In this document: one piece after another, positions 1-61,313 of the stretch
Numbering within the stretch: the first letter of the stretch is position 1
Layout: every line of letters starts with the position of its first letter
DNA from: a virus
Taxonomy: Duplodnaviria; Caudoviricetes
Virus record (IMG/VR): IMGVR_UViG_3300046695_000002
Span: 1 to 61,313 of that record
DNA length: 61,313 nt
Reading direction: 5' to 3' (one strand)
Program-made: the position numbers and the translations under genes
The notes under the pieces: generated by a model
Seen by the model: the letters and a program-made list of their open reading frames with translations, nothing else
Database searches by the model: none
Told to the model about the DNA's origin: nothing

Positions 1-238
1 TTTCTCTCTTATGTTTGAGAACTCTATCTCCCTGATAGGCCTTAGTTCTGTTACATCGGAACAATACTCTTTCTCTCTTATGTTTGAGAACTCTATCTCC
101 CTGATAGGCCTTAGTTCTGTTACATCGGAACAATACTCTTTCTCTCTTATGTTTGAGAACTCTATCTCCCTGATAGGCCTTAGTTCTGTTACATCGTGAG
201 AACTCTTTTATTCCCTATAAGGTATAGTTCTGTTATCT
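1..238. repeat. 69-bp tandem repeat: about 2.8 identical copies plus one degenerate partial copy
   Basis: Unit TTTCTCTCTTATGTTTGAGAACTCTATCTCCCTGATAGGCCTTAGTTCTGTTACATCGGAACAATACTC starts at 1, 70 and 139; a diverged partial copy lies at 197-238. Confidence 0.95.
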
Positions 239-245
239 TTATTCC

Positions 246-644
246 ATGACTCTCACAGAGGATGATCTAGACGTATTCGATAACCAAGATAACTACTTGC
301 CAGTAGCTGTAGCCCCTAGTGTGCAAATTGATCCTGAAATATTGAAGTCCGATCACAAGGATCTTCACTTGCCTAATAATCTTCCTGAAGACATTGAAGG
401 CAGTATTAATAGGACTACCTTTAAACAAGAGATGCAGATTTACGATACACTTTTACATAACTCGATTAACGGTTTTAAATTCGCTACATCCGTTAATTCC
501 TTGACATCTCTTACGAGGAATACATTGATGGTGCTTAAGCAAAGACGCGCTACGATCGAACACGCCATTAAACTAAAAGCCGAGAACGGAGAAAACGATA
601 ATGTCTTGGAGTTTGATGTAATGGGGAATGTTAAAAGGGCTTAG
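246..644 (+). CDS. hypothetical protein (possible terminase small subunit)
   Basis: 132-aa ORF with an acidic N-terminus and helical C-terminus, adjacent to terL; the TerS idea rests only on size and position. Confidence 0.55.
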   Translation: MTLTEDDLDVFDNQDNYLPVAVAPSVQIDPEILKSDHKDLHLPNNLPEDIEGSINRTTFKQEMQIYDTLLHNSINGFKFATSVNSLTSLTRNTLMVLKQRRATIEHAIKLKAENGENDNVLEFDVMGNVKRA

Positions 645-2568
645 AGTTGATTACATACGAATGTAAATCACCAGCAAAGTTAGCTTCCAATGTCAAGCGA
701 TTCTTTTGATCACGCCGTTCAGTGGCAGCTTGACCAGACCAAGCGAGTAATTTGTCCTGACTACGTGCATCCATTCGCTGGGGGGGCCGATTCCACACGG
801 TACCCGGCACGATGCCCAGACGCATCTTTACAACCTGAATTAAAAGAGCTGCTGCATCTGCTTCGTCAGGTGAGTGTGGATTGCCGATGGCAGACATACG
901 CCGCTTGTATTCAAGTTTTGATTCTAGCCTTGATGCTCGCTTCCCTTTGGCTTCTGTATTGATAATGCGCCGCTGAGTTAATTGGTAGCGAGTGGCATCA
1001 TCTAGGTTGGCAATATGCTTTTGCTCTATGTACGATCGTAAGTCATTCCATAAGATATAGGAGTTGAATGGAATGATGTCTGGTGGAGATTTCTTTCTTC
1101 TGTACATATTATGATGCGACATCGAGTAGATTTTTAAAGGTATGCCGAAACCAAGAGGATAACCTTTCATTGAGTTAAGTAGGAAAATAACTTCTCCAAT
1201 AGCCCGGCCTTGACCAGTTACATCAATGGCGAAGTGATCTAGTTGAATCTTATAGTGCATGAGGAGTTTGATTGCTTCTTCGCCTACTTGTCTTTCCATT
1301 GATACGCCATTAATGGCAGAGAGTTTGATTTCATGTGTGTGTTGACCATTACCTAGATCGATTTTTATTTTATTGTCCATTGAGTGGCCGACGACACCCA
1401 TTCTGAATATGCATTTGTCGCCTTCAGTGGAGAAGGCTGGGTCTAGGCCGGCTACTCTGAATAAAGGATAGAAGCCGGACCAATCGACTCTACCGGGCTG
1501 GTAAAAGTCAGTGTCTTCCAGGAAAGCTTCTGTAACAGTTACTTCTTCTAAATTTCTTGATTTCCAGAATCCCAGAACCCATCTGTAAAATTTTTCTGAA
1601 GTAACGCCAAGTTCAGTTTCTTTTTTAGTTAAAGTTTCCTTACCGATTAGGAAGCGAGATAAGATTTTACGCCTCAGAGGATCAGGATCATGTATGGCCG
1701 GTGATTCATAAGGGGAGAAGTAAAGACAAGTCCCATTTTCTTGTGTTGTCCTCCATTGGATTAGGTCCGGCGAAACAGATCCCCAACCGTTGGCTGGAGT
1801 AGACAAGAGGCCATGTAGATCCATAGTTGAGTTTGAATTGCCGATGGCTACTAGCTGAAACTTCTCAGGGTGTGAGTTTAAGTTTGGTAAAGCATTTAAG
1901 ATTGACATTGGCATGTCAGTTGCTTCATCAAGGATCAAGAGAATCTTGTCTTTAGGATGCTTTCCTATCCAAGTAGCAATGGCTTGATCGTTATCTCCTA
2001 CACGGGCCGTAATGGCGAAGATTCCGTGTAGTGTATCGTCTGATATTTTATGCCTAATTTGTACTGCCTCTTCGAATAAGATTCTAGGCGGATTAGAAGA
2101 GAAGTACTTATAAGGCAGAGGAACAGCCATCTCTTTAATGTGGGCTGTTAGATATCCCCATACTCGAGTAAGAAGAGATGCTTGCGTGACAGAAGCGATC
2201 GTTACGTTGCGTTCTTTAGGATTAGCGTACCAGAAGAGGACGGCATAAGAAGCCTCGTCGAACGATTTACTGGCCGATGCTCCAGCCGCAAGCGTGATGT
2301 AATTCCAAGACTCGCAGTGAGTCATGAACCTTCTTTCTGTCCAGTAGTGGAAAACTCGATTTGGCCAAAGAATATCATGAGCTTTTTTAAGGTGTTGATA
2401 CTTGATGGCTGGGTTGTTATGATCTTTAAAGATATTAAGGTGGATTAGGACCGGATGCTGGACTTTTAAGTGCCCTATTTCGTCTTCGTAAGGAGTGACT
2501 ACGACTAGTTGATTACCTACTCTTCTGATATCCCAGCCTTCATCTTGTATTAGAGAAATTAAGTTCAT
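631..2568 (-). CDS. terL: terminase large subunit
   Basis: Walker A-like AAGASASKS, Walker B LILDEA, motif III IGNS, RNase H-like nuclease motifs GLDPAF..GDKC, IDVTG and HSPDEADA. Confidence 0.9.
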   Translation of the reverse strand: MNLISLIQDEGWDIRRVGNQLVVVTPYEDEIGHLKVQHPVLIHLNIFKDHNNPAIKYQHLKKAHDILWPNRVFHYWTERRFMTHCESWNYITLAAGASASKSFDEASYAVLFWYANPKERNVTIASVTQASLLTRVWGYLTAHIKEMAVPLPYKYFSSNPPRILFEEAVQIRHKISDDTLHGIFAITARVGDNDQAIATWIGKHPKDKILLILDEATDMPMSILNALPNLNSHPEKFQLVAIGNSNSTMDLHGLLSTPANGWGSVSPDLIQWRTTQENGTCLYFSPYESPAIHDPDPLRRKILSRFLIGKETLTKKETELGVTSEKFYRWVLGFWKSRNLEEVTVTEAFLEDTDFYQPGRVDWSGFYPLFRVAGLDPAFSTEGDKCIFRMGVVGHSMDNKIKIDLGNGQHTHEIKLSAINGVSMERQVGEEAIKLLMHYKIQLDHFAIDVTGQGRAIGEVIFLLNSMKGYPLGFGIPLKIYSMSHHNMYRRKKSPPDIIPFNSYILWNDLRSYIEQKHIANLDDATRYQLTQRRIINTEAKGKRASRLESKLEYKRRMSAIGNPHSPDEADAAALLIQVVKMRLGIVPGTVWNRPPQRMDARSQDKLLAWSGQAATERRDQKNRLTLEANFAGDLHSYVINSKPF

Positions 2569-2570
2569 AA

Positions 2571-3152
2571 ATGTTCAGCAAGTTCAAACCATTTGAAGGC
2601 CCGAGTGATTTTACCTGGATAGATCCAGATACTGGAACTAAGTTTTCCGAGAGGTCAAAGAAAGACTTAATTGATAGGATAACGGCATATAGGGCGCAGA
2701 ACAATCTTGAAGTTATAGAGTATTTGCCAGTTGTGTTGGAAAACTATTGGTGTTCGTTGCCGCAGAATAAAGGAAAGTGCGTCTCTGCCGAGATAGATAG
2801 AGGCTTTCTGGGATACTTTAGAGGCGGGATTGCGTTACTAAAGCAGATGGCCTACCGGCGATTTGTTTCTCAAGAGACAGCCGACAATCGAGCAGCCATT
2901 TGTTTGAGGTGTCCTCATAACACCTTTCCTAATAAAGAATCTTTCATAAAATGGTCTGACGATATAGCTGAGGCTAGTACTCTAGGAAGGCGGTCTAAGT
3001 TCCATAGCCGATTGGGACAGTGTGATGTGTGCGGGTGCCCTAATAGAGCTAAAGTATGGACTGGCGAGCGAGTGCCTATACATCCTACCTGGGTTGAGCC
3101 AATGCGGGCTGTACATTGCTGGCAATTGAGTATCGGCGACATTAAAGAATAA
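2571..3152 (+). CDS. Cys-rich putative metal-binding protein
   Basis: CLRCPHN and CDVCGC motifs plus C-terminal HCW; lies immediately upstream of the portal. Confidence 0.7.
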   Translation: MFSKFKPFEGPSDFTWIDPDTGTKFSERSKKDLIDRITAYRAQNNLEVIEYLPVVLENYWCSLPQNKGKCVSAEIDRGFLGYFRGGIALLKQMAYRRFVSQETADNRAAICLRCPHNTFPNKESFIKWSDDIAEASTLGRRSKFHSRLGQCDVCGCPNRAKVWTGERVPIHPTWVEPMRAVHCWQLSIGDIKE

Positions 3153-3157
3153 AATCT

Positions 3158-5620
3158 ATGGACGAAACTAGAGCAGTGCCTTTAGGGGGAGCCGGCAATA
3201 ACGTACAGGGCAGAGGCCTGTTAGCTCTAGTGAACGGCGAGCTGAACCCTCCAGACAATATCATCATGACTGTCGAGGCAGCTAGGACCTATCATCGTAA
3301 CTTCCGCCAAGCGCATGTAAAAAGAATTATGTTGATGGCTGCGATCGAAGGCTTGATTGCAGGTAACCCCCCCTATGACCCGGCAGTACTAAAGGCAGCC
3401 GGTTTGTCTCATATAGCTAACGTCAATACGTTAGACGCCAAGGCTATGTACGAAAGAGTGGCGTTGACTTTTTGGAACCTAGTTAATCAAACTGAGAATT
3501 ACGTAGTTTTTGAGATCCACAAGATGAACGATCTTGGCATGGATCATGACTACTCCGGCTGGGCTCAAGTGTTGGCTAAGAATTGGACTAGAGCAGTTAA
3601 AAGGAAATGGAAAGGCTTTATTAAGCAGATGAACATAATGACCGGACAGTTAGTGAAGTTCGGTGTATCACCAGTTGTTTGGTCAGATGAGAGAGACTGT
3701 AGATGGAAGTCAGTAAACTTAAATAAGTTTTATACAGCTGATAGAGCTTGTGTTGATTCCGGCGAGTGGGATTGCATGTGCTTTGAGTCAGTGTTTACTG
3801 TTCAAAGACTGTACGCAATTTATTTGGAAACTAAGAATAAACAAGATTCACCATGGAACAGGGAAGAGTTAGAGAATTTTCTTTTAAAGAAAGCCAATTT
3901 AAGCAGTAAAGGCAGAGATAATAATACCTTTACTGACATGCTTGATTTACAAAAAGCCATTCAGAACCAGTCCTATAATTTTGCCCAGACATTTTCAGAT
4001 TCAGTGTCTTTGGTGTCTTTATTGTACCGGGAGTTTTCAGGAAAAATATCCCATTTTATCTTTGAACCTTTTGGCGATACGAGAGATTTTCTTTGTAAGA
4101 TAGATGAGCAATACGAGAACTTCGAAGAAGCCTTAGTTGTATTTACCTATTCTCCAGGTGAAGAAGAGATTCACGGTAATCGGGGAGTGGGGCATAAGAT
4201 TTATCCGATTTGCCAAGGTGTCATGCAACTTGATTGCCATATGCTAGACGGCGCTAAAATGGCAGCTACTCAAATTATAAGCACGAATGCCACTACTGGC
4301 CGGAACATGGATCCCATCCAAGTTATATCAGGTGTAATAACTGATATCGGCCAGGCTGAGTTGAAGCCCAATACACTAGGGTCAAATTTACCTGGATTAA
4401 TTGAAGTAGCTCAGTATTTCGAAAGTAAAGTAAATAGAAATTCGATTATAGGCGGAGACGATCCTGGAGTACCGGATGGAGATAGGGGCAGTAAGAGTGC
4501 TCCTGAAATTCAAATGCAGTCCATTAAAGAGTTTGGTGTAGGCAAACAAAGTGTGGCTCATTTCTACGAAACGTTTGATGTCGTCTTAGAACAAATGACG
4601 ATAAAGATGATCCATGCCAAGAAAGGCTATCCTTGTTACGACATAGTTAAAGAGTGGAAGAGACTGTGTGAGAAAGACGGTGTACCTACTGAAGTATTCG
4701 ATATTCCCGTAGACACGGCTAATAATGAATTACCTGATCATTTGTCCGTACGGGCAGCCAGGGTAGCCGGAGATGGATCTAATCTTGGTTTAATAATGGG
4801 GTTAAATGGAGTTGCTGGAATTGCTGGAGGATTTCGCCAGAAAGGTCAGTATAACTATAGAAAAGACGTCATTACTTCGCGTCTTGGGGCAGATTACGTA
4901 GATCGTTATCTCTCCGATTCCGCTGAGCCAGATGAATCGGGATCAGGAGCCTCAGTAGCTCATTTAGAAAATCTAGTAATGCGTATGGGCGAGATGCCCC
5001 AAGCCACGCAAGACAATAATCATAAAGTCCATATTGGTTCGCATATGGCCTTTATAAATCAACTGATTCAACAAATTCAAGCTCAGAAAATTGATCCTAT
5101 TGAAGCTGACAAACAACTGTCTGTTGCCATGCCTCATACTGGCGAACATATCGATTTCTTAACTAAAGATATTTTAAATAAATCTTTTATAGAGAAGATT
5201 ACTCCGGCCTGGCGGCAGATAACTAAGTTCGCTCAGTTGAATCGAGTTAAAGCTCAGAAGATGATGCAAGCTGAAGTTAGACGTAGAGCTGACGCCCAGC
5301 AACAAGCAGATGCAGCTACTATTGATCAACAAAGAAAAGATCAAGTAGCTCAAAAAGAACAGCAAAGAAAAGACTTCGAGTCTCAAGCTAAGCAAGATAG
5401 AGCCAAAGAACAATCTCAAACTAAAGCTGACATCATGAAACAGTCAGTTGAAACGAAGGCAGCTAATGAACGGCTGGCTGTTGAATTGAAAGCTCATACT
5501 CAGCAATTAGACGTGATTAAAAAACCTCAAGATATTTTAGCTAATCAGAGTACGGAAAATTTACAGACTAGTTTACAAGATCAAGTAGGGACAACTCCTA
5601 ATCCAGCGGATTTTAAATGA
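3158..5620 (+). CDS. portal protein
   Basis: 820 aa, located between terminase and scaffold/capsid genes; long Q/E/K-rich C-terminal coiled coil as in P22-like portals. Confidence 0.75.
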   Translation: MDETRAVPLGGAGNNVQGRGLLALVNGELNPPDNIIMTVEAARTYHRNFRQAHVKRIMLMAAIEGLIAGNPPYDPAVLKAAGLSHIANVNTLDAKAMYERVALTFWNLVNQTENYVVFEIHKMNDLGMDHDYSGWAQVLAKNWTRAVKRKWKGFIKQMNIMTGQLVKFGVSPVVWSDERDCRWKSVNLNKFYTADRACVDSGEWDCMCFESVFTVQRLYAIYLETKNKQDSPWNREELENFLLKKANLSSKGRDNNTFTDMLDLQKAIQNQSYNFAQTFSDSVSLVSLLYREFSGKISHFIFEPFGDTRDFLCKIDEQYENFEEALVVFTYSPGEEEIHGNRGVGHKIYPICQGVMQLDCHMLDGAKMAATQIISTNATTGRNMDPIQVISGVITDIGQAELKPNTLGSNLPGLIEVAQYFESKVNRNSIIGGDDPGVPDGDRGSKSAPEIQMQSIKEFGVGKQSVAHFYETFDVVLEQMTIKMIHAKKGYPCYDIVKEWKRLCEKDGVPTEVFDIPVDTANNELPDHLSVRAARVAGDGSNLGLIMGLNGVAGIAGGFRQKGQYNYRKDVITSRLGADYVDRYLSDSAEPDESGSGASVAHLENLVMRMGEMPQATQDNNHKVHIGSHMAFINQLIQQIQAQKIDPIEADKQLSVAMPHTGEHIDFLTKDILNKSFIEKITPAWRQITKFAQLNRVKAQKMMQAEVRRRADAQQQADAATIDQQRKDQVAQKEQQRKDFESQAKQDRAKEQSQTKADIMKQSVETKAANERLAVELKAHTQQLDVIKKPQDILANQSTENLQTSLQDQVGTTPNPADFK

Positions 5621-5964
5621 CGATATCAAAAGAAGAATTGAAGAGATGGTTTACTGAAGAAGGTAGGGTAGGGGAATTAAGGACCGGCTTAGAATTCATT
5701 CGCCGATCTGGCGTACTTGATTTACTCAGACGGGCCGGTTTGCCTGTTATTATTAATCAAGGGTCTGATTTAAACGTCATGGCTGGGCAAGCTCATTTCT
5801 CGGCGGGGTATCAGATGGCACTAGATTATCTAGTCAATTTCGAGAAATGGTTTGATACTGATGAAATAAGTGGACTTCTAGGCTCGCCTGATTTTGGAAG
5901 TAAGGAAGAAGCACTTAGGGCCGGTAATTTGAAACCAGAAGATTTTAAAGGTGAATTAACATGA
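5617..5964 (+). CDS. hypothetical head-module protein
   Basis: ATGA overlaps with both the portal and scaffold genes. Confidence 0.7.
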   Translation: MTISKEELKRWFTEEGRVGELRTGLEFIRRSGVLDLLRRAGLPVIINQGSDLNVMAGQAHFSAGYQMALDYLVNFEKWFDTDEISGLLGSPDFGSKEEALRAGNLKPEDFKGELT

Positions 5965-7256
5965 CTATCACGGGCGGTTCTAGTGTCGCCAACATGAGCT
6001 TTATTGCAGATAAGCTGAGTGGCATGGCCAGTCCTTTTGATGCCCCTAAAACGAATGCTGTGCCTCCAGCTCAATCTCAACCTCAAAGCCAGCCCGAAGC
6101 CGCTCCCCGATCTAATCCTTTAATTCAAGGCAATCCTAGCCAAGGCTACGCTGATGCTGTGAAGTCAGTAGATAGACCTAGTATAGAAGTGCCTAGTTTT
6201 CTGGAAGAGGAGCCTAAAGCCCCAGAACCGCCTCCAATCGAAGCTTCCGATCAAGAGCATGACAAGGAACTGCCTTCCGAGGCTTCTATTGAGAACTGGA
6301 ATAAGTTCCGGGAATCTTTAAAAGAACAGCTCAAAGTAAACCGGGAGCTTGAAACTAAGTTTCAAGAGACATCTAAAAAACTAGATAAGTTCGAGAAAGG
6401 TGAAACTGTCCCTGACATCATAAGGGCTAAGGATGAGCGTATTCAGCAGCTGGAACCCTTTGAAAAGATTGTTAGTTTAAAACTTTCACCTGAGTATCAG
6501 GAGAACTTTGTTAAACCAGCTTTAAGCTTGAGAGGCGAGCTTGAGAAGATTGGGCAGGACTATGGTGTGCCTGAAGAGCTCATGCATCAAGCAGTTGGGA
6601 TTGAGAATAGAAAAGAGTTAAATAATTTCTTATCTCAGCATTTTGATGATGTAGGAGGATTAGAGGTAAAGAGGATTGTTACTGAGCTTCAAGATCTAGG
6701 CACTCAAGCCCTAGAAGCCGAGAAAGAACCCGCACAAGCGTTACAGTCTTTAAAAGCGCAGTATCTTGAAAGACAAGAAGAGGAAAAAAGAGAAAGAGCC
6801 CAGACTTTCGAGACGATTGCTAAAGACGCTTGGCAGAATGCTTTGGAGAAAACTAAAGCTGAAGGTGCTTATAAGGAACTAATTCTTCATCCAACGGATA
6901 CTGATTTTAATAAAAAGGTAGTCGAGCCTATTCAGTACCGGGCCTCTGTTCAATACGGGGCCTTGGTCAAGAAACTATCTGAAAATGGGCTAAAGACTTT
7001 ACCCCCTGACTTAGCAGCCGGATTAGCCAGAATGGTTCAGCTATCTATTGGAGGAGCTTTGGTAATGGACGCTAAACGACAAGCTGAGGCTGAACGTAAC
7101 GCCGTGATTCAAAACACAAAAAGAACTAATGGTTATATGCGTCCCACGATTGGAGGGAGTAACGGTTCAGCTCATGAAACTAAAACTCAGGCTCAGCAGC
7201 CTCTTCTAAATCCAAGGACTGCCGCTGAACAAGCCGCTCGGATCTTCAATAAATGA
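5961..7256 (+). CDS. capsid scaffolding protein
   Basis: P/Q/E-rich disordered N-terminus and coiled-coil body; directly precedes the capsid gene. Confidence 0.65.
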   Translation: MTITGGSSVANMSFIADKLSGMASPFDAPKTNAVPPAQSQPQSQPEAAPRSNPLIQGNPSQGYADAVKSVDRPSIEVPSFLEEEPKAPEPPPIEASDQEHDKELPSEASIENWNKFRESLKEQLKVNRELETKFQETSKKLDKFEKGETVPDIIRAKDERIQQLEPFEKIVSLKLSPEYQENFVKPALSLRGELEKIGQDYGVPEELMHQAVGIENRKELNNFLSQHFDDVGGLEVKRIVTELQDLGTQALEAEKEPAQALQSLKAQYLERQEEEKRERAQTFETIAKDAWQNALEKTKAEGAYKELILHPTDTDFNKKVVEPIQYRASVQYGALVKKLSENGLKTLPPDLAAGLARMVQLSIGGALVMDAKRQAEAERNAVIQNTKRTNGYMRPTIGGSNGSAHETKTQAQQPLLNPRTAAEQAARIFNK

Positions 7257-7286
7257 TTGACACTTCTAGGCACATGCGCGAATCAT
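7257..7286 (+). promoter_or_regulatory. sigma70-like promoter for the capsid gene
   Basis: TTGACA (7257-7262), 18-nt spacer, AATCAT (7281-7286) in the intergenic gap. Confidence 0.5.
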
Positions 7287-7433
7287 GGCCTTATCGACAA
7301 AACTCTGCGTCGTTAAACTTGAGTATACAAGGTCATCGCCGGCAGCGTTAAAGCCTCTTGTAGAAAACCAATAAGTTCTTACTAGGGCAAATTCCTATTA
7401 GCCCCGTATTGTGTTTTTCTATTCGAGGCCAAA

Positions 7434-9305
7434 ATGACTTGTATAGCACCGCATGAGGTGAGTGAAGCTTTCATTGCTAATATCCCCCTCATCCAATCCA
7501 CCATTCGAGACATGACTCTTCAATCACCTAACTGGTTTAGGGATATGTATACCCCTACGCCATGGCCGGAGGGTGAAGGTACTTCCATGCAGCAAATTAC
7601 CTTTAGAGGTGAGCTGCCGGAAGTTGAAGAGGGTTTTGATTCATGGGCGACTATTGACGATCCATCAGGCTGTGGAGATGTGTGCGCACCTAACTGCTCC
7701 TACAATATGTACACGATGGGCGGCCATTCGATGCAGTCTAAGCTCACCCGGCTTATGTCGAAGGATCTCAGGACGCCTGATTATTGCGTAGCTGCTATTC
7801 AAAATACCCGGCAATACCGGGAAGTCTTTTCTCAGATAATTCAGAATCTTTATAACCAAATTAATTTCCAGAAAGAGATCAATATTGGTCAGAATTATCT
7901 GACTGGTATTGCCAAGAAATACGTCATGGATTCTGAAGGCTTTAAACCTAATCCTGAAGATCCGTATGCATACCGGCCTAAAGGGACGGCTACACTGTCA
8001 GCTCTTAACATTACTGCGCTTGAGTTTATGTATGAAGTATTGAGGCGTATGCCAGATGTCGTGCCCTACGATATTCAGAATAGCATGGCTGTGTACGCAA
8101 TGGTGGCGTCACCTCAGATGATTGCCAGGATGACTAGGGACGATCCGTCTCTTAGAGCTGATTATCGAGCAGCGGCATCTAGTGGAGGGCAGTATGCCGA
8201 TAATTTGATTAACCGGTATAACTTCACTTCAACTCTTAGGGACATGTTTTTTCCTGTTCCTTATCTATGGCCTAGACGTTTCCGGTACGATTCCGGCAAT
8301 AACAAGTGGGTTAGAATATTGCCTTGGGTTAAAGGAGTACCCGGAACAGTAGGCACATTCGGAGGCATGAATCCGAACTATGAAGACCCGCGAGTTGCGA
8401 CCCATGAAGAAATTTTATTCCATGGCAGAGATCCTTTCTCAGTCTTCTACCAAACCCTTGTCGAATCAATTGGAGAAGGAACGAACTTTGGACCAGAGCC
8501 AGGTGGATTCTGGGACGTGCTTCAGTGGGTTAACCCGCAAACACGAGACGATCCGGGCCGTCGTGAAGGATTTTTCTTCACTACGGCGCGTATTGGCATC
8601 AGCGCCGACAATTCCGAAGGAGTCTTCGGATGGTTAGTGCCGCGTCCGCCAATGCATCTTGGAGTTGCGTTTTACCCCAATCCGATTGCACCACCTGAAA
8701 CTCCGGGAGCTACTACTAACGTTGTACCTGATGTGGGTTGTCCTGTGCCGATCATTGAAAGCTTGACTGCGCATTTAATTACAGCTGGAAGGTACTGGCT
8801 TAAATTGTATGCGCCTGTTGATGCCGCGGCTACGGATACTATTCAACTTGGTCACTCAAATGGTGGCTATGTGAATGCAGTAGTTGTAACTGCAAGTACA
8901 GATAAGACTGTATTTGAAGTTACTATCTCTGGAACATTGCCAGTTTGTGATAGGTGGGTATCTGTGTACACGGGTGAGACGTTAGGGTGTTCGGCTAGAG
9001 TCGAGCATTTCTCCGTTGATCTTGCTGATAACACTAGACTTGACCTTGTACTTGATAGACCAATCAAAGCTGACACTAATGCAGATACGGTAACTTTGAC
9101 TTACGGTGATGGAACGCAAGCTTCAGCGACTGTAGTTGGAACTCCGAATATGCTGACTAACGCCTGGAAGGTAGATATTGGAGGTACAGCATTTAGTAAC
9201 ACTGTCGCTGGTGTTGTTGAAATCTGTGTACCGACTGCAACTGATGCAACTTGTCCTAGCTGTGCAACTGCATTGACTACAGTTACTCAGTGTACGGAAG
9301 CATAA
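7434..9305 (+). CDS. major capsid protein with ~210-aa C-terminal extension
   Basis: Follows the scaffold, has its own promoter and a downstream terminator; ~405-aa core then a Pro-rich linker and beta-rich Cys-containing tail. Confidence 0.8.
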   Translation: MTCIAPHEVSEAFIANIPLIQSTIRDMTLQSPNWFRDMYTPTPWPEGEGTSMQQITFRGELPEVEEGFDSWATIDDPSGCGDVCAPNCSYNMYTMGGHSMQSKLTRLMSKDLRTPDYCVAAIQNTRQYREVFSQIIQNLYNQINFQKEINIGQNYLTGIAKKYVMDSEGFKPNPEDPYAYRPKGTATLSALNITALEFMYEVLRRMPDVVPYDIQNSMAVYAMVASPQMIARMTRDDPSLRADYRAAASSGGQYADNLINRYNFTSTLRDMFFPVPYLWPRRFRYDSGNNKWVRILPWVKGVPGTVGTFGGMNPNYEDPRVATHEEILFHGRDPFSVFYQTLVESIGEGTNFGPEPGGFWDVLQWVNPQTRDDPGRREGFFFTTARIGISADNSEGVFGWLVPRPPMHLGVAFYPNPIAPPETPGATTNVVPDVGCPVPIIESLTAHLITAGRYWLKLYAPVDAAATDTIQLGHSNGGYVNAVVVTASTDKTVFEVTISGTLPVCDRWVSVYTGETLGCSARVEHFSVDLADNTRLDLVLDRPIKADTNADTVTLTYGDGTQASATVVGTPNMLTNAWKVDIGGTAFSNTVAGVVEICVPTATDATCPSCATALTTVTQCTEA

Positions 9306-9312
9306 TTAAAGT

Positions 9313-9349
9313 AAAGTAAGGGGAAGAGAACTTCCCCTGCTTTATCTTT
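9313..9349 (+). terminator. intrinsic terminator after the capsid gene
   Basis: AGGGGAAG-AGAA-CTTCCCCT hairpin followed by GCTTTATCTTT. Confidence 0.65.
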
Positions 9350-9364
9350 CTAGGAGTCACGTAA

Positions 9365-9763
9365 ATGTTACTGATAAATGAAGGCTTTACTTATGCCTAT
9401 GAAGGCAGCCAAAGCATTGGAGGAGATACGACTGTGGCGGATCAAGGAGTCTTGGGAAGAATAAAAGGTACTTACAACGGATCTAACCAGTCTGTTGTAG
9501 CAGCCCCAGGCGCCGGCAAGAAGATCGTCGTTAAGGCGCTTGTCATTTCAGTTGAAGATGCCGGAACTGATGTTCAGTTTAACAGCCGGACAGGAACGAC
9601 TAATACACTTGTAGGACCCAACTTAGATTTTGCTGCTAATAACTTAGCTGTTTTACCGTACACTAGTGATGGTTGGTTTGAGACATTGGCTAATCAAGCT
9701 CTGGTTATTACGTCAACTGGAAATACAGATCTACTGGGGACGTATCGGGTTGTGAATGCCTAG
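9365..9763 (+). CDS. small beta-sandwich virion/decoration-like protein
   Basis: Strong RBS AGGAG; paralogous to 9814-10197 and 45513-45905. Confidence 0.75.
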   Translation: MLLINEGFTYAYEGSQSIGGDTTVADQGVLGRIKGTYNGSNQSVVAAPGAGKKIVVKALVISVEDAGTDVQFNSRTGTTNTLVGPNLDFAANNLAVLPYTSDGWFETLANQALVITSTGNTDLLGTYRVVNA

Positions 9764-9813
9764 AGTGCAGGGAGAGAGCCCGGCTCCTTTAGATTTTTAT
9801 GCATGAGGGCGGT

Positions 9814-10197
9814 ATGAGATCATTAAAATTAGCAGTATTGAGTTTATTTCTATGGACTTTTTCTGCCTTTAGTCAGGATATAGGCATACGTTACTTTCAA
9901 GGTAATTATAACGGTACTGATCAGTCTATTATAGCTACTCCGGGATTAGGAAAGAGATTGTGCGTTAGGTCTCTTGTCTTATCAACGGAAGATACTAACA
10001 CGGACTGGAGATTCCTAAGTAAACCTACTGGTGCTTCCACAGCTTTCATACCAAATATAGATTATCCATCTAATTCAGGAATCGTATTACCGCCTGATAA
10101 TACTTGCTGGTTTATTTTACCTGAGAATACAGCTTGGGTAGTTACGACTAATAACCCAGTAGATATCTTTGGTACGTATAAGATTGTTCCAAAATAA
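9814..10197 (+). CDS. paralog of the preceding protein with a Sec signal peptide
   Basis: MRSLKLAVLSLFLWTFSAFS|QD; mature part aligns with the 9365 ORF (GxYNGxxQSxxAxPGxGK, LVxSxED, LP..WF). Start re-called to ATG 9814. Confidence 0.75.
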   Translation: MRSLKLAVLSLFLWTFSAFSQDIGIRYFQGNYNGTDQSIIATPGLGKRLCVRSLVLSTEDTNTDWRFLSKPTGASTAFIPNIDYPSNSGIVLPPDNTCWFILPENTAWVVTTNNPVDIFGTYKIVPK

Positions 10198-10206
10198 TGG
10201 TACCGA

Positions 10207-11736
10207 ATGTTTAAGCGGAAGATTTTATTTGTAGTATTAAGTGCATTTTCCGCTTCTTTAGTGTTTTTAGTTTTTAGCTCAACTCAGGCAATTGCACAAT
10301 CTGATTATGTTAATTCCTTTCAACCTGTAGAGATTACAATCCCGGCGGGTTCGACTAGTGCAACTGCTACCATTACATCAGTAGGGTCTAGTGCTTTTAT
10401 TTTGTACGGGGGTCAAAGAACCTCAATAAGTGTCGTACATAATAAAGCATTAGGAAGGATCGAGTTAACTAATTCTACTACTGTAACAGCTTATAGAGAT
10501 GCATCTGATGCAACAGCTACTGTAACAGTTAGCGGTACAGTTATAGATGCCAAGTCTACTATTGTAACTGGGATCCAAGTAGGGACTATTACCATTGCTG
10601 CTAGTTCTACTTCAGGAACAGCTACTATTACGAGTGTTGATACAACGAAAAGTGCTGTTCATTTTCTTGGCATGACGACTAACAGCACTGCTAATAATAC
10701 AGCTACTAACTACCCTAGATTAGCATTAACTAACGCAACCACTGTTACAGCTACAAGAAATAGTTCGGCAGCGACTACAGTAACAGTTGGTTATGAGGTT
10801 ATCACGTTTGCATCGGGTGCTATTCAGTCAATTCAACCTATAACACATTCAATAACAGATACTAATACAAGCTCTACTAGTACAATTACTAGTGTAACTA
10901 CTTCTAATGCTTTTTTACTTTGGGGAGGATTTACTTGTTCCTCCTCTAACTGGGATCGGACTGCGGTTTATTCGACTCTTACCAATGGTACAACGGTTAC
11001 TTTTACTAGAAGTGGTACTACTAGTGCAGCTAGAAATGTAAATTTAACAGTTGTTGAATTTGTAAGTGGAGTGCTTTCTCAAAAGCAAACAGGAAATACA
11101 TCTCTTGCTACTGTGACTTCTGCTGATACCACTATAACATCATCAGCATTAACTAGAAGTGTTGCATATACGACAGGGTTTAGTTCTGATCAAACAGGTG
11201 CAGTACAGTCAGATGTTTCTACAACTGTTAAACAGTTTGATGCTACTACTATTCGATCTCAAAAAGGTACTACTACTGGAACATCTTCTGCTGGGTGGGG
11301 TATTCTTGAATTTAACTTAAGTCCTACTCCTACTCCTACTATTACCCCTACGTTTACACTTACACCAACGAATACACCAACGAATACTCCTACAAATACT
11401 TTTACCCCTACTATTACACCTACTATTACGCTTACACCAACGAATACTCCTACAAATATTCCTACAAATACACCAACGAATACTTTTACCCCTACTATTA
11501 CACCTACGTTTACGCTTACGCCAACGAATACTCCTACTATTACACTTACACCTACTATTACACCTACGTTTACGCTTACGCCAACGAATACTCCTACAGT
11601 AACACTTACACCTACGCCAACGAATACTTTTACCCCTACAGTAACACTTACACCTACACCAAATGTCACAGCTACTCCCACTGTAACGGCTACACCAAAA
11701 AGGATACTAAGACGTACTATGGGAGTTGGGCAGTGA
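10207..11736 (+). CDS. secreted-type S/T-rich repeat protein with Pro-Thr linker
   Basis: Signal peptide ending AIA|QSD; four ~87-aa repeats (Q...TI...TATITSV...LTNxTTVTxxR...VxEF); ~125-aa PT stretch. Confidence 0.8.
11323..11697 (+). repeat. coding low-complexity Pro-Thr repeats
   Basis: Repeated ACACCAACGAAT/CCTACTATTAC units encoding TPTNTPT/TLTPT. Confidence 0.9.
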
Positions 11737-12299
11737 AAGCACTTTCATTCGAAGGTTTTGTAAATCTTATGGAGGAAAAGAAATATAGAATTTCGGTTGA
11801 AGGGGAGTTGAATATAATAGGGTATAGAAACAGATTTGGCAGGGCTAACTATTTTGACGATGTGATTTCAGTTTATCAGAATAAAGCAACAGGTTGGAAA
11901 GAATGGCATTACGAGGCAACTACACTACCTGGCACTCCCAGCCTTTTAAAGCCGGTTAATTCAAAAGGGGCTGCGATACTTGTGCCAGGGCAGTATATTA
12001 ATGCCTATGCTATCGGGTTTCACAGGAATAAGTACAAGGCTTTAATACAGGTAAAGCCTGTCAGAGTGTACAGAGACAGGGATAAAGATGGTGTGCTTGA
12101 TATTGACGAGGCTAGTATCGAGACAGGGTTGTTCGGAATTAATATCCATAGAGCTAGTTTGAATAATTTAATCGTAGGGCCGGATAGCGCCGGCTGTCAG
12201 GTCATTCATAAAAGAACTGATTATAATGAGTTTATATCTCTTTGTGACGCAACTAAAGAACAGAAGAATAGGTTCACCTACACGTTAGTAGATCTCTAG
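11733..12299 (+). CDS. putative endolysin, L,D-transpeptidase (YkuD)-like His/Cys motif
   Basis: GINIH-x12-SAGCQV catalytic-like motif; PGQY and GxHxxKYxAL motifs of a phage cell-wall enzyme family. Confidence 0.55.
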
Positions 12300-12312
12300 T
12301 TGGAAAAGAATA

Positions 12313-15300
12313 ATGGCAACTATTACTTCCGCTGCAACAGGAAATTGGGCTACAGGAGCTAACTGGGTTGGAGGAGTAGCGCCTGTAGCCGGAGATCTGG
12401 CAATTATTGCTAATACTCATATTGTTACTATTCCTGTATCGACAACGGTTACTGTAGGAACTGCTCAACCAACAGGGACCACTGTATTTGCAATTGACGT
12501 ACAAGCGGGAGGGCAACTTGTAAATAACGGTACTTTTAATTGTAGAGGTAATTTTAGGTGTTCTAATTCGAATACAACTAGAAGTTATATTCAAGGAGCC
12601 GGAGCACCCTTTAACTTTGACTTTACTGCTACTACCGATCCTACTAATCAGAGATACGATTTCATTCAGCCTTCTCAATATCCAGGTACTCAGCCAAGTG
12701 CTCAGATAAACGGTACTGCTGGATCACATGCTACTTTTACTGCAATTGGTGGAGGAAAAGGAGAATTTACAGGAACAGGTGCAAATTACTTTTCTCTTTT
12801 AGAAGCGTATTACTGTGACTTCTCTAATCTAGGGTCTGCTTCTAGGAATATGATTACGCCTAGCATAACTGGAGATGGGAGTTCTGATCCAGGAACTAAG
12901 TTTATTATAGAAAATTGTACTTTCAACAATTGCGGGCCGATTAATACTAACGGGGTTCATGTAGATAGCCGGGCTGTATTTAGACTTAAAAACAATAAAT
13001 GGACTAACTCTTTACAAGGTTATTGTCTACGTACTGATTCTTATGGAGCCCGGTTAGGCAGTAGTTCTGAAAGAAGAATTGAAGGCAATACTCTTGATAA
13101 ACGTCCTCAGTTTTACTCACCCTCTGACATGGTTATCAAAAATAACTTCATACCAGATGGGTGGCTTACTACAGCTGGTGTTAATCCTTGGCAAGAGTTT
13201 AGTGGCAATACAATTAGAATAACCGGAACTAGTTTCAATGATCCTCCAGTAAACGGGCCTTTTGTAAATAACCTCATAGCTTTTGATGCAGCTGTTACTA
13301 ATCCACATCTTTCGAGTGTGGGTGTGTTTAGTAATGCTAGTACTTATCTAGTCCAAGGAAATGTATTTAAATTCACTGGATCAGATGCGACTGGGGATTG
13401 TATTACTATTGGATCTCCCGCGACTCCGATTACCATTAGTGTATTAGGAAATATAGTTCTTCCTAACGAGTCTGGAGAAAGTACTGGAACATTATTGTCT
13501 GCATTAGGTAACGCAAACGTTACTCTTATTATTGATCATAATACTGCTTTTCTAGGAACAGGGGGCGGTGTTGCTCTTGGTGAAACTTATGCTGGCCATG
13601 CAAATATGGTTACATCAGGCAGGAGTAATCTTTTCTGGGATACTTCGGCTAGAGGTTATAAGTTCTATGACAGCGGTACAGATGACACTGTTAGCAATTT
13701 AGCTGCTTCTGGAATTTTGGATTATAACGGAGGGTATAATGTCGTAGCTGGCAGTAATCTAAAAGGTTACCATCATCTTGAGTTTAGTTCAGGCGCTCCT
13801 GGCGCTCATGATGTAAGTGGCAACCCTAATTTCGTAGATGTGAATGCAGATTTTGACACTTGGGATGGAAGTCTTGGGGGCGCCGGCACATTCGCGGCAG
13901 CGTTCACTAGGCTTAGAAATGATCCTACTTTATCGGCCTCACTTCTTAGTTATATACGCAATGGCTTTGCCCCTGCTAATGTTATTTATCAGAATACTGG
14001 GCATGACAGTACAACTATAGGTGCTACTCCTTTTAGCGGAACCTCAACGGCTACTACCTTTACTTTGACCGGTCCTGCTAGTGGCTTAGTTAATACAGCC
14101 AGCACTAATTTTACCGTCACTCCAAACGGTAATTACACTGGCACTGTTACCCCTACTGCGACAGGTGGAGGAACTTTTACTCCGACTACTTTAACTTGGT
14201 CTAATACTTCCACAGCTCAGACTTTCACTTATACGCCTACGACTTCAGGAAGTAAGACTGTTGCTATTGTTAATTCTGGAGGATTGAGTAATCCAGGCAG
14301 TATTGCCTACACATCTACTCCTACAGCAGCAACTGGATTTACTTTTACTGGTCCCACTAATGGATTAGTGGGAGTAGCCAGTACTAATTTTAGTGTTACT
14401 CCAAATGGGTCGTTTACTGGAACTGTAACACCTTCTTCAGGTGGGGGAGGAGGAAGTTTTACTCCAAGTTCACTGACTTGGAGTAACGATAACTCAGTAA
14501 AGACTTTTACTTATACTCCGACAACGGAAGGTTCAAAGACAATAAGCATTACTAACAATGCTGCTTTAACTAATCCTGCTGATTTGACCTATATTGCTTC
14601 TAGTGGCGTAGCTACAACTTTCACATTTACAGGACCAACTGAAGGAGAAGTAGGTTTAGTAAGTGCTCCCTTTACTGTAACCCCGAATGCTGCTTATTCA
14701 GGATCCGTAACGCCTGTAGCAATAGGTGGAGGAACTTTTAGCCCGAGTAGTCTTATTTGGACTGCCAGCAACGCTTCTCAGAGCTTTACTTATACTCCTA
14801 CTAGTGAAGGCGGAAAGACGATTAGCCTCACTAACTCGCAAGCCATTACTAATCCAGCCGCTTTACCTTACACGGCACTTCCTAGAAGTGCTTCTGGATT
14901 TACGGTTAGTGGACCTACGGTAGGTTATGTAGGTGAAGCTAGTACTGACTTCACTGTGACTCCTAACGGAAGATACACGGGCACCATAACTCCTAGTGCT
15001 GGTTCAGGTGGGGGAACTTTTACGCCTGCATATTTATATTGGAGTGAAAGCAGTGCTTCAAAGATGTTTGTATATACGCCTGATACGGAAGGTGCAAAAT
15101 CAATTACGTTGGCTACTTCAGGTAGTTTATTACCCCCGGCTATTATTACTTACAACGCATCTAAGCGTGTAACCACTAGCCTTACCTGTACGCCGGATCC
15201 ATGTGATTATTATCCTTTTAATCAGCCTGGATGTAATACGGCAGTTTCTTATGGAGGGATGCCAGGACCGTATCCATGTAGCCCGGCTGTTCCTATATTA

Positions 15301-15924
15301 AAGAGTAACTTCACGGTCCCGGCTGCAAATACCTCAGTTGTTCTTAAAGTTAGTGATACTTCAATGCTGTATGTAGGTGAAGGTATAAAGATAGGGCCTG
15401 GTTATTTTCAGATCGTTGATATTTTAAGTTCAGACAGTATTGAAGCTCAGCATAACGGGATGAATACGACTGTAGGCTTATCCATGGTTGCTACTCATCC
15501 ATCTCAAGGTTGTTCCCAGTATCCTATAACTCCTGCTGGCGTGGTTTCTCTTCAGATTACGCCAACAGTTAAAGGCAGGGCTGCAAATGGAACTGTAGTA
15601 AATAATTCAGTGACTCTGACAGGATCTAGTAATTACTTAAGCTACGGATTTTCAGGTCCTAGAAGATTAGTTATGGATATTTCCATTGAAGCTACGATTG
15701 CAAACAGTCCTTATGGATTGAGTATTAGCTTACCTAAAACAAGTAAGACTAGTAACCCGGCTATACCGGCTTTTTCAGCTTCTTTTTATGATGGTACTAA
15801 GTGGATTGTATTGGCGACAGTTTTAGCTTCAAGTGATTTATTTCTGTGGAAGCCTGACAATACTGTAATTACTTCAGCGAGCGTAATACTTAGAGTAAGT
15901 GGTTCTTACGAGGCTAGTTCATGA
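12313..15924 (+). CDS. large adhesin/tailspike: beta-helix, four Ig-like repeats and C-terminal anchor-like domain
   Basis: G8-like start (ITSAATGNW..W.GGV.P), parallel beta-helix residues, four ~93-aa repeats TFTGP..G.V..AS..FTVTPN at ~14050-15160. Confidence 0.75.
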   Translation: MATITSAATGNWATGANWVGGVAPVAGDLAIIANTHIVTIPVSTTVTVGTAQPTGTTVFAIDVQAGGQLVNNGTFNCRGNFRCSNSNTTRSYIQGAGAPFNFDFTATTDPTNQRYDFIQPSQYPGTQPSAQINGTAGSHATFTAIGGGKGEFTGTGANYFSLLEAYYCDFSNLGSASRNMITPSITGDGSSDPGTKFIIENCTFNNCGPINTNGVHVDSRAVFRLKNNKWTNSLQGYCLRTDSYGARLGSSSERRIEGNTLDKRPQFYSPSDMVIKNNFIPDGWLTTAGVNPWQEFSGNTIRITGTSFNDPPVNGPFVNNLIAFDAAVTNPHLSSVGVFSNASTYLVQGNVFKFTGSDATGDCITIGSPATPITISVLGNIVLPNESGESTGTLLSALGNANVTLIIDHNTAFLGTGGGVALGETYAGHANMVTSGRSNLFWDTSARGYKFYDSGTDDTVSNLAASGILDYNGGYNVVAGSNLKGYHHLEFSSGAPGAHDVSGNPNFVDVNADFDTWDGSLGGAGTFAAAFTRLRNDPTLSASLLSYIRNGFAPANVIYQNTGHDSTTIGATPFSGTSTATTFTLTGPASGLVNTASTNFTVTPNGNYTGTVTPTATGGGTFTPTTLTWSNTSTAQTFTYTPTTSGSKTVAIVNSGGLSNPGSIAYTSTPTAATGFTFTGPTNGLVGVASTNFSVTPNGSFTGTVTPSSGGGGGSFTPSSLTWSNDNSVKTFTYTPTTEGSKTISITNNAALTNPADLTYIASSGVATTFTFTGPTEGEVGLVSAPFTVTPNAAYSGSVTPVAIGGGTFSPSSLIWTASNASQSFTYTPTSEGGKTISLTNSQAITNPAALPYTALPRSASGFTVSGPTVGYVGEASTDFTVTPNGRYTGTITPSAGSGGGTFTPAYLYWSESSASKMFVYTPDTEGAKSITLATSGSLLPPAIITYNASKRVTTSLTCTPDPCDYYPFNQPGCNTAVSYGGMPGPYPCSPAVPILKSNFTVPAANTSVVLKVSDTSMLYVGEGIKIGPGYFQIVDILSSDSIEAQHNGMNTTVGLSMVATHPSQGCSQYPITPAGVVSLQITPTVKGRAANGTVVNNSVTLTGSSNYLSYGFSGPRRLVMDISIEATIANSPYGLSISLPKTSKTSNPAIPAFSASFYDGTKWIVLATVLASSDLFLWKPDNTVITSASVILRVSGSYEASS

Positions 15925-16283
15925 GTAAGTGTGATCCTTACCCCATAGAATTTAAACAGCCTTACTATACTCAGCCGTGTGAGGAGTTGACGGAAGATCA
16001 TGCTAGGCACGTCATATTACATCAGTATGTAGGCTGTGTGAGAATTCCTAATCAATGGGCAGTACCGGCTAACAATTCAGGCATTAAATTACAACTCCCG
16101 GCTGTAGTTGATTTAGTTGTTGGATCCTGTCTTTGGAATCCTGACTTTGGTTATTTTTTGATTACTAGTTTTGACAAGCAAGGCCAGATTGTAACCATAG
16201 AAAGGAAAAGTACAGCTACAACAGCACAGCCGGGGACACTTGTGCCTTCATGTACTAAGTTTATTTTTGCGCCAAACATATGA
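15921..16283 (+). CDS. small tail-fibre-associated protein
   Basis: Shares the WxVP...GYF.I...PGT.VP domain with both neighbours; ATGA-coupled. Confidence 0.7.
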   Translation: MSKCDPYPIEFKQPYYTQPCEELTEDHARHVILHQYVGCVRIPNQWAVPANNSGIKLQLPAVVDLVVGSCLWNPDFGYFLITSFDKQGQIVTIERKSTATTAQPGTLVPSCTKFIFAPNI

Positions 16284-17956
16284 GCTGCAAACCGTGTGGA
16301 CCTAGCATTACTTCTGGACCTAAACCTTATTATGAAGAGGTACAGAAAAATGTTGTTCAAAATCATGAAACTATAATCCAACAAACTAAGCATGCAGTTG
16401 GTGTTCTTATCTCTGAGCCTTGGACAGTTCCAGAACTAGGAGAAGAAATAACAGTACACATTGAAGGAGTGACTGTAATTCCAATTGGAATACAGCTTCA
16501 TAGTCCTCAATATGGATATTTTAGAGTTGCTCATTGGAATCCTCACACAGGACAGGCCGGTATAGTTAATGATGGGATTGTTGGAACCGCTGAACCTGGA
16601 ACCTTTGTTCCTAATTTCATACCTTTTACACCTACTCCTAAACCTTGTTGTCAAGATGATACATCTACTTTTCTGCCTTTCTTAGCAGAGAACTTTATTG
16701 CTCCTCAAGTCAATCTTAGTAAAGATGTAGATGTTACTAGTGTCTTTGGTTTAATGATTGGAAACTATGTCCGAATTGGAAGCGGCTTATACAGACTTGA
16801 TGAAATAAAATCGAGTAAACGAATACGTATATTTAATAAAGGAGCCGGTCATGCTCCTGGTGCTCAAGTATTAGCTAAAGATTCTAACGGAGAGTATCAG
16901 TATTTACTTACTACCGAAGCGTCTTATGTCTGTACTGCTGATATAGATTCAACTAGTGGCAGGTTAATTATTTGCGATGCGGGTAGTCAGAAGATCATTA
17001 CGGGATCTGCGGTTGGGCAGGTCATGAAACTTTCTGATCCTGTGACTGGATTAGCTGAATATGCATTGATAAGTAGTTCAAGTATTAACGATGGAGCTGT
17101 CACGACTGCTAAAATTGCTAATGCAGCTGTTGATAATAGTAAGTTAGGAAATGCTTCGGTTAATACTGCCAAGATTGCAAACGGAGCAGTTGATAACTTA
17201 CAGCTTGCAGATGGATCGATCAGTGAAAGTAAACTTCAATTCAATAGTGTCTCTACAGCTATTATTCAAGTTGATGCTGTCAGGACTGATCGTCTTTTAA
17301 ATAATGCTGTAACAAACTCTAAACTTGCAGATGATGCAGTTACAGCAGCTAAGATATTAAACGGTACTGTCGGTACGCTTGAAATAGCAGATAATGCTGT
17401 TACTAATATAAAAATTGCAGACCAATCTATTACTTATGCGAAGTTAGCTTTAGGTGCTGTAACCTCGGATATTATTCAAGATGGTTCCGTTGCTACTATT
17501 GACTTAGCCAGTGGTGCCGTAACCAGCGATAAGCTTGGTTTAAATTCAGTTCTGCCTGAACACTTCGGTCCTTTAGGAGCTATTGGTGGATTCAATTCTA
17601 CATTAGCTATAGATACAGCTGAAGGCGGGTTTTCCGCAGCACCAGCAGCGTATTATTACAGAATAGGCAATTTAATTCTTGTCCAGGTAGTTGCGGCAGG
17701 GACAACTGATACAGGCTTTACTGAGCTTAAATTCAGCCTTCCCACGGCCACTAGAAACGAAGGCTTAAGTACAGACTCAGAATGGCCGGCTTTTGTAACT
17801 AGACCTATTAATGCCGCAGGTGGAGGATTTGTTTCAGCTAAGACTGTTTGGGGAGTGGGCGGCGGAACAGGTGGCTACATACAGTTTCTCTTCGTAGGCG
17901 TTGGAGTGGGAGTAGCCGTTAATTTTCAAGGCTGGGGAGTGTATCCATACAAATAA
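16280..17956 (+). CDS. tail fibre with 10-residue repeats
   Basis: About 15 tandem (D/N)xAVTxxK(I/L)A decapeptides at ~17085-17555; C-terminal YYRIGNLILVQ fibre-tip-like domain. Confidence 0.8.
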   Translation: MSCKPCGPSITSGPKPYYEEVQKNVVQNHETIIQQTKHAVGVLISEPWTVPELGEEITVHIEGVTVIPIGIQLHSPQYGYFRVAHWNPHTGQAGIVNDGIVGTAEPGTFVPNFIPFTPTPKPCCQDDTSTFLPFLAENFIAPQVNLSKDVDVTSVFGLMIGNYVRIGSGLYRLDEIKSSKRIRIFNKGAGHAPGAQVLAKDSNGEYQYLLTTEASYVCTADIDSTSGRLIICDAGSQKIITGSAVGQVMKLSDPVTGLAEYALISSSSINDGAVTTAKIANAAVDNSKLGNASVNTAKIANGAVDNLQLADGSISESKLQFNSVSTAIIQVDAVRTDRLLNNAVTNSKLADDAVTAAKILNGTVGTLEIADNAVTNIKIADQSITYAKLALGAVTSDIIQDGSVATIDLASGAVTSDKLGLNSVLPEHFGPLGAIGGFNSTLAIDTAEGGFSAAPAAYYYRIGNLILVQVVAAGTTDTGFTELKFSLPTATRNEGLSTDSEWPAFVTRPINAAGGGFVSAKTVWGVGGGTGGYIQFLFVGVGVGVAVNFQGWGVYPYK

Positions 17957-19840
17957 ATGGCAGCACCTTTAGCAGACGGACAACTTAGTTTCGAAGGCGG
18001 GCAAGATGCTTCTTTGCCACCTAGCCGGTTGCCTGAAAATAAGTTTCATTCAGGAATAAATATCAGTACTTCTAGGGGAATTATCAGATCTAGATATGGT
18101 TATGAAAGAAAGACCTTGAAGTTCCCTGAAGGCGGTTATGCCTACACTGTCAATCATATAGTTGATTTTAAGAAAGTATTTGAAACCGGTAAGTTTCAAG
18201 CAATGGCTCCTTACCAGATCGGGATTAAGCATTATATTGTAGTCGTTATTTCAGGAATTATATACCTCATTAATCAAGACACTTATGATGTTACTGTTTT
18301 AACTATCGGACGAGATACACAACTCAATGAAAGTGCGGCTAGAATAAATTGGAGCCCGGCTGGGAGGTTTTTAGTTCTATTTGATTTTCCTTCCAAGCCA
18401 ATCATTATTGAAGGACAGAACGCAAGACGTGCTAATCCAGATTTAAATGAATTACCTACTTCAAATCTGGGTGTTTACAATCAAAGCCGTCTTTTCTTTT
18501 CAAATATAGGTAATGAATTTACAGGAGGAGATCCGATAGGAAACTTGCTTACTCCTAATGCGCCTATCACTGCCGAAGAAATTACATTATCCGGCAGTCC
18601 TTATTTTGCAGAGATTTATCAAGCGCCTTCTAAATATGATGCCCCTATTAGTGCAATGGCGACTTTACAAGTTAGCGATACTTCAACGGGCATAGGACCC
18701 CTCTTAGTTGCAACTAAAAAAGAAATCTTTGTTTATAACACAGTTGGCCCAAGAGAAAGTTGGATTACTCGATCAGGTACGGCGGATTCAGGACAGTTCG
18801 GGAAATCTATTTCTGATAATGCAGGGATTGCAGGAGCACGAGCTTTTGTAAACGTAAATTCGGATTTGTTTTTTATATCTTCAGACGGACAGATGCGTTC
18901 CATTACTGTCTCTAAGGATGAGCAACGTAAATGGGCACGCGTGCCTATGAATGTAGAAGTGAGTAATTGGGTGAGTTATTTATCGCCTGACTTAGTAGAT
19001 TTTTCTACTTTAACTTACTTTAAGAATAAGATTTTTTGGACAGTTCGGCCTTATCGCATCTTTGCCAAGAGGCTTAATGGGAATCGAATATTAGACATAG
19101 CTCATTCAGGACTCGTAGTTTTGGAGACTGATAATTTATCCAGATTGGGAGTATTTTCTGCGCCTTCTTGGGCAGGTTTATGGACGGGTATCAGGCCGTT
19201 GGATATGTGCGTAACTAATGAACGTATGTTTGTAATGTCTAAAGACTACTATAGCCGAAATAGTTTTTACGAAGTTGATCCTGAATTAAAAGTGGACAGA
19301 ACACAGCAAGGTGAGCGCCGGCAGATAAAGGGAGTCATATACACCCGAGAGCATTTCTTCCAAGATATGTTCAGTATCAAAAGCCTAGAGAATGTCGAGC
19401 TAGGTGTAACTAATATATCGGGTCAATTTGAAGTAGGCGTTGACTTTAAACCTTCACACTCAGCTAACTTTTTATTCTGGAGTAACTTTAAACATAAGGT
19501 CCCAGTTGCGTATAAGACTTTCATGGACGGCGAGATACCTCAGAAAAAAGCAATTTCTTTTAGAGAGCTTAAATTTGGCCTACCTGACAGTGAAGTAGGA
19601 CATCCTATAACTGATGATTTGTACGATCGAGTAAAAAGAGTACAGCTCAGGATTACTCTTAAAGGAGATAGCTGGGAGTTTAATGAATACAGGCTACAGG
19701 CTAATGCTGTACAAGAGAACTCAACCGAATTTATTTCTGACAATCTTACCCAGGAAGCGGACAAGGAAGATAGTTACTCAGACTGGACATACGAAGAGTT
19801 TGGGATCGGATTACCTGATCCAAATCAGGATAACTTATGA
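17957..19840 (+). CDS. tail tubular/nozzle (stabilisation) protein
   Basis: 627-aa beta-rich propeller-like protein beginning with F.GG.D, as in P22 gp10/T7 gp12-type proteins; position fits. Confidence 0.6.
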   Translation: MAAPLADGQLSFEGGQDASLPPSRLPENKFHSGINISTSRGIIRSRYGYERKTLKFPEGGYAYTVNHIVDFKKVFETGKFQAMAPYQIGIKHYIVVVISGIIYLINQDTYDVTVLTIGRDTQLNESAARINWSPAGRFLVLFDFPSKPIIIEGQNARRANPDLNELPTSNLGVYNQSRLFFSNIGNEFTGGDPIGNLLTPNAPITAEEITLSGSPYFAEIYQAPSKYDAPISAMATLQVSDTSTGIGPLLVATKKEIFVYNTVGPRESWITRSGTADSGQFGKSISDNAGIAGARAFVNVNSDLFFISSDGQMRSITVSKDEQRKWARVPMNVEVSNWVSYLSPDLVDFSTLTYFKNKIFWTVRPYRIFAKRLNGNRILDIAHSGLVVLETDNLSRLGVFSAPSWAGLWTGIRPLDMCVTNERMFVMSKDYYSRNSFYEVDPELKVDRTQQGERRQIKGVIYTREHFFQDMFSIKSLENVELGVTNISGQFEVGVDFKPSHSANFLFWSNFKHKVPVAYKTFMDGEIPQKKAISFRELKFGLPDSEVGHPITDDLYDRVKRVQLRITLKGDSWEFNEYRLQANAVQENSTEFISDNLTQEADKEDSYSDWTYEEFGIGLPDPNQDNL

Positions 19841-21117
19841 CTTGTGATAATCGTTCAAAAGTCTATACCTTTCCCACAAGTCTGTGTAAGGAAGGTGCTG
19901 TAGGACCTTCTGGTCCTAGAGGGGAAACTGGCGATTCAGGGCCGGCTGGTCCTTCAGGTGTACAAGGAATTCCTGGTGTGGGCTTACCTTCAGGTGGAAC
20001 TACAGGCCAAATTCTAATCAAGCTTAGCAATAATAACTATGATGTTGGCTGGGCGAATGTAACGGGAATAATCGAGCCTCCGCCTGATCCTGGAGGTGGT
20101 ACGCCTACGGTAATCACACCGGCTGTAGTGCCTAATAAGGCAGCTTATTGGGCTATGTTGGAGGAGTGGGATCCGTATATTGATGGGTACTGGACTAATG
20201 AAACTAACGGGGGTTTTAAGCAACTTCAAACTTACTATGATGGAGAGCTTTGTAGGTATCGCTTGAGAGATCATTTTGCTACTACAAGTCCCTATTATGC
20301 TTCTGCTGATAAGTCTAATCAGTGGTATTCAAGTTATTACGTACAGCCTAATAACGGATCTCTACCTGGTTACTGGGTATTTCCTCAAGGACTAGTAGAG
20401 AGATTTATAAGACGTGCTGACGCAAACGCTAAAACTCAAGCTCTTAATCTTTTAAACAATGCTTCTTACGCTAATACACAAGCAGCCGGTGAAGACTTGT
20501 CTACTCAAGAATATAGTAGAGAAGTTGCGTATGCCTTAGAAGCTAAGATTCACTGCCCTAAGATGTCCGGAGTTATCCTCACCTCAACTCAACTTACTAG
20601 ACGATCTCAATTATTCGAGTGGTCTTTAGGTCATCTTCACATCTGGGCTAGTAACTTAGGATCGTACTGTCGGCCTTTCATGGTAGGAATTACGTGCAAA
20701 GCTTTGATTGATTATTGGGAAAATGTAGCTCAAGACCCACGCATAAAAACCAATATTATAGCTATTGTGGATTATATCTGGAATACCTGTTGGAATGCTG
20801 CTGGACAGGCGTTTAACTATACTGATAGGGCTACAGGAATAGAGCCTACGGATCTTCAGCCTCAACCTGATTTGAATATGATTGTGGCTCCTATTTATGG
20901 CTGGCTATGGTCTCAGACTGGAAATGCTATTTATAGAACAAGAGGAGATCAGATCTTTACTGGTGGAATTAGTGTCTATAGCGGAGCTGTGCATGTAAGC
21001 GGAAGTTGGTTAGGCACTAGAGATTCTAGTAATCCTGCCGGTAAGCAGTACAATCAACAACTCTATTGGGGGCCTCGGTATATTGAATGGGGTGAGTTGC
21101 CCGTTACTATACCTTAA
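19837..21117 (+). CDS. collagen-like fibre with a putative glycoside hydrolase-like helical head
   Basis: About 10 GXY triplets, LPSGGTTGQIL.K fibre linker, then a W/Y-rich helical domain (DLN...YGWLW..TG...Y..RGDQIF). Confidence 0.65.
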   Translation: MTCDNRSKVYTFPTSLCKEGAVGPSGPRGETGDSGPAGPSGVQGIPGVGLPSGGTTGQILIKLSNNNYDVGWANVTGIIEPPPDPGGGTPTVITPAVVPNKAAYWAMLEEWDPYIDGYWTNETNGGFKQLQTYYDGELCRYRLRDHFATTSPYYASADKSNQWYSSYYVQPNNGSLPGYWVFPQGLVERFIRRADANAKTQALNLLNNASYANTQAAGEDLSTQEYSREVAYALEAKIHCPKMSGVILTSTQLTRRSQLFEWSLGHLHIWASNLGSYCRPFMVGITCKALIDYWENVAQDPRIKTNIIAIVDYIWNTCWNAAGQAFNYTDRATGIEPTDLQPQPDLNMIVAPIYGWLWSQTGNAIYRTRGDQIFTGGISVYSGAVHVSGSWLGTRDSSNPAGKQYNQQLYWGPRYIEWGELPVTIP

Positions 21118-21126
21118 AGAAAAACT

Positions 21127-21576
21127 ATGAGTGTTACAGGCGCAATAAAAGTTCTCGATGTTCCAGATGACGCATGTCTAACGACTATGAGAGATCTTGT
21201 ATTGCAGTTAGAGAAGTACTTAGCTGTTGAATTCGAAGAAGAGAAGATAACTAATGTAGTAGTCTCAGCAGTTGAGCCGGACACCACTAGCCGGGATGTT
21301 TTATGGTTTAGGATAGATAGTTCGGGCAATCCTATAGGGTTATACGCTTTTACCCAAGGAGTATGGTATCAGGAATTTCCTCCTCCTCAACAAGTAATTA
21401 GAATGTATGGACGTTCAGACGAAGTACCGCCTAGGTATGCTTTGTTAGATGAGTCCATAGCAGGCATCCCAGCAGGCTCTAATACAGCTATTCGAGAGAA
21501 TTGGGTTCTTCATCCTGATCAGGGAGGAAACCCAGGCATCTACATAGTATTTGAGGTTGTAAAGGTAGGATTATAA
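21127..21576 (+). CDS. hypothetical structural protein
   Basis: ORF within the tail operon; contains a SAVEP....LWF motif seen in fibre proteins. Confidence 0.6.
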   Translation: MSVTGAIKVLDVPDDACLTTMRDLVLQLEKYLAVEFEEEKITNVVVSAVEPDTTSRDVLWFRIDSSGNPIGLYAFTQGVWYQEFPPPQQVIRMYGRSDEVPPRYALLDESIAGIPAGSNTAIRENWVLHPDQGGNPGIYIVFEVVKVGL

Positions 21577-21585
21577 TCGTATTAT
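21557..21585 (+). promoter_or_regulatory. sigma70-like promoter
   Basis: TTGTAA-17 nt-TATTAT upstream of the 21614 ORF. Confidence 0.45.
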
Positions 21586-21613
21586 ATAGAAGGACTTACA
21601 GGGAGATTAAGCT

Positions 21614-21805
21614 ATGGCAACAAACGACAACAGAGCAAGATACAAAGCAGGCTTTACTAATAACGCCACTAAAAAGGATTTTGTTAAACACACTCCTTTT
21701 AGATTTGTGAATGGTCTTTCTGATACACAGCTAGCAGCTCTTGAAATGAGACGCGAATCTTATCCCACACCTGTTTATCCAGGTGGAGACGGTAGAGGTA
21801 AATAA
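21614..21805 (+). CDS. small hypothetical protein
   Basis: RBS GGGAG; same strand as the operon. Confidence 0.6.
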   Translation: MATNDNRARYKAGFTNNATKKDFVKHTPFRFVNGLSDTQLAALEMRRESYPTPVYPGGDGRGK

Positions 21806-21846
21806 CTGCTTAGCCGTACTACTAAATTTATAAAAGGAACTACATC

Positions 21847-22086
21847 ATGCATTTCTATAATCCTCTAAGTCCTCTTAAGCCAGCTACTCCAGAAGGCCAT
21901 GCAGGCCGGTATGCTCATATCTATCTGCCATTTTACGGATACTGGTTCGCTTCGGGTCAGCAATACACCTTCTTAACTGGAGAGATTGTTCAAAGACCTA
22001 GCCGGCCTGTTTTAGGACTTAGCCGTCCTGATACTTTCCGTAAAGACTGTTGTGACTGCCCGTCTACTACGGCAGTTGTCATCTAA
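21847..22086 (+). CDS. small hypothetical protein with C-terminal CCDC
   Basis: RBS AAGGA; abuts the next ORF. Confidence 0.6.
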   Translation: MHFYNPLSPLKPATPEGHAGRYAHIYLPFYGYWFASGQQYTFLTGEIVQRPSRPVLGLSRPDTFRKDCCDCPSTTAVVI

Positions 22087-22290
22087 ATGGGTTGCGGCTC
22101 CTGTGGTCAACGGTATGTCCCGAACAGTCCTCCTACGTTCACTATGAAAGTGCGGGGAACTAGGAAAGGAGTAATCAAAGGGGCGGGTAGTCAGCCTCTT
22201 AGCACTAGTAATAAAGAGGGAGAGAGATCTCCCTCTTTACCTTCTATCCCTGTAGACGGAGTATCAGGGCCGTCAACAAAGAACGAGTAA
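22087..22290 (+). CDS. small hypothetical protein (MGCGSCG start)
   Basis: TAAATG junction with the upstream ORF. Confidence 0.55.
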   Translation: MGCGSCGQRYVPNSPPTFTMKVRGTRKGVIKGAGSQPLSTSNKEGERSPSLPSIPVDGVSGPSTKNE

Positions 22291-22306
22291 GTTATGCGAC
22301 TAGGCC

Positions 22307-23275
22307 ATGAGTCTAACCTTCGGTCAAGCAAAGAAAATACTTGCTCAGTATCAGGGGAAAGGGGGAAAACGTCCCACAGCTGAAAACCTTGATCAATTCG
22401 TTATCAAAGTTTTGCAGTATCTTCTTTATCAAGGCTCTCCTAACGCAGAACGAGCGTTTGAATTATACGCTGTAAATGGCTGGTTCACAGCTCCCTACGA
22501 ACTAGAAACTCCACTTAAAGTCAAAATAAACGGCCGAGTTGGAACAGTTCAATCCAAATGGTTCGAATTCAAGTCTGGTAACGATTTCACCAAAGGAAGT
22601 TGTTATGAGAACACCTCTATCTTTGAGGACGCGAATACTTATTATACTGCTTATGATCTTCCTTCAAGCGGCGCTCATGTAGGAGTCATTGGAACTACAC
22701 ACGAAGAAGCTGATACTTATTTAATAGTACAGGGCAGTGATCTAACGGGCCGGGAAATATTCACCAATCATAAGGGTGCTGACATATCCGGCGAACTTGT
22801 AGAAATCAGAAAGAATGTCTTAGTTAGAACTAATGTAGTTTTTGGTAATATTACTGGAATCGTAAAGACTCGGACTAATGGATATGTTCAACTTCATTGG
22901 ACTGATAGGGAGGGGCATGTAAAGGGTTTTCTTTCTGACTATTCTCCCATAGAAGAAACACCTTCTTATCGAAGATTTCAATTAAGAGTTTCAGATTGTC
23001 CTTCTTTAGCTAAGATTACAGTTCTAGGCAGAACTAGAATTAAAACTGCTTATGCGGACAATGATCGAATTCCTTTTGATAATCTATTGGCTATTGAAGT
23101 AGCCGGCCAGACCATAAATGCTAACTATAATACTGATATTCAAAGAGCGCAGCAGCAGCATACTTTTTTAAAAGATATAGTGAATCAAGAGGCTGTTCAT
23201 AAGCGGCCTAGTAACGGCAATCCGCTGGAGGTGTTTCATGCTACTTCAGCAGGAACTATAAAAGGGATTGTTTAG
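22307..23275 (+). CDS. putative head-tail adaptor / tail tubular protein A-like
   Basis: Helix-beta-helix layout, size and position before the ejection proteins; positional inference. Confidence 0.45.
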   Translation: MSLTFGQAKKILAQYQGKGGKRPTAENLDQFVIKVLQYLLYQGSPNAERAFELYAVNGWFTAPYELETPLKVKINGRVGTVQSKWFEFKSGNDFTKGSCYENTSIFEDANTYYTAYDLPSSGAHVGVIGTTHEEADTYLIVQGSDLTGREIFTNHKGADISGELVEIRKNVLVRTNVVFGNITGIVKTRTNGYVQLHWTDREGHVKGFLSDYSPIEETPSYRRFQLRVSDCPSLAKITVLGRTRIKTAYADNDRIPFDNLLAIEVAGQTINANYNTDIQRAQQQHTFLKDIVNQEAVHKRPSNGNPLEVFHATSAGTIKGIV

Positions 23276-23281
23276 GACAGG

Positions 23282-23809
23282 ATGATCATCGATAAGGCTC
23301 CGGAGAGTCAGCATCAAGAGAAGTATAAACCATCTGTTGCTGCTGAGACCGAAGCTCTTATGGAAGATACTATAGAAAAAGTAGCTGATGTTCATGATTG
23401 GATGAGGGATGTAAGGGGAAACATTCATGTTATTCAGGAAATGAAACTTATGTTAAGTACGGTTTCAACAGCCCAAGCAGTAATGGCCCAATCGGCGGAG
23501 AGTATGGCTGATTCTCTTAAGAAGTTTGAATTACGGTACGAAAGGATGGAAGATCGTTATCAAGCTTTGATTAACAGAAAACAGGGAGATGGCCAGATTC
23601 CTCTTAGAAGTCATTACTTATCTTTGTATACTTTCATGTTGCCTACTGTTGTCATGGCTATTGGAGTAGTGATCGGAGTTTTGTACGTAACTAAGTATGA
23701 CATTAGTGCAACTTTAACTTCTATAAAACTTGACCAGCATAAAACTCAGGAAATGTTAGAGGATAGTAAACATAAAACTGAAGCTAAGATCGAAGAGAAG
23801 GCAAAGTAA
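23282..23809 (+). CDS. coiled-coil membrane protein (holin candidate)
   Basis: One strong TM segment FMLPTVVMAIGVVIGVLYVT after a coiled coil. Confidence 0.5.
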   Translation: MIIDKAPESQHQEKYKPSVAAETEALMEDTIEKVADVHDWMRDVRGNIHVIQEMKLMLSTVSTAQAVMAQSAESMADSLKKFELRYERMEDRYQALINRKQGDGQIPLRSHYLSLYTFMLPTVVMAIGVVIGVLYVTKYDISATLTSIKLDQHKTQEMLEDSKHKTEAKIEEKAK

Positions 23810-25615
23810 ATGGCGACTGCTAAGAAAGGTATAGGAGCAATTCAAACTTTGCCCGGTGCCAGGAAAAAAGCTACTTCAGGAAAAAACCCTAATGGACTGC
23901 CTACGCTTAAATATCCTGGCGATATTGGTTATACTCCTGTAAAGGGTGTAGATGTTAATATTGATCCTCTTTCCCCTACTGATACTACTTTCAATTACGA
24001 TCCTATCACAGCTAGCACCATAGCGGGTGGTGCGAATGTAACAGCTGGTAAAGTCTCTGCTGACAAGTTAGCCAATCAATTCATGACGGCAGCGGACTAC
24101 AGTATTGTAGATCCGTCTAAAATATCTCAAGAGTATGGAGATATTGCTAGAAGTCAGATGAAAGAGAATGCAAAACTCTCTTCTGACTTAGCCTTACAAG
24201 CCCTTGATACTGAACTTAAAGGACTACAGAGTTACGCTCCGGCTGCTGCTGCCTTACAGCGTGGAGAAGTAGCCAAAGATAATACTTTTAACCAAGCTCA
24301 AAGACTGGCTCAACTAGACCAAGGCGATCCCAGGTTAAGGTCTGACTTAGAAGGGCAGGCCGGCAGAGCTAGAGCTTTTGCGGAAGGGAGAGTACCAGAT
24401 CCGATTCAGGATAGGGCGTTAGAGTTAGGCATACGATCTAGCGCGGCTGATGCAGCTAGTGCAGGCGGGTTTGGAGTTAGATCAGGTGCTGCTAGAAAAG
24501 CCTCTGAACTCATGTCTGCCCAGCAAAGAATAGGCTTATCCCAGTATGGTGATCAATTACTAACATCTAATATTAAAGGCAGATCAGACTTATTATTAGC
24601 ACCTACGGAATACTCAACTGCTGGATCTCAAATAAAAGCAACGCCTACTCAAAGTGCTGCTCAAATAGGTTTAGCGATAGCTAGTCAAGCTAATGACAAG
24701 ACTATCATTTCTTCTGAAACTGCCTTAGCTAATCAAACACAACAACAGGAATTTAAAACTGGATTAGAGCAAGATACTAGAAAGTTTAATACTGGCTTAG
24801 CTGCTCAAAAAGATTTGAATCAAGCTCAATTAAACTTACAAGCCGGTACTACGAATGTAGACACTGCCCTTAGAGCTGACTTGGCTAATCAACAAAATAC
24901 TACTCAAGTACAAAGCATTAATGCTCAGAATGCGATGTCTGCTCAAGAGGTCAATGCTAGGAATGCAATTCAATCTCAATCAACTGCAATGGGTATTCGT
25001 TCAAACGAAGCTCAGTTTAATTCTCAATTGCAGTTTAATGTCAAGAATGCCAATGCTGCAATGGCGTTTAACGCAGCTAACATCAATGCTGGCCGGGCTT
25101 TGGATGTCGCTTCTAACAATAGAGCTGTTAGGTTAGATGTTCAGAAAACTAATAAAAGTATGATCTTTCAGGATATACAGGCCAGGAGAGCAGAAGCAGC
25201 TGCTAGTGCTAGAGCTGCCATGGCGGAAAGAGGAGCTAACGCTAGAGCTGCCATGAGTGCATCTCTTCAGAGAGACGCCATTGCTGCTAACACGGCAGCT
25301 CAGCAGTCTGCTCAAGCATTTACTCTTCAACAACAACAGCAGGCTTTAGATCAGTACAATAAGGGTGCAGCTAAAGGCAGTGCATCTCAAGATGCAGCAA
25401 CTACTGGAAATCTGATTGCAAGGTCTCCGTCTGTAATTGCGGGAGCTGGTTCAATTGCTGCTGCGGGAAGTTCTATTTATAACTCTTTTGGAAGTAATAG
25501 TTCTACAACTACCTCTGCTGGTACTCCCTACACCGGCAGTTATGATTACGGTGGTGATGTAAGTGTTCCTGATACCTTTACCTACGATAATGGCGGGACT
25601 GATTACTATTTATAA
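23810..25615 (+). CDS. DNA ejection/pilot protein
   Basis: A/Q/N-rich helical repeats (NAQNAM, FNAANIN) typical of podoviral internal proteins. Confidence 0.6.
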   Translation: MATAKKGIGAIQTLPGARKKATSGKNPNGLPTLKYPGDIGYTPVKGVDVNIDPLSPTDTTFNYDPITASTIAGGANVTAGKVSADKLANQFMTAADYSIVDPSKISQEYGDIARSQMKENAKLSSDLALQALDTELKGLQSYAPAAAALQRGEVAKDNTFNQAQRLAQLDQGDPRLRSDLEGQAGRARAFAEGRVPDPIQDRALELGIRSSAADAASAGGFGVRSGAARKASELMSAQQRIGLSQYGDQLLTSNIKGRSDLLLAPTEYSTAGSQIKATPTQSAAQIGLAIASQANDKTIISSETALANQTQQQEFKTGLEQDTRKFNTGLAAQKDLNQAQLNLQAGTTNVDTALRADLANQQNTTQVQSINAQNAMSAQEVNARNAIQSQSTAMGIRSNEAQFNSQLQFNVKNANAAMAFNAANINAGRALDVASNNRAVRLDVQKTNKSMIFQDIQARRAEAAASARAAMAERGANARAAMSASLQRDAIAANTAAQQSAQAFTLQQQQQALDQYNKGAAKGSASQDAATTGNLIARSPSVIAGAGSIAAAGSSIYNSFGSNSSTTTSAGTPYTGSYDYGGDVSVPDTFTYDNGGTDYYL

Positions 25616-25621
25616 AATATT

Positions 25622-28483
25622 ATGGTACAGCAATATAACGATAAGGTGTTTAGAACGCCATCTAATACAATAGTTAGTCAGCCTTATACTGTTAACCCCG
25701 GTAAACCGCCGCAACAGATTAATCCCCAAACTAATCAGCCGATTCAGTTTCAGCATCCGATCTTACCTGCTTATCAAGTGAACTCTCATGGTTCGGCGGA
25801 TCCGGCTTATCAAAAAGCAACTCAACTATCGCCTAACAACAGCCTGTATCACGAGACTAATCCACCGCCCATGAATCCAATTATGGATAAGTTTGGGGAT
25901 ATGATTGGTGATGCTACGTTTAAACAAAATCTAGCCAAAGATGGACAAATGCAGGCGTCCCTCTTTGATGTGGATAACTTAGTAAAATCTAATGCTGGGA
26001 TATTCCGTAAGCAGCAGCCGGGTGTTCAAGAGTTTGGGTTAGATGCCGATGGAAAACCGATGTACTCTCTTACTGATGTGACAGGTAATGGAGCTTCGGC
26101 TAATAACTATAAGTCAGGCGAAAATCAGCTTAGTACAGTAGGACAAGTTTTAGATTCCACGGGAGCCTTTAGAACAAAAGAAGAAGCCAGTTCTTTTGCT
26201 AAGTACACTAAACTAGCAGGTTCCCCCCAATTCATGGGGCAATTAACAGCGCAGATCTCTCAAGGCGATCAAAAAGGAGCTGTTAATTCCATTCTTACTC
26301 AGTTTGGAAAACCTACTCTTGATCAATACGCAAAGAATCCTAGCGACAAGGCCGGTATAGCTACAGCTTTTAGTGCCTACAATATGGTCACTAATTGGGA
26401 TAAAATGAGTACGTCCCAGAGATCCCTAGCTATGGCTGGTATGGCGTTAACTGGTTATCAGTATGCCAATGGAGAAGACTTATCTAAGAGAGTTTTGATC
26501 GGAGGAGCACAAAAAGGTGATCCTAGTTTAACTGTGGGTACTGCATTAGGACTAGCCGGTGCTGGTGTTAATGTCGTTACTCTCATGAAAAACTGGGATC
26601 AGATGGACATGATGCAGCGGCTTACCTTTGGAGCTGGCACGGCTGCTCAGATGGCTACTACTGCTAAACAGATGGGTCTTATCGGAGCCGCTGAGAATGG
26701 AGGTAAAGCTGTCAATACAACTGCTCAAGCTTTAGGATCTCTTGGATTTAAAGCAGCTCCTTCAATGGGTGTGGGAGCAGTTGTAGGACCCTCTTCTAAC
26801 GTACCTCAAGGGTACACTGTCGTAGCAGCTGGTACTGCTCCTGATACAGTTGTAGCGGTTCCAATAGGGCATGAGGGCACAGCTGCCACGATGAATGGAT
26901 CTAGTAATCTTGTTAGTCTTAATACACTTGCTGGAGGAGCTGTTGCAGCAGCCGGAGCGTATTCCGTGTACCAGAACTGGGGTAAAGGCGGATCTGAAGG
27001 TGCTATTAACGGAGTTATTGGTGGCACTCAAATGGCTCAAGGAATAGCGAAGCTCGGAGAATCTAATCCTTATACGTTAGGAGCTATTGTAGCTGCCAGT
27101 GCTCTAGGAGGAGTAGTAAAGAATAAGACTGCCTCAGCGGCAATAGGAATCGGAGCAGGCGGCTATGGAGCTTATGCAGCCTATAACGCAGCTACAGCAG
27201 GTGCAAATGCAGCTGGATCTGCTGCTTCAGCTACTTTGGGAAATGTAGCCATAGGGGCCGGCACTGCTTATTCAGCATCTAAGATCTTAGGCTCTAATAT
27301 GAGTGCTAAGCAAAAAGCTACTGCATTAAGACGTACAGCCGAAGATTCGGCTGCTACTTACTATACAGCTGGCTTATATGCCGTAGGTCAATTAGCAGAT
27401 CAGAAACTTTTTAAAGGAAGAGGTGAGAAGTTTAGAGAGAAGTACGAGAAATACGCAACTCTAGGCGGAAGTGTTATTGCCGATAAACTTACAGCTGGCG
27501 TACTGGGTGGAAAGAGTAGTGCCCGTATGGGCCGGGATATGGTTAGAAAAGGTGTTCAAGACGCAGGGATTGTAGACAAACAATGGAACGTTACTTTAGC
27601 TGACGGTACTAAAGTAAACGCTGGGCTAGACGGTAAAGACGGAAATCACGAGTTTAGAGATCCTAGTAAAGTTCCCCAAGGAAACGAAGTAAGAACTCTT
27701 TCAGCTTACGATGTTGACTATACCAATGACTTAGACTTTTCAGCTAATTTAATGACTACTTCCTTAATGCGGCTTCTTTCAGGTGGCAAAGGAAAAGCTA
27801 TTGATCAGATATCCGGCCAACTTGCTAACGCATCTTTAGGTAATGTTGGTTACGGTCAGGACATGACGCAAGAGACTTTCGGAAAAGCTCAAGCAAACGT
27901 AAGGGGCATGTTCGTCCAGAGTGGACTTAAAACCAAAGAAGATGCTTATGCATTAGCCAATCAAGCCTTTGCTGAACACCGTATAAACGAAATGGATTTA
28001 GCTCAACTTCATCAAGGGATTAATATGACCTTTGATCAAGATGGCTACGATACAGCGCATCAATTAATGCCCGGTAGGTATAAGGGTATTGAAGTTGCTT
28101 CGAGCATGGTCAATACCCCTGGACCTCATATGGTGTTTCAACAGACTCCTTCTCTTCCTAGAAATCCTGATCCAGGCATGATTTTATCTGGTGGCGTTAA
28201 CCCATTGTCCAGGCTTACGCCTGATCAAAAAGTTGGAGTAGCTACTCAAGTAGCAGCCGGACAAGCGGTAAGTAATACGCAAAGCCCGGCTTATAGTTTC
28301 AACATGGAAGGTGGGCATTATTGGGGTCAGCCAACAGCCGGGCTATACCAGCAGGCTTTACAAGATTACGTAGATCCGTGGTCTAAGAATGTTCCTATTA
28401 CGGGCATGAATCTTAAAGGGGTGAACACTAGAGATATGTCCAAAGCAGATTTAAGAAAGTTTAATGCCTCAAGGTATGCTTAA
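25622..28483 (+). CDS. internal virion/ejection protein
   Basis: Gly/Ala-rich hydrophobic helices; lies within the ejectosome cluster. Confidence 0.55.
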   Translation: MVQQYNDKVFRTPSNTIVSQPYTVNPGKPPQQINPQTNQPIQFQHPILPAYQVNSHGSADPAYQKATQLSPNNSLYHETNPPPMNPIMDKFGDMIGDATFKQNLAKDGQMQASLFDVDNLVKSNAGIFRKQQPGVQEFGLDADGKPMYSLTDVTGNGASANNYKSGENQLSTVGQVLDSTGAFRTKEEASSFAKYTKLAGSPQFMGQLTAQISQGDQKGAVNSILTQFGKPTLDQYAKNPSDKAGIATAFSAYNMVTNWDKMSTSQRSLAMAGMALTGYQYANGEDLSKRVLIGGAQKGDPSLTVGTALGLAGAGVNVVTLMKNWDQMDMMQRLTFGAGTAAQMATTAKQMGLIGAAENGGKAVNTTAQALGSLGFKAAPSMGVGAVVGPSSNVPQGYTVVAAGTAPDTVVAVPIGHEGTAATMNGSSNLVSLNTLAGGAVAAAGAYSVYQNWGKGGSEGAINGVIGGTQMAQGIAKLGESNPYTLGAIVAASALGGVVKNKTASAAIGIGAGGYGAYAAYNAATAGANAAGSAASATLGNVAIGAGTAYSASKILGSNMSAKQKATALRRTAEDSAATYYTAGLYAVGQLADQKLFKGRGEKFREKYEKYATLGGSVIADKLTAGVLGGKSSARMGRDMVRKGVQDAGIVDKQWNVTLADGTKVNAGLDGKDGNHEFRDPSKVPQGNEVRTLSAYDVDYTNDLDFSANLMTTSLMRLLSGGKGKAIDQISGQLANASLGNVGYGQDMTQETFGKAQANVRGMFVQSGLKTKEDAYALANQAFAEHRINEMDLAQLHQGINMTFDQDGYDTAHQLMPGRYKGIEVASSMVNTPGPHMVFQQTPSLPRNPDPGMILSGGVNPLSRLTPDQKVGVATQVAAGQAVSNTQSPAYSFNMEGGHYWGQPTAGLYQQALQDYVDPWSKNVPITGMNLKGVNTRDMSKADLRKFNASRYA

Positions 28484-30615
28484 TGGCTACGAATCCTTAT
28501 CCAGAAGCAGACGTTAATTTATTCGTCAATGCCTTTTCCAAGGGAGTTAACGACGCTTCTCAAGCTCCATCTGCTTATAGTTCGTTTTTTGGCGGATTAC
28601 TTAAAGGCATAGACGATCAACAGAAGTACGAATCAGAGCAACAGCAGCAGGCTATTCGAGCTAATCAGATTGAGCAGATTCCAGTAACTAATCGCATTAA
28701 TGAAGCCAATGCTATAAGAGGCGAAGCTCAAGCAGCTGCTTATAAACAAGATCCTCAAAGCTATATTGATGCTCAGATTGCAGAAGAAAAAGCTGCCATT
28801 CAGAAGCAAACACAAGACGCAAACCTTCAACAAAGGCGTACTGAATTTTTAAATATCATAAAAAAGGGCGATCCTATTGCAGTGGGACAAGCTTATACTT
28901 CTCAGAAGTATGTGGATGTAATAGCAGCCACTCCTAATCTTAATGATATTCTTATTAAGTCATCCGAGAGATGGGCGCCGGCAGATAAGTCATTATTATA
29001 TGAAGCTGAAACAGCTAAGATAAGAGCTACTGAAGCTGCTAAGTATGGCATGAAAGCTGAGAGTTTATCTCAAGAAGCTCAGAAAGATTACATGACTAAT
29101 GGGGATATACATACTGTAGCTAGTAAGCTTGGTAAGTCTGCAATGGAATTGGCTCTTAATGGAGAGATTCGTTATGAGCAAGAATCCTCCGGCGGTATTC
29201 CTGTACCTAAGTATAAAAGAGATGACCAAGGAAAAGTACAGCTTGATCCTAAAACTAATCAACCTTTACCTGAATTAGATAAGAATGGAAATCCTGTAAT
29301 AGACTTTACGGTAGGAGGAGGTAAGCCTGCTTGGAAACCTTACTTTTATTATGGAGAACCCGGACAAGAAAAGACGAAAGTTCAAGAATTCAATGACGCT
29401 ACTGAAAAGATTTATAACAAGTATTCTAAACCTTTTCAGTATGCGAATGGTTACGGGCATGATCAAGGGGGATTAGGGGATATTCAGAGACAAGCTTTAG
29501 AAGTAGAGAAGCAAAGAAAAGCAAGTATTCTAGAGCAACAAAGAGTTGCTGACGAGGCGAATAAAGGCCACCCTAATGCGGAAGCTGCTTTCTTAAGCGG
29601 GCTTAATACAGACTTGCCTCAGTACCAGACACCTATAAATCCACCCATAAATCCGCCTAAAGTTACTCGTTCGTTTCAAGCAGCGGCAGCTAAAATAGAA
29701 GCTAAGGTAAATGAGACTAGAGCAGCTCAAGGTCAAACCCCTGCATCTAGACCGACTTTCAATCCTAGTACAGTACAGCATTCTGTGTATGTGTCACCTG
29801 TTTTATCACCTACACCATCTGTTTCAAATACACCCGCTGACGTGCCTAATGCACAGCCAACACCTTGGATAACACCTGCTCCTGATAATCCTCAAGCACC
29901 GGCGCCCCAACTAACATCTAACCCTGAAGCTGAGAATAAGCGCAGACAAGAAGAAGCTTCAGCGAGAGCCAAGTTTTCCATAGATAGGAATCGGCCTACT
30001 ACGAAGGTCACTCCTATTCAGCAAGCAACTAATACAACTGCTCCGGCTCTTATTCCTTCTAGGTTTGAAATAAGGACTCCAGGAGCTATTCAGCCACATA
30101 ATGAAATAGTTCAGAGAGTTCAGAATAATCCTGAATTAAACGGATTCTCAGCACTAACGAAAGCTGTCGTTGCTGTAGAGAGTGGTGGAAATCCTAATGC
30201 GATAAGTAAGACAGGTGTTAAAGGTTTAATGCAAGTTTCTCTAGGTACGGCTAACGATATCTCGCCAGGAGCGGATAGAACTAATCCAGCTACATCATTA
30301 TTTCTTGGAACTACTTACTTAGAGTCATTACTCGATCGTTTTCAAAATCCAATGATAGCTTTAGTAGGCTACAATGGGGGACCGGCTGTAGCTGCTAGAG
30401 CAGTGCAATTAGCCGGTTCTACTGATTGGGAGAACGTGAGAAAAGCTTTACCGCAAGCAGTTAAAGAGTTTTATCCTAGAAATCCTAATAAAATAAATGA
30501 AGTATTAAGCTATGCCGATAAAGTTTTAAGCTATTTTCCAGCTTTTGTTAAGAATAGAAGGGATATGGAAATAGCTTCTATCTTACAAAATCACGGCGTA
30601 TTAAACTTTGCGTAA
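28483..30615 (+). CDS. ejection protein with C-terminal lytic transglycosylase (SLT) domain
   Basis: SLT motifs AVESGGNPNAIS..G.KGLMQV and ALVGYNGG. Confidence 0.85.
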   Translation: MATNPYPEADVNLFVNAFSKGVNDASQAPSAYSSFFGGLLKGIDDQQKYESEQQQQAIRANQIEQIPVTNRINEANAIRGEAQAAAYKQDPQSYIDAQIAEEKAAIQKQTQDANLQQRRTEFLNIIKKGDPIAVGQAYTSQKYVDVIAATPNLNDILIKSSERWAPADKSLLYEAETAKIRATEAAKYGMKAESLSQEAQKDYMTNGDIHTVASKLGKSAMELALNGEIRYEQESSGGIPVPKYKRDDQGKVQLDPKTNQPLPELDKNGNPVIDFTVGGGKPAWKPYFYYGEPGQEKTKVQEFNDATEKIYNKYSKPFQYANGYGHDQGGLGDIQRQALEVEKQRKASILEQQRVADEANKGHPNAEAAFLSGLNTDLPQYQTPINPPINPPKVTRSFQAAAAKIEAKVNETRAAQGQTPASRPTFNPSTVQHSVYVSPVLSPTPSVSNTPADVPNAQPTPWITPAPDNPQAPAPQLTSNPEAENKRRQEEASARAKFSIDRNRPTTKVTPIQQATNTTAPALIPSRFEIRTPGAIQPHNEIVQRVQNNPELNGFSALTKAVVAVESGGNPNAISKTGVKGLMQVSLGTANDISPGADRTNPATSLFLGTTYLESLLDRFQNPMIALVGYNGGPAVAARAVQLAGSTDWENVRKALPQAVKEFYPRNPNKINEVLSYADKVLSYFPAFVKNRRDMEIASILQNHGVLNFA

Positions 30616-30618
30616 ACT

Positions 30619-33600
30619 ATGTGGCCGTTTGATAGTCAAGAACAAGATCAACAGACAGCAGATTTTAATCTAGCTTCTCAAGAATTAATCAATCAAGCGC
30701 CTGATCCTGAAACAGGACTGGCTGCTATGCGGGACATGTATTCGGGTTTTCAGTTCGGCGATCCAACTGCGGCAAATAGTTTATTAGAATCTCGTAGCTC
30801 TGAATTACGCCAAAAGTTTGATGTACGTACGCCTTTTAATTTTGAACAAGCTATTGAAGTAGCGCCGGTTCAGCTAGGTACTATTGCTGGAGAAGGAGTT
30901 GATGAAGATTCTAAGAAAATAGATCAAATAAACAAATGGGAAGAATCTAATAAACAAGCCATAACTGATATTCAAGATCCGACTTATATACAAAATCGGT
31001 CTACCTATACACGCGATATCTCTAAAGCTGCTGTAGCAATGCGTCGTGAAATTTATGGACAAGATAATTATCTAGCTACTGACTTAGCTTTGAAATTCGG
31101 TCAAGGCGTTATTGGCGGACCAGCTGAATTAGTTGGAGCTACAGGAGTTACAGACTTCTTTACAGAACAGAGTAGTCCTGACTTTCAAGAAGCACATCCT
31201 TACTTAGGTGCCACAGCTCCGTATGTCGAATCTATTGCAGGCGGACTAGGTACTGTTGGGTCTGCTTTAGCCGTAGGTGCTGCGACTGGTGGAGCTGGAG
31301 CATTAGGTTACTTCGGTGTTTCGGGAGCTGGAGCAGTAAGAAGCTCTTACGAAAGCGCTAGAGAATCAGGAGCTACACAACAGGAAGCTGCTACAGCAGC
31401 TGGCATAGAAGCTATAGGCCAAGGTGTTCAGATGGCAGCCGGAGGTAAAGTATTCGGTGAAGCTGCTGAAAGACTAGTTGGTAGAACTATTAGTACACTG
31501 GGAGAGAAAGTATTTCCAAGAGTCATTGGCGATACAGCTCTGCAAATAGGAGCTGCTGAAACAGCTAACGTACTAGGCAATGTTTCTGAAAGTATTGGAC
31601 AAGATACTCCCTTAGATCCGTTTAAAGGATCAGGCCCGGCTATAGCTAGCGCTGGTATCCTGACTGCTGGGGTGTCAGGGATTTCTCATGGAATAGCCGA
31701 GAGAGCTGGAGCCAGAAAAGAAGCTTCTATCGCTGCTGATGCAGAGAGATGGGCAAAAGGAGAGTTCACTCAAGCAGACGTAAATAAAGGGACTGTTAGT
31801 CAAGAAACTTTCGATAGTTCTCATGCTAGACATACAGCAAAGCAAGCTGACCGAGCTCTCCAGAACGCTGTAGAAGCTGTTGATGGCGCTAAGCCTGCAC
31901 CTAAAGAAGCAGTCAGGGAACCGGTCAGATCTTTCGTACCTGACGAAGCTCCCACTCCAGTAGCAGAGTTTAAAAATGGAGATAGGTTAGTCAGAGTAAA
32001 TGGCAGAGTACACTTAGAACAGCAAGGAAAAGTACTAGAGCCTTTCGATAGTATGTATGCTGTTACGCCGGAGATAGCTCAAAAGTTAAAGGATTTAGAA
32101 GCTTCACATGCACCGGATGGAACAGCTATTCATTTAGTCACTAATGATGGGAAACTGTATGCCGAATCCGATTTTCTTAAACCAGACCTATCTATCTCTA
32201 AGGATAAAACAGGAACAAGAAGAGTAGAGATACCCACTACTGAACCAACAGGAACTACTCATGTAGTAGGTGTAAATGAAGTACATCAAACAAACGGAGC
32301 CAGACGAACTAAGTTCACTGTTACTGACGGTCCCATAGCCTCTACAGCTGGTGCTGCCAGTATTGCCATGACTACTGTGAACAGATGGGGCAGAAGGTTT
32401 AATGAGTTTGGCCAGACTGAAAGTGAATATGCCAGAAAACTAAGAGAACGTTTAGGTCCTGAATTAGCGGATGCTAGAGGCGTATCTGTTCTTTCCTATG
32501 AAGAAGGACCTAACGGAGAACGGATACAAGTTGAGCATCCAACACTGACTTATGATCCTAAAACGAAAGCTGAGATCTTAGATCCCGCCGAACAATTAAT
32601 AGCTGAAAAAGGTATAGTAGGCGCGTTAGATCATTTTAATAATCTAACTCGTGTAAATGATACAGACGCGGCAACTATTACTAAGTTGAGAGTTAAACTA
32701 GAGAAGCTTAATGGAGATGCTGAAGCAGCTGGTAATTATGACGCTGTTGATAAATACACAAAACTTATTTCCGAAGCTTACGCCAAAGAAGCTCAAGTTA
32801 GAGAGATCTGGGGAAGAACTGGAAGAGCTGCCCAACTAGCCGAGTTAGATCCAGAAGCTACAGCTGGATCACAAATTGCAAGAATCAAAGGAACAAAAAG
32901 ACAAGAAGCTGCTCAGCAGTTAGCTAAAGAGTTTGGCAGGGATAAAGTCTCACTCCCTGACTTACAGAAAGAAGCTGACACTATAACTCAAGAAAGGGAA
33001 GCTGCCACTAAGGAACTAGAGACAGCAACAAAAGAATTAAATAAACCTATAGAAGATAGAATCACTCAACTTGATGAATCTATTAGAGCAGAAAAAGAAA
33101 AGCTTGCTACTAAAGGTAAACCTGAAAGTAAGAAGTTTTTAGACTTACAGGATCAAGCTAGTAAACTTAAACAAGCTCATAGTGAAGGAAAAGCTACTTA
33201 TACTGGAATAAACGATAAGAGAGTGCGTGTTTCAAATGCAACTAATCTTGTAGAGACTATAGGTAAAAAAGAAACCCAAGCCAAAGAAAGACTCACAAAA
33301 GCTAAGTTTGCTTTTGAAAAGAAGATGAAAGAGTTTCCTATTGAAGCTCAACAAAATCTTAGAGAACTGTACTCAGCACTTAAGGATGCCAGTGCTACAG
33401 ATGCTTTGCAGCTTCATGATGGGATCTTTTCCATCGAGTCAAAGCATCTTCCGCCTACTAAAGATAATGTAGATGTTATCTGGAATTACTGGAGAAAGAA
33501 TGTTCTTTCAGGCTTTAATACAGGCTTTAGAAACGTATTCGGTAACATAGGCGCACCGGCTTCTACGGTAGCTGCCTACACTGCTTATGATCTGACTAGG

Positions 33601-35532
33601 CTAGCTACTCTTAGAAAGCCTACTTTTTCTGCTGCACATTATGCTTCTGAATGGTCTAAAGGGTTAGTAGGTAAAGGTGCTAGAGAAGCTTGGGAGATTT
33701 TACAGGGTAATAGATCACGACGTATTCAACAAGAACCAGGGAAAGTAGAGATAGTTACTCCCTTAAAAACAGGCCGGATAGTAAAGGAAGCCTTTACTGA
33801 TCCCTCGCTTATTCATACAGCTAAACTAGCTGTAACACCTGTTACGTTACTTACAGACTTTACAGAAGTAATGATGAGACAGTTAGGCGCTGTTGATGCC
33901 ATGTTTGGGGCCGGCGCAGAAAGAGGCCAAGCAGCCGTAGCAGCTCAGATGCTGATGGAACAAGGGAAACTCCCTAACGTAAATAATATTCAGGAAGCTA
34001 TCTACGGTACCGATACTTTTAGATCCCAACTTAAGAACAAAATTGATACAAGGGTAAATGCTTTAAAAAGTATTGGAGTTGAAATTTCTCCTAACCAAAA
34101 AAAGTTAATGTTCTATGAAGGCATGGAGAAGAACAGAGATAGTGTTGTAAGAGATTTAGAACTTCGCCATGGAGAAACTAATACTTTTAATAATGAATCT
34201 AATAATACTGTTCTCGGCTTAACTGCCAAAGGTATGAACTATCTTACTTCTAACATCAAAGTTCCAATTGGTAAGGGAAGATATGTTAAACCCCTTAAGG
34301 AAGTTGTTCCATTTTTAACCGTAGCTGGAAACATAGGTGATTTCTGGATAGCGCATACACCTTTAGCTATAGACCGGCTATTAGATCTACAAGTTAAAAG
34401 AACAGGAATTAAGGGAGAGAATTTAAAATTAGCTGAGAACGCTCAAGCAAAAGCTGAAATGCTGAGAGAAGCCGGTAAGAGTGAAGACTATATTAAAAAG
34501 GCCACTGAGTTTACACCTAAGACTGATATCTATGAACTAGAGATGCGTGAGCATATCGGGCGGATGATGGCAGGTACGGCTGCTATCGGACTCTTGTATG
34601 GTGTTCTTTCTAGTCAGGATGAGAAAAACCCCTACGTTAAATTTCATGGCAGGTTCGATCCTAAAGACAGAGCTACCATGCAAGCTCAAGGGATATCGGA
34701 ATTTTCTCTTCAGGTAGGGGGTAGTATATTTTCTAAGGAATTCTTAGGTCCTCTAGTATTACCTTTTGCGCTAGCTGACAATGTACATAAAGCTATAAAA
34801 AGAGGTGATAATAAATTACTCTTAGCCTCTAATACAGTCATGATGGCTTTAGGCTCAGTAGGAACGCTTTCCTTTCTGGACTCTGTGAATAACTTCTATG
34901 CGGCTTTTCAACCGTCTACTCCAGTCACTTCTGAGTCGGCTCCTACAGCTTTAGAAAGAGCTTCAAATACTGCTAAGACTATTGCTGCTAACTATGCTCA
35001 GCCGTTTATTCCTGGCTCTGGATTATTAAGGAATATCTACCAATGGTATGATGGCCATCCTCAAGAAACCTACAATAACTTAGCTGCTAAGCTTGCTAAT
35101 AAGATCCCTGTAGCCAGGGAATACGTCGGAGCACCGGTAGCTTTAAACAGATTCGGAGAAGAAGTTCAGCCTACTTTTTGGACCAGAAATCCGATGGGTA
35201 CAATCTTTAGCCGGACTACTGAAGATCCTGTGTCTTCTTGGTTAGAAAAATCAGGACATACTCTTAGCAATCAAGGCCCAACAGTAAAGATGAACAGCAA
35301 AGAAACGGCTGCTTTTGGAGATGTTAGGGAAGCTGAAGGTAAGTACAAGGATCTTCTGAATGAGAAAGAGTCTTATAACGTACTAAAAATTTCTGGTCCT
35401 CAGATTAAGAGCTTTCTCCAAAGCATTATGTATGAGCCGGCCTTTGCTGTCCGAACTGATAAGAGTCAGAAAATCATTAGTGATTCTGTTAGTAAGATCA
35501 GAGCCGCGGCTAAGATGCAAGTACTCAGGTAG
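30619..35532 (+). CDS. large internal virion/ejection protein
   Basis: 1637 aa, last gene of the morphogenesis operon, with Gly/Ala TM-like segments and coiled coils. Confidence 0.65.
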   Translation: MWPFDSQEQDQQTADFNLASQELINQAPDPETGLAAMRDMYSGFQFGDPTAANSLLESRSSELRQKFDVRTPFNFEQAIEVAPVQLGTIAGEGVDEDSKKIDQINKWEESNKQAITDIQDPTYIQNRSTYTRDISKAAVAMRREIYGQDNYLATDLALKFGQGVIGGPAELVGATGVTDFFTEQSSPDFQEAHPYLGATAPYVESIAGGLGTVGSALAVGAATGGAGALGYFGVSGAGAVRSSYESARESGATQQEAATAAGIEAIGQGVQMAAGGKVFGEAAERLVGRTISTLGEKVFPRVIGDTALQIGAAETANVLGNVSESIGQDTPLDPFKGSGPAIASAGILTAGVSGISHGIAERAGARKEASIAADAERWAKGEFTQADVNKGTVSQETFDSSHARHTAKQADRALQNAVEAVDGAKPAPKEAVREPVRSFVPDEAPTPVAEFKNGDRLVRVNGRVHLEQQGKVLEPFDSMYAVTPEIAQKLKDLEASHAPDGTAIHLVTNDGKLYAESDFLKPDLSISKDKTGTRRVEIPTTEPTGTTHVVGVNEVHQTNGARRTKFTVTDGPIASTAGAASIAMTTVNRWGRRFNEFGQTESEYARKLRERLGPELADARGVSVLSYEEGPNGERIQVEHPTLTYDPKTKAEILDPAEQLIAEKGIVGALDHFNNLTRVNDTDAATITKLRVKLEKLNGDAEAAGNYDAVDKYTKLISEAYAKEAQVREIWGRTGRAAQLAELDPEATAGSQIARIKGTKRQEAAQQLAKEFGRDKVSLPDLQKEADTITQEREAATKELETATKELNKPIEDRITQLDESIRAEKEKLATKGKPESKKFLDLQDQASKLKQAHSEGKATYTGINDKRVRVSNATNLVETIGKKETQAKERLTKAKFAFEKKMKEFPIEAQQNLRELYSALKDASATDALQLHDGIFSIESKHLPPTKDNVDVIWNYWRKNVLSGFNTGFRNVFGNIGAPASTVAAYTAYDLTRLATLRKPTFSAAHYASEWSKGLVGKGAREAWEILQGNRSRRIQQEPGKVEIVTPLKTGRIVKEAFTDPSLIHTAKLAVTPVTLLTDFTEVMMRQLGAVDAMFGAGAERGQAAVAAQMLMEQGKLPNVNNIQEAIYGTDTFRSQLKNKIDTRVNALKSIGVEISPNQKKLMFYEGMEKNRDSVVRDLELRHGETNTFNNESNNTVLGLTAKGMNYLTSNIKVPIGKGRYVKPLKEVVPFLTVAGNIGDFWIAHTPLAIDRLLDLQVKRTGIKGENLKLAENAQAKAEMLREAGKSEDYIKKATEFTPKTDIYELEMREHIGRMMAGTAAIGLLYGVLSSQDEKNPYVKFHGRFDPKDRATMQAQGISEFSLQVGGSIFSKEFLGPLVLPFALADNVHKAIKRGDNKLLLASNTVMMALGSVGTLSFLDSVNNFYAAFQPSTPVTSESAPTALERASNTAKTIAANYAQPFIPGSGLLRNIYQWYDGHPQETYNNLAAKLANKIPVAREYVGAPVALNRFGEEVQPTFWTRNPMGTIFSRTTEDPVSSWLEKSGHTLSNQGPTVKMNSKETAAFGDVREAEGKYKDLLNEKESYNVLKISGPQIKSFLQSIMYEPAFAVRTDKSQKIISDSVSKIRAAAKMQVLR

Positions 35533-35625
35533 CTACTGATTCTTCTTTTCCTTATCGCCTTTTAGCTTACCTTTAGGCTTCTTTTTTATAACTACGATTG
35601 GTTTTTTAATCTTTGGGCTTTTCAT
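35533..35625 (-). CDS. 30-aa Lys-rich microprotein
   Basis: Own translation: MKSPKIKKPIVVIKKKPKGKLKGDKEKKNQ; RBS AAGGA. Confidence 0.45.
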   Translation of the reverse strand: MKSPKIKKPIVVIKKKPKGKLKGDKEKKNQ

Positions 35626-35785
35626 CTGAATTCCTTTTAGCAGCTTCTATTACGTCTTTAACGCCTAGTAAAAATACGTCGCCACCTTCTTTAATACAAG
35701 CTAGCAAGTAGCCGGCGGCATATTCAGGATCTTTAAGCCGCTCCAAAAGATCTTCTTTATACTCCAATTCTTGAGTCTGGCTCAC
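35606..35785 (-). CDS. truncated HI1420-family (addiction module antidote) antitoxin-like protein lacking the HTH
   Basis: Own translation (GTG start, RBS AAGGTG): MSQTQELEYKEDLLERLKDPEYAAGYLLACIKEGGDVFLLGVKDVIEAAKRNSDEKPKD. Confidence 0.7.
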   Translation of the reverse strand: MSQTQELEYKEDLLERLKDPEYAAGYLLACIKEGGDVFLLGVKDVIEAAKRNSDEKPKD

Positions 35786-35800
35786 GGTGGTACACCTTAA

Positions 35801-36124
35801 CTATCTTAACATATTTAGGATTCTTGTTTTCTCTTTAGGCAAGAGAGGAGCCTCTTTGATTACCTCTTTAAAGCTCGGAGCTTCCTCTCCAAAGGCTTCC
35901 ATTAGCTTATGGTAGCAAAGAGTCCAGGCCGATACTCCCAATAGTCTACTGATGTCGTAAACGCTTTTAACAGGTACGTAGCCTCTACTGGTACAATTAT
36001 GAATGTATTGCCGGTCCCGATCTAGGCTATTGGCTACAGCTGAAGATCCTCCGGCGTCTTTTAGTATGGAAACGCTTAGGGCTTTAGAGGCTTTAATGAT
36101 ATCAGAAGGGACTTTGAATGCCAT
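35801..36124 (-). CDS. Cro/YdaS-like helix-turn-helix regulator
   Basis: GGSSAVANSLDRDRQYIHNCTSRGYVP...ISRLLGV matches the Cro-like HTH pattern. Confidence 0.6.
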   Translation of the reverse strand: MAFKVPSDIIKASKALSVSILKDAGGSSAVANSLDRDRQYIHNCTSRGYVPVKSVYDISRLLGVSAWTLCYHKLMEAFGEEAPSFKEVIKEAPLLPKEKTRILNMLR

Positions 36125-36265
36125 TTATTGAACACAAATATAAGTCCAGCTACAGTTATTATCAGCGTCGCACACGCATACTGGATTTAAAGATGTACAA
36201 CCAATAGGTGGTATCGGAGGTATCGGCGGAATTCCACACATAATAGCAAAGAGAAAAGTTATCAT
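36125..36265 (-). CDS. 46-aa six-cysteine peptide
   Basis: Own translation: MITFLFAIMCGIPPIPPIPPIGCTSLNPVCVCDADNNCSWTYICVQ; RBS AGGA; exactly fills the gap before the 36124 start. Confidence 0.7.
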   Translation of the reverse strand: MITFLFAIMCGIPPIPPIPPIGCTSLNPVCVCDADNNCSWTYICVQ

Positions 36266-36276
36266 AATATTCCTAT

Positions 36277-37353
36277 TTAGTTTCTAAAAGTACCTTGTCT
36301 GAATGCAAAATGAAGTGGCCCTATAATAACTTTCCCAGCTCTTATCCAAGTAAATTCAGAGCCGGATATATGTTTAGCTTTGTTTGCTATTTCATATCCG
36401 TAGAGTCCTATCCCACCAGGTAAACCGGAGTAGTATCTAGTCAGTCCATTTAAATCGCCACCATGGCCATAACGGGCAAGTTTTCCTATTACTTGTTTTG
36501 TATGGGTAAGGATCTCAAGAGCATTAACATTCGGCTTTACTGCTACCATTGGCCTATTTTCGCGTGGATCATCAGGCATATCCTCGCTCAATTCTTGGTC
36601 GTCTTCAGCTAAACATTTAAGAAACCAAGGCGCTTCAAGAGGGATAGCCTTGAAGCTAGGGTTAGGAGCTTCTCCTTTAGGTTCGGCTAGTCTTAAAATA
36701 GATCTGATATAGCCTGTAGAAGGAGCGGCTTTTCGGTTCTTAATAGGCGGAGGTTTTTGTCCTGGATCAGATATCTCTCGTAAGTTAAACCTAGCGCCCC
36801 ATAAGAAACAGGGATGTGCGTTATTACCGTAAGTACGTACCCATTGAGCTGCATTGATGTCGTAGATATTCGTGCCATCAGTTGAGGCTAGATCGCATTT
36901 ACCAGGATTAGCCCCGTGGTATTCGTGTAAGTAGCCAGGCACATCTTGTCCATTACCTTTCCAAGGATTATTAACTGGAATAGCACCGGGTAATATTCTT
37001 TTTACTGTTTCTAGCCGGCGTCTGATTTCTTCTTGAATCTTCTCCGCATGTTCGCAGGAAGGTGAAATGTAGAGAGTAAAGTCTTCTCCAGTATACCTAT
37101 TGATAGTAGCTTTAATCTCAGCCAAGGAATTTTCAAGTATAGGCATCGGCACGATTGAATGATCGTCACTCCAGTAAACTTGAATGCGGAATGTTTTAAA
37201 GCCCGCATCAAGTAATGCCAGGAAATGTTTGCTCGAATTTCCAAAAGCATTCCAGAAAAATCCTATAGGGTAGTCTTTAGGAGTTTCTCTTAAGATACTT
37301 TTGAATGGAAAATTAGGGTGCGCTAGTCCTAGAAAATCCATGCCTACGGACAT
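36277..37353 (-). CDS. hypothetical protein, possible TIM-barrel hydrolase-like N-terminal domain
   Basis: RBS AAGGA; alternating beta/alpha pattern (FRIQVYW, ISPSCEH, VNNPW, EYHG, STDG). Confidence 0.6.
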   Translation of the reverse strand: MSVGMDFLGLAHPNFPFKSILRETPKDYPIGFFWNAFGNSSKHFLALLDAGFKTFRIQVYWSDDHSIVPMPILENSLAEIKATINRYTGEDFTLYISPSCEHAEKIQEEIRRRLETVKRILPGAIPVNNPWKGNGQDVPGYLHEYHGANPGKCDLASTDGTNIYDINAAQWVRTYGNNAHPCFLWGARFNLREISDPGQKPPPIKNRKAAPSTGYIRSILRLAEPKGEAPNPSFKAIPLEAPWFLKCLAEDDQELSEDMPDDPRENRPMVAVKPNVNALEILTHTKQVIGKLARYGHGGDLNGLTRYYSGLPGGIGLYGYEIANKAKHISGSEFTWIRAGKVIIGPLHFAFRQGTFRN

Positions 37354-37363
37354 AACCGTTCCT

Positions 37364-37888
37364 TTAAAGTAAATCTAAAGGACTGTGAGTGTTGCCTTCT
37401 AAGTCTACTTCTACTTGAGAAGTAGCTTCTGTAGCCGGTTCTTCTTTAGGCTCTACGTAATCAGCGATTACTTTAGTCAAGTCTTCCACAGTCATGTTTA
37501 AGCTAACTAAAGTGCAGGCAAATGTTTCAGCAAATTCTTCCGGGCTAGTACTATTGCGTAGGAAGCTATTACGAAATGCATCTATGAACTGAGCTTTGTT
37601 ACTGTCCGTTAAAGCTTTAAGTATTCTTCCAATTGGGCTCAGCTGTTTAAGAGCATCAAGAAGAACTAGCTTATCAGTAACTAGCTTAAGCTGATCTGTC
37701 AGTTCTTGAACTTTCTCTTCTAAGCCTGTGAACTTATCCAGCACTATATTCTTAGCACTAGTCCGGCTTACTTTCCTTGGAGCTACTGATTGTTTTGCAG
37801 CAGCTTTTTTAATTACGTTACGAACAAGGGCATATTTCTTTTTACGGACGTAATTTCTCTTTCCGCTTTTTGGTATTCCGCGTGGCAC
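37364..37888 (-). CDS. hypothetical protein with very basic N-terminus (DNA-binding candidate)
   Basis: MPRGIPKSGKRNYVRKKK; RBS AGGAG; own promoter. Confidence 0.7.
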   Translation of the reverse strand: MPRGIPKSGKRNYVRKKKYALVRNVIKKAAAKQSVAPRKVSRTSAKNIVLDKFTGLEEKVQELTDQLKLVTDKLVLLDALKQLSPIGRILKALTDSNKAQFIDAFRNSFLRNSTSPEEFAETFACTLVSLNMTVEDLTKVIADYVEPKEEPATEATSQVEVDLEGNTHSPLDLL

Positions 37889-37920
37889 TTTTAACTCCTG
37901 TTAAATGTTAAACTACTTTT

Positions 37921-37950
37921 ATATTAGCTTATTAATACTAGTGAAATCAA
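37921..37950 (-). promoter_or_regulatory. sigma70-like promoter
   Basis: TTGATT-18 nt-TAATAT on the - strand in an AT-rich gap. Confidence 0.45.
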
Positions 37951-37960
37951 ATATAGGTGT

Positions 37961-38407
37961 TTAGTGATTGTCCTTAATAAAGAGAGCTAAGCATAAGGCA
38001 TCTATGATGCCTTCATTTTTCTTTTTATTCTTTGTCAGGAGAATTCCTGGATATCTTCTGCGTATATAGTCCGCTGCTCTTAATTTTGATTCACCTTTAG
38101 GAAAAGATCCTAAGATAGACTGCCATTTGGCGGGAGAAACTAAGATAAAAGGCACTTGAAGATATTCTAGTAAAGATTCCAGAGCACCTACTGCTTTACC
38201 AAATTGAAATACCGAAACCACACCCTGTCCTGGACGAGAGCTGACTTTCTCAAGAGCTGCAACTGAGTCTTCTCTGTACTCAGCTAATATGTTTCCAATT
38301 GGTTTCCAGCTACCTTGAAAACACAGATACTGAACAAGCTCTCCGTCACTCCCTACAATAGCTACCGCTCCGTGTGCCCCAGGGTCCAAACCGATATAGT
38401 ATTTCAC
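37961..38407 (-). CDS. RuvC-like Holliday junction resolvase
   Basis: IGLDPG..GA, ALEKV, F.FG...G, P..W and DALCLA motifs. Confidence 0.85.
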   Translation of the reverse strand: MKYYIGLDPGAHGAVAIVGSDGELVQYLCFQGSWKPIGNILAEYREDSVAALEKVSSRPGQGVVSVFQFGKAVGALESLLEYLQVPFILVSPAKWQSILGSFPKGESKLRAADYIRRRYPGILLTKNKKKNEGIIDALCLALFIKDNH

Positions 38408-39186
38408 TTCAGAGCTTCTTTTATTGTCCAGCCTCTGCGTAATCGGTACTCTAAAGTACTAGGGTTCAAGTTCAACTTTCTTGCCCACTCAGTTACGGAT
38501 AATGTGTCGCCCGCATAAGTTATATGCTTGGGTAGTTTAATCTTCGGCACCTTCGCAGGTGTAGCTAGTATTTTATCGATAGGCCAATGAGCTTGGTAAT
38601 ATCGGTATTCTAATGTTTTGACATTTATACCTATACGTCTAGACCACTCAGCTAGTGTAAGCGTCTCTCCCCCGTATGTTAGTTTATTATTATTTCTTTT
38701 GTTATGGGCCTGTTCGGCGCCGGTGGTCCATCTACAGTTTTCTTTAAAGTAGCCTTTCTCGTTGTCAATGCGATCTATAGATAGTCCAGCAGGCTTTTCT
38801 CCCATATCGTGTAAAAATACATCAAAACTTTTAGACCATTCTTCGCATATATTAATTCCTCGGCCCCCGTAGTTCTGATAACTAGGGCTATTTTTATTTT
38901 CTGTGCGTTGTTTCATTGCAGCCCATGTACTGTACGTAGAAGACGCCGGGATGTTATGTCGTTTAGAATGTCCATGACGTAATCGTATCTCATACCTACG
39001 TTCCTTTAAATAACAGCCGCAAGACGTAGTTAATCCTTTTCTTAAAGCTCTTGAGTAAAAAGAACCTTCACTGCCGCAATCACAAGTACAACACCATTTG
39101 GCGTCAGACTTTACTGATTTGTCAAAAGCAATCACAGTGAGCCTGCCAAAGCGTTGTCCGGTTATATCTATTTTAGTTCTTGGCAT
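38404..39186 (-). CDS. free-standing HNH homing endonuclease
   Basis: DITGQRFGRLTV, CTCDCG, SCGC, YGGRGI..C..W, SIDRIDN.KGY...NCRW; start re-called to MPRTK. Confidence 0.85.
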   Translation of the reverse strand: MPRTKIDITGQRFGRLTVIAFDKSVKSDAKWCCTCDCGSEGSFYSRALRKGLTTSCGCYLKERRYEIRLRHGHSKRHNIPASSTYSTWAAMKQRTENKNSPSYQNYGGRGINICEEWSKSFDVFLHDMGEKPAGLSIDRIDNEKGYFKENCRWTTGAEQAHNKRNNNKLTYGGETLTLAEWSRRIGINVKTLEYRYYQAHWPIDKILATPAKVPKIKLPKHITYAGDTLSVTEWARKLNLNPSTLEYRLRRGWTIKEALK

Positions 39187-40996
39187 CTGCCCACGAAGCT
39201 CCATTGGAGGGTTCTACTAGCTTGTTTAGGGTTCGCGCATGCGGCACTAATTCAGTATAGGCTTCAGTCATTGCCTTAGTTATCCTCTTTGTAACCTCTT
39301 CTACATCCGGTCCTTTAGCTTCCACTACTATTTCATCGTGTACAGAAAGAAGCATACGGGCAGAGGTATCTTGAAGTGTTTGCTTAGTTTTAAGCAAAGC
39401 CAGTAACATCGCCTCAGCGCAGCCGGCCTGCACAGGCATGTTGAGCGCAGCTCCAAAATATGTTTCTTCGGTTAACTTCCGGCTTTTGCCCATAGGAGAG
39501 TAAGCAGTGTAGCGACGTAAAGGGCACGTCTCTATTTGTTCTAGTTGCCACCTACGTAATCCACTATACAGGTTACGGTAGCCCGAAATAAGATCCTTAG
39601 ATTCTTCTTCTGTAACCTCAACTCCGTAACCTTTTTTTGCATGCTTTGAGAACTTTTTGTAAGACAAGCCATAGGACAAGCCGAGCGCTAAACTTTTACC
39701 AATCTGCCTTTCTTCTTTCGTAACTTGCTCAATAGATTTATGCAGGATATTAGCTACGGTGTACTTGTAGATATCAAGTCCTTGCTCAAACGCTCGCAGC
39801 ATCCTTTCATCTTGAGATAGCTCGGCTATATAGCGAATTTCCACGGCACTGTAGTCTGCTACAACCATCACATAACCTGGTGAAGGTACGAATATAGATC
39901 GTATTTCTTTACTGCGAGGCATTTGAGTTAAGTTTGGCTCAGAACAAGATAATCTTCCAGTACGAGCCCCGGCTACTCTATAACTACAGTGGATCTTGCC
40001 TGTTGCAGGATTAACCTTAGACAATAGATTCATCCCGAATGAAGTGGTGAGTTTTTGGAGTTTCTTGTAGCGAGAAAAAGGTTTTACGATTTCAAGATAA
40101 TCAAAATCAGAAAAAGTATCAGCACTAGTAGAAAGTCTTTCACCACTTTCAGTACATGGCCAAATACTTAAAGTTTCATGAGGAAGAGAATCCTCTAACC
40201 ACTTAGCTACTTTCGCATCAGTGATCTGTTTAAGGCCGGTTAGGTTAAGAACTTCATCGGCAGCGTCTTTTAGCTCCTCTCTCCAACGAATGACATTAAT
40301 ACGATGCTGCTTTTCATCGACAGTTATTCCGTTTAATTCCATCTCTGAAATAACTAGCTGAGCTTTTCTGTACAAATCATACACCTTTCTTAGTTTGAGT
40401 TTATCGATATAATCACTAAGCTTTTTATAGAGCTCCATGAGAACTATTACGTCCATGGCAGCGTATTTAATTTGCTCAAAGGTAAGATCAGGAATAGACC
40501 AGTCAGTTACGCCGGCCTTTTTATTGATCTCTTCACCAAAGAAAGCTTTGATCACAGAGCCTAAGTCAGCTTTCTTATCCTCTGGAAAGATGGCATGAAA
40601 GACCATGCGAGCCATGATGCAAGTACAGTGCAAGTCAGGTGTTGCGACATTGTGATGAACTTTAAGTTGCTTAAAGTCAAACGTAGCGTTATGGAAGACA
40701 GACGGACGGTTATGAAACAATGGAGCCAGATCGAGAGGACCAGTGGCAAATAGGTCCATGACTACAGCACCCGTGCCTGTAAAAAGCTGTAGTAATCTAG
40801 GACGAGCCAGGAAAGGCGAAAGAGCAGCTCTACCAATATGCTTCCATTCTGGTAGAGCCGCAGTTTCTAGGTCAGCTGCAAAGACAGTTTCTTTCTGAAC
40901 GAGTTGATCAATGACTTCTAAAGCTCTTTTCCTGGAAGAGACGTAGAAACAAGGGTAAGATTTTTCCTGAAAACTGACAGTGAACTGGTCAATCAT
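39173..40996 (-). CDS. polA: family A DNA polymerase with 3'-5' exonuclease
   Basis: Exonuclease motifs DLET, HNATFD and YAAMD; TGRLS..PN; motif A DYSAVEIR; motif B RQIGKSLALGLSYG; motif C VHDE. Confidence 0.95.
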   Translation of the reverse strand: MIDQFTVSFQEKSYPCFYVSSRKRALEVIDQLVQKETVFAADLETAALPEWKHIGRAALSPFLARPRLLQLFTGTGAVVMDLFATGPLDLAPLFHNRPSVFHNATFDFKQLKVHHNVATPDLHCTCIMARMVFHAIFPEDKKADLGSVIKAFFGEEINKKAGVTDWSIPDLTFEQIKYAAMDVIVLMELYKKLSDYIDKLKLRKVYDLYRKAQLVISEMELNGITVDEKQHRINVIRWREELKDAADEVLNLTGLKQITDAKVAKWLEDSLPHETLSIWPCTESGERLSTSADTFSDFDYLEIVKPFSRYKKLQKLTTSFGMNLLSKVNPATGKIHCSYRVAGARTGRLSCSEPNLTQMPRSKEIRSIFVPSPGYVMVVADYSAVEIRYIAELSQDERMLRAFEQGLDIYKYTVANILHKSIEQVTKEERQIGKSLALGLSYGLSYKKFSKHAKKGYGVEVTEEESKDLISGYRNLYSGLRRWQLEQIETCPLRRYTAYSPMGKSRKLTEETYFGAALNMPVQAGCAEAMLLALLKTKQTLQDTSARMLLSVHDEIVVEAKGPDVEEVTKRITKAMTEAYTELVPHARTLNKLVEPSNGASWADAKN

Positions 40997-41002
40997 TACT
41001 TT

Positions 41003-41031
41003 AGTACAGCAGAAGTATCAAAATTTGTCAA
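41003..41031 (-). promoter_or_regulatory. sigma70-like promoter, probably giving a leaderless polA mRNA
   Basis: TTGACA-17 nt-TGTACT-6 nt-ATG; no Shine-Dalgarno. Confidence 0.5.
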
Positions 41032-41033
41032 CT

Positions 41034-41708
41034 TTATGTTGACAAGACTTGCCTGCCGATAGGTACGCAAGCCTCCCCTTCCTGCTTCATAAGGTATTCT
41101 AGATCATTATAGGATATCTTACAGTCACCATTCACTCCCCAAGCGGGGCCCCAGCTGTTCCTAAGAATAATGAACTTTCCGACTACATTTACGCCGCGAG
41201 CTAGAATACAATGACCACCGGCTAATGATCCTGATACATGAATGAAGCCTTCCTTATCTGGCTCGTACATCTTATCATACCAAGCAATGCCTAGAACTAC
41301 CGGTCCTTGATAGCCGAGAGTGGCTACTATTTCTTCAATACTGAATGCCCATTTATAGGAATGAATTGCGTCAGGATACATAGCTTGAACAGCTTTAATG
41401 CCAGCTATTACTGAAGTTCCAGAATAATCTTGTCCTGGCCATTGATCTAAAGTTTGAGCTTTCTTATAGACAGCAAATGCAGAGTCATAATTAATATTAG
41501 GAATAACACTAGGACGAGCAGCTAGTTCGTGACTCCAACCAAACCCAACACAACTCCCTTGATCCTTTTGATCAAGTGTTATTCCACATGCCCATCTATA
41601 TGAACGTGGCCTAACTGCCCGGCCTGGAAGGATAGCTGTAATTCTATGCTCTTTGGATCTAGGATCGAACTCAATGAGCCGGCCTAGTCTAGGGTCTTTA
41701 TTTGACAT
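41034..41708 (-). CDS. papain-like (C1) cysteine peptidase
   Basis: DQKDQGSCVGF (oxyanion Gln and catalytic Cys), GGHCI and RNSWGPAWG..G; start re-called to MSNKD. Confidence 0.88.
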   Translation of the reverse strand: MSNKDPRLGRLIEFDPRSKEHRITAILPGRAVRPRSYRWACGITLDQKDQGSCVGFGWSHELAARPSVIPNINYDSAFAVYKKAQTLDQWPGQDYSGTSVIAGIKAVQAMYPDAIHSYKWAFSIEEIVATLGYQGPVVLGIAWYDKMYEPDKEGFIHVSGSLAGGHCILARGVNVVGKFIILRNSWGPAWGVNGDCKISYNDLEYLMKQEGEACVPIGRQVLST

Positions 41709-41892
41709 ACGTAACCGTGTGAGTACCAAAAGGTAGTGCTAATACACCGAAGATGCCCAATATAATAACAATTACTAGAATAACCAGTACTACGTAGATC
41801 AACTGCTTTATTTTTGGGTCTATCTGCAAAGGCATTAAAGGAAGAAGAACACCTACAACTAAAAGAAATATCAATAATCCGATTAGGCTCAT
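41698..41892 (-). CDS. small two-TM membrane protein (Thivi_2564-like)
   Basis: Two hydrophobic helices separated by IDPKIKQLI; RBS AGGAG. Confidence 0.7.
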   Translation of the reverse strand: MSLIGLLIFLLVVGVLLPLMPLQIDPKIKQLIYVVLVILVIVIILGIFGVLALPFGTHTVTYVK

Positions 41893-41904
41893 GTATTAGT
41901 CTCC

Positions 41905-42129
41905 TTATTCTAGTGCGTTCTCTCTTTTAAGATCCCACAACTGATCTCGTACTCTTTGAAGAACTGCCATTACTTCTTCAGGGAATTCTCCGTGCTTGAG
42001 CATATTACGGAGATTGATATCCAAGTCATCTACTACACCTTTCCAGTGAACTGCCTTACGCATGAGATCTATCTCAGCTATGGCTTCGTAGTCTCCTGTA
42101 TCATACTCAAAAGTCATTACAGCTTTCAT
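41905..42129 (-). CDS. hypothetical protein
   Basis: Coupled ORF in the - strand operon. Confidence 0.65.
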   Translation of the reverse strand: MKAVMTFEYDTGDYEAIAEIDLMRKAVHWKGVVDDLDINLRNMLKHGEFPEEVMAVLQRVRDQLWDLKRENALE

Positions 42130-42278
42130 TTTTTCTTTTTCTTGGCTTTACTTTTACCTTCAGCACCAGTTAGTTTGCCTTCATTGATCATGGCGTAGAA
42201 GACTGATTTTCCTTTTTTTGCTCCATACTGCTTAGACATTGTCTTCATGACTTTAGTTCCCTTAGCTGTGAGCGGCAT
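42126..42278 (-). CDS. 50-aa basic phage protein (MPLTxKG...YG.KKG..VFYA type)
   Basis: Own translation: MPLTAKGTKVMKTMSKQYGAKKGKSVFYAMINEGKLTGAEGKSKAKKKKK; RBS AGGAG; ATGA overlap downstream. Confidence 0.75.
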   Translation of the reverse strand: MPLTAKGTKVMKTMSKQYGAKKGKSVFYAMINEGKLTGAEGKSKAKKKKK

Positions 42279-42492
42279 GATCTTCTCCTAAAGAAATAGC
42301 TTCTAATTTATATTTAACTTTCAAATACCCTTTTTCTGTGAAGGTAATGTTTAGCACAATAATAACAGAAGGCTCTCGACGATAAGGTGGTTCTTCAAAT
42401 AAAGGCTCTATAGTATGCGGAGATGCCTCTATAGAAACTATGTCTTCAGCACTTATGCCATCTATTTTTAAATGGTGTTCATACCTTCTCAT
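42262..42492 (-). CDS. hypothetical protein
   Basis: ATGA-coupled ORF. Confidence 0.55.
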   Translation of the reverse strand: MRRYEHHLKIDGISAEDIVSIEASPHTIEPLFEEPPYRREPSVIIVLNITFTEKGYLKVKYKLEAISLGEDHAAHS

Positions 42493-42911
42493 TTAGTTTC
42501 CTTATTCTCCCAGTAGCGGCCACCTAGTACTCTAGTGATCCAATAAAAAGGCTGCACAAAAATCCTAAGCCAACTGCCTTCTGTCGCTTTCAACTCATTT
42601 TCTCTAAGATAAGCGTCTGCCTCTTCCCTTGTATGATAAGCTTGGTAAGAAGGGCAAGAGTACATAAAATCATGTACTTTAGCAGGAGCATCTAGGACAG
42701 TGCCTTGAGGAAAAACAAAAGGCCAAACTCCTATCCTAGATATTTTATCCACCATATTAGCATCTTCAGCAAAGGCGTATTCGCAACCATCTTTATCATA
42801 AAATCGGTCATTTGTTGCACGAGTAACTTCGATGATACCTGTTTTAAATGCTAGGTAGCGAACATCAGATTTACCATCAAACCCAAGCTTATTAGTCAGT
42901 TCATTCTTCAC
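42489..42911 (-). CDS. DUF1353-like protein
   Basis: VHDFMY...TREEAD...FYWITRVLG pattern. Confidence 0.6.
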   Translation of the reverse strand: MKNELTNKLGFDGKSDVRYLAFKTGIIEVTRATNDRFYDKDGCEYAFAEDANMVDKISRIGVWPFVFPQGTVLDAPAKVHDFMYSCPSYQAYHTREEADAYLRENELKATEGSWLRIFVQPFYWITRVLGGRYWENKETK

Positions 42912-43348
42912 GGTCTTACTAGCCTTGGCATATACGTAACCAGTATAGAAGGAAAGGTAGCACTGGCTGCTCCACCGTCGAATTTAATCCGGCCCTGGAT
43001 AGGTAAGATGGTAGCATATCCGGCTACTGATTCATGGAACCATCTAGTGTCAGACCTATTAGGTACGAGGCATTCTATTAGAATATTGTGCTCAGTATAC
43101 TCAGATAAACATTTAGCCATCCAGTTTCTTATATCTGAATAAGGCGGATTAACGAATACCTTTTCACCTGCCCAGGATTTAGATAGACCGTCATCTTCTT
43201 TAGTATAGAACTTAGGTAGCTTAGCGTTAACAGCACTAGCGCAAGGATCTAAAGTAAACCAATATAAGGCATGGCGTTGATTGAATAACCAGAAAGGGGT
43301 TCCATATTCATCAGACTCAGAAGAGGTGAGAACATCGTGCCCCTTCAC
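42908..43348 (-). CDS. phage DNA N6-adenine methyltransferase
   Basis: DEYGTP, FTLDPCAS..NAK, DDGL..W, VFVNPPYS, P.RSDTRWFH, GRIKF; start re-called to GTG 43348. Confidence 0.88.
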   Translation of the reverse strand: MKGHDVLTSSESDEYGTPFWLFNQRHALYWFTLDPCASAVNAKLPKFYTKEDDGLSKSWAGEKVFVNPPYSDIRNWMAKCLSEYTEHNILIECLVPNRSDTRWFHESVAGYATILPIQGRIKFDGGAASATFPSILVTYMPRLVRP

Positions 43349-43352
43349 AGTA

Positions 43353-44432
43353 TTACCCCAGTAAAGCGTACAGATCAGCACCTGGCGTAGTAGTAATAGT
43401 TACGTCAAAGGAATTGATCATGAGGCCCAAAAGATACCGGCGAGTAGTCGTATCTGTCCATGAGCCGGTTCCTGATGGATCTTTAGCTGTAGTCGCATAG
43501 ACAGCTTGACCACCAGGAACAGTGTCCATTTGAGGAGCTGTTGAAACGTCAAAATACTGAACTATTACGTTACCTGTTGAAGCTCCTTCGACAGCTAATC
43601 GATAAGTTGTAGCTGGAAGAAGTGTAGCGTCACTTAGAAATTTAATGAAGAAAATTGTTGCTCCAGCGTAGACGCCTACAGTACCTATCCAATCAATAGT
43701 AGCTAATGGACTTACTCCATCTGAATCGTATAAATTAATATTGAAGTTTGCGTCGGCTGCACTACAGTTTAAATACACCCAAGCCCCATTAGCCGTACAG
43801 CCAAAAGGAACTTGAAATCTAATGCCCGCACAATCAGGCGTAGTCGCCGAAGTAATGGTAGTGGTAGATAACGCACTAGCCGGCCATACTCCAGCTACTT
43901 CACCGTAAGACCCGTCATCGTATTCGATCGAAATTACCGGTGCTTTAGTGGCTTTAGTCCAAGTAGTTCCATTATAGCTAGAGACATACGGGAAATCTTT
44001 TGGATTCCCACCTTCAGTAGTAAAGGAATTTACCTGACAACTTGTTACAATAGCTGTTGGATTGATTACAATAGCCACTGGCTGACTAGCTGTTACGGCA
44101 GCATCAGCAGTCATGGTAACTAAGTTAAAACTAGCTGAAGTAGGATTTGTAAGGGTGCCGTTAGTGGTAGTTCCTACTAAAGTTCCGGTAGGATTTCCTG
44201 TAGTAGTGTCTACAGTTTCTAGCCTTACATCTAGAGTTACAGCTCCCGAAACCGTACCTATTCTTACTCCAAGCTTACGTACGTTGCCTGCTTTTGGGAG
44301 TTGGAAAATTTGAGCTGCTCTATGCGTCGTAGCAGTTAAGGTAGATAGAACTGAATAGGCAACGTTACCGGCTGTACCGACTAAGGGGCAACGTGGAAAG
44401 AAAATAGATCCTTTGAATTTCTGAGCCGTCAT
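43353..44432 (-). CDS. beta-rich adhesin/structural-like protein (paralog A)
   Basis: T/S/G-rich; aligns end to end with 44434-45516. Confidence 0.75.
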   Translation of the reverse strand: MTAQKFKGSIFFPRCPLVGTAGNVAYSVLSTLTATTHRAAQIFQLPKAGNVRKLGVRIGTVSGAVTLDVRLETVDTTTGNPTGTLVGTTTNGTLTNPTSASFNLVTMTADAAVTASQPVAIVINPTAIVTSCQVNSFTTEGGNPKDFPYVSSYNGTTWTKATKAPVISIEYDDGSYGEVAGVWPASALSTTTITSATTPDCAGIRFQVPFGCTANGAWVYLNCSAADANFNINLYDSDGVSPLATIDWIGTVGVYAGATIFFIKFLSDATLLPATTYRLAVEGASTGNVIVQYFDVSTAPQMDTVPGGQAVYATTAKDPSGTGSWTDTTTRRYLLGLMINSFDVTITTTPGADLYALLG

Positions 44433-44433
44433 A

Positions 44434-45516
44434 TTAATCCATGATCGGAATATTCATACCAGGCAACACTACTGTAATAGCGTCCCCAATGCCTTGGACT
44501 CTTAAGCCTATTGCAGCTCGTCTAGTACTCAATCGAGTCCAAGAACTATCTGAAGAAGGATCTTTAGCTGAGACGTAAATGAAGTTACCTCCTCCAGACA
44601 AAACATCTATTAATCCAGAAGGTACATCATAAGTTTGAACTATCACGTTACCTGTGGAAGATCCTTCAATAGCCAGCATGTAATTAGTGTTGCCAAGAAG
44701 AGTAGGTGTGCGATCTAAAGTAAGGTAAAAGATCCCTGCAATTGTACCACCATGAATTGCGCCACTATGGGCATAAGCTGCTATGTCAGTATGTCCATCT
44801 GAATCGTATAACTTAACATTAAAGTTAGCGTTAGCAGCTGTACAGTCAAGCCAAACCCAGACGCCTATAATTTTGTAATCAAAAGGAAGATTACATTGTA
44901 CGCCTACGCAATCAGGATCTGTTGCGGATGTAATTGTAACGGATGTTACAGCGGATATAGGCCAAGCACCTGGAATAGCTTCTACCGATCCATCATCATA
45001 CTCAAGATGCATGAGTGGAGAAGAGGCTGTTTTAGTCCAACTAGTATTAGGATTATTAGCAACGTAAGGAAAATCCCTAGTACCATTACCGCCTTCATCA
45101 GAGAAGTCTTGAATGACAATCGAAGGACTTCCAGAACCAGACAAGAAAGCTATGACTATAGCTAATAGCTGCCCTTGAGTGACAGCAGCATCAGCAGTTA
45201 AGGTAGTAGTATAATAGATATTAGAAGCAACTAACTGAGAACCATTCGTATTAGTTCCGACTAATGTGCCGGTGGGTAAGCCGGTAGATCTATCTAGTGA
45301 TTCTAATCTAACATCTACTGTAGGCTCAGTTCCAGAGACAGCACCGGCTCTAAAGCCGATCTTACGGACATTACCGGCTTTAGGAGCTTGAATGATCTTA
45401 GCATTCTTAAAGCCAGAAGCTGTAAGAGTACTAGTACTACCTAGAGTTGCAATACCAGCTATACCTACGGGAGGTCTAGGTAGATCAAAGGCACCCTTAA
45501 TCGAATTTAAGGTCAT
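44434..45516 (-). CDS. beta-rich adhesin/structural-like protein (paralog B)
   Basis: Shared PKAGNVRK, DVRLE, TADAAVT, EGGN..DFPYV, EYDDGS, ANFN..LYDSDG and STGNVIVQ motifs. Confidence 0.75.
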   Translation of the reverse strand: MTLNSIKGAFDLPRPPVGIAGIATLGSTSTLTASGFKNAKIIQAPKAGNVRKIGFRAGAVSGTEPTVDVRLESLDRSTGLPTGTLVGTNTNGSQLVASNIYYTTTLTADAAVTQGQLLAIVIAFLSGSGSPSIVIQDFSDEGGNGTRDFPYVANNPNTSWTKTASSPLMHLEYDDGSVEAIPGAWPISAVTSVTITSATDPDCVGVQCNLPFDYKIIGVWVWLDCTAANANFNVKLYDSDGHTDIAAYAHSGAIHGGTIAGIFYLTLDRTPTLLGNTNYMLAIEGSSTGNVIVQTYDVPSGLIDVLSGGGNFIYVSAKDPSSDSSWTRLSTRRAAIGLRVQGIGDAITVVLPGMNIPIMD

Positions 45517-45905
45517 ACTTCATGCCCATAATCATCAAGAAGGACGTACTCAACAGTCCAGTGAACTTCACCAGCAGCGTTAGTATTAATGTAAAGAGCT
45601 GTATTGGCGGTCAACTTCCATCTGCCACATACAATAGGGCCTAACTTATCGATACGTTCTATACTGTCTCTTAAAGGCTCACCAAACCTATGACCAAAAG
45701 GCTTTCCTTGAGGCAGATAATCAAGAAATCTTAATGCACCGGCTACTCCATCTCGCCAAGCAACTTTAGTAGCCGTAGCTCCAGCATTCGTAGCAAAGAT
45801 ATAAACCACAGCTATATACTTGTTAGCCCCAGGCGCCGGGACAGCTATGGTATCAGTAGCAGTTGTGATCGGAGAAGCATCAGAAGAACGAAGTGTGATA
45901 TCCAT
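45513..45905 (-). CDS. small beta-sandwich protein related to the 9365/9814 pair
   Basis: APGANKYIAV...W.LTANTAL.I versus APGAGKKIVV...WFETLANQALVI. Confidence 0.65.
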   Translation of the reverse strand: MDITLRSSDASPITTATDTIAVPAPGANKYIAVVYIFATNAGATATKVAWRDGVAGALRFLDYLPQGKPFGHRFGEPLRDSIERIDKLGPIVCGRWKLTANTALYINTNAAGEVHWTVEYVLLDDYGHEV

Positions 45906-45917
45906 TTAAAGCTCTCC

Positions 45918-47378
45918 TTAGTCTGAGATAGCTACTTCATAGATTTCCGTAGCATTCCAGGGTAGTGCAGTCCAAGTCAGGGTTTTTCTATCGTTAGTAA
46001 GAGAAGTAGAAGTGAGATAAGGGAAAGGATTTCTTACTTTACCGCGCATGTTGTAAACGATCTCATTTGCAGAAGAGATAGTACCTGGAAGTGCTTTGCC
46101 GTTTATCCCGATAATAAGGAGTTTACCTTTATACGCCCAAGTGCCTGCATAGGACTCACTTGGCATGATTAAAGGAGTGAACTCTCCATACTTAAAGTAG
46201 TTCACCATGTAATCGATCTCGGCATTGCACCGTCTGACGGCTAATTGAAGTGTTGAGTTAGTAGTTAGATTATTCTCTTCAGAGAGGCCGGCCTCTCTAT
46301 AAACCCAATCAGCCCAGGCATACGCCATGAAGCCACTAGCCTTGCCTGATAAGAGTCCTTGATAAAGAATGTTTCGGTAATGAGTTTCTGTTAAAGCTGA
46401 TGGGATAGGATGGTAATTAGCACCGGCTGAATTACAGTAGGTAGTATAGTTTCCTATTCGTTTAGTAACACCACTAGCTACCCACTCTTCGCAATTATAC
46501 CACTTAAACATCTGGTTATTAATGAGAGTAGCAGAATTACCAACCATATTAGGTTTCTGCACCTTTACCATTTCAGTAGTAGTGCTAGCTAAACTGGAAT
46601 AAGTTTCTCCAACAACTGTCATGACTACAGCATTATTAACGTCTATGGCAGCACCGCTAATAGTTACGTGAGTTGCGTCAGGAAGGGCTGTAATATTGCG
46701 CTCTACAACTACACTAGTGGTTTGAATGCTGACTTTCTCACCAAGTTGTACGGTATAGCCTGAATTGACAGTTATATTAGTTACGCCTGTTTGATTGCCA
46801 TTTACCGTAGCTGTTCTGGCACTGTCTGCAGCCGAGTAGACCATTGGATATCGTTGGTAAGCAACTATATCCCAGTCACCAGTCTTGGCTTCCATATTAG
46901 AGGTACCGCCCGAGGCGTATACTAAGCGATTAGGGTACCGGCGCTTTAGTTCTTTATAGCGATTGTTAACAGCCACAAAGGATTGGTTCTGAACGTCGTC
47001 GTAGCTGTAAAATCCCATGCAGCCCGGATGCTCGCCATAGTAGTCAAAGCAAGCTAAATAACCACCTGGATCATTATTAGCTACAATGACGTTAATGCCT
47101 CGATAGTGGCATTGAGATATGAACTTATCGTCATGAGATTCTAAAGCATCGTCAAAATTAGTTATCTTTAAAGGAGCTTGAATAACATTAAAGCCAACGT
47201 TTTTAATTCTATCCACAGCCGAGAAACGAGCTAGCCGAGTAGCATCATCGTAAATAGCTGGGTAATGAACGCCTTTTATAAATACCTTTTCTCCATCCCT
47301 AAGAACCCAGCCGTCTTTTACTTCCCAGTGATACTGCTTAAAACCAGTACCACCCTCTTTGATATTAAAAGATGACAT
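45918..47378 (-). CDS. glycoside hydrolase-like protein with inserted beta domain
   Basis: DGEKVFIKGVHY, GFNVIQ, GFYSYDD and DIVAYQRYP TIM-barrel GH pattern; T/V-rich ~80-aa insert. Confidence 0.6.
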   Translation of the reverse strand: MSSFNIKEGGTGFKQYHWEVKDGWVLRDGEKVFIKGVHYPAIYDDATRLARFSAVDRIKNVGFNVIQAPLKITNFDDALESHDDKFISQCHYRGINVIVANNDPGGYLACFDYYGEHPGCMGFYSYDDVQNQSFVAVNNRYKELKRRYPNRLVYASGGTSNMEAKTGDWDIVAYQRYPMVYSAADSARTATVNGNQTGVTNITVNSGYTVQLGEKVSIQTTSVVVERNITALPDATHVTISGAAIDVNNAVVMTVVGETYSSLASTTTEMVKVQKPNMVGNSATLINNQMFKWYNCEEWVASGVTKRIGNYTTYCNSAGANYHPIPSALTETHYRNILYQGLLSGKASGFMAYAWADWVYREAGLSEENNLTTNSTLQLAVRRCNAEIDYMVNYFKYGEFTPLIMPSESYAGTWAYKGKLLIIGINGKALPGTISSANEIVYNMRGKVRNPFPYLTSTSLTNDRKTLTWTALPWNATEIYEVAISD

Positions 47379-47573
47379 TTATGTCTCCTGCTGTTTGTTC
47401 CAGCCTTCGATGGCTTCCTCACGAGTCCGGTACTTAGGTTCTGTGGAGTGTAAACGCGGGCAGTCAGGATTAATACAATCCACTACGTACTCAATACGTA
47501 CTTCCCGGCTGTCTGTAGGCCAGATGTGAATTTGAGCTAAACTGCCGCAACGTTTACAGCGTTTGAGTTCCAT
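47379..47573 (-). CDS. Lar-like restriction alleviation Zn-finger protein
   Basis: ELKRCKRCG...C....C...TREEAIEGWN pattern. Confidence 0.65.
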   Translation of the reverse strand: MELKRCKRCGSLAQIHIWPTDSREVRIEYVVDCINPDCPRLHSTEPKYRTREEAIEGWNKQQET

Positions 47574-47872
47574 TAAGGCTTGGTCGCTTCTTGAGCTTGG
47601 ACATCTATGCCCTCAGCTTCATCGGCTTTTTCGCTAACGAGGGTGAGGATTTGATCTAGATCGGCTTCTGAAATAACGCCACCACTAGCAATCTGATCGC
47701 GCAATGCCACGATAGTTTCTTTAATTGCAGTGAGTTGGACTTTAGTATCCCCTTGAGCCGCGGTAATACGATCAACGGCTGCTTCAAAATCTGTCTTACT
47801 TACCATTACAGTACCCTCCAATAACCAATTTCTTAAAGATCTCCGGATTTTCCGAAGTATACAGTGGATCAT
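47573..47872 (-). CDS. hypothetical coiled-coil protein
   Basis: Coupled ORF. Confidence 0.6.
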   Translation of the reverse strand: MIHCILRKIRRSLRNWLLEGTVMVSKTDFEAAVDRITAAQGDTKVQLTAIKETIVALRDQIASGGVISEADLDQILTLVSEKADEAEGIDVQAQEATKP

Positions 47873-48261
47873 TTTACTCTCAAGTTCCCTGGCTCGTTAG
47901 GTGGCCAGGCCAAAGTAGGTATAGGCACAGCTTGGATAACCAGAGCATTAGAGTAATCACTCTGTAAACCACCTTTATCTATAGCTGTAACTTCCCAAGC
48001 GTAGTTTTGATTGGTCTGCATTGTGACAGAAGCTAGGTTAGTAGGATAGGGAATTACTTTGTACAGAGTACGTTTATTGTAGAGCCGGCTCTCTTTTAGA
48101 TCTCCGGCTGCTAGAGGCTCACCAGTATAAGTTGGAACCGGTGTTTGACCCGGGGCAGCAGTAGGTACAGGTGGAGCTAACCTAGAAGTAGGGTGATCCC
48201 AAATGAGGGTATCGGCTTTGACTGAGATAGGAATCAGAAGACAAAGAAATACTCTTTTCAT
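47869..48261 (-). CDS. signal-peptide-bearing fibronectin type III-like protein
   Basis: MKRVFLCLLIPISVKA|DTLIWDHP; Y.WEVTAID..G.QSDYSN; C-terminal PNEPGNLRV. Confidence 0.75.
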   Translation of the reverse strand: MKRVFLCLLIPISVKADTLIWDHPTSRLAPPVPTAAPGQTPVPTYTGEPLAAGDLKESRLYNKRTLYKVIPYPTNLASVTMQTNQNYAWEVTAIDKGGLQSDYSNALVIQAVPIPTLAWPPNEPGNLRVK

Positions 48262-48401
48262 ATCCCTTGGAGATATGGAGGAAGTTTGTCCTCTGGAATT
48301 GTAGCCTTTTGCATTTCAAGAGGACTGATCTCTCTAGGCTCTTCTCTAGGAGCTTCAGTAGACATCTCTTTAGGAGTTTCTTCGTTCTCTTCATCAACCA
48401 T
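48258..48401 (-). CDS. 47-aa acidic microprotein
   Basis: Own translation: MVDEENEETPKEMSTEAPREEPREISPLEMQKATIPEDKLPPYLQGI; ATGA overlap with the next gene. Confidence 0.55.
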   Translation of the reverse strand: MVDEENEETPKEMSTEAPREEPREISPLEMQKATIPEDKLPPYLQGI

Positions 48402-48425
48402 GCTGTTTATCTTTATAAAAAGTAA

Positions 48426-48677
48426 TTAACTTAACGCTTTCTCAACTGCTGAGCGCAATAGTAAATAAAAGTAAGGCAACTGACGTAGGATTAGAGTTTT
48501 CACTAGTCCGTCTTTCAAGACTATCTTTAAGTAATCTTCAAGTACAGTAAAGTTCTTATCGATGAACTCCAAGGCTTTATCTCCTGCCAGTGAACTAAGT
48601 CCATGAGTTTCGCCTTTAAAAGAAGGTGATACTTTAACATCCTCGTAGCGTTTCTCTAATTTTGCTAGATCGCTCAT
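48426..48677 (-). CDS. hypothetical protein
   Basis: RBS AAGGA. Confidence 0.6.
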   Translation of the reverse strand: MSDLAKLEKRYEDVKVSPSFKGETHGLSSLAGDKALEFIDKNFTVLEDYLKIVLKDGLVKTLILRQLPYFYLLLRSAVEKALS

Positions 48678-48680
48678 TAG

Positions 48681-48884
48681 TTAATTCCTTTCTTTAGGTA
48701 CGAGCCGTAAACCGACTCGCGCAGTTTCTTGTAATTCAGCTAGTTTAATATCCTTATCGCCTCGAACTTGATCTACAGCAGCTTGAATCTTGTTTCTACT
48801 ACCGGCTGGTGACTTAAGATATTCCAAAGGATCTACTTCTGCCCGGTGTCCGTCTTTCTGTTTAACATACCAGTGCATACTCAT
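48681..48884 (-). CDS. hypothetical protein
   Basis: ATGA-coupled ORF. Confidence 0.55.
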   Translation of the reverse strand: MSMHWYVKQKDGHRAEVDPLEYLKSPAGSRNKIQAAVDQVRGDKDIKLAELQETARVGLRLVPKERN

Positions 48885-49114
48885 CTCCCTAGCAACTTCT
48901 TTTCGATCTCGGTATGAGCTTCGACTACTCTCTCAGGTGTACAACCATAAGATATCAAGTAACGGCACATGGCTAGCATACCGCGATAGTGAGCCTTCTC
49001 TAACTCAATTGATTGAGCCATATCATTAGCTAAGCTTTCAACTGTAAGGACCGGCATGCCCAGTTCCTTTAACTGCTGAACTATATCTTTATCGTCTCGA
49101 TGCCGTTCTCTCAT
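48881..49114 (-). CDS. hypothetical protein
   Basis: ATGA-coupled ORF. Confidence 0.55.
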   Translation of the reverse strand: MRERHRDDKDIVQQLKELGMPVLTVESLANDMAQSIELEKAHYRGMLAMCRYLISYGCTPERVVEAHTEIEKKLLGR

Positions 49115-49317
49115 TTGAGTTTTCCTTTAAACCAAGCATCTCTTTGTAATTCAGTATTAAAGATAATTGTATAGTCCGGCTGGCCTCTTTCGCCGTCCTT
49201 AACGGGATTAATATAGAAATCAACATGTGTCGGATTAATGGAGCAAGGCTTTATGATCGAGAATTTGTCTAGGTTAACTAGTACGGATTCCGTGGGATGC
49301 TTTAACAGATGAGCCAT
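49111..49317 (-). CDS. hypothetical protein
   Basis: Start re-called to MAHLL, downstream of the terminator hairpin. Confidence 0.55.
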   Translation of the reverse strand: MAHLLKHPTESVLVNLDKFSIIKPCSINPTHVDFYINPVKDGERGQPDYTIIFNTELQRDAWFKGKLK

Positions 49318-49328
49318 GCTAAGTATCC

Positions 49329-49378
49329 AAAAAAAGGCAGCCGGATAGAGAATCGGGGTAAAGAGACTCCGGCTGCCT
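49329..49378 (-). terminator. intrinsic terminator with a 22-nt loop
   Basis: AGGCAGCCGGA-22 nt-TCCGGCTGCCT followed by a T run on the - strand. Confidence 0.75.
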
Positions 49379-49389
49379 CGTAGTAGCAT

Positions 49390-49551
49390 CTATTCAGTTA
49401 CATCATTAGCATCAACATCTGGTTCAGTGAAGGCAGGTTTTTCCTCTACCTTTTCTTCTGACTTAGGAGACTCTTCTTTAGCCTTGGCAGCTTCTCCTTT
49501 TAAAACACCTTTTTGAGTAAAATGCCTAGGAGTTTCTTTCTCATCTACCAT
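49390..49551 (-). CDS. 53-aa charged microprotein
   Basis: Own translation begins MVDEKETPRHFTQKGVLKGEAAKAKEE; strong RBS GGAGGT. Confidence 0.6.
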   Translation of the reverse strand: MVDEKETPRHFTQKGVLKGEAAKAKEESPKSEEKVEEKPAFTEPDVDANDVTE

Positions 49552-49561
49552 GATTACCTCC

Positions 49562-50272
49562 CTATAGGACGTTTAAACCAGCGGGCTCTGATGATTCTAA
49601 AGCTTTATCATAGCTCTCACCTACATCATCGGAAGCTTCAGGACTTGACTTAGCGGCTTCTACAGCATCATCAAGACCGGACAGTAGGTCAGGAGCTTTA
49701 ACCGCCGTGGCGAATCTAAAGCCGTCATCCTTGACTAATCTAATTCTTACAAGTCTGTAAGAAAATCCTTTATTATCAACATAGGGCTGCACTTGAGCCC
49801 GGACTAGATGACCCGCCTCGAACTCTTCGGGAGACCGGTCCTCCATGAAGATAATCCCACGAGAACCTGTGTTCTCGTCATTCTTAGCCACAATGAACCA
49901 ATGCCCAGGAAAGCCTTCATAGGCAGCTTTATCACCATCTCTAAAGATCGGCTGAGTAAGTGCAAACTTAGTCTCAAGATCTTTCTTAAAAGCAGTGAAA
50001 GAAGTTTTCTTGTTAGTCTTTTGCCATTCTTTCTGAGCATAGAAATCAGACATGTCATTACAAAGTTTCTGAATCTCTCTTAGTTGTGGCTTACTACTCT
50101 CGTCATCCTTGGGAAAAAGAATAGTTACTGCATATTTTCCCTTGCCAGTTCGTTCATTGGGAAACTTGTCGTTTCTCTTGGCTAGATACACGAAAGCTGC
50201 TCTCCCTACCGGAGTAAAGATATCAGTCCCATGTACACCGCCCATAGTATTTACAAAATATTTTGATTCCAT
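49562..50272 (-). CDS. single-stranded DNA-binding protein (DUF2815/T7 gp2.5-like)
   Basis: TP.GR.AFVYL, KY.VTILFPK, RDGD, G..VRA, acidic C-terminal tail; co-occurs with PolA and a DUF2800-like nuclease. Confidence 0.8.
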   Translation of the reverse strand: MESKYFVNTMGGVHGTDIFTPVGRAAFVYLAKRNDKFPNERTGKGKYAVTILFPKDDESSKPQLREIQKLCNDMSDFYAQKEWQKTNKKTSFTAFKKDLETKFALTQPIFRDGDKAAYEGFPGHWFIVAKNDENTGSRGIIFMEDRSPEEFEAGHLVRAQVQPYVDNKGFSYRLVRIRLVKDDGFRFATAVKAPDLLSGLDDAVEAAKSSPEASDDVGESYDKALESSEPAGLNVL

Positions 50273-50336
50273 GTTTCAATTTTCCATAAGTTAAGTTTTA
50301 CAGTACACTAAAGCTAGTTCATTTTAAGTTTCTAGT

Positions 50337-50522
50337 CTACTTTTCCATTTCTTCCACTTGTAAAGTCCACTCACCTAATACTCTCAAGTACTCTTGATAT
50401 TCCTCTTCACTGAGAGGCGTTATTTCACCTTCATCGGCCTGCATCTGAACTGTCATATTGCCTTCGTTAAGACAGATGCGTAGTTGCTTAGCTATCTTTT
50501 TTAGGTTTAGTTTCTTTGTCAT
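50337..50522 (-). CDS. hypothetical protein
   Basis: RBS GAGG; operon context. Confidence 0.5.
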   Translation of the reverse strand: MTKKLNLKKIAKQLRICLNEGNMTVQMQADEGEITPLSEEEYQEYLRVLGEWTLQVEEMEK

Positions 50523-50682
50523 CGAGTAATCCTCTAGCTCCTAATTGCCTCATTAAACCCAATTCATTCTGAATATTGCGCAGAATATGCTCTAATTGCC
50601 GGTTACTTTCTTTGAGACTGACTATCTCTTTACCAATCTTTTCAAGAAAACTTTTTATGGAAGTATTGGGATCTTTAGTCAC
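50488..50682 (-). CDS. hypothetical coiled-coil protein
   Basis: RBS GAGG; operon context. Confidence 0.5.
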   Translation of the reverse strand: MTKDPNTSIKSFLEKIGKEIVSLKESNRQLEHILRNIQNELGLMRQLGARGLLDDKETKPKKDS

Positions 50683-50738
50683 TTCAATTCCTCTGTAGGT
50701 AAATCGAGCGATTTCCAGGCCCGAACAGTTTCAACATG

Positions 50739-50990
50739 CTATGTTCCCCCTAGCTCCAATTGGTCACTCACAATCTTATTAACTTCTGAGTTAGTCATCC
50801 CACCCAATGACGGAACTATAATTTCGCCTATATATTCGATGTCACCGTTTGCATATGAAAGCCCTAGAGCCCAATCGCCCTCGAATAACCAAAAGTCTTT
50901 GTAAAAATTACAGCACTCGTTTGCCTCTAAGTCTTGCTTAAGCTCATCGTTCATCTTGTGAACACGTAAGACGGATACGTAGAATTCCAT
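50739..50990 (-). CDS. hypothetical protein
   Basis: TAATG coupling. Confidence 0.5.
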   Translation of the reverse strand: MEFYVSVLRVHKMNDELKQDLEANECCNFYKDFWLFEGDWALGLSYANGDIEYIGEIIVPSLGGMTNSEVNKIVSDQLELGGT

Positions 50991-51229
50991 TAACCTAGCT
51001 CCAGTTGATCGCGGAGTTCGGCTAGTTCCTCATATCTTTCTAGCGCCTGATTCTCGGTTCCTTCTGACTCACATTCCTTCCTCGCCGCTCGCAATTGCTC
51101 CACAAGGTCTAAGAGGGGTTTGAGCTGGTCGCGCATCCACATAGCACCGTCTGCCCAAGGGAGTAGGAATGAATGCCCTTTGAAACTACGTGCTTCCTCT
51201 TCAATCTCCTCATCACTTGGGATTTTCAT
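50990..51229 (-). CDS. hypothetical protein (DEEIEE...GAxWMR type)
   Basis: RBS AGGAG; motif common in small phage ORFs. Confidence 0.6.
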   Translation of the reverse strand: MKIPSDEEIEEEARSFKGHSFLLPWADGAMWMRDQLKPLLDLVEQLRAARKECESEGTENQALERYEELAELRDQLELG

Positions 51230-51920
51230 CTTGCTCCTTCTCGAACTGGGCGATTAGTTTTCGTGCCTCGTCTTCTCTAAGAGGGTATGGGGCAAGCGAA
51301 CGAAACTCTTCCGCTGTCCATTGCACTAGCTTCACTTCCCGCGCTCGCAATTTGTCGTTTTCTAGTTGCATCTCGCTTTTAAGATATTGACCGTAATTGC
51401 AATAGCGATTGGCTGTCTCGTGATATACACGTTCGGTTTCGGCTTTAGCCTCTTCTAGCTGCACCTTCAGTTGTTCGATAATATCTCCATAAGAACTGTT
51501 GGCCTGCCTCAACCCTATGCAATTTTCGTGATGATGCTCTATCTCTGAGAACATGTTCACTTCCCGCGCTTTGATTGCTTCTAGTTCTGTTTTTACTTTC
51601 CTATATGCTTGCCCTGAAATCGAGTCTCTAAGCGTGTGCAGCTTATCGTGCATTATTCTTAAATCGGAATACTCTTGGTGAATTCGTTCGTTGGTTTCGC
51701 AAAGGGTCTTGTAGTTTTTCTTCAGCTCATTCCGCTCGGCTGCTGTAATCTCATGAGCCATACGTACTCCTACTAGATCGGCTTCTAGTTGAAGGACGTG
51801 ATCGCGAATATCTTTCAATTGAGCGCGGCAAATGGTGACACTGACTGTGCCGGTCCTGTCGCAATTGTGCATAAGCTCATGCAACCATTCCGGCCGTCGC
51901 CCCGGATGCTCTTCTGTCAT
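51213..51920 (-). CDS. hypothetical coiled-coil protein
   Basis: 235-aa ORF, ATGA-type coupling. Confidence 0.65.
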   Translation of the reverse strand: MTEEHPGRRPEWLHELMHNCDRTGTVSVTICRAQLKDIRDHVLQLEADLVGVRMAHEITAAERNELKKNYKTLCETNERIHQEYSDLRIMHDKLHTLRDSISGQAYRKVKTELEAIKAREVNMFSEIEHHHENCIGLRQANSSYGDIIEQLKVQLEEAKAETERVYHETANRYCNYGQYLKSEMQLENDKLRAREVKLVQWTAEEFRSLAPYPLREDEARKLIAQFEKEQDENPK

Positions 51921-52558
51921 TTACACAGCCCTTCATACATACACTTATATTCTTGTAGCTCTTTTACTTTAGCTTCTAGTTGCAGGATGTAGTCATGTAT
52001 TTCTCTAGCTTCACTCTTGTGTATCTCAAAGGTACTAAACCAGCCTTCATCGGGATCTATTCGAAGATGAGTTTCTAACCGCTCCCACCACGGCCACGCT
52101 TTCCCTTTTTCTAATTCCGTCCACATTGTTTGATGTCCATGGCACACTTCTTTATTACAAATTATGCAATAGGCTGCATTGGAGTGTTCTTTTACTGGCT
52201 TGAATTCATGTATTCCCACAATTGTTGCCGCAAAAGGCAAACTAAATCGCATGACGTCTTCATTGGTCCTATTATTGCGAACAGTAACGGTCTCGTTAGC
52301 CTTTACGCGCAAGCCTCCTAAATTAGCCGGATGCTCAATTTCTTCTAAGCTAGCTTCGGCACCTTCAGCTTTTTCTAGTGTACGTTTCACCTTTCGTTCA
52401 CTCTCTGCACATGGAGGACATATCTCCTGGCCTTCTGAATCCAAACAATAAAGGTTGTAACCTCTTCCGCATTTAGCGCAGTGACCCTTCCATTGTTTTA
52501 CTTTTTCGTCACGGTCAAACTTAATACGGAGTCCTGTTATCTCCTTAGGTTCGCACAT
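51917..52558 (-). CDS. hypothetical Zn-finger mosaic protein
   Basis: CAKC, CPPC and CIIC motifs; RBS GGAGG. Confidence 0.65.
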   Translation of the reverse strand: MCEPKEITGLRIKFDRDEKVKQWKGHCAKCGRGYNLYCLDSEGQEICPPCAESERKVKRTLEKAEGAEASLEEIEHPANLGGLRVKANETVTVRNNRTNEDVMRFSLPFAATIVGIHEFKPVKEHSNAAYCIICNKEVCHGHQTMWTELEKGKAWPWWERLETHLRIDPDEGWFSTFEIHKSEAREIHDYILQLEAKVKELQEYKCMYEGLCK

Positions 52559-52752
52559 TTCTCCTCCGGCATCTCTATGCTACAATTAGATCTCACTCTA
52601 TTTACCCACTGTCGGAAACGCTTCTCTTCGGCAGTCAATATCACAGGCTGTTTATTACCAAGAGTACGGTGGCACTGATTGCAGCAAATCTGGATCTCGC
52701 CATATTCATTAGGACGCTCGTAACTGCCTTTATTACATTTACAAGTTTTCAT
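52537..52752 (-). CDS. small Cys-rich hypothetical protein
   Basis: CKC and CCNQC; RBS present. Confidence 0.55.
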   Translation of the reverse strand: MKTCKCNKGSYERPNEYGEIQICCNQCHRTLGNKQPVILTAEEKRFRQWVNRVRSNCSIEMPEEKCANLRR

Positions 52753-52996
52753 CCCCTTCCTCCGGCATCACTTTACCAGTTCTCCCCACTCGATTAATCA
52801 TTCCGCTTTTAAGAACCGTGAGATCCAAAATGTTTCCGTCAATATCTTCCACACGAATAATTTCACCCGATTTAACAGATAATCCTAGTCGGGTAACTTC
52901 ACGCTCGAATTTGCAAGCTTGACAGACTAAAAGGCCGTTCCCGGTAGAAGGGAGTTTTATATACAAATGTTCGTCACCACATTCAGGACATTTCAT
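52739..52996 (-). CDS. Zn-ribbon protein (paralog of 53638-53868)
   Basis: MKCPECG...CQAC...SVKSGEII. Confidence 0.65.
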   Translation of the reverse strand: MKCPECGDEHLYIKLPSTGNGLLVCQACKFEREVTRLGLSVKSGEIIRVEDIDGNILDLTVLKSGMINRVGRTGKVMPEEGDENL

Positions 52997-52999
52997 TTC

Positions 53000-53161
53000 T
53001 CACCGTCCGGCATTATTCTTCTTTAGAATTTCCTTTGCCTCTTCGTTAAACACTTCTGTAAGCCACTGGAGCACTCTTAATGCATTTTGAAGAGGAAGAT
53101 GTCGGAGAATAGTATAAATCTGCATAGCGTATTCCAGCTCTTTCTCTATGTATTCGTTCAT
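53000..53161 (-). CDS. 53-aa hypothetical protein
   Basis: Own translation: MNEYIEKELEYAMQIYTILRHLPLQNALRVLQWLTEVFNEEAKEILKKNNAGR; ATGA-coupled. Confidence 0.55.
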   Translation of the reverse strand: MNEYIEKELEYAMQIYTILRHLPLQNALRVLQWLTEVFNEEAKEILKKNNAGR

Positions 53162-53340
53162 TCCCTTTTCTCCGGCATTAAATCTTGCAGCGCGTAGCGA
53201 ATAAACTCGTTAACCATATCTTGAGGATCGGGGGTCTTCAGATACATCGCCCATAGCCGCTTGTCCTTTAGGTCCGGCCACCTAATCGCCTTCACCTGCT
53301 CGGGGGTGAGCTTTTCAGGTTCAGCGCAATCGCTTTTCAT
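53158..53340 (-). CDS. hypothetical protein (paralog of 53337-53645)
   Basis: MKSDC...KLTP.QV.AI...AL.DL shared. Confidence 0.6.
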   Translation of the reverse strand: MKSDCAEPEKLTPEQVKAIRWPDLKDKRLWAMYLKTPDPQDMVNEFIRYALQDLMPEKRE

Positions 53341-53645
53341 TCTGGACTCCTCTTCTCAAGCAAATCTTCCAAGGCATGATTCATAAAAGCCTCAAGCAGG
53401 AAGCGTATATCCGCCGGGTCTCCGTCAAGTGCTGGATAACTTTCTAAGTAATTTATTATCCATTCTTTAGTAGCTGGTTTAATCGCCTCCACTTGCGAGG
53501 GGGTGAGCTTGGGAATATGCGTCTCAAATGTGATGTTCACACCTGGATTGTCATCCAATATTTTCTGTTGCTCGGGTGTGAAGCAATCACTTTTCATATC
53601 CTCGCCTATCTTTATTAAGCAGACTTTCTTAAAGACTTTATCCAT
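53337..53645 (-). CDS. hypothetical protein
   Basis: Contains MKSDC and KLTPSQVEAI. Confidence 0.6.
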   Translation of the reverse strand: MDKVFKKVCLIKIGEDMKSDCFTPEQQKILDDNPGVNITFETHIPKLTPSQVEAIKPATKEWIINYLESYPALDGDPADIRFLLEAFMNHALEDLLEKRSPE

Positions 53646-53868
53646 TAGCCTTTCTTACAATTCCGATTTTGTTAAGTCTCCCCTCTTTTTGTATCATCAT
53701 TGAGATCGGAGCTTCTCCGGTCTCAAAAGTAATAATAAGTATATCGCCTTCTTTGACGCTTACATTTATAGGCCATTTTTCGTAGTAACAATTCGCACAG
53801 AACATAAAAGGACCGCTGTCTGAATCGCCAGGCAAGTATTGTGTGCCACCACAACGAGGACATTTCAT
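53638..53868 (-). CDS. Zn-ribbon protein
   Basis: MKCPRCG...CANC...SVKEGDIL. Confidence 0.65.
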   Translation of the reverse strand: MKCPRCGGTQYLPGDSDSGPFMFCANCYYEKWPINVSVKEGDILIITFETGEAPISMMIQKEGRLNKIGIVRKANG

Positions 53869-55103
53869 ATCGTTTCCTCTGCACCTAGTTCGATTTCATC
53901 CAATCCAAACAAAAGATCCTTAGCTACAATATCAATGGCCGGCCTTTTATCTTCTAGTAAGGCAATCTTAGGTGGTGGTAAGGGCTTCTCCGTCAAAGTG
54001 TACATGATTGCATCTACTTGGGTCTTCTTAAGTCCCGCTTCTTTAAGTTTCCTTTCAGCCGTACCGAGATTCACTACGTTTTCTACGATCGGATCTATAC
54101 CGGCTGCTCTGAGTGTATCCTTAGTAATCTCTTCGTCTCTCCATCTTCTCTTAGCTACTCCAGCTATTATTTTAAGGCCGTCTAATGGCTTACCTTCGGA
54201 GAACCTATGAATAATGTGACTCCTAACAGCTGATATGTATTTCTCAACTTTATCGGAATGTTTCCAGATGTTGATCAAACTCTCATCAGACAGTTTATCG
54301 ACAGAAGGAAGTTCTTTGTCTGTAGGAACTAAATCCATCTGACGGGACAAGTACTGATTATAAGTTTTACACGTAGCTTGAGCCCGGCAGTATTGGCAGT
54401 ATTCCCCAACTTTATATTTAGGTTTTTCTTTTTTACTCTCAGCAATCGCTTTAAAGATGTTCTTAGTAATAGATTCTATTTTCTTTTTACTGAACACATG
54501 ACATGTGTACGGTTCTTCACTCGTTGGCTGGAACACGAAGGCTTTGAATACTTCAATGGATACTCCTTTAGCCTTGGCCCGCTCATTGGCGGCTGCAAGG
54601 TAGAATTGCAATTGCTCTGAGGTGGGATCAACTCGGTGGTAGCCTGTTTTGAGATCCCCGAGCGAAAGTGTAATTTGGTTTTTATCGTTTCTATAAAGGA
54701 CTGTAACATCTGCTGTTCCTCCTGCGTATAATTCTTCACTTAACATCAACTTATGTTCTATGTAGATCATTTTTCCAGTAATGATCTCTTCAAGTACGTT
54801 CTTCCAGAGTACTTTCCAGAACTCTTGAGCTAGCTCAAGGCCATCACTAGGCCAATCGGGTATGTCTGCGTACAAAACCTCATTAGAGGGTACAGGGACC
54901 CCGTTAAGGAGATGGTTAATCTCTGCCTTCACTTTCCTTTCCAGGATACCCGTGTGAAGGGCCGTGCCCCTTACAGCAGCCGGCCCTGCTGCTTGGGGAG
55001 GCAATTGCGCCATCTCGGCAACCCAGCCGTAGCAATTCATCCAGAAAGGGGCAGTTGATCCTCCATATTTGTGATGTTCTTTCTCGGTTAACAGATCGGT
55101 CAT
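53865..55103 (-). CDS. DUF2800-like PD-(D/E)XK (Cas4/RecB-like) nuclease
   Basis: H..YGGS....W..C, AA.RGTALH, IE, GTAD, DLKTG, QL..Y, G..C.YC.A...C, G.K...G...RRW. Confidence 0.88.
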   Translation of the reverse strand: MTDLLTEKEHHKYGGSTAPFWMNCYGWVAEMAQLPPQAAGPAAVRGTALHTGILERKVKAEINHLLNGVPVPSNEVLYADIPDWPSDGLELAQEFWKVLWKNVLEEIITGKMIYIEHKLMLSEELYAGGTADVTVLYRNDKNQITLSLGDLKTGYHRVDPTSEQLQFYLAAANERAKAKGVSIEVFKAFVFQPTSEEPYTCHVFSKKKIESITKNIFKAIAESKKEKPKYKVGEYCQYCRAQATCKTYNQYLSRQMDLVPTDKELPSVDKLSDESLINIWKHSDKVEKYISAVRSHIIHRFSEGKPLDGLKIIAGVAKRRWRDEEITKDTLRAAGIDPIVENVVNLGTAERKLKEAGLKKTQVDAIMYTLTEKPLPPPKIALLEDKRPAIDIVAKDLLFGLDEIELGAEETI

Positions 55104-55563
55104 TTTCTGCCTCTTTAACTTGCCGTGCTAACAAAGCGATTTCTTCTTTCACGAAATCGATATTCTTGTAAGTCGAACCGTACAACAGACATTCATTGTG
55201 AAAGCTAGGAATCACATCCCAGGCATGAGCACAATCGAAGTCTAACCACCAAACTTTGGCAGGTTCGCCGGGTTCAGGAATGTGACAGATCCCACCACTC
55301 TCTCCCTCTTTTTCTTGACAAAACTCCGAGTAGGTCAGTCCTCCATGAACTTCGAGATCAATTTCGTGATAATCTTTTCCGTAATATGGATGACCAAAAG
55401 AAACACCTACGTAACCACATAGAGCACCAAAATGATTTCTCACGATCAGGCACGGTAGGCCCGTAGCCTCGTCCTCGTATTGGATCTTATCCGGCTCTTT
55501 ATCCCACTCGCCTCGCTTCCAGGAGGTACGATCTAGAATGCCGTGGTATTTAATGGTCTTCAT
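54916..55563 (-). CDS. conserved phage protein (CGYV...VHGGLTY...FDCAH type)
   Basis: Recognisable motifs; the last ~60 codons overlap the nuclease gene. Confidence 0.75.
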   Translation of the reverse strand: MKTIKYHGILDRTSWKRGEWDKEPDKIQYEDEATGLPCLIVRNHFGALCGYVGVSFGHPYYGKDYHEIDLEVHGGLTYSEFCQEKEGESGGICHIPEPGEPAKVWWLDFDCAHAWDVIPSFHNECLLYGSTYKNIDFVKEEIALLARQVKEAENDRSVNRERTSQIWRINCPFLDELLRLGCRDGAIASPSSRAGCCKGHGPSHGYPGKESEGRD

Positions 55564-55988
55564 GTCTCTCCAATTGCAGGCAATGTTATAGCCTTCCAGT
55601 AAAGAATCTTTCGCTTACCGTTCATTTCGATATCATCATCTAAGATCCAGCCATTGTGATTAGACTGGACCGATTCTTTATCGAACTGTCCAACTCGAAC
55701 GTCAGACCTGCCAGTATGTAGTTCATAGACGCACAAGACTCTTTGAGATTTCATAGGCGTCACGGAAGGTTCTTTCCAATCCGCTGATAAGGCTAACTCT
55801 ACTCCGGCTTTCAAATAAGTAAGGGCAATATGAAAGCGCCTTACTATCTCCACTCCCCAAGCATTGTCAGAAGGCTTAATCAGGTCTTTAACCAGTTCGT
55901 CTACCTTGCCTTCGTAATGCGGCAAGCCGATATCTTTCAGTTCCTTGGTTAAATCTTCCCGCAATTGCTGCACACGTTTATTCATCAT
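55560..55988 (-). CDS. hypothetical protein with DUF551-like C-terminus
   Basis: W......P...Q.VL...ILYWKAITLP. Confidence 0.55.
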   Translation of the reverse strand: MMNKRVQQLREDLTKELKDIGLPHYEGKVDELVKDLIKPSDNAWGVEIVRRFHIALTYLKAGVELALSADWKEPSVTPMKSQRVLCVYELHTGRSDVRVGQFDKESVQSNHNGWILDDDIEMNGKRKILYWKAITLPAIGET

Positions 55989-56203
55989 CTAGTTATTTCC
56001 ACATCTAACCAATAGTCTTTGGCATATTCTTGGATTAGCGCTTTCACTTCATCAAAAGGTCCTTGTAGAAAACCTATCTGCTGCCCGTTAGGATCAAAAC
56101 AAGCCACCATATTAGGTAAATGTTCAAAGATAATAATTTTATCTAGCTTAGGCTTTGAGCTCGCCTCATAGAGTTTACGTCTCAAGGAATCGGAGATAAT
56201 CAT
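55985..56203 (-). CDS. hypothetical protein
   Basis: ATGA-coupled ORF. Confidence 0.55.
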   Translation of the reverse strand: MIISDSLRRKLYEASSKPKLDKIIIFEHLPNMVACFDPNGQQIGFLQGPFDEVKALIQEYAKDYWLDVEITR

Positions 56204-56469
56204 TCTTGTCCTTTATATTGATCTCTAACTTTTATTAAAGCGTGGATAAGCCAATCAAGAGAATCAGTAGAGTCTATTTTAAACGCTACGCTATCCACAT
56301 CATCTTTACCGATGCTTACAACTCCATGGCGCTTATTATGTATAACGGATAAACCACTATTTAACTTTTCATTCATTTGTGTCACGGCACCATCGTAGTT
56401 AATAGAGTTAGCATGAATGGCTAAGAGAAGTTCTAGGTCTGGAGTAAAAGTAGTTAGTTTATCATTCAT
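56200..56469 (-). CDS. hypothetical protein
   Basis: RBS GAGGTG within a junction repeat. Confidence 0.6.
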   Translation of the reverse strand: MNDKLTTFTPDLELLLAIHANSINYDGAVTQMNEKLNSGLSVIHNKRHGVVSIGKDDVDSVAFKIDSTDSLDWLIHALIKVRDQYKGQE

Positions 56470-56813
56470 ACTCTCACCTCACCCTGTCCAATATTCAAGT
56501 GTAAACCTAGGAGACATGTCGATAATCTCTCTCATTCCAATTTCTTCTAGAATAAAGTCAGTAGCCGAAAAGAAAAGATGCATTAGATGATTCTCGAAAA
56601 ATGCAGCACGAAGTTTAGCCTCTAAAGGGATACTATTAGATACTCTCAACCGGCCATTTATACTACTCTGACCGTTTAAGGCTTGTTCAATAAGAGAGTC
56701 AGTAATCTTTACCCGATAGACAACACTATTAATTTCATTCACACTCCCACCTCACTAAATGGACTGTTAGAATGTAATAGTATACTTTATAGCTCATACT
56801 CCCACCTCACTAA
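56466..56813 (-). repeat. three 17-bp gene-junction direct repeats
   Basis: GTGAGGTG(G/A)GAGT(A/G)TGA at 56466-56482, 56739-56755 and 56794-56810. Confidence 0.85.
56479..56742 (-). CDS. hypothetical protein
   Basis: GTG start and RBS GAGGTG within a junction repeat. Confidence 0.6.
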   Translation of the reverse strand: MNEINSVVYRVKITDSLIEQALNGQSSINGRLRVSNSIPLEAKLRAAFFENHLMHLFFSATDFILEEIGMREIIDMSPRFTLEYWTG

Positions 56814-58032
56814 TTACTTTCATTCTCTCATCCAACACGGACCAAATAATCTCATCGATCGTGCCGGCCCCCAGCATACGGACTATATGAATGTGCGATC
56901 CCACACTGCCGATTCTATGGATCCGATCCTGGCTCTGGATCCAATACGTAGGCGAAAAAGGCAGTTCAATGTAAAGGGCTGTTTTAGCTACTTGTAAATT
57001 TAGTCCTACGCCGCCAGCTTGCATATTACAGATTAATCTTTTTACCATAGCTTGTGAAAACTTGTCAACTATTTGTTGACGCTGCAGTCCGTTTATCTGT
57101 CCATGGATAACTTCTGATCCAGGAATTCTTTCTCTAAGTTCCTGAATTATGGATTGATGCCAAGCAAAAATCACTAGTGATTCATTTTCTGGAAAATTCT
57201 CGATCCACTCTATAGCTTGGTCAAGTTTTCCTTTAGCATTGGCTTGCATGACATGGGCAATGTGACCTGGTAAGGGCTGGCCGGTCCTCATCAGTTCCTT
57301 TACATGTTCTCTGTCTAATCGAAGGTTTTGAGCTACAATATCTTCATCGACTTCAACAAAGAGATTTGTATAAAGTTTAGGGGGTAAGTCTTTAAGTACA
57401 TCTTCTTTCTTATGACGTAGGCTTACTTTACTGAATACTTCTTTTAGGATCTCAGTGTTATTGAAACCAACGTATTTCTTTCTAGTGTAAGTAAATGGAG
57501 AATACTCTTCATTGCAGAATTCTTTCTGAAAACTAGCCTTCGTCCAATTTTTCATGTGGTCAGGCAACAATACTTTCAAGGTACAGAAATAATCCAAGCC
57601 TGATTTACTAGCCGGTGTGGCAGTAGCTAACCAAACTCTTTTGGCTTTAGGGATTATTTGTTCTAGGAAAACTTTACATCTCTTGGCGGATGGGTTCTTT
57701 AAACAGACATGCGATTCGTCAGCGATTACGCTGTCCCAATCCATCGACAAAATATCTTTAATAGCTGGAGTAATCAGCCGGTCCCAATTATGTACTTCCC
57801 AGTATTGAGCTTTATTATGATCAGCCCATTTCTCGATCTCTCTTTCCCAGTTTAGTTTAACTGATTTGGGGCACAGGACTAGTACATGTAAACCTTCTGT
57901 ATCTATCAGTTCATTAACTGCCGAGATCGCGATTATAGTTTTCCCTGTACCGGCATCACTAGCCAGTAAGGCCCGGTTCCTTGAGACTAAAAATTCAACG
58001 GCGGAATGTTGGAAAGAGAAAAGTTTATTCAT
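56794..58032 (-). CDS. SNF2-family (SF2) helicase
   Basis: DAGTGKT, CPKSV..NW..E, DESH, TATP, GGVGLNLQ, Q..DRIHRIG. Confidence 0.92.
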   Translation of the reverse strand: MNKLFSFQHSAVEFLVSRNRALLASDAGTGKTIIAISAVNELIDTEGLHVLVLCPKSVKLNWEREIEKWADHNKAQYWEVHNWDRLITPAIKDILSMDWDSVIADESHVCLKNPSAKRCKVFLEQIIPKAKRVWLATATPASKSGLDYFCTLKVLLPDHMKNWTKASFQKEFCNEEYSPFTYTRKKYVGFNNTEILKEVFSKVSLRHKKEDVLKDLPPKLYTNLFVEVDEDIVAQNLRLDREHVKELMRTGQPLPGHIAHVMQANAKGKLDQAIEWIENFPENESLVIFAWHQSIIQELRERIPGSEVIHGQINGLQRQQIVDKFSQAMVKRLICNMQAGGVGLNLQVAKTALYIELPFSPTYWIQSQDRIHRIGSVGSHIHIVRMLGAGTIDEIIWSVLDERMKVISEVGV

Positions 58033-58049
58033 ATAAATGAGGCTGTGAT

Positions 58050-58382
58050 TTACTTATTTTCGTTGTGCATTCCATGCATATAGCCTTGTAGGAATACCCA
58101 TTGAAACCTTTCTAAGTCAGACCATAAGTGCCAGAACTCTGAAGGAGACTTTATAAAGGTTTCCAATCCTTTCTTTAAGGTAGCCGCCCTCTTCTCGTCC
58201 ATAAACAACAGAAAGTTAGAATTTAAAAAGAACGAAGCAGCAGCGGCCTTATCTGTCTCCATTAAGTATTCAAAAGTATCTATATGTTGCTTACCCTCTT
58301 CGCTTAAATGATCTGCTAAGTCTTGCAAAACATCGTAATGTTCAGAGCAATCTTCACCATTAGTCATTTTCACCCCTTGCAT
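58050..58382 (-). CDS. hypothetical protein
   Basis: First gene after the leftward promoter. Confidence 0.6.
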   Translation of the reverse strand: MQGVKMTNGEDCSEHYDVLQDLADHLSEEGKQHIDTFEYLMETDKAAAASFFLNSNFLLFMDEKRAATLKKGLETFIKSPSEFWHLWSDLERFQWVFLQGYMHGMHNENK

Positions 58383-58398
58383 TTTTAATTACTGAGAC

Positions 58399-58428
58399 AG
58401 TATGGTTTGTTGTGCTACTGGGTGTCAA
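58399..58428 (-). promoter_or_regulatory. leftward early sigma70-like promoter
   Basis: TTGACA-18 nt-CATACT in the divergent gap. Confidence 0.6.
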
Positions 58429-58445
58429 GTATTGTCGGAGGTTGG

Positions 58446-58631
58446 ATGAATTTAAAAATTAATGGATTAGAAAAAGAACGTGAGGTTCAGGGTGCTGCCT
58501 GTATGGGTATTCGCTTTGGACCGAAACTAAAAAAAGAATTGCAAAAGCTTGCAAAAGAGCAAGAGCGATCTGTTTCTTATGTTGTTCGAATGTTGATTAT
58601 CGAAGCACTTGCGTCACGTAACCGAGCTTAA
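58446..58631 (+). CDS. ribbon-helix-helix (CopG/Arc-like) regulator
   Basis: MGIRFGPKLKKELQKLAKEQERSVSYVVRMLIIEAL; RBS GGAGGT before ATG 58446. Confidence 0.8.
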   Translation: MNLKINGLEKEREVQGAACMGIRFGPKLKKELQKLAKEQERSVSYVVRMLIIEALASRNRA

Positions 58632-58665
58632 ATCTACTTTTTAAAATCCATAGGTCTTAACAAGG

Positions 58666-61101
58666 ATGGAACAAACTGAGGTTGTTACTGATGAACTGCG
58701 CTCTTTTTTTGATCGGTTTAGCTACATACTAGTCACTATATCCATTCAGCCTGAAGTAGAAGGTTCTCAGGTACCTTCAGGTAAATGGTTTTCACAGGCC
58801 AATAGAATAAGAGCTGTAACTTTAGAGACTTTTTACTCGGCTCGTTTTCAGCTAGAGCTTCAAAATGCTAACTTAAACGGCTGTGCTATTTGGTTCATGG
58901 TGAATGAAGGGAATGGCTTACCAGCTCCCGATGCTGAGCCGGGCATACTAAATTGTGGCAAACGAGTCAATGTAACTAAGTTTACAGCCCTCACTATCGA
59001 TACAGATAACGCTGACTCTAAGCAGCTCCTTGCCAAATTGACTGAATTAAGTCTTCTTCCGCATGTCCTTACGGAGACAAGTCCAGGAAAATATCATTTC
59101 TATTTTTTTCTGGAACCAGAGAAAGCTGAAGGAGATTCCATTCTTCAATTCAAAGCTTTACAAAAAAAGTTAGCTTCTCTCGTTCCTGATCTAGATCAAT
59201 CTCTTACTGATATAAACCAAGTTTTACGTGTACCAGGATTTTTCAATCTTAAGCCAGGTAGATTACCCTTTAAGGTTCACGTTCTTAGATCCGGCATACA
59301 CGCTCTCTATAACTTAAAGTTTACTTTTGATCGATTAGAAGCACATTTGTTTCTAGATAGCTTAGTTAAGGCGAATGGTAATCATGTTTCTGCTTTCACT
59401 AAGTTTGAGTTTCCAACAGGGTATTTAAAAAAAGGTGAACGTAGAAAAGAGATTACTCGTTACATTGAACATCTAATGGGTAATCGTTTTGCACTAGATG
59501 CACCCGAGATTGATTATTGGCTGGCTGTAGATGGATATGTTCACAATTATATTCAGCCATCCGAACGCGCTGATTTTATTACCGGGGGATCTAGAAGACC
59601 TAATATAGAGCAATACTTTCATGATCAACGAGCTAGAAGATTAAAGCTTAAACTAGAACGTGATACTCAGCTCGCGTTGAAGCAATTCGATCACATCACT
59701 GCTGTTGAAGAATCCCGGCTTCCAGATGAATTTTATTTATCATTTCCAGGCGACTTAGGCCGGGTGACTAATGAAATACATGCATTCGGTCCTACGATTT
59801 CATTAGAGCTTTGTTTTGCTACGGCTTTATGTGTGTGTGGTGCGCTTAAAGCAGAAGTATTTCGTTTTGAAGATGCTTGGCCCATGGTGAATGGTATTAT
59901 TATCGCACCACCAGGCGCGGGTAAATCGAGTTTAAAAGGAGCTATTGAGAAGATACTTACCGAAGCTGGTTTATTAGGCCGGTTCCCTCAACTTTTAGAT
60001 TTCGCAAAGACAGTTCAAATGTTGCATTTGAATTTATATTCAGCAGGTGGTGTAGGCACGACTCTAGTAGATGAGGCTGGGGATTATATTTCCAGCATTA
60101 AGAATAAGAACTCCTCTAGTCATACTCAAGATTTAAAGAAGTATTATCGAGAAGCAACTACCGGCCCTTCTGAAGGAGTGAGGTTAACTCCGGGGGGTGC
60201 AGTAGCGTCTAACTATCCGCCGATTACTAATGGATTTCTCTCTTTATGGTTATTTATTCAGCCTGACAAATTTAAAGGATCTTTGTCTTTAGATGATATG
60301 AGTGATGGATTTCTGCCTAGATTCTTAGTTTTTAGAGGAAAATCAAGTTTCAAGTTTTTGTCCAAACAAAAGAATAAAGCTTTCGTTCCCTCGGCAGACT
60401 TCAAGATCTGGATCGAGCAGTACACTCAGCTTTTGGGGAATAGGGATCTAAAAGAAGTCTTGGAACGGATTAGGATAAGTGTCGTTCAAGGACATGGCCG
60501 GGGTAATCCTACAGGAGCGGTCAAGGAAGCACAGAGAGAGGCTGTGTACCAGCTGAGGACAGAAAATAGACTCACCCGGCAGATGATAGAGGTTAAGCTA
60601 ACTGACGAGTCTGAGGTGGCCTACAATGCCTATATGCTGGAATTGCAAAATAAAGTGGATGCTATCTTGGAAGAGAAGAATGAGTCGGATCCAAGGTTAG
60701 TGATTTTCAAGCGAGCCAAGGAAATGATCAATCGGCTTATTGGCTGTGGATCACCTATTAACGGAGTGGTCGAACTTGATCTGATGGAAGCTATCATCAG
60801 ATTTCATAGATTTGATATGGAACGCTTTTTTACTGGTGAGTTAGCTGCCATGACTCAAGACCAGGATATGGAAGACGTAATCAAGGCCGTGAAGTTAGCC
60901 TGCAAAAATAAGAATAGACCGGTCAGCATCGGCGAAGTGGTAAAGGCTTTGTCTTCTGGCTATCGGCCTAGAGCTTTCGAACAGCTTTTGAAAGAAGCAG
61001 TACGGCAAGGCCGTGTGTGGGAAGATGAAGTTCCTCATTCGAGAGAACGGAATAGGAAGGTCTTGTACTACCGGCCCCCTGTAGCTGAAGAAATAATCTG
61101 A
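58666..61101 (+). CDS. RepB-type (AEP) primase fused to a DUF3987-like P-loop helicase
   Basis: AEP motifs IDTD, ETSPGKYH.Y and VLRVPGF; Walker A APPGAGKS, Walker B LVDEAG, DGFLPRF; wHTH-like C-terminus. Confidence 0.85.
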   Translation: MEQTEVVTDELRSFFDRFSYILVTISIQPEVEGSQVPSGKWFSQANRIRAVTLETFYSARFQLELQNANLNGCAIWFMVNEGNGLPAPDAEPGILNCGKRVNVTKFTALTIDTDNADSKQLLAKLTELSLLPHVLTETSPGKYHFYFFLEPEKAEGDSILQFKALQKKLASLVPDLDQSLTDINQVLRVPGFFNLKPGRLPFKVHVLRSGIHALYNLKFTFDRLEAHLFLDSLVKANGNHVSAFTKFEFPTGYLKKGERRKEITRYIEHLMGNRFALDAPEIDYWLAVDGYVHNYIQPSERADFITGGSRRPNIEQYFHDQRARRLKLKLERDTQLALKQFDHITAVEESRLPDEFYLSFPGDLGRVTNEIHAFGPTISLELCFATALCVCGALKAEVFRFEDAWPMVNGIIIAPPGAGKSSLKGAIEKILTEAGLLGRFPQLLDFAKTVQMLHLNLYSAGGVGTTLVDEAGDYISSIKNKNSSSHTQDLKKYYREATTGPSEGVRLTPGGAVASNYPPITNGFLSLWLFIQPDKFKGSLSLDDMSDGFLPRFLVFRGKSSFKFLSKQKNKAFVPSADFKIWIEQYTQLLGNRDLKEVLERIRISVVQGHGRGNPTGAVKEAQREAVYQLRTENRLTRQMIEVKLTDESEVAYNAYMLELQNKVDAILEEKNESDPRLVIFKRAKEMINRLIGCGSPINGVVELDLMEAIIRFHRFDMERFFTGELAAMTQDQDMEDVIKAVKLACKNKNRPVSIGEVVKALSSGYRPRAFEQLLKEAVRQGRVWEDEVPHSRERNRKVLYYRPPVAEEII

Positions 61102-61313
61102 ACATGACGGGGTGGTGAAAGTGGCAACAAGGTGGCAAGGCTTATGCCACCTTGTTATTCTTATTAATATTAATAGGTTAGCTATTGTTTTTAATACTAA
61201 GTGGCGAGGTGGTGCTACTATAGATATATATATACTAAAATGAATGAAAATGTAGGGAAAAAGAGAAGTATATATTTGAATACAAAATGTACGCCACTAC
61301 ACCACCTTGAAAA
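61102..61313. other. putative replication origin
   Basis: Perfect 12-bp inverted repeat at 61126-61156, several GTGG(C/T) iterons in both orientations and AT-rich tracts right after the primase gene. Confidence 0.5.

Follow-up and report, generated by a model that had tools for sequence, protein, structure and literature searches.

Sec-type signal peptides on appendage-type modules in a gene cassette beside the presumed capsid gene of a tailed phage

Phages are known to export proteins that serve in exclusion or lysis, or as morons. T5 Llp and the Cor proteins of T1, phi80 and N15 are receptor-blocking lipoproteins that inactivate the receptor from the periplasmic side and protect both cell and progeny, and T4 Sp and P1 Sim are leader-bearing periplasmic exclusion proteins acting against incoming phages. 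Modular phage fibres and tailspikes, in turn, carry exchangeable N-terminal anchor domains. Excerpts from Matrishin et al. (2023, PMC10367356) describe functionally uncharacterised proteins with signal peptides, encoded by Porphyromonas gingivalis phages, that follow the Q-rule, with Gln at the first position (+1) after cleavage, and in an excerpt of the hankyphage paper (PMC6199706) the phage DGR targets are without signal peptides. In the literature searched there is no report of Sec leaders on fibre modules of tailed phages.

The DNA analysed here is a stretch of 61,313 nucleotides from a tailed virus (IMG/VR record IMGVR_UViG_3300046695_000002), referred to as the window. Three of its genes, 9365, 9814 and 10207, appear to form a variable appendage cassette between presumed capsid and endolysin-like genes of a phage that is probably podovirus-like (Table 1), and the products of two of them, 9814 and 10207, most likely end up in the host cell envelope, and not in particles put together within the cell. 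The ORF positions of the initial annotation were all confirmed. A rule-based scan, together with reading of the sequences by eye, placed signal peptides on 3 of 73 window ORFs (9814, 10207 and 47869), each with a basic n-region, an uncharged hydrophobic core and small residues at -3 and -1; the same scan returned one additional 64-aa membrane protein. There is neither a lipobox nor a Cys near the three predicted cleavage sites, the putative exported proteins are predicted to be all-beta, and they lack C-terminal hydrophobic or membrane segments and coiled coils. For a T9SS C-terminal sorting domain, the C-termini of the window proteins gave no Pfam or NCBIfam match and the corresponding proteins of relatives no Pfam family match, the comparison covering known sorting-domain profiles only.

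Table 1. Features of the window; genes are named in the text by their first coordinate
Feature	Position	Strand	Description
Presumed major capsid protein, 623 aa	7434..9305	+	Position after scaffold-like gene, size, conservation
Terminator-like hairpin	9319..9338	+	Just 3' of presumed capsid gene; 8-bp stem, 5 G-C pairs, T-rich tail; weak, consensus match only
Leaderless knob-family protein, 132 aa, no Cys	9365..9763	+	First cassette gene; paralog of 9814
Exported-type knob paralog	9814..10197	+	Predicted leader 9814-9873; mature part 9874-10194, a small jelly-roll domain with two Cys
Predicted signal peptide of 509-aa protein, 30 residues	10207..10296	+	A-I-A before Gln
Four tandem ~85-residue beta repeats, residues 33-371	10303..11319	+	Repeat alignment, AlphaFold model
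Pro/Thr-rich stalk, residues 373-497 (125 residues)	11323..11697	+	Composition, tandem DNA repeats
Endolysin-like gene, 188 aa	11733..12299	+	Start overlaps stop of 509-aa gene
Leader-bearing 130-aa protein	47869..48261	-	Replication-gene arm; 16-residue leader, Pro-rich linker, beta domain

The gene upstream of the cassette had been called the capsid gene, an assignment that we keep as presumed because of where the gene lies, its size and its conservation; no family was matched in Pfam, PHROGs or PDB sequence searches, and the best hint is the similarity of one ortholog, in L171, to the major-head PHROG phrog_334 (E 0.06). The protein is 48–52% identical to the products of syntenic genes in four relatives (L088, L168, L170 and L171), and has a C-terminal extension of about 190 aa, the end of which carries four conserved Cys residues. 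No cultured phage carries this family. A complex prediction of its residues 425–623 with mature 9814 gave a score of 0.02, taken as evidence neither for nor against binding. The late structural and cassette genes are spaced by 9–50 nt or overlap.

In the four relatives the gene order is the same (portal, scaffold, presumed capsid, cassette and tail genes), and the cassette, which separates the presumed capsid gene from the endolysin-like gene, is variable in all of them; the 188-aa endolysin-like family follows the cassette in L088, L170 and L171, with a different 104-aa gene in this slot in L168. A survey of the same slot for signal-peptide genes found them in three of the four: L168, L170 and L171 each encode one leader-bearing fibre-like protein, always in the cassette, and L088 encodes none (1/19, 1/18, 1/18 and 0/18 ORFs per relative in the rule-based scan), so that the function is dispensable. 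In the window, L171 and L168 (where the lysis slot holds the 104-aa gene) the leader-bearing gene is directly followed by the lysis gene; in L170 it lies one gene away. The leaderless cassette neighbours in the relatives carry a Cys-rich N-terminal module that the leader-bearing proteins lack. Each of the four relatives has two or more copies of this Cys motif in its cassette, the window has none, and leaderless knob proteins (P0004 and P0129–P0135) have it as their N-terminus. The cassette proteins of the relatives present a common N-terminal module on different distal domains, and the module may act as a virion anchor. The leader-bearing protein of L168 is paralogous to its Cys-motif neighbour L168:10261-10875 (27% over 91 aa, pairwise E 6e-5), and the N-terminus of 9365 bears only a weak likeness to the one conserved in the relatives' first cassette gene. 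Across the five phages, the candidate exported proteins use different domains, all of the fibre type.

Genes 9365 and 9814 are paralogs, as initially proposed, with 40% identity (E 7.7e-24; 41% over 98 aa in a second comparison), and both belong to what we call the knob family, 9365 matching knob profile A3 at E 3e-38. The longest frame of the second gene begins at 9799, but the ATG at 9814 is the likelier start because GAGG lies 6–9 nt upstream of it and the orthologs P0002 and P0003 start at the matching Met. In the 20-residue leader that follows, a basic n-region leads into a hydrophobic core of 11 residues, with A-F-S preceding Gln, and a leader of this type is retained in P0002, P0003, P0127, P0128 and P0136. 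Among 154 knob sequences, both Cys residues are present in 5 of 17 flagged as signal-peptide-like and in 0 of 137 leaderless ones; the pair is also present in P0127, with a leader recognised by eye, and the truncated P0136 has the first Cys only. The Cys pair appears to be restricted to leader-bearing members, which supports a predicted disulfide in 9814; of the disulfides suggested in the initial annotation, this is the only one with support.

The knob is a C-terminal jelly roll of about 85 residues that terminates longer, repeat-rich proteins; the family has 373 representatives at E ≤ 0.001, with the domain mostly C-terminal in proteins of 100–590 aa, and Pro/Thr tracts are present in the leader-bearing relatives P0127 and P0136. 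Pfam, PHROGs and NCBIfam give the knob no name, and PDB sequence searches returned nothing. Close relatives of the knob were not found in viral contigs and genomes and were limited to one 1.6-kb contig in metagenomes, and P0006 had no match in genomes. A fold search with the 9814 knob model returned only generic jelly rolls (Z 7.2–7.8, rmsd 2.7–3.4 over 91–98 residues), a Z of 7–8 being chance level for this search; the phage cement protein 7dou was at Z 7.5, within the tool's chance level, and XepA/YomS were dropped as a lysis-cassette analogue of the knob, their Z of 7.2–7.3 also being chance level.

Gene 10207 (10207–11736) has the composition first described for it, a signal peptide, four repeats and a PT stalk. 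Its leader begins with MFKRK, followed by an 18-residue core, and inside it no credible alternative start is preceded by a ribosome-binding site. The repeats have pairwise identities of 17–48% and are modelled by AlphaFold as four like beta units (mean pLDDT 95.8, pTM 0.93). The stalk DNA is made of tandem repeats with periods of 12–84, and a 12-residue basic tail follows it up to the stop at 11736; the last 138 residues of the protein include 61 Thr and 28 Pro. The four-repeat family has at least 425 homologs at E ≤ 0.001 (best E 9e-97) with similarity over all four repeats, and among the 120 matches listed most are of about 355 aa and leaderless, with the domain from the very start. The family profile matches the window at E 1e-123 in what is the sole copy in this genome, and a leaderless twin is also absent from all five other records with a leader-bearing copy (leader by eye; four records estimated as 100% complete and one as 70%). 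In 11 annotated loci the family adjoins baseplate, tail-fibre, adaptor, neck or portal genes; it was not found in cultured phages (tblastn, no match at E ≤ 1e-5). The repeat family has no name in Pfam, PHROGs or NCBIfam, the stalk matches no family, PDB sequence searches were empty, and a fold search with the four-repeat model gave low TM scores only (PCSK9 C-terminal domain ~0.3, viral tail proteins ~0.2–0.3). Both domain families occur mainly in structural modules of other phages, where they are leaderless, in agreement with their original description as virion-type proteins. The endolysin-like neighbour matches phrog_3000 (E 4e-32) and the endolysin phrog_33083 (E 5e-10). A -1 frameshift joining the stalk to the endolysin-like frame, which is open through the repeat, was rejected because the openness is a product of what the repeat is made of, and because a GGAG and a GTG are present for the endolysin-like gene itself.

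The leader of the third gene, 47869, ends in V-K-A before Asp and is retained, while its sequence diverges, in the homologs P0276 and P0277 (72% and 69% identity). The +1 residue in 47869 and its homologs is Asp, Val or Ile, and the Q-rule is not followed. The leader reported for this gene is accordingly upheld, also in both homologs, and its FN3-like assignment is reduced to weak fn3/Ig-like hints from the Atlas for the beta domain.

The leaders of 9814 and 10207 look like real, used Sec/SPase I signals, and we consider this well supported by sequence comparison. Between orthologs the leaders are 35–45% identical, against 61–79% for the mature parts, and this drift under conservation, the Cys pair and the Q-rule all agree with the Sec signals first proposed. 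Gln is at +1 in 9814, 10207, L168:11275-12105, L170:10575-11429, L171:10740-11747 and L084:852-1607, and is absent from this position in 47869; counted by independent families, it is present in five of six. In L020, Ala stands in place of the start codon of the leaderless orthologs, so that its leader must be translated. The gene structure, paralogy, leader conservation, Cys and Gln signatures, slot and virion-type domain origin are direct observations underlying the export step, and from them we infer that the 9814 and 10207 products are exported. Unrelated phages, L020 and L022 among them, have gained leaders in the same way, which hints that the phenomenon reaches further than has been surveyed.

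The host is probably a member of the Bacteroidota, because of the Q-rule, the few Shine-Dalgarno-like 4-mers, which precede 14 of 49 genes, and the naming of the endolysin-like relatives, 67 of whose 80 genomic loci are named as Bacteroidota (four genera checked). An extract of PMC5837995 gives an average of 71% Gln at +1 for Bacteroidetes, with Chlamydiae and Spirochaetes typically below 20%, and the Q-rule signature could provide a cheap marker of host phylum for uncultivated phages. The window DNA polymerase is ~25% identical to those of diverse phages and does not allow a host to be named. The Bacteroidetes-type promoter motif, scored by its consensus, was not enriched in the window (2 found, 1.76 expected).

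Our preferred reading, held tentatively, is that 9814 and 10207 encode exported periplasmic twins of appendage modules, which would mask an envelope receptor or glycan of the host of a podovirus-like Bacteroidota phage. Transcribed with the late structural genes, they would carry a signal peptide in place of the N-terminal module, the putative anchor, of the leaderless cassette proteins, joined to modules that are otherwise expected in virion fibres, a small jelly-roll knob in 9814 and a four-fold beta repeat in 10207. Export to the periplasm and cleavage by SPase I would expose Gln at the N-terminus, where it would probably cyclise to pyroglutamate, as it does in Bacteroidota, and 9814 would gain its disulfide in the periplasm; being exported, the proteins would have no part in cytoplasmic assembly. 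We infer a binding and masking function, in which the products, as soluble or envelope-associated binding proteins, are predicted to recognise envelope glycans or receptors of the type targeted by the phage's own appendages. Masking on the infected cell would exclude superinfecting phages and reduce the loss of progeny on debris. With no lipobox and no match to a T9SS C-terminal domain or barrel family, the proteins would be expected to stay periplasmic, so masking would have to hit glycans during their periplasmic assembly or the inner face of an outer-membrane receptor. With no leaderless four-repeat twin in the genome, the logic of a twin of a virion part fits the knob and the L168 protein only. 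Counted against masking are the position of a leader-bearing gene beside a lysis gene, which could mean a lysis role, the departure of 47869 and its homologs from the Q-rule, and the lack of enrichment of the promoter motif.

The initial annotation offered attachment to particles at lysis as one option and remodelling of the host surface or exclusion as the other. Under the former, folded and oxidised proteins would wait in the periplasm and bind finished particles shortly after the holin opens the inner membrane or following lysis, which we regard as unlikely. Both domain families are otherwise structural-module proteins, the genes lie within the late operon, and the knob fold resembles 7dou, among many others, at a Z that is chance level. 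The four-repeat gene is single-copy here and in the five other leader-bearing records, so the exported form must supply the particle if the family is needed there. The window lacks Cys-motif cassette proteins, for which its two exported proteins may stand in, but L168, L170 and L171 keep two such proteins and add one exported, which argues for an extra function rather than replacement. No docking element is evident, since the N-terminal modules seen in the leaderless neighbours are missing from the leader-bearing proteins; this weakens the attachment idea, and the literature searched holds no precedent for a Sec-exported protein added to a tailed-phage particle. Remodelling or exclusion is favoured over decoration. 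Less probable again is an accessory role in lysis, in which an exported protein aids the endolysin-like enzyme, for instance through attachment to peptidoglycan or to the outer membrane that helps to complete lysis. The adjacency of leader-bearing and lysis genes and their stop/start overlap in the window invite this idea, the Pro/Thr stalk is long and could reach across the periplasm, and a scan of the small window ORFs revealed no spanin-like pair; spanins are, to our knowledge, rarely recognised in phages of Bacteroidota. Nevertheless, the exported proteins themselves differ from spanins in having no lipobox or C-terminal membrane segment, no coiled coil, and an all-beta prediction. L088 has an endolysin-like gene and no exported protein, the same domain families lie among tail and neck genes elsewhere, and the variety of fibre-type domains among the five phages fits host recognition better.

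A moron-type host factor, that is, a surface or periplasmic protein benefiting a lysogen through adhesion or envelope change, would have a parallel in exported proteins of P. gingivalis prophages, proposed in excerpts of PMC10367356 to modify the host outer membrane, and G+C falls to 39% in 10001–12000. This dip, however, is due to the Pro/Thr repeat tract, the slot is conserved in three of four relatives, and no integrase or repressor family was matched among the 48 larger window ORFs. The genes moreover lie inside the late operon, with no excess of promoter-like motifs (11 found, 11.5 expected) and a weak hairpin before them, and the locus does not show the features by which morons are defined; we consider this reading very unlikely. 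The least probable of all is that the proteins are not exported, their hydrophobic N-termini being uncleaved tethers or mis-called starts with assembly on the cytoplasmic side. The 30-residue leader of 10207 is long and could be a signal anchor, but small residues at -3 and -1 with Gln at +1 in most families, the confinement of the Cys pair to leader-bearing members, the translated leader of L020 and the lack of a downstream alternative start with a ribosome-binding site all point to cleaved signals.

A broader proposal, which we hold to be rather doubtful, is that a group of Bacteroidota phages routinely exports appendage modules through Sec by exchanging the anchor for a signal peptide, the products either decorating particles at lysis, as oxidised and possibly glycosylated proteins, or, for the knob twin, intercepting the receptor glycan during its periplasmic assembly and so removing or masking it on the infected cell; we found no description of either mechanism for tailed phages. 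As far as the literature search shows, a conserved slot for exported copies of virion-fibre modules is not described. If masking is true, it would offer a simple route from phage binding domains to protection of infected cells and progeny; if decoration is true, it would break the rule that tailed-phage virions are built from cytoplasmic proteins only.

Among known systems, T5 Llp and Cor are exported and encoded beside tail or receptor-binding genes, but are small SPase II lipoproteins unrelated to the phage's own binding protein, whereas the proteins described here have SPase I-type sites, no lipobox, and homology to virion modules. T4 Sp and P1 Sim are unrelated to them in sequence and in domains, and are expressed early or from the prophage rather than from a late structural operon. 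The KHP40 cement protein, STIV turret, Bacillus Ena pilins and PBSX XepA/SPbeta YomS share the general fold of the 9814 knob model at chance-level Z (7.2–7.8), with no sequence similarity to the knob. As in modular fibres, the cassette proteins of the relatives appear to have exchangeable N-terminal anchors, with the difference that one 'anchor' choice here is a secretion signal, which is undescribed in the literature searched. The P. gingivalis phage proteins, as presented in the excerpts cited above, resemble those described here in type, being Sec/SPase I substrates with Gln at +1, from Bacteroidota phages, and with a proposed action on the envelope; those phages are temperate and the excerpts do not describe the proteins as virion-derived. 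The genes described here are set apart from them, on description, by their fibre and knob modules, their conserved slot in the late structural operon, and a leaderless paralog beside them in two phages.

Only three of the 73 ORFs in the window, those at 9814, 10207 and 47869, were flagged as bearing a predicted Sec signal peptide (leader), together with one 64-aa membrane protein; leader calls were made with our own rule-based scan and by comparison with homologs. The ORFs named in the initial annotation match ORFs in the window, and the paralogy it proposed between genes 9365 and 9814 is borne out (40% identity, E 7.7e-24). The likeliest start of the latter is ATG 9814, which has GAGG upstream and at which orthologs also begin, and no plausible start was found downstream of the leaders, where the initial annotation had considered that the true starts might lie. 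The leaders, repeats and stalk that it described also hold up. In detail, the first 20 residues of the 9814 product form a putative leader in which basic residues come first, then a hydrophobic core free of charges, and finally A-F-S ahead of Gln; that of the 509-aa 10207 product has MFKRK, an 18-residue core and A-I-A, again then Gln, and is followed by four ~85-residue repeats (pairwise identity 17–48%) and a Pro/Thr tract (residues 373–497) coded by tandem DNA repeats; and the 47869 product has a predicted 16-residue leader. An AlphaFold model of the repeat region (48 homologs) has four like beta units (pLDDT 95.8, pTM 0.93). The mature 9814 product is modeled as a small jelly roll (pLDDT 96.5), with a viral turret, spore pilins, a phage cement protein and XepA/YomS as best structural matches, at Z 7.2–7.8, the chance level of the tool. 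The endolysin-like frame is open backwards through the Pro/Thr repeat and reads Tyr/Thr-rich; a frameshift site there was set aside, the open frame being read as a by-product of repeat composition.

The gene layout is that of a podovirus-like phage, and the record (61,313 bases) has a completeness estimate of 97%, with no tRNA genes in the window. The minus-strand replication arm includes genes for a family A DNA polymerase, a DUF2800 nuclease, an SNF2 helicase, an Enc34-type ssDNA-binding protein and a Dam methylase; the second arm is a long plus-strand series of large genes, of which those at 16280 and 19837 match tail fibres and another encodes a 710-aa protein with an SLT domain. Portal, scaffold and capsid genes are presumed solely from order, size and conservation, the candidates having no match in Pfam, PHROGs or PDB sequence searches and the 623-aa capsid candidate no detectable relative in any cultured phage. 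We also note a perfect tandem repeat in the first bases of the record, which may mark a genome terminus, an origin or the edge of the assembly; the 64-aa membrane protein, which could be a holin or other membrane effector, and whose gene runs into the 5' end of one for a papain-like peptidase in the replication arm; and a Cys- and Pro-rich 46-aa ORF with a hydrophobic start, which may encode a small secreted peptide or not be a gene.

Coordinates of features in the window and in other contigs (L-numbers)
Feature	Contig	Coordinates	Strand	Remark
Tandem repeat	window	1-196		2.8 copies of 69-bp unit
Presumed capsid gene	window	7434-9305	+	623 aa
Presumed capsid C-terminus	window	9228-9305		Cys 598, 607, 610, 620
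Leaderless knob gene	window	9365-9763
Leader-bearing knob gene	window	9814-10197
Four-repeat gene	window	10207-11736
Backward open frame	window	11562-11736
Endolysin-like gene	window	11733-12299	+	188 aa
Tail-fibre genes	window	15921-16283, 16280-17956
46-aa ORF	window	36125-36265	-
Papain-like peptidase gene	window	41034-41729	-	Peptidase_C1, E 1e-5
64-aa membrane protein gene	window	41698-41892	-	weak Thivi_2564 family match, E 2e-5, under family cut-off
Third leader-bearing gene	window	47869-48261
RepB-type primase gene	window	58666-61101	+
Capsid C-terminal Cys conserved	L088	3073-4935
Cys-rich N-terminal module	L088	5349-5798, 5798-7540		C-x2-C ... aromatic-R/K ... L-C
Cys-rich N-terminal module	L168	10261-10875, 10887-11288		C-x2-C ... 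aromatic-R/K ... L-C
Cys-rich N-terminal module	L170	10119-10574, 11542-11997		C-x2-C ... aromatic-R/K ... L-C
Cys-rich N-terminal module	L171	9719-10162, 10171-10743		C-x2-C ... aromatic-R/K ... L-C
First cassette gene	L168	9918-10232		PF24146, E 2e-17
phrog_16194, leader-bearing	L020	13155-13577
Leaderless tail-module protein	L010	11313-11678
Also compared	L023	10435-10791
Leader at start	L020	3582-3980
Leader at start	L022	4956-6935

The endolysin-like protein, followed by an alignment of two presumed capsid proteins, served as search queries and yielded four true relatives, L088 (the same contig as L169), L168, L170 and L171, with identical gene order and 48–52% identity to the window in the presumed capsid and 50–55% in the portal-like protein. 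In all four, a cassette of variable content separates the presumed capsid gene from the tail genes; it is followed by the 188-aa endolysin-like family in L088, L170 and L171 and by a different 104-aa gene in L168. These cassettes open with a small gene of conserved N-terminus and encode at least two proteins in which a common Cys-rich N-terminal motif is joined to differing distal domains, one of those in L088 being 580 aa with fibre-type repeats. This module, which has no family name, is likely a common virion anchor; the leaderless knob proteins P0004 and P0129–P0135 begin with it as well, so that one protein exists in two alternative builds, a knob joined to the Cys motif or a knob joined to a leader. 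The motif is in no frame of the window, where the cassette consists of one leaderless knob protein and two leader-bearing (exported) proteins.

Signal-peptide genes in the same slot, which the initial annotation proposed to seek among relatives, are present in L168, L170 and L171, with none in L088. Each of the three encodes one such protein (276–335 aa, clear leader, Gln at +1), adjoining or one gene from the lysis gene, and it is the only ORF flagged by the scan at its locus (1/19, 1/18 and 1/18, respectively; L088, 0/18). Those of L168 and L171 are 35% identical and have segments in common with leaderless fibre proteins, and that of L168 is paralogous to its Cys-motif neighbor (pairwise E 6e-5). 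In L084, a 1.6-kb metagenome contig, the second gene comes directly after a 9814 ortholog and likewise bears a leader, though it is of a different type. Overall, the initial observation is confirmed and extends to relatives. Four cysteines at the presumed capsid C-terminus are conserved in L088 and might pair with the Cys-rich motif of the relatives' cassettes via metal or disulfide; tail-fibre genes of the window and all four relatives start with a short Cys-x2-Cys motif, then P-Y-Y. The first cassette gene of L168 matches the K1 capsule lyase C-terminal domain, which points to putative capsule-directed appendages in this phage group.

Neither the knob nor the four-repeat family is named in Pfam, PHROG or NCBIfam. 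The knob family has 373 representatives (E <= 0.001), in which the ~85-residue domain is usually C-terminal in proteins of 100–590 aa with N-terminal parts that are, by eye, repetitive and fibre-like. The four-repeat family has 425 hits (E <= 0.001) among 8,000 candidates scored; among the 120 listed, most are ~355 aa with the first repeat at the very start, about seven have a classical leader by eye, and seven more have a different, less hydrophobic N-terminal extension. In P0015, P0041, P0102, P0103, P0106 and P0114 a weakly hydrophobic extension ending K-D/N-E-x-G-F lies ahead of the usual family start. Proteins encoded on viral contigs contain the unit once, twice or four times, either by itself or at the start or end of a longer chain, and about six of 84 such ORFs look leader-bearing (four scan-flagged, and those of L022 and L018 by eye). 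The family is absent from cultured phages, and its putative virion-type status is taken from gene context: in 11 annotated loci its members follow genes for baseplates and tail fibres, sit between those for head-tail adaptors and necks, come after the portal gene, or adjoin genes annotated as 'virion structural protein'.

Judged from sequence, export of the leader-bearing proteins is well supported and very probable. All the closest 9814 relatives (P0002, P0003, P0127, P0128 and P0136) have the leader, which has drifted (35–45% identity, vs 61–79% in the mature part), and both 47869 homologs follow the same pattern. In a wider sample of 154 knob sequences, both 9814 cysteines are present together in 5/17 scan-flagged (four of the 17 being false calls by eye) vs 0/137 leaderless sequences, the carriers forming one or two clades and thus few independent events; by eye P0127 has both, and the first is visible in the truncated P0136. 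This distribution still fits a disulfide formable only outside the cytoplasm. Pro/Thr tracts are common in extracytoplasmic proteins, and P0127 and P0136 have them within the knob or beyond it; the knob of P0127 is interrupted midway by a Pro/Thr/Ala tract of ~70 residues. Gln follows the predicted cleavage site in 9814, 10207, the exported proteins of the three related phages and the second L084 gene (5/6 independent families), and another residue does so in 47869. Most signal peptidase I substrates of Bacteroidetes expose Gln, cyclised to pyroglutamate, with a mean share of 71% vs typically <20% in Chlamydiae and Spirochaetes, according to a published account (PMC5837995).

A Bacteroidota host is probable from three independent hints: this Q-rule, few Shine-Dalgarno-like sites (4-mers upstream of 14/49 genes vs 12% of random windows), and the endolysin-like relatives. 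For the last, 67 of the 80 best genomic loci are named Bacteroidota, mostly Chitinophagaceae and Cytophagales, and the other 13 Ignavibacteria, Calditrichota and scattered others, with the naming checked for four genera. A Bacteroidetes promoter consensus is not enriched.

A further line of evidence that leaders are used comes from an unrelated siphovirus-like contig. There, a protein of family phrog_16194 shares 75% identity with a tail-module protein that has no leader, and has 18 extra N-terminal residues resembling a signal peptide, which must be translated because the ortholog's start codon corresponds to Ala there. Acquisition of a leader by proteins of structural modules may be a widespread phenomenon. 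Leaders are also seen at the starts of two further ORFs, in L020 and L022.

Cassette genes in the late operon are 9–50 nt apart or overlap, a terminator-like hairpin lies 3' of the presumed capsid gene, and promoter-like sites show no excess; the products should therefore be made late and in quantity. Given cleavage sites of the signal peptidase I type and the lack of both a lipobox and any detectable sorting domain for type IX secretion, the exported proteins should reside in the periplasm with a pyroglutamate N-terminus. Because they lack the N-terminal modules seen on leaderless members of the cassettes, we propose that they are not particle parts and would instead be free twins of such parts, binding a glycan or receptor in the envelope of the infected cell, and that this would protect against superinfection and keep progeny from sticking to debris. 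Such an envelope-binding, protective function is possible and is put forward tentatively, since it is not obvious how a periplasmic protein would gain access to receptors at the surface, no leaderless twin of the four-repeat protein is present in the window or in any of five other records (5/5) with a leader-bearing copy, and one relative manages without any exported protein.

Decoration of particles at or after lysis, as first suggested, would be the more remarkable result if true, but is unlikely. A role in lysis is suggested by gene position only and is distinctly improbable, and a moron-type host factor is very unlikely in view of the operon context and of the lack of integrase or repressor matches among the 48 larger window ORFs scanned. 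That the leaders are not used is hardly to be expected at all, as the comparative signatures oppose it.

Searches of open-access texts brought up no description of fibre modules with Sec leaders in tailed phages; supplementary tables, such as those annotating the P. gingivalis phages, might hold comparable cases. Exported phage proteins are a known kind, and there is a real chance of something new here. T5 Llp and Cor are receptor-blocking lipoproteins encoded beside receptor-binding genes, and T4 Sp and P1 Sim are periplasmic exclusion proteins; these would be functional analogies only, as none is homologous to the window proteins or built from virion modules. The nearest published case found is that of P. 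gingivalis phages, which are reported to encode five proteins with no assigned function and with signal peptides that follow the Q-rule (PMC10367356).

Follow-up and report, generated by a model that had tools for sequence, protein, structure and literature searches.

An orphan N-terminal module of an HI1420-type antitoxin in a bacteriophage genome, a candidate toxin sponge

We found that a small gene of a bacteriophage, ORF59 (Table 1), encodes the N-terminal module of an HI1420/TIGR02684-type antitoxin standing alone, in a genome in which we detected neither the HTH half of such an antitoxin nor a gene for the cognate toxin. We tentatively read its product, while stopping short of calling this probable, as a monomeric toxin sponge, that is, a domain-minimised orphan antitoxin. 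The window, i.e. the whole stretch of DNA analysed here, is the entire virus record of 61,313 nt, which CheckV rated as 97% complete and classed as linear. The phage looks lytic, with T7-like replication genes. It encodes a DNA polymerase, a helicase, a primase, an exonuclease, a Gp2.5-like SSB and a RuvC-like resolvase, and no integrase was found among the 26 phage proteins scanned against PHROGs.

Table 1. Positions of ORF59, its parts and signals, and the neighbouring genes discussed in the text (window coordinates).
Feature	Position	Strand	Description
ORF59	35606..35785	-	59 aa; N-terminal module of an HI1420/TIGR02684-type (HigA-like) antitoxin, standing alone; coordinates include the stop codon
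Conserved N-module core, residues 9-48	35642..35761	-	25 of 29 conserved columns show the consensus residue; site of most modelled toxin contacts
Tail, residues 49-59 (AKRNSDEKPKD)	35609..35641	-	unrelated to the antitoxin family; low pLDDT at the end
Shine-Dalgarno-like AAGGTG	35793..35798	-	7 nt 5' of the ORF59 GTG; read from the sequence
Lys-rich ORF, 30 aa	35533..35625	-	+1 frame; own AAGGA RBS; overlaps the last 20 nt of ORF59
Upstream neighbour, 107 aa	35801..36124	-	weak YdaS/Cro-like HTH; 35% identical in L023; context
Small Cys-rich protein, 46 aa	36125-36265	-	hydrophobic N-terminus, PPI repeat, 6 Cys; in L023 at 5326-5475 (+), 49 aa
HNH endonuclease gene	38404-39204	-	matches phrog_374 at E 5e-65; overlap with the 3' end of the DNA polymerase gene (39173-40996)

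We first located the gene itself. An earlier reading of the bare sequence, hereafter the original prediction, had described a 59-aa ORF with an RBS at this place, and such an ORF was indeed found, with a GTG start, a Shine-Dalgarno-like motif and the translation MSQTQELEYKEDLLERLKDPEYAAGYLLACIKEGGDVFLLGVKDVIEAAKRNSDEKPKD. The GTG lies 15 nt past the stop codon of the upstream 107-aa gene, and ORF59 is the last sizeable gene of a leftward operon, with a gap of only 73 nt between its stop codon and the end of the convergent 1637-aa gene. A promoter/terminator scan found no terminator-like site near ORF59, and the RNA fold of its 3' region gave a z-score of +1.2.

We then searched protein databases with ORF59. 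A search of 1.84 billion representative proteins returned 135 matches at E<=1e-3, the best full-length one of which, P0007, was 67% identical over residues 8-49 (E 1.5e-9). Furthermore, phmmer against 5.8 billion proteins returned four PF21716 proteins of 97-100 aa, annotated as 'probable addiction module antidote protein', with 59-60% identity (E 1.3e-7 to 1.2e-4). The homology is thus clear: ORF59 residues ~8-48 are 57-67% identical to the N-terminal halves of antitoxins of 97-105 aa. The alignment ends where the HTH of the relatives begins, 11 residues before the ORF59 stop, where the original prediction had counted about 10.

ORF59 itself is missed by the curated HMMs. The NCBIfam HMMs, including TIGR02684, and the Pfam HMMs, including PF21716, found nothing in ORF59 even at E<=10, so that the direct TIGR02684/HI1420 search which the original prediction had proposed as its check returned no match. 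A PF21716 search of the whole virus record was also blank, the PADLOC HMMs gave no match to ORF59, and PHROGs gave only phrog_4268, 'transcriptional repressor' (E 0.35; ORF59 residues 10-45 on positions 7-43 of the 96 of the profile). The relatives of ORF59, on the other hand, score 61-68 bits on PF21716; at one of their loci, L005, the antitoxin reaches 54.9 bits on TIGR02684 (cut-off 53.7) and the adjoining toxin 99.2 bits on TIGR02683 (cut-off 62.85). Since the curated HMMs miss ORF59 while its relatives pass them, the family assignment of ORF59 rests on these relatives, and by this route the HI1420/TIGR02684 type, which the original prediction had named from recall, was borne out. ORF59 is therefore a homologue, and not a member, of TIGR02684/PF21716. 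It carries one of the four defining features, the N-terminal helical module with the motif Y-x3-L-x3-L-x-D-P-x-Y-A-x-x-Y-L ... F-L-L-x-L-x-D-V-x-E-A, and lacks the other three, namely a score at the curated HMM cut-off, the XRE-type HTH with the terminal strand, and a TIGR02683/PF05973 toxin directly upstream.

Two groups of matches were set aside. The PDB sequence matches of ORF59 to de novo TIM barrels were repeat-like and judged spurious; a PDB search with a profile of the full-length relatives gave unrelated reductases at best (E 0.02). The second-best match among the representative proteins, the 3294-aa P0006 (E 1.8e-15), contains five stretches that match ORF59 residues 27-54. The N-module HMM finds no module in it, and the stretches look more like a repeated generic helix-turn motif, as in the TIM-barrel matches, than like homology.

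We then investigated the loci of the relatives by scanning contigs with ORF59, which yielded 22 loci from metagenome contigs and 14 from genome contigs. An HTH follows the N-module in all 21 evaluable metagenome ORFs, that of L022 being cut inside the N-module by the contig end. A full-length toxin-like ORF (~107-122 aa) lies directly upstream in 15 of the 22 metagenome loci, and 11 of these 15 ORFs match PF05973 at E<=1e-3; by eye, the remaining loci comprise four with partial or split toxin ORFs and three without. As for the genome loci, 13 of 14 have a toxin-HMM match directly upstream and 10 of 14 a strong HTH, whereas the C-terminus is divergent in L038 and the gene of L036 seems to be broken. 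Judged from their sequences, the relatives are real TA pairs. Five genome loci (L025, L027, L028, L032 and L033) belong to Bdellovibrionota/Bdellovibrionales MAGs, with a GC of 0.49-0.57 against 0.42 for the phage; the others come from Acidobacteriota-type, Binatia, Pseudomonadota, Verrucomicrobiota and Oscillatoria genomes. That 5 of the 14 closest genomic relatives fall in Bdellovibrionota/Bdellovibrionales provides a weak lead to the host or donor.

A few relatives lack the HTH helices while keeping the N-module and the C-terminal strand: the ORFs at 2935-3234 of L026 and 339-596 of L034, and the proteins P0011, P0025, P0055, P0061 and P0105. The L034 variant (85 aa) adjoins an intact 113-aa toxin, which indicates that the HTH is dispensable in nature, and such variants may be autoregulation-free antitoxins.

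To follow the missing parts through the phage genome, we used 14 full-length relatives to build one HMM of the N-half and one of the C-half (HTH), and 15 neighbouring toxins to build a toxin HMM. As a result, ORF59 was the sole match of the N-half HMM in the six frames of the window (77.2-77.4 bits). The C-half HMM did not match ORF59 and reached only E 0.24 at best in the six frames, the toxin HMM only E 4.4, and the PF05973 search of the whole virus record was blank. The two other frames 3' of ORF59 are full of stops. Since no frame of the window holds any HTH similarity, the truncation is a clean one, in which the HTH was removed outright and not by a nonsense or frameshift mutation. The original prediction had seen no HTH, frameshifted or otherwise, downstream of ORF59 and no toxin gene in the genome, and both statements hold in this 97% complete record, so that ORF59 is an orphan, an antitoxin-derived gene on a virus genome without the cognate toxin. 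Two further ideas were considered. The 107-aa upstream gene was rejected as a cryptic toxin, as it shows no similarity to the toxin HMM, has a weak Cro/YdaS-like HTH and is kept in the related phage L023, which has no ORF59. A +1 frameshift at CCC AAA G that would fuse ORF59 to the Lys-rich ORF is possible in principle, and nothing supports it.

Next, we modelled the structure of ORF59 and its binding to a toxin. AlphaFold2, with a 91-sequence alignment, predicted helices at residues 2-16, 20-33 and 35-54 (mean pLDDT 84.7, pTM 0.65; mean pLDDT 92-97 in the 10-residue blocks over residues 11-50), so that the module would fold autonomously. For the complex, ORF59 (alignment A8) was paired with the L005 toxin (alignment A6), a stand-in taken from a relative and not the toxin of the host, whose cognate antitoxin is 59% identical to ORF59 over residues 8-52. 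This modelling, which the original prediction had suggested for HI1419-type toxins, gave an ipSAE of 0.84 (runs 0.85, 0.81 and 0.84), against 0.01 for the best of three controls, with a partner pLDDT of at least 84 and a contact agreement between runs of at least 85%. Of 80 solved complexes, 58 reach the ipSAE mark applied here, and so do 2 of 110 mismatched pairs; these counts serve as a rough guide only, since we used our own alignments. In the model, ORF59 residues 4-10 pair with toxin residues 9-13, and the helices pack on toxin residues 30-47. The confident contacts comprise ORF59 residues 4-10, 12-13, 16, 22, 25-26, 28-30, 32-34, 36-37, 40-41 and 44, and toxin residues 6, 9-13, 19-25, 30-47, 82-83, 106 and 109.

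These contacts agree with what is described for solved HigBA complexes. In Streptococcus pneumoniae HigBA (PDB 6AF3/6AF4), HigA binds HigB through b1-a1-a2 (residues 6-42) in a 'crossed-scissor' manner: the two N-terminal strands pair with each other, and a1/a2 of one protein pack against a1/a2 of the other. The HTH of HigA consists of a3-a4, and its dimerisation goes through the C-terminal strand (PMC7984235). Similarly, most toxin contacts of Vibrio cholerae HigA2 are made by residues 1-37, and truncated HigA2 variants were designed and titrated into HigB2 by ITC (PMC8438204). The full-length relatives of ORF59 share the SpHigA/VcHigA2 layout, an N-terminal toxin-binding segment followed by an HTH and a C-terminal element, whereas ORF59 is the binding segment alone. 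The sequence relation of the relatives to solved HigA is marginal, as the full-length profile meets 6af3_B at E 0.09, and in the HTH part only. The model thus supports the view that ORF59 keeps the binding surface of the family and would bind the L005 toxin. Since the model resembles the SpHigBA interface, its good score may partly reflect likeness to solved HigBA complexes. The original prediction had offered a toxin-binding or a dimerisation module. The former agrees with modelled contacts that all fall in residues 4-44 and with the SpHigBA analogy, and the latter does not fit, since SpHigA dimerises through the C-terminal strand that ORF59 lacks.

We accordingly outline the toxin sponge as a working scheme. 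The phage would have acquired the N-module alone, leaving behind the HTH, the C-terminal dimerisation strand and the toxin gene, and would make ORF59 from its early/middle leftward operon. The product would capture HI1419/TIGR02683-type toxins of the RelE/ParE superfamily, belonging either to the host or to a resident mobile element, from the point in infection at which the supply of the labile host antitoxin stops, and this capture would keep translation running for the phage. Expression, neutralisation and a benefit to the phage are thus presumed steps of the scheme, and its anti-defence role is one that we only infer. PADLOC has no models for the HI1419/HI1420-type TA pair, and in this respect the family is not known to defend against phages. 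Furthermore, in the SpHigBA complex the active site of the toxin is left uncovered by the antitoxin (PMC7984235), so that a small monomeric ORF59 might bind without neutralising.

ORF59 shares its N-module and motif with the HI1420-type antidotes (TIGR02684/PF21716), the partners of HI1419-type toxins (TIGR02683/PF05973 Gp49-like, RelE/ParE superfamily). It differs from them in lacking the XRE-type HTH, the C-terminal strand and the adjacent toxin, and in being encoded by a phage with its own replication genes. By analogy, ORF59 would work most like the orphan antitoxins of phages and plasmids. The DarG-like proteins of T4-like phages (PMC11825919) and the orphan antitoxins of plasmid leading regions (PMC11541004) are likewise encoded without a toxin on a mobile element. 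They are whole enzymes or whole antitoxins, whereas ORF59 is a domain-minimised type II fragment, and the TA system targeted by the DarG-like proteins is a demonstrated defence, whereas the family presumably targeted by ORF59 has no demonstrated anti-phage role. Our searches of the literature on HI1419/HI1420, orphan antitoxins and phage counter-defense brought up no account of a phage with an HI1420-type module that lacks the HTH.

The alternative that survives best, which we consider somewhat unlikely, is an inert capture remnant: an antitoxin gene of the host or of a prophage would have lost its 5' half, by illegitimate recombination, to the site that separates the 107-aa HTH gene from the Lys-rich gene. 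There the frame would by chance stay open up to a stop within the start region of the next gene, and the product would have no role. We compared the phage with L023, a 32-kb IMG/VR contig and the only detectable relative phage, whose counterpart of the 358-aa neighbour shares 49% identity with it. Scanning with the 107-aa neighbour, singly or in alignment A5, again led to L023 only, and Megablast of 20 kb of the window against phages gave no match. The two phages are syntenic from the DNA polymerase through to the convergent tail gene, and both the 107-aa HTH gene and the small Cys-rich gene lie in this shared stretch. L023 has no N-module in any frame, and at the position of ORF59 it carries a 115-aa Lys/Ala-rich, histone-H1-like gene (5804-6151, +). 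Equally truncated homologues, for which the original prediction had advised a search in phages, were not found either, as tblastn of ORF59 against 50,697 phage records gave only noise (E=9) and IMG/VR scans with ORF59 and with alignment A3 gave no confirmed relatives. Its description of the module as phage-kept is hence not borne out by either comparison, and both count in favour of a remnant. Even full-length family members are rare in sequenced phages, with three records, Brucella phage BiPBO1 (twice) and Pasteurella phage Pm86.

The junction also speaks for a remnant. The unrelated tail of ORF59 is encoded by the DNA in which the next small ORF has its RBS and start, as a chance junction predicts. 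From this tail, together with the Lys/Ala-rich gene at the corresponding position of L023, we infer that the 5' half of an antitoxin gene was inserted between two resident genes, its frame running to the first stop; the Lys-rich ORF probably marks the downstream edge of the captured segment. In addition, among 35 relatives with DNA-verified ORF ends, 31 have a full HTH, two lack the HTH helices only, one has a divergent C-terminus and one is broken, so that the architecture of ORF59, the N-module only, occurs in none of them. Since 175 of the 7692 stop-to-stop segments in the window reach at least 64 codons, the length of the open frame alone is within chance; it is the homology that goes beyond chance. 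At this composition, an open frame of 64 codons has a chance probability of ~0.018 per site, so that short frames of this kind can persist.

The state of the module, however, argues against an inert remnant. The N-module is well conserved in ORF59: its 77.4 bits on the N-module HMM exceed the scores of 29 of the 36 antitoxin ORFs at the loci (range 46.7-84.1, median 67.0), and it has the consensus residue in 25 of the 32 columns with at least 50% consensus (Table 1 gives the count within positions 9-48). The RBS and its spacing are intact, and the cut falls after a complete predicted three-helix unit. The same end is found on a second contig: P0001 (46 aa, on a 915-nt contig), the only second copy, is 98% identical to ORF59, with one residue differing. 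Furthermore, the GC of ORF59 is 0.406 and its GC3 0.333, against phage gene means of 0.421 and 0.347 (n=48 genes), whereas the N-module DNA of the relatives has a mean GC of 0.50 (range 0.35-0.64). A composition that is that of the phage, unlike the mean of the relatives, argues for a time of residence without decay; a recent capture from a low-GC donor is also possible. Taken as sequence evidence, preservation and composition mildly favour retention over decay.

We also asked how often the N-module ends a protein elsewhere, and classed 140 sequences, ORF59 and 139 proteins. As a result, 47 have an HTH, 56 (including ORF59 and P0001) end no more than 25 residues past the N-module, another 36 continue into longer tails in which no HTH is intact, many of them frameshifted-looking, and one (P0006) has no N-module. 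Some of the short N-module proteins could be genes cut by contig ends. Several were found on long or repeated contigs: the 57-aa P0017 on three contigs (longest 70 kb), the 62-aa P0054 on a 221-kb contig, P0019, P0077 and P0116 on contigs of 21-28 kb, the 73-aa P0010 on four contigs (longest 39 kb) and the 111-aa P0016 on two (longest 61 kb), and the P0033 cluster has three members, each of 56 aa. The ESM Atlas contains clusters with representatives of ~60 aa, partly PF21716-positive, and in one such cluster the commonest known phylum is Uroviricota, which we take as a lead only. For this HTH-less subgroup, tblastn searches of phages with P0016 and of plasmids with P0010 gave no match, a genome-contig scan with alignment A7 found nothing, and an IMG/VR scan with alignment A9 gave no confirmed relatives.

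A re-purposed helical module, which would work with a non-TA partner, for example a protein of the phage or of the host, or together with the 107-aa HTH protein encoded next to it, seems improbable to us. The N-module does occur in other contexts, as P0016, P0060, P0078 and P0106 carry it behind long unrelated N-terminal extensions or before other C-terminal tails, which suggests a portable module. ORF59 also lies directly downstream of the Cro/YdaS-like HTH gene, and its fold has no specific neighbour, as Foldseek of the ORF59 model against the PDB gave no match at E<=1e-3. However, the 107-aa neighbour is kept in L023 without ORF59, the modelled toxin-interface residues are the conserved ones of the family, and no result points to another partner.

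Least probable, with only a slight chance in our estimate, is a deregulator of TA modules: ORF59 would compete with the host antitoxin for the toxin and derepress or destabilise a TA module of the host or of a rival element, for example displacing a competing prophage or plasmid, through a changed toxin:antitoxin stoichiometry, since it can neither dimerise nor bind the operator. Its predicted binding surface is that of the full antitoxin without the HTH and the C-terminal strand, peptides that mimic the helices of the binding region disrupted SpHigBA and raised RNase activity (PMC7984235), and plasmid orphan antitoxins are proposed to act against competing mobile elements (PMC11541004), but an mRNA interferase set free during infection would normally harm the phage.

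Returning to the toxin sponge, a much wider version can be formulated, which we regard as speculative and rather unlikely as a whole: the DNA-binding-free monomeric N-module would be a distinct phage 'toxin sponge', the widespread HI1419/HI1420 modules would be abortive-infection defences that put phages under pressure to disarm them, and the many metagenomic 55-70-aa N-module-only proteins would form a dispersed family of sponges on mobile elements. Should ORF59 prove to neutralise a toxin of the RelE/ParE type, it would be a natural toxin binder of minimal size (~45 residues). It would then be a phage counter-measure against a type II TA family that is very common and has no assigned function, it would make a phage-defence role of the HI1419/HI1420 modules directly testable with one small gene, and it would mean that phages take antitoxin domains apart, keeping neutralisation and discarding autoregulation. 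If it is a remnant only, ORF59 records how phages sample host TA genes.

Finally, three other features of the window were observed. The small Cys-rich protein encoded upstream of the 107-aa gene may be a lipoprotein-like lysis or exclusion factor. The HNH endonuclease gene may be a mobile homing endonuclease insertion, since L023 has no separate ORF there. At the left end, positions 1-196 form a perfect tandem array of a 69-bp unit (2.8 copies, 100% matches), which may be a repeat connected with the genome terminus or with packaging, or may stem from the assembly of the 'linear' record.
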